From Abditibacteriaceae bacterium (GTDB taxonomy: Bacteria > Armatimonadota > Abditibacteriia > Abditibacteriales > Abditibacteriaceae), in contig JANPJS010000260.1 in NCBI GenBank assembly GCA_031425655.1, positions 1 to 10,315 of the forward strand: 10,315 nucleotides of DNA, read 5' to 3'. Below, in pieces: positions 1 through 10,315 of this stretch (its first letter is position 1; every line of letters starts with the position of its first letter). The translations under genes were made by a program, and so were the position numbers. Below the pieces are notes generated by a model that saw nothing but the letters and a program-made list of their open reading frames with translations, searched no databases and was not told where the DNA came from.

Positions 1-2
1 AG

Positions 3-53
3 TTTCCTTCGCGCTTCGAGATTGACTACGTTCGCGTTTACCAAAAGCCGTAA
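3..53 (+). CDS. 3' end of a probable glycoside hydrolase family 16 protein (partial, starts before the window)
   Basis: Frame from 3 reads FPSRFEIDYVRVYQKP* (TAA 51-53). DYVRVYQ is the characteristic final beta-strand of GH16 laminarinase-like domains. Only 16 aa are visible. Confidence 0.75.
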   Translation, partial: FPSRFEIDYVRVYQKP

Positions 54-58
54 CGTGG

Positions 59-200
59 CGCGTTCTACTAAACGGGAAGTCGGGAATGGCGGTAAGACGG
101 GAAGAAAACGTTCTTGAGATTTCGATAAAAACAGGCCGCGATAACCATCAAAATCTTTCCGTCTTACCGCCCTTCCCGACTTCCCGTTGAATAAAACGCG
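59..200. repeat. Long inverted-repeat element, gene-less copy of the repeats that flank the GxxExxY gene
   Basis: Arm 71-105 AACGGGAAGTCGGGAATGGCGGTAAGACGGGAAGA matches the reverse complement of 154-188 at 33/35. The pairing extends outward (59-70 vs 189-200, 9/12). The spacer is 48 nt. Confidence 0.93.
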
Positions 201-235
201 AAGTTGCGCTACATTGCCATAGAAGGAATTTCCTC

Positions 236-1480
236 ATGGCAACTATCAACGACAATTATCTCAAGCTCAAAGCGGGCTACCTTTTTCCCGAAATCGCGCG
301 GCGCGTGCGCGAATTCAGCGCGGCCAACCCGGACGCGGCCTCCAACGTGATTCGCTGCGGCATCGGCGACGTGACCGAACCGCTGCCGCAAGCCGCGATT
401 GACGCGCTCAAAGCCGCAACGGACGAACTTGGCGACCGTGCCACGTTTCGTGGCTACGGCCCCGAACAAGGCTACGATTTCCTGCGCGCCGCCATTGCCG
501 AAAACGAATATCGCTCGCGCGGAATTGACATTTCCGACGACGAAGTTTTCATCTCCGACGGCTCGAAATGCGATACCGCGAATATTTTAGATATTTTCGG
601 CGACGACAACCGCATCGCCATTACTGACCCGGTTTATCCGGTTTATGTGGATACCAATGTCATGGCCGGCCATACGGGAAATGCCGACGAAAGCGGCGCT
701 TACGAAGGCTTGGTTTATCTGCCTTGCACGGCGGAAAACGGCTTCGTCGCCGCGCCGCCCGCTGAGCGCGTGGACATCGTTTATCTGTGCTTTCCCAACA
801 ACCCGACCGGCGCCGTCGCCACGCGCGAACAACTGCAAGCGTGGGTGGATTACGCGCGAAAGCACGACACGATTATCTTCTTCGACGCGGCTTACGGCGA
901 TTATATTTCTGATGCCAATCTGCCGCGCTCGATTTACGAAATCGAAGGCGCCCGCAACTGTGCCATCGAATTTCGCAGCTTCTCGAAAAGCGGCGGCTTT
1001 ACCGGCGTGCGCTGCGCGCTGACGGTTGTGCCACAATCGCTGCAAGGCACCACCAAAAGCGGACAGCGCGTGCCGATTCATCCGCTGTGGCTGCGCCGCT
1101 CAACGACCAAGTTCAACGGCGTGTCGTATCCGATTCAGCGCGCTGCCGAAGCGCTTTATTCGCCCGCAGGCAAAACGCAAGTCGCGGCTTTAATCGAGCA
1201 TTACATGGGCAACGCCAAAATTCTGCGCGAAGCTGCGACGCAAGCCGGTTTAACGGTTTTCGGCGGCGTTCATGCGCCGTATATCTGGATTCAGGCGCCG
1301 GGCGGAATGAGCAGTTGGGACGTGTTCGACAAGATTCTCAACGAAGCCAACGTGGTTGTCACGCCGGGCAGCGGCTTCGGGCGTCAGGGCGAAGGCTATT
1401 TCCGCGTCTCGGCCTTCAATTCCCGCGAAAATGCCGTCGAAGCCGCACGGCGACTGCGCGAACTTGTTTGGTCGCGTTGA
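236..1480 (+). CDS. dapL: LL-diaminopimelate aminotransferase
   Basis: 414 aa. N-terminal [49 protein letters not shown] and the PLP-lysine motif [14 protein letters not shown]-like AGAAGGA at 221-227. Confidence 0.96.
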
Positions 1481-1519
1481 ATTTTGACGGGACGGCGGGA
1501 AGGGCGGAAAGACGGGAAG
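1468..1519 (+). repeat. Left inverted-repeat arm of the GxxExxY element
   Basis: 1482-1519 TTTTGACGGGACGGCGGGAAGGGCGGAAAGACGGGAAG matches the reverse complement of 1951-1988 at 37/38. 1468-1479 TTGGTCGCGTTG matches the reverse complement of 1990-2001 at 12/12. Confidence 0.95.
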
Positions 1520-1526
1520 AAAAGCG

Positions 1527-1931
1527 ATGGATGAGAAATCGCGCTATCAGTTGACGACACACGAAAGCGAAGTGGCGCGTGAAATTGTGAACTGCGCTTA
1601 TCTGGTTCACCGTGAGTTAGGGGCGGGGTTGCTCGAACACGTTTATGAGGTTTGCTTTTGCCACGAACTCACGAAGCGTGGCATTGAATGGCAACGCCAA
1701 GTGCCTTATCCATTGACTTACGATGGCATTGTTTTCGACGAAGCGTTCCGATTGGATGTGCTGGTGGATGATCTGATCGTGTGTGAAGTAAAGGCTGCAA
1801 AAGACATTAACGCGGCACATCAGGCGCAGTTGTTAACCTACCTGCGTTTCACCGGCAAACACGTTGGTTTTATCCTGAATTTTCACGCGCCTTTAATGAA
1901 AAACGGCCTGCGCCGCCTCGTTTTGCCCTGA
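1527..1931 (+). CDS. GxxExxY protein (PD-(D/E)XK nuclease superfamily, PDDEXK_3-like)
   Basis: 134 aa. VHRELGAGLLEHVY contains the GxxExxY signature. RLDVLVDDLIVCEVK supplies the D...ExK motif. QAQLLTYL and GFILNF are typical C-terminal motifs of the family. Confidence 0.95.
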   Translation: MDEKSRYQLTTHESEVAREIVNCAYLVHRELGAGLLEHVYEVCFCHELTKRGIEWQRQVPYPLTYDGIVFDEAFRLDVLVDDLIVCEVKAAKDINAAHQAQLLTYLRFTGKHVGFILNFHAPLMKNGLRRLVLP

Positions 1932-1950
1932 TAACTCAGCCTCGAAATCC

Positions 1951-2001
1951 CTTCCCGTCTTACCGCCCTTCCCGCCGTCCCGTCAAAAACAACGCGACCA
2001 A
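1951..2001 (-). repeat. Right inverted-repeat arm of the GxxExxY element
   Basis: CTTCCCGTCTTACCGCCCTTCCCGCCGTCCCGTCAAAAACAACGCGACCAA is the reverse complement of 1468-1519 apart from one internal mismatch and a short mismatch/indel at 1480-1481. Confidence 0.95.
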
Positions 2002-2003
2002 TT

Positions 2004-2963
2004 ATGCCAATGAAAATCACAGTTCTTGATGCGAAACCGCTGGACGATGGCGACATGAATTGGACGCCGTTGCGCGAGTTGGGCGAAGTCACGCTGCACG
2101 ATAACACGGCGCCGGAGCAAGTATTCGAGCGCGTGCGTGGTGCCGAGGCGATTTTTACCAACAAAGTGAAAATCGGCGCCGAAGCAATGGAAGCCGCGCC
2201 GCAACTGAAGTTCATCGGAGTTTTAGCGACGGGTTTCGATAACGTGGACGCGAACGCAGCGCGCGAACGCGGCATTACTGTGTGCAATGTGCCGGGTTAC
2301 GGCACCAATTTCGTGGCGCAGACGACAATCGCGCTGCTTTTGGAGCTTTGTCACCGTGTCGGCGCGCACGACGCGGCGATTCGCGCCGGGCAGTGGCAGC
2401 GCGCCGGTGCGTTTTCGTTTTGGAACGGGCCGTTAATAGATTTGGATGGCAAAACGCTGGTGATTATCGGGTTGGGCGCGATTGGCTGGCGTGTGGCGCG
2501 CATCGCGGCTACGCTGGGCATGAACGTCATCGCGGCGCAGTTGCCGGGGCGCGAAAGTAACGATGAAGAATTCCCGCGCTTGCCGCTGAATGACGCGCTG
2601 TCGCAGGCCGACGTCGTGAGTTTGCATTGCCCTTTCTCTGCTCAAACGCGCGACCTCATCAACGCCGAGCGGCTGCACTTAATGAAACCGACCGCGTTTT
2701 TGGTGAACACAGCGCGCGGGCTTTTAATAAACGACGAAGATTTGGCGGCGGCACTGCGCGACGGCATTATCGCGGGCTACGCCGCCGACGTTTTGAGCCA
2801 AGAGCCGCCGTCCGAAGATCATCCTCTGCTCAGCGCGCCGAACTGCATTCTCACGCCGCATTTCAGTTGGGCCTCGCCACAATCGCGCCAGAAGTTGCTG
2901 AATATCAGCGTAGAGAATTTGCGAAGATTTTTGGACGGCACGCCGCAAAACGTGGTGGCTTGA
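2004..2963 (+). CDS. D-isomer-specific 2-hydroxyacid dehydrogenase (glycerate dehydrogenase / hydroxypyruvate reductase-like)
   Basis: 319 aa (the true start may be ATG 2010, MKITVLD). ATGFDNVD, NVPGY, Rossmann GLGAIG, SLHCP, VNTARG, DVLSQEP, TPH; the catalytic Arg/Glu/His set is present. Confidence 0.93.
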   Translation: MPMKITVLDAKPLDDGDMNWTPLRELGEVTLHDNTAPEQVFERVRGAEAIFTNKVKIGAEAMEAAPQLKFIGVLATGFDNVDANAARERGITVCNVPGYGTNFVAQTTIALLLELCHRVGAHDAAIRAGQWQRAGAFSFWNGPLIDLDGKTLVIIGLGAIGWRVARIAATLGMNVIAAQLPGRESNDEEFPRLPLNDALSQADVVSLHCPFSAQTRDLINAERLHLMKPTAFLVNTARGLLINDEDLAAALRDGIIAGYAADVLSQEPPSEDHPLLSAPNCILTPHFSWASPQSRQKLLNISVENLRRFLDGTPQNVVA

Positions 2964-2964
2964 G

Positions 2965-3077
2965 CAATTAAACACAAAGACGCAAAGGCACAAAGAAAAA
3001 GCTGAGGAAATTCAAAAGCATTTCACTTTTGAACTCCCTTAAAAATCTTTGTGCCTTTGTGCCTTTGTGTTTAATTG
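2965..3077. repeat. Long inverted repeat built from CACAAAGG octamers, between convergent genes
   Basis: 2965-2996 CAATTAAACACAAAGACGCAAAGGCACAAAGA matches the reverse complement of 3046-3077 at 30/32. The 49-nt spacer contains an inner 8-bp hairpin (3011-3018/3026-3033). Confidence 0.92.
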
Positions 3078-3082
3078 GCTTT

Positions 3083-4537
3083 TTATTTCGTGCTGGCTTG
3101 GCGCGCAGCTTTCGAGGCTTGATACAGGCCGCCGTCGGCTAAGCCGGTGTAAGTGCCGGCGGGGGAAAGGCCCAGCCACGGATCGCTTTGCGGCGTGAGA
3201 AACAACTTGTCGTAAATCATGCGGTTCAATGCGTCGAAGTCGTTGACCTCGTGTGTGATGAACCATTGATGCAGCGGCGCGTGAAGGTTCCATTCGTTGC
3301 GCTGCGTGTCTACAGCGACGCTGCGCTCGAATTTATCTACCAAACGCGCGAACGGGTCGGCGGGTGGTGCCGATGCTATGCTCTGCATCCTCAATAATGG
3401 CGATTGGCTGCGCAGCAGAAGAGAAATCGGGCTTTGGGATGTTTGTTCCTCAAGGTAGTAAGGAGTTGGCGTGATGTCCAGCACCGGGCGCTGTGAACGC
3501 AGCAGCATTTGGCTATTATCATCCAAGCGGGATTTCGCCAGATACGGGTTTATTCCGTCCCAATAAGCGACTTGTTCGCGCGTAAATGCCGTGCTCATGG
3601 TGTAAAGCGCCGTGGCATTGAGAACTGGCGCTTCGCCGACCGATTTCGACATCGCCAGTCTGCCTGCCGTGCTTGCAGGCACCGTTGGCGCGGCCTTCGC
3701 TTCTAACAAAGCTGTGTTCCGCAAGCCTTTTACAATGCTTTCGTGGTAATTAGGTTGTTCTCTCCATTTCGCATTTCCCGCTTTCAAATCTGCAATATAA
3801 GCATCGGCCAGAGCGCCGAGTTCGGCCTCGTGCCACGCCTGCAACTTTTCGCTGCGTGCGTTGCCATTTAATCCTTCGCACGTTTTGAAGAGCGATTCGC
3901 CGCGTTCGAGCCACGATTGAAACGCGCCGGGGCCATAAAGTCCGGGCAAAACATCCAAAGGACGGCCCTCGGCGTCCAGCATATAATGTGCGCTGTTGCC
4001 GGTCAGAGTGCGCTTGAGAATGCGGCCATCGCCCATGTCAATCGTGACGACCGGGACGGGGCGCTCGGAACTCCAGAATAAGATGAATTTGTCGCGCAGC
4101 GTTTGCGAAATCTGCGTGTTGGCGTAAAGCGCGGTGCGGAAAAAGCGGCTGTTGGCGCACGAGTATTCGTCGGTGAGTTTGCCCAGCATTCGCAGCGAAA
4201 GAATCGGCTTATGCTCGGCTTTGGCAGCGGTTTTCGCGGCTTCCAAGTCGGTGAACCAATAAAGGCGCGACGACCACGCATCGTGCTGTCCGGCGACGGC
4301 ATCAAGCTGTTCGCTGAGCAAATGCCAGCGCGCGTCGTTGGAAAAATTCGCGGCGCGCAGCTTGGTGCCGTGCGCCTCGATTTCATTGCGGTGCGTGTTC
4401 CAGAACTTTTCCAGTCCCGCCGGCCCCGATGCGCGCAGCAGCGCCGGATCGTCGTTGCCGGCGCGCAAAACGCGGCCTCCGGCCAGGAATACGCCGCCGG
4501 CTAAAACGCTGGCTACTATCAAAGTCTGCTTTTTCAT
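3083..4537 (-). CDS. Secreted hypothetical protein with a thioredoxin-like domain
   Basis: 484 aa. Signal-peptide-like N-terminus MKKQTLIVASVLAGGVFLAGG..LRA. WFTDLEAAKTAAKAEHKPILSL..SC..LRDKFILFW..HYMLDAEGRPLDVLPGLY fits a thioredoxin-like fold. SD GGGAG at 4546-4550 on the - strand. Confidence 0.8.
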   Translation of the reverse strand: MKKQTLIVASVLAGGVFLAGGRVLRAGNDDPALLRASGPAGLEKFWNTHRNEIEAHGTKLRAANFSNDARWHLLSEQLDAVAGQHDAWSSRLYWFTDLEAAKTAAKAEHKPILSLRMLGKLTDEYSCANSRFFRTALYANTQISQTLRDKFILFWSSERPVPVVTIDMGDGRILKRTLTGNSAHYMLDAEGRPLDVLPGLYGPGAFQSWLERGESLFKTCEGLNGNARSEKLQAWHEAELGALADAYIADLKAGNAKWREQPNYHESIVKGLRNTALLEAKAAPTVPASTAGRLAMSKSVGEAPVLNATALYTMSTAFTREQVAYWDGINPYLAKSRLDDNSQMLLRSQRPVLDITPTPYYLEEQTSQSPISLLLRSQSPLLRMQSIASAPPADPFARLVDKFERSVAVDTQRNEWNLHAPLHQWFITHEVNDFDALNRMIYDKLFLTPQSDPWLGLSPAGTYTGLADGGLYQASKAARQASTK

Positions 4538-4603
4538 GGTTCCGTCTCCCTGTTGCCAAAATCGTTAGAGACGTAATCGCGCGCCGCGTAGCAAAGGCAA
4601 AAC

Positions 4604-4638
4604 AAAAGCCCGCAAGTTTAAGAAACTTGCGGGCTTTT
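4604..4638 (-). terminator. Intrinsic terminator downstream of tRNA-Leu
   Basis: Perfect 16-bp inverted repeat AAAAGCCCGCAAGTTT (4604-4619) / AAACTTGCGGGCTTTT (4623-4638). On the - strand the stem is followed by TTTTGTTTTG. Confidence 0.88.
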
Positions 4639-4644
4639 CGTTAA

Positions 4645-4727
4645 TGCGCGAGAGAGGATTTGAACCTCCACTCCCTTGCGGGAACTAGCTCCTGAGGCTA
4701 GCGCGTCTGCCGTTTCGCCACTCGCGC
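4645..4727 (-). tRNA. tRNA-Leu (anticodon CAG), CCA not encoded
   Basis: The - strand reads GCGCGAG TG GCGAAACGGCAGACGC G CTAGC CTCAGGA GCTAG TTCCCGCAAGGGAGT GGAGG TTCAAAT CCTCT CTCGCGC A. This gives a 7-bp acceptor stem, CAG anticodon, long variable arm, T-loop and discriminator A. Confidence 0.97.
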
Positions 4728-4759
4728 GAATGGCCTCCTGCATCAGGCGGCAAGGAAAA

Positions 4760-4788
4760 ATTATAGCTGTCAGACCACGCTACGTCAA
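4760..4788 (-). promoter_or_regulatory. Sigma70-type promoter of tRNA-Leu
   Basis: The - strand reads TTGACG (4788-4783), 17 nt, TATAAT (4765-4760), ending 32 nt upstream of the tRNA 5' end. Confidence 0.88.
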
Positions 4789-4805
4789 CCGATATTAAAC
4801 GCGCC

Positions 4806-5008
4806 GGGTTCATTCAGTTCTATCTTGGCGAGGCTTGCCCCCCGATTAAAATCGGGGTCTAACGCTACAAAGCCGACCTTCGTCGGCTGAACGAAGTAAG
4901 CAAGGAGAGTCCGCGCCGGGCGCCCTCTGGGCAGGTGACTTCGTAACTACAGGCCCCGATTTTAATCGGGGCCGTATCGCACCGCACCGCACAAGAACTG
5001 AATGACCC
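4806..5008. repeat. REP/REPIN-like nested palindromic element
   Basis: Two 18-nt imperfect palindromes in exact inverted orientation: CCCCGATTAAAATCGGGG (4840-4857) and CCCCGATTTTAATCGGGG (4954-4971). Inner hairpin AGCCGAC-CTTC-GTCGGCT (4871-4888). Outer 12-bp inverted repeat TCATTCAGTTCT (4810-4821) / AGAACTGAATGA (4994-5005). Confidence 0.8.
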
Positions 5009-5027
5009 TGCCGTTGCCTTTTGCGTG

Positions 5028-5056
5028 TTGGGCCGGAGTGAAGGCGGGGCTATACT
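5028..5056 (+). promoter_or_regulatory. Possible sigma70 promoter for ROK-pgi-cupin genes
   Basis: TTGGGC (5028-5033), 17 nt, TATACT (5051-5056). It lies inside the computed ORF extension, which argues for a later start (ATG 5067 or 5079). Confidence 0.45.
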
Positions 5057-5066
5057 CTTGCCGCTT

Positions 5067-6014
5067 ATGCGGGCACCTATGCTTTTGGGAATTGACATCG
5101 CGCGCCGCGACGTATCGGTGATTTTGGCCAACGCGCAAGGCGGGGCCGAACTGGCGCTGCGCACCGATTTGCCCAAAGAAGGCGGCGCCCCGATCACTTG
5201 GTTAGCCGCGATGAGCGCCGCCCGCGAAGCGATGCACCGCCAGCAAGTCATTCCCGATCAAGTTGGGTGTGTGGCCGTGGCTTTAGATGCGCCGATTGAC
5301 GAAAGCGGGCTGGTCGGCAAGCATTCGCGCGCCGTCGGCTGGGAAGGTTTTGATTTGCCCGACGCGCTGCGCCAACATCTTCATGTTTCACGCGGCGCGG
5401 CGCATAGTCGTTTGCAAAGCGAAGCTTTAGGCGAATGGCATTTTGGCGCGTTGCGCGCTGCGGAGAATAATGGGGGCGATTGGCTGTATTTGCATCTCGG
5501 CTCGTCGGTCGGCGCCGTTGCGTGCGTTAATGGACGGATTTTGCGCGGCGCGAACGGCGCGGCGGGCGAACTCGGCGCGCTGTGCGTTGAGCGCGAAGGC
5601 GCTCTGACTTCCAACGGGCGGCGCGGCGGACTGGAAGCTTATTGCACACACGAGAGCTTTATTTCGCGCGCCGCCGCTTACGGTCTTACCAACTTGACCC
5701 CGGCGCAAATTTGGGATTCTTACGGCAGCAACTTTGCCGCGCGCTCGCTGTGCGACGATTTTACGGCGCGTTTGGCGCAAGGCACCGGCGCGGCTTTAAC
5801 AATTCTCAATCCGGCGCAGCTGGTTTTGGGCGGCAGTTTGGTCACGGCGTTGGGCGAAAAATTGCTGGCACCGCTGCGCGCTCGTCTCAAGGAATTTTGT
5901 CTGCCGTCGCACTGCGCGCACCTGCCGATTGTCGCCGGCAAATTGGGCGATGATGCCGCAGCATTGGGCGCCGTGGCGCTGGCGATGCAGAACGTTCAAA
6001 CGAACACGGATTGA
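5067..6014 (+). CDS. ROK family protein (degenerate sugar-kinase motifs, no HTH)
   Basis: LLGIDI N-terminal strand, GWEGFDLPDAL, ALGEWHFGA, YLHLGSSVGA, GRILRGANGAAGELG, GGLEAYC, LNPAQLVLGG, LGDDAAALGA. The start is ATG 5067 or 5079 rather than GTG 5025. Confidence 0.88.
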   Translation: MRAPMLLGIDIARRDVSVILANAQGGAELALRTDLPKEGGAPITWLAAMSAAREAMHRQQVIPDQVGCVAVALDAPIDESGLVGKHSRAVGWEGFDLPDALRQHLHVSRGAAHSRLQSEALGEWHFGALRAAENNGGDWLYLHLGSSVGAVACVNGRILRGANGAAGELGALCVEREGALTSNGRRGGLEAYCTHESFISRAAAYGLTNLTPAQIWDSYGSNFAARSLCDDFTARLAQGTGAALTILNPAQLVLGGSLVTALGEKLLAPLRARLKEFCLPSHCAHLPIVAGKLGDDAAALGAVALAMQNVQTNTD

Positions 6015-6091
6015 CACGGAAACAGCGTGGATTTTCACAGAAAATCCGTGAAAATCCACGCTGTTTCCGTGTAGCCGAAGGCTCCGTGTTC
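6002..6091. repeat. Long hairpin built from CACGGA units, overlapping the ROK stop codon
   Basis: Perfect 25-bp inverted repeat 6014-6038 / 6048-6072 with a 9-nt loop AGAAAATCC. An outer pair GAACACGGA (6002-6010) / TCCGTGTTC (6083-6091) extends it. Confidence 0.92.
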
Positions 6092-6109
6092 TAATTTCAA
6101 GGAATGTAA

Positions 6110-7693
6110 ATGACTCAACAAGAACTCTGGCAACGCTACCAACAATATCTCTATCTCGACAAGGCGTTGGAACTGAGCCTCGATATTTCGCGCATGAACT
6201 TTAGCGACGGCTTTTTCGCGTCCTTAGAGCCGAAGCTGCAAAAGGCTTACGCCGCGATGGCCGAACTGGAAAAAGGCGCCATCGCCAACCCCGACGAAAA
6301 GCGCATGGTCGGCCATTATTGGCTGCGTGCGCCGCATCTGGCGCCCGACGATTGGGAGCCGATCATCGAACACACGCTGGAAGATTTAAAAACCTTCACG
6401 GCGCAAGTCCACGACGGCGAAATCACGCCGCAGCGCGGCGGAAAATTCGAGAATCTGCTCATTGTCGGCATCGGCGGCAGCGCATTGGGGCCGCAATTCG
6501 TGGCGCAAGCACTCAGCGACCCGGCCCGCGACCGCATGATGCCGTATTTCTTCGATAACACCGATCCCGACGGCATGGCGCGTGTGTTGGCGCGAATCGG
6601 CCCTAATCTCGATAAAACGCTGACGGTTGTCATCAGCAAAAGCGGCGGCACCAAGGAAACGCGCAACGGAATGCTCGAAGCGCAGGCCGCTTATCACGAA
6701 ATGGGTTTGCACTTCGGGCGCCACGCGGTTGCCATTACCGGCGAGGGCAGCAAACTCGACGCGGATGCCACCAACGAGCGTTGGCTGGCGCGCTTTCCGA
6801 TGTGGGACTGGGTCGGTGGTCGCACCAGTGAAACCAGCGCTGTCGGATTGCTTCCCGCGCTGCTTCAAGGCTTCGATGTGGACGCGCTTTTACGCGGCGC
6901 GGGGCAAATGGACGAGGCCACGCGCGGCAGCGAAACGCAGCGCAACCCCGCCGCGCTTTTGGCCGCGATGTGGTTTCACGCGACGGGCGGGCAGGGCAAA
7001 AAAGACATGGTCATTTTGCCTTATAAAGACCGCTTGGAATTATTCTCGCGCTATTTGCAGCAGCTCATTATGGAATCGTTGGGCAAGGAAAAAGACCTCG
7101 GCGGGCGCGTCGTGCATCAAGGCATCGCGGTTTATGGCAACAAAGGCTCGACCGATCAGCACGCTTATGTGCAGCAGTTGCGCGACGGCGTCAACAACTT
7201 TTTCGTGACTTTCATCGAAGTGCTGACGCCGCGCGAAGGTGCCGAAATCGAAGTCGAGCCGGGCATCACGGCGGGCGATTATTTGTTCGGATTCTTGCAC
7301 GGCACGCGCCGCGCTTTGCACGAAAATGGGCGCGAAAGCCTGACTCTGAGCGTGCAGCGCGTGGACGCCGCAACGGTCGGACGCCTCATCGCGCTTTACG
7401 AGCGCGGCGTCGGCTTTTACGCCAGCCTCATCAATGTCAATGCGTATCATCAGCCCGGCGTCGAGGCCGGAAAAGTGGCCGCGCAGGATGTCGTCGCTTT
7501 GCAAGCGCGCGTGATCGAAGCCCTGCGCGCTCAGCCCGGCTCGGAACTGACCGCCGACGAAGTCGCCGCGCACCTCAAAGCGCCCGGCGACGCCGAAACG
7601 ATTTTCCACATCCTACGCCATCTCGAAGCCTCTGGCCGCGTTCGCCGCCAAAGCGGCAGCGCAAGCCGCACCACATTCGTCGTAAAGTTTTGA
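6110..7693 (+). CDS. pgi: Glucose-6-phosphate isomerase
   Basis: 527 aa. [72 protein letters not shown] upstream. Resembles the cyanobacterial/plastid-like PGI subtype. Confidence 0.97.
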
Positions 7694-7760
7694 ATTATGA
7701 GTTTTAAGTTTTGAGTTGAGGCCGTTAATTCAAAACTTAAAATTCAAAATTCTCAACTTT
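7684..7760. repeat. AT-rich inverted repeat of TTTTGAR heptamers, overlapping the pgi stop codon
   Basis: 7684-7717 AAAGTTTTGAATTATGAGTTTTAAGTTTTGAGTT matches the reverse complement of 7727-7760 at 29/34 (two mismatches are G-U compatible). The loop is 9 nt. Confidence 0.88.
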
Positions 7761-7774
7761 TCCGAAGGAAACTC

Positions 7775-8980
7775 ATGCTTTATCCTCTTAAATTCAAGCC
7801 TTATTTGAAGTTTTATCCTTACGGCGGGCGGCGCTTCGTGGAAGTGCTGCACAAAGAAGGCGTGCCCGCAGGCCGCGATGTCGCCGAAACGTGGGAAATC
7901 GCCGATCACGGCGACGAGCAATCGGTGGTTAGCAACGGGCCGTTGGCCGGGCGCACATTGCGCTCGCTGATGGAAGAATTTGGCGCCGAACTTGTCGGCG
8001 ACGAAATTCAGGCGCGCTACGGCGATTACTTTCCGCTGCTCATCAAATTTCTCGATTGCGACAAGCGTTTGCCCGCCCATATGCACCCGAATGACGCGCA
8101 CGCGGAGCGGCTTGGCCTGAGCGACAAAGGCAAAACCGAAGCGTGGTATATCGTGAAATCCGACGCGGGCGCCAATGCTTATATCGGCATGCGGCCCGGC
8201 CTGACAGCGGAGCAATTCGCCGACGCCATCGAAAACGGCGACACCTACGACGGCGTGATGAACAAAGTCGCCACAACGTCCGGCGAAACTTACTTTGTGC
8301 CGTCGGGCCGTTTGCACGGCTTGGGCGAGGGCAATTTGGCCTTTGAAGTCCAGCAAAACTCCGACGCCGGTTTCGCCTGGGATTGGGCCGGTTTCGTCGA
8401 ATCCGGCGTGATTTCAGGGGAAAAGGCCGCAAAACACCCGCAATTGGCCATCGAATGCGCGTATTACGAAGACGGCGCGCAGGAGCAAACCCAACACGTC
8501 ACGATTCAGGAAGGCGCCTTAACCAAGACTTTTTGCTGCGCGAGCCGCTATTTCGTCTTGGAAAAGCTGAGCGCGACTGAAAAATTCATTTTTCGCGACG
8601 ATGCGCCGCGTTTCAACACGCTCACGCTGATTGGCGGCGCGGCGATATTTCGCGCTAACGGCGAGGAAGTTTTCGCGCGGCGCGGCGAATCGCTGCTGAT
8701 TCCCGCCGAAATTGCCGTCGAAATCGAACCGAATCATCTCGCGGGCGGCGGCGAATTGGAAATGTTGCGCTGTTACGTCCCCGACTTGGAAATGGATGTC
8801 ATCGAACCGCTGCGGGCGCATGACAAAAGTGATGAGGAAATTGCGTGGCTCGGCTCTTATGGGCAAGGCAACGATTTACTGCGATTGCTCGGCCTGCCAC
8901 CCAATACGTTTTTAGTGACCGAAGAACAGCGCGCTGCCGCGATTGAACGCGGCAGAGATTCGCGTGACGAAACTTCGTAA
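7775..8980 (+). CDS. Type I phosphomannose isomerase-like cupin protein (divergent)
   Basis: 401 aa. LYPLKFKP..YGGR, AETWEI, FPLLIKFLD, HP, KTEAWYI, VPSGRLHGLG, EVQQNSD, C-terminal cupin half. SD GAAGGA upstream. Confidence 0.85.
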   Translation: MLYPLKFKPYLKFYPYGGRRFVEVLHKEGVPAGRDVAETWEIADHGDEQSVVSNGPLAGRTLRSLMEEFGAELVGDEIQARYGDYFPLLIKFLDCDKRLPAHMHPNDAHAERLGLSDKGKTEAWYIVKSDAGANAYIGMRPGLTAEQFADAIENGDTYDGVMNKVATTSGETYFVPSGRLHGLGEGNLAFEVQQNSDAGFAWDWAGFVESGVISGEKAAKHPQLAIECAYYEDGAQEQTQHVTIQEGALTKTFCCASRYFVLEKLSATEKFIFRDDAPRFNTLTLIGGAAIFRANGEEVFARRGESLLIPAEIAVEIEPNHLAGGGELEMLRCYVPDLEMDVIEPLRAHDKSDEEIAWLGSYGQGNDLLRLLGLPPNTFLVTEEQRAAAIERGRDSRDETS

Positions 8981-9005
8981 GCGCCAGTCAAGCGATTTTG
9001 ATAAT

Positions 9006-9045
9006 AACAAAGCGGCGACTCTCGAAAGAGAGTCGCCGCTTTGTT
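9006..9045. terminator. Bidirectional intrinsic terminator between convergent genes
   Basis: Perfect 18-bp stem AACAAAGCGGCGACTCTC / GAGAGTCGCCGCTTTGTT with a GAAA loop and T-rich tails on both strands. Confidence 0.9.
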
Positions 9046-9062
9046 TTTGGGAAGTTCTAATC

Positions 9063-10313
9063 TTATTCGCTTGGCTCGTCGTTCTCGAAGGTTTGCGCGG
9101 CTGCGTCGTCGTTGCGAATGGTGCCGAGGCCTGTGCCATCGGCGATAAAGGCGTAAGCCACCTTGCTCAGATTGACTTTGTAGGTTTCGTTTGGCTCGAT
9201 GGTGGTGTCGCCATTGACCTGCACCGTAATCGTTTTGCTGGTTTCGCCCAGAGCGAAAGTCAGAGTGCCCGAAGCCGCGACAAAGTCATTGGCGGTAGCG
9301 GTATTGTTGGCCGTTGTCCAATCTACGGTGATGGTGTCGGTCGAAGCTGCCGAAAGCGTTACGGTGAAGATTTGTGACGAGGTGCCGCTGTCGCCCTCGT
9401 CAATGGTGACGGCATTGGAGATGCTAATGCCCGGCCCGTCGTCGTTGTTGATCTGGCCTACACCGCGACTGTCGGCGATGGTGGTATTGACCGGAGTCAG
9501 CAGGTCGAAGAAGAAGGTTTCATTCAGTTCGACGGCGTTGTCGCCGATAAAACTGATGGTGACCTTCTTGAGAGTTTGGCCCGGCAAAAACGTGATCTTG
9601 CCGCTTTTGGCGGTGTAATCGGTGCCGGCCAGGGCCGGATTATTGATGCCGTTGGCCGTTTGGTAATTGACGGTCACGGTTTGTGTGCTGGGGAAATTGA
9701 GCGTGATGTCGAAAGTCACCGAGCCGGATGCATTTACATTGCCTTCGGGAAGGGAACGGGGATTATTGACCGCAACGCTGACATCATCGTTGGCGATGGT
9801 GCCTTGTCCCTGGTTATCTGCAATGGTGGCGTTGACGGCGTTCGAGAGATTGACGAAGAATGTTTCGTTGGCTTCGTTCAGGGTATCGCCATTAACGACG
9901 ATACTCAGCGTTTTTGTGGTTTCGCCGGGCGCAAAGGTGAGCGTGGTGAGGGCCGCCGCGACGTAATCGCTGCCCGCCGTCGCTGTGCCGTTGGCGGTGA
10001 TGAATTGCACCGTCGCGGTTTGTGTGCTGGGCGCCGACAGGCTGACCGTGAAGCCAAAGTTCGTAGTGCCGCTGTTGCCCTCGGTGAGCGTCACGTCATT
10101 GATGCTGATCGCAGGCGGAGCATCATCATTGGTGATAGTGCCCAGGCCTTGTGCGTCCGCAATCGTGGCGTTGACTGGACTGGTAAGGTTAACGAAGAAG
10201 GTCTCGTTCGGCTCAAAATTGGGGTCGCCGCTAACCGCGACGGTAACGGTGCCCGAAGACTGGCCTGCGGGAATGGTCAACGTCGTCAGCGGCAACGCTG
10301 TGTAATCGCTGCC
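9063..10313 (-). CDS. Calx-beta repeat extracellular protein, C-terminal part (starts beyond the window)
   Basis: The frame is open to the window edge (GSDYTALPLTT...). About four ~110-aa repeats with EGNSG..F.V.LS..S...TV...T.NGTA.AGSDY..LTF.PGET.K......GD...E.NETF.V.L....A.IAD..G.GTI.NDD. Confidence 0.93.
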   Translation of the reverse strand, partial: GSDYTALPLTTLTIPAGQSSGTVTVAVSGDPNFEPNETFFVNLTSPVNATIADAQGLGTITNDDAPPAISINDVTLTEGNSGTTNFGFTVSLSAPSTQTATVQFITANGTATAGSDYVAAALTTLTFAPGETTKTLSIVVNGDTLNEANETFFVNLSNAVNATIADNQGQGTIANDDVSVAVNNPRSLPEGNVNASGSVTFDITLNFPSTQTVTVNYQTANGINNPALAGTDYTAKSGKITFLPGQTLKKVTISFIGDNAVELNETFFFDLLTPVNTTIADSRGVGQINNDDGPGISISNAVTIDEGDSGTSSQIFTVTLSAASTDTITVDWTTANNTATANDFVAASGTLTFALGETSKTITVQVNGDTTIEPNETYKVNLSKVAYAFIADGTGLGTIRNDDAAAQTFENDEPSE

Positions 10314-10315
10314 TG

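Follow-up and report, generated by a model that had tools for sequence, protein, structure and literature searches.

What holds a gene for a protein of 134 residues inside a pair of inverted arms that fit it almost without slack, and how is that gene related to the many similar arm pairs that enclose nothing? The question arises from a stretch of 10,315 nt (hereafter the window) on a contig of an Abditibacteriaceae bacterium. A first-pass annotation, made from the sequence alone, had proposed a candidate autonomous element between dapL and a dehydrogenase gene, analogous to RAYT transposases and the REP sequences they amplify, in which a GxxExxY nuclease recognises its own arms. Profile matches bear out this location, and the features concerned are as follows.

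59..200, no strand assigned: gene-less pair of the cassette's arm family, arms 59-105 and 154-200, 48-nt spacer
236..1480, + strand: dapL, host gene (context), TIGR03542 above cut-off
1468..1519, + strand: left arm, with a 12-nt terminus (1468-1479), a T-rich linker and four units toward the gene
starts 1488/1496/1505/1513, + strand: left-arm units, spacing 8/9/8
1527..1931, + strand: GxxExxY gene, 134 aa, predicted PD-(D/E)XK fold
1951..2001, - strand: right arm, with four units toward the gene and a 12-nt terminus (1990-2001)
starts 1982/1974/1965/1957, - strand: right-arm units, spacing 8/9/8
2004..2963, + strand: 2-hydroxyacid dehydrogenase, host gene (context), profile match, adjoining dapL on its 3' side in seven relatives

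Aligned in full, the two arms span 52 columns; the linker contributes two mismatches or gaps, the core a single one. Between the cores (1482-1519 and 1951-1988), 37 of 38 positions are complementary, and the outer 12-mers (1468-1479 and 1990-2001) pair at 12 of 12; as first described, the open reading frame fills the space between them, occupying 405 of the 431 nt that separate the cores (94%). Four units per arm at 8/9/8 are found on both sides, and the unit, initially written CGG(G/T/A)A, is better given as CGGNAAG, the outermost unit being CGGGACG in both arms. The innermost left unit ends 7 nt upstream of the GxxExxY ATG; it is SD-like, may double as the ribosome-binding site of the gene, and is fully paired once both arms are transcribed. 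On the outside, the right-arm terminus stops 2 nt short of the dehydrogenase ATG, and the left outer 12-mer contains the final dapL codons and stop (1478-1480). As dapL ends W-S-R-stop here and W-stop in relatives, the left-arm terminus has apparently replaced the ancestral stop.

The cassette inverted repeat is not due to chance: the genome holds 1533 inverted repeats of its class, and a triplet-shuffled genome holds none. The folding z-score is -8.8 for the cassette (reached by none of 100 shuffles) and -9.5 for the gene-less pair at 59-200, whose right arm shares 85% identity across 47 nt with that of the cassette. An assembly artefact is ruled out by run X1, which may represent the source sample and has a contig spanning 1204-2997 with zero differences, and by a contig of run X3, from a separate study, which bridges the left junction (1309-1572) with 4 differences; runs X2 and X6, a small share consisting mainly of dapL-like pieces, were left out. 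No joint that skips the cassette occurs among the contigs of run X1. Scans for promoters and terminators over positions 1-3200 gave chance-level results, tRNA is the only known RNA family in the window, and no intron or intein was recognised by sequence around the gene, nor any second domain or partner gene at the cassette. The initial remark that no transposase is present holds for the eight long window ORFs scanned, none of which gave a transposase or DDE match, but RAYT-like and IS200-like genes occur in other parts of the genome.

Comparison with relatives shows that the gene is not a stable neighbour of dapL. We found dapL in 15 of 30 relatives, with the dehydrogenase directly 3' in 7, and no GxxExxY match at any of the 15 loci, including the 7 where the junction is kept. 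The dapL-dehydrogenase spacer measures 36 nt in G002 and carries a different hairpin family in G003; in the congener G001 another hairpin is nested in a relic of the right end of the cassette arm. Arm-like relics are thus present at this junction in G001 and perhaps in G002, and because of the G001 relic the absence of the gene in relatives is compatible both with gain here and with loss there. The cassette arm pattern has 73 matches in this genome, 7, 2 and 0 in three congeners that are 79-93% complete, and 0 in 23 other genomes of the family. The same three congeners contain no match to the protein at E <= 1e-30; among the other matches in 300 phylum genomes identity peaks at 50%, and the best database match is at 74%.

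The assignment of the protein to TIGR04256/PF13366 is firm, with scores of 132 bits where the curated cut-off is 35 and 130 bits where it is 22. It retains the motif residues G34, E37 and Y40 and an intact set of putative catalytic residues (E37, D77, E87, K89 and Q101xxxY105), of which D77 is conserved in 301/301, E87 in 298/300 and K89 in 297/300 loci, with no difference between loci where arms were detected and those where they were not. The predicted structure is confident (pLDDT 94), and its top structural matches are BpuSI (Z 7.5, rmsd 2.4 over 90), Cas4 (Z 7.4) and BglII (Z 7.0), none reaching 8. In Foldseek no match attains E <= 0.001; the top row is Hjc (E = 1.1e-3, TM 0.44), and Cas4 and lambda exonuclease are also matched. 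By structural comparison Hjc ranks 13 (Z 6.2), weak and tied with many others. All matches are PD-(D/E)XK proteins, none of them strong, the best being mostly DNA nucleases, and a search by sequence found no relative with a solved structure. The modelled fold and the catalytic residues together place the protein in the PD-(D/E)XK superfamily. Forms with two domains, 240-295 aa long, turn up repeatedly among the top PF13366 matches, which hints at a dimer, and in one homologue the protein is joined to a RecQ helicase. The family comprises 10,655 clusters at 50% identity (E <= 1e-10). The accessible text of PMC3424549 describes PF13366 as a family of unknown function with multiple transfers, and that of 10.1101/2021.01.26.428298 mentions GxxExxY in passing, next to a reverse transcriptase.

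The enclosure of such genes in inverted arms is general. This genome contains 9 GxxExxY genes, 9/9 within inverted arms, above the best of 50 shuffles; each of the nine paralogs has an arm that pairs better with its own partner (scores of 36-100) than with arms of the others (14-33), and among ordinary ORFs of similar size only 19 of 250 pass the arm test. Elsewhere, genes are enclosed at 62/68 loci of a set made up of this genome, its family and 4 loci from three other phyla, at 20/25 phylum loci, at 62/76 metagenome loci (4 contig-edge loci dropped; an uneven sample of one protein clade) and at 105/133 held-out loci (4 dropped). A scan of named genomes with the single protein gave no more than 4 loci. 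With 2 duplicates removed and one viral locus added, the pooled figure is 250/301 (~83%), so that GxxExxY homologues are indeed generally flanked by inverted repeats; the 51/301 loci that fail the arm test retain the catalytic residues. Across loci the units conform to the heptamer C-[AG]-[CG]-N-[AG]-A-[GTA], a pattern derived from the arms and whose fixed positions are therefore not a result, at spacings of mostly 8-10 nt. In this genome the triple-unit heptamer pattern matches 428 times, and heptamer-type pairs are strictly polar, with 265 inward and 4 outward. Three four-helix-bundle genes, one DUF559 gene and two Y1-type genes also lie within their own arms here. GxxExxY occurs in 7 of 72,556 plasmid records, 5 of these larger than 400 kb, and in 0 of 50,697 phage records; one viral contig was found separately.

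The repeat unit follows protein similarity, in favour of the first-pass reading: the arm class is the same in 3% of protein pairs below 35% identity and in 71% of those above 60%. Since arms and gene are linked, co-inheritance alone could make arm class follow the tree. In quick trees with many open forks, the cassette protein falls into a supported clade that has 55 AAG-type and 24 unlabelled rows but no GAG-type ones; the unit is CACNAAG in the clade nearest to the cassette protein, against CGGNAAG here. One position may carry part of the difference. Residue 17, in the first helix, is Ala in 63/75 AAG-type and 0/29 GAG-type loci, a split that was equalled in 2 of 150 trials when labels were shuffled among cluster representatives. 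In held-out loci, with the prediction fixed beforehand, the signal is weaker, with Ala in 6/26 AAG and 0/19 GAG loci (p = 0.03) and Ser in 13/26 AAG loci. Independent pairs on supported branches number 2-4, too few for adequate power, with none contrary and none significant (p = 0.5). On this covariation, control of the AAG/GAG choice by residue 17 is a lead, not a result.

Taken with what follows, these observations lead us to favour, by a slight balance of probability, a REPIN/RAYT-like system whose enzyme is a PD-(D/E)XK nuclease, a repeat system of two parts in which the cassette would be the member that carries the gene. A search with a degenerate pattern, which gave 0 matches in the reversed genome, identified 93 arms of the cassette family: 34 inward pairs and 25 singles, several of them at contig ends. 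The arms consist of purine-rich direct units that, in folds, pair only with the opposite arm. Only 1 of the 34 pairs, the GxxExxY cassette, holds a gene. This count bears on homing, in which gene-less pairs would be cut by the nuclease and then receive the gene when they are repaired on the copy that has it, the arms serving as homology. The gene-less arm relic at the G001 dapL junction would suit such a process, and DUF559, which shares the gene-in-arms layout, includes a group I intron homing endonuclease (PMC3424549, accessible part). Homing would leave the spread of gene-less pairs unexplained, and with a gene in a single pair out of 34 we regard it as very improbable.

Two of the 34 pairs were set aside, one for its long spacer and the other because it lies at a contig edge; the remaining 32 divide equally. 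Type A comprises 16 pairs including the cassette, the 15 gene-less ones having spacers of 47-72 nt, most of them visibly related. Within a type-A pair the arms are more alike than between pairs (30.6 vs 29.2 of 33; 0/20000 shuffles), an excess of likeness that is absent from the 16 type-B pairs. At five gene-less type-A sites an arm was present in 0 of 15 congener stretches, a comparison with clean flanks in all three congeners only at site C66, the other four having rearranged flanks in most congeners. An origin of the 12-nt outer extension by inverted copying of host DNA at each site was rejected as a rule, because in the 16 type-A pairs within-pair matching reaches only ~5 nt beyond the core and because a similar terminus ends neighbouring copies here and in G001.

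The likeness of arms within type-A pairs is what arm-to-arm copying predicts, and it enters into a third reading, that of an Hjc-like cutter of cruciforms or hairpins which lets the host tolerate long palindromes; these would be generated by template switching and build up in genomes that have the protein. Hjc as the top Foldseek row and the RecQ helicase fusion of one homologue would fit as well. The Hjc match is, on the other side, weak and shared with others (Z 6.2, against 7.5 for the best), and a structural role alone gives no account of the 265:4 polarity, of a heptamer that recurs across phyla or of nine paralogs with their own arms; we consider this reading improbable.

Type-B pairs behave differently, in that they sit in a separate element with a 12-nt terminal inverted repeat (TIR), of which the genome contains 155 near-matches. 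This IS-like TIR lies on both sides in 9/34 pairs, and on one side or at a contig edge in 8 more; a 7-bp target duplication is kept in 2 of the 9. At 17 TIR-less type-A pairs including the cassette, no excess of target duplication was detected (mean 3.2 vs 3.7 shuffled). About half of the cassette-family pairs have thus probably spread as cargo of a separate IS-type MITE, so that not every copy can be credited to GxxExxY. A further reading makes the gene a passenger, captured by hairpin elements that a RAYT or IS enzyme moves, with a nuclease unrelated to the arms. The TIR-bounded pairs, with their two 7-bp duplications and the 155 TIR near-matches, speak for this, as do the RAYT-like genes of the genome. 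They are offset by the cassette and 17 pairs that have neither TIR nor an excess of target duplication, and a passenger would not be expected within arms at ~83% of loci across phyla, each with a matching arm class.

We scored 101 genomes from the phylum of G301 (Chloroflexota according to the title of L017) with the triple-heptamer pattern, calling a genome rich at >=20 matches. Arrays are rich in 20/23 gene-positive and 4/78 gene-negative genomes, with medians of 93 and 1 matches; these counts are a correlation among related, non-independent genomes whose completeness is not given. Divided by RAYT status, rich genomes make up 13/15 of those with both genes, 7/8 with GxxExxY only, 2/18 with RAYT only and 2/60 with neither. 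Arrays therefore do not track RAYT (NF047646): 16 of 18 RAYT-positive, gene-negative genomes are array-poor, and four of the five array-richest genomes (553-696 matches) are without RAYT at E <= 1e-15. The passenger hypothesis can draw on the rich gene-negative genomes, namely G341, G353, G376 (none by PF13366) and G390 (a partial hit), 2/4 of which have RAYT; on balance it, too, appears improbable. Among gene-negative genomes of the cassette's own family, two that are >90% complete have 3 and 6 matches, and G032 (80% complete) has 155. That GxxExxY is the cognate factor needed for arrays is, in our judgement, likely.

How mobile the gene itself may be was assessed in family pairs of >=62% identity, 72 of 80 having both flanks testable. 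Of these, 25 share both flanks, 4 share one and 43 none. In the 25 syntenic pairs dS is mostly saturated, and dN/dS is 0.02-0.12 in 14 of the 22 closest pairs with computable dS, from which we infer that many GxxExxY copies are old residents under purifying selection. A single clear case of recent arm-to-arm duplication was seen, judged from aligned copies in one genome: L071 and L074, with proteins 94% identical and a dS of 0.23, share DNA that begins and stops at the outer arm ends, between unrelated flanks and with no visible target duplication. The limits are similar for G000 C215 vs L030; in two other close pairs the alignment is confined to the gene or its vicinity. The designation as an autonomous element survives in part. 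It is weakened by the long-term synteny of 25/72 pairs, by the count of just one clear recent arm-to-arm duplication, by the MITE that carries about half of the cassette-family pairs, and by the four-helix-bundle genes, of no known nuclease fold, that share the layout.

The main rival to a REPIN/RAYT-like system operates at the RNA level: the protein would bind or cleave transcript hairpins behind stop codons, tuning mRNA stability or translation, including that of its own message, and the hairpins would spread by other means. The placement of the hairpins suits it. Heptamer-type pairs lie <=70 nt after a stop in 208/255 cases, at a median of 5 nt, against 447/787 for other inverted repeats, and only 12/255 lie inside long ORFs. 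The SD-like innermost left unit, fully paired in the transcript, and the same layout around four-helix-bundle genes point the same way, and long-term synteny together with low dN/dS suggests a benefit to the host. In E. coli, REPs that lie shortly after a stop codon influence translation. Bertels and Rainey note growing support for an involvement of REPIN-RAYT in mRNA stability (10.1101/2021.07.10.451892). Against this reading, G-U wobbles show no bias to the transcribed strand (125 vs 113, p = 0.48); the best structural neighbours are mostly DNA nucleases, and arm-to-arm duplication and gene-dependent arrays are left unexplained. As an explanation of the whole we hold an RNA-level regulon to be unlikely, and it can be compatible with the REPIN/RAYT-like system that we prefer.

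In that system, the GxxExxY protein would recognise the polar tandem 7-base units of its arms; sequence-specific binding is suggested by the way arm class tracks the protein, by strict polarity and by a weak residue-base covariation. It may act as the dimer that natural two-domain forms evoke, on a substrate in hairpin or cruciform form, and the outer foot of the arm pair is where its cut would fall. Host repair would then occasionally insert the arm-to-arm unit into a new AT-rich intergenic site, a step we ascribe to the host because, to our knowledge, the hydrolytic PD-(D/E)XK active site does not join strands. Acting in trans, the protein would serve gene-less pairs and only rarely its own cassette. 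Events would be rare; as with RAYT, the gene would for the most part stay on in its host, domesticated, and only now and then be relocated or transferred. This cut-and-repair chemistry is a tentative proposal, which we would sooner doubt than assert.

The comparison with REPIN-RAYT rests on the accessible parts of Bertels and Rainey 2011 (PMC3116915) and bioRxiv 10.1101/2021.07.10.451892. In both systems a nuclease gene has a cognate population of extragenic inverted doublets, ~100-120 bp long and more variable in the spacer than in the arms, and a genome can hold several such gene-repeat partnerships. The gene, under purifying selection, often keeps one locus, and repeats are present with it and scarce without it (here 20/23 vs 4/78, a correlation among kin that are not independent). 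On plasmids the GxxExxY gene is rare, not absent, and the phage records gave no match although one viral contig carries it. They differ in the enzyme, which is a PD-(D/E)XK protein matching only PF13366/TIGR04256 instead of an HUH/Y1 tyrosine transposase, and in the arm, made of direct 7-base units instead of a short palindrome (REP). In addition, one arm pair tightly encloses the gene here, and the cassette copy is without a close homologue in congeners. The immobility used as a criterion for RAYTs does not extend to this family, with at least one arm-to-arm duplication and no shared flank in 43/72 pairs.

The cassette also resembles IS elements and MITEs of the DDE type, in that a gene lies between inverted ends and has shorter gene-less derivatives; unlike these, the cassette and the type-A pairs have no DDE enzyme, shared terminal TIR or target duplication, and the true TIR-bounded MITE is the one that wraps about half of the family's pairs. 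TnsA and XisH, which have the same catalytic fold, act with a partner recombinase. They are listed in PMC3424549 together with the DUF559-type homing endonuclease, Hjc and Cas4 joining them by fold, and all apply that fold to element ends, junctions or homing sites; the DUF559-type enzyme acts from an intron, whereas the GxxExxY gene stands alone, and the fold matches are weak (Z <=7.5). Abundant intergenic runs of 7-base repeats are likewise known from Beggiatoaceae and cyanobacteria (PMC4679880), but these are direct, mostly upstream of start codons and built on another unit, as far as the accessible text goes; the terms 'nuclease' and 'four-helix' are absent from the main text of that paper. 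Membership in GxxExxY/PDDEXK_3 (TIGR04256, PF13366) is shared with a described family, and a link of that family to repeats was not found in the literature searched.

The literature searched, in which subscription journals and supplements are mostly outside coverage, contains no description of the gene-arm link, and the gene-arm system is real and widespread, and apparently not yet described. A broader reading is possible, though we rate it somewhat below an even chance: that GxxExxY represents a widespread, undescribed form of self-propagating DNA without transposase or recombinase, in which a restriction-type nuclease of 130 residues reads a 7-base arm code, a single first-helix residue accounting for part of the reading, and drives the copying of its own cassette as well as of hundreds of gene-less hairpins to positions that closely follow stop codons. 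Cassettes of RAYT, DUF559 and four-helix-bundle genes would then be parallel cases of one gene-inside-its-own-arms design.

For PF13366, a very large family without assigned function, the arms supply a candidate substrate for every paralog. If the proposed system is true, an abundant class of intergenic hairpins (428 matches here, up to 696 elsewhere) would be explained, and REPIN-like populations could run on an unrelated fold, which would bear on the origin and persistence of repeats. A tiny nuclease with a naturally diversified 7-base specificity may also be of use as a tool.

In the genome of the window, GxxExxY genes are not alone in being enclosed by inverted runs of repeat units; each of the following also lies within its own inverted arms:

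L329 (C26), L330 (C74) and L331 (C92): three four-helix-bundle genes (TIGR02436)
L327 (C37) and L328 (C70): two Y1-type genes
L332 (C244): one DUF559 gene
L333 (C184): one 127-aa ORF without assignment

The GxxExxY domain itself also occurs in other architectures:

L335, 2702-5335: GxxExxY fused to a RecQ helicase, at its N-terminus
L199, 727-1854: GxxExxY fused to a cytidylyltransferase
L198, 1459-2349: tandem double GxxExxY domain
L334 (window genome, C106:16655-17627): GxxExxY variant of 261 aa, its C-terminal half without assignment

Frames of 883 aa in two further genomes are candidates for the same GxxExxY-RecQ helicase fusion. The 261-aa variant is enclosed by a distinct arm family, which is also represented by 22 short gene-less pairs.

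Gene-less inverted repeats related to the arms of enclosed genes are found within the window, together with palindromic elements from families other than these arms and two further features:

2965-3077: two inverted runs of CRCAAAG units with no gene between them, 3' of two convergent stops
3083-4537, minus strand: 484-aa ORF
4645-4727, minus strand: tRNA gene (Rfam RF00005)
4840-4971: intergenic palindromic element of another family, with internal hairpins
6014-6072: gene-less hairpin
7684-7760: gene-less pair of TTTTGAG-type units
9003-9048: intergenic palindromic element of another family

When compared with the arm families, the pair at 2965-3077 is nearest to the arms of the GxxExxY paralog on C143; the hairpin at 6014-6072 matches those of the paralog on C215 (score 49). 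With a score of 44, the pair at 7684-7760 matches the arms that flank L331, the C92 four-helix-bundle gene. The element at 4840-4971 has a REP-like appearance. A Pfam search with the 484-aa ORF returned no match.

An abundant MITE/IS family with 12-nt TIRs and apparent 7-bp target duplications is distributed genome-wide (for instance C1:3169-3400 and C92:43579-43790); it encloses several unrelated hairpin families, and many of its copies are located at contig ends. GAG-type arms are borne by a second TIR-bounded element.

At the position 3' of the dapL stop, the hairpin family differs in most relatives (loci L002-L016), and the dapL junction of the congener G001 carries a gene-less copy of a DUF559-type arm. 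The site after the dapL stop is a hotspot of repeat turnover.
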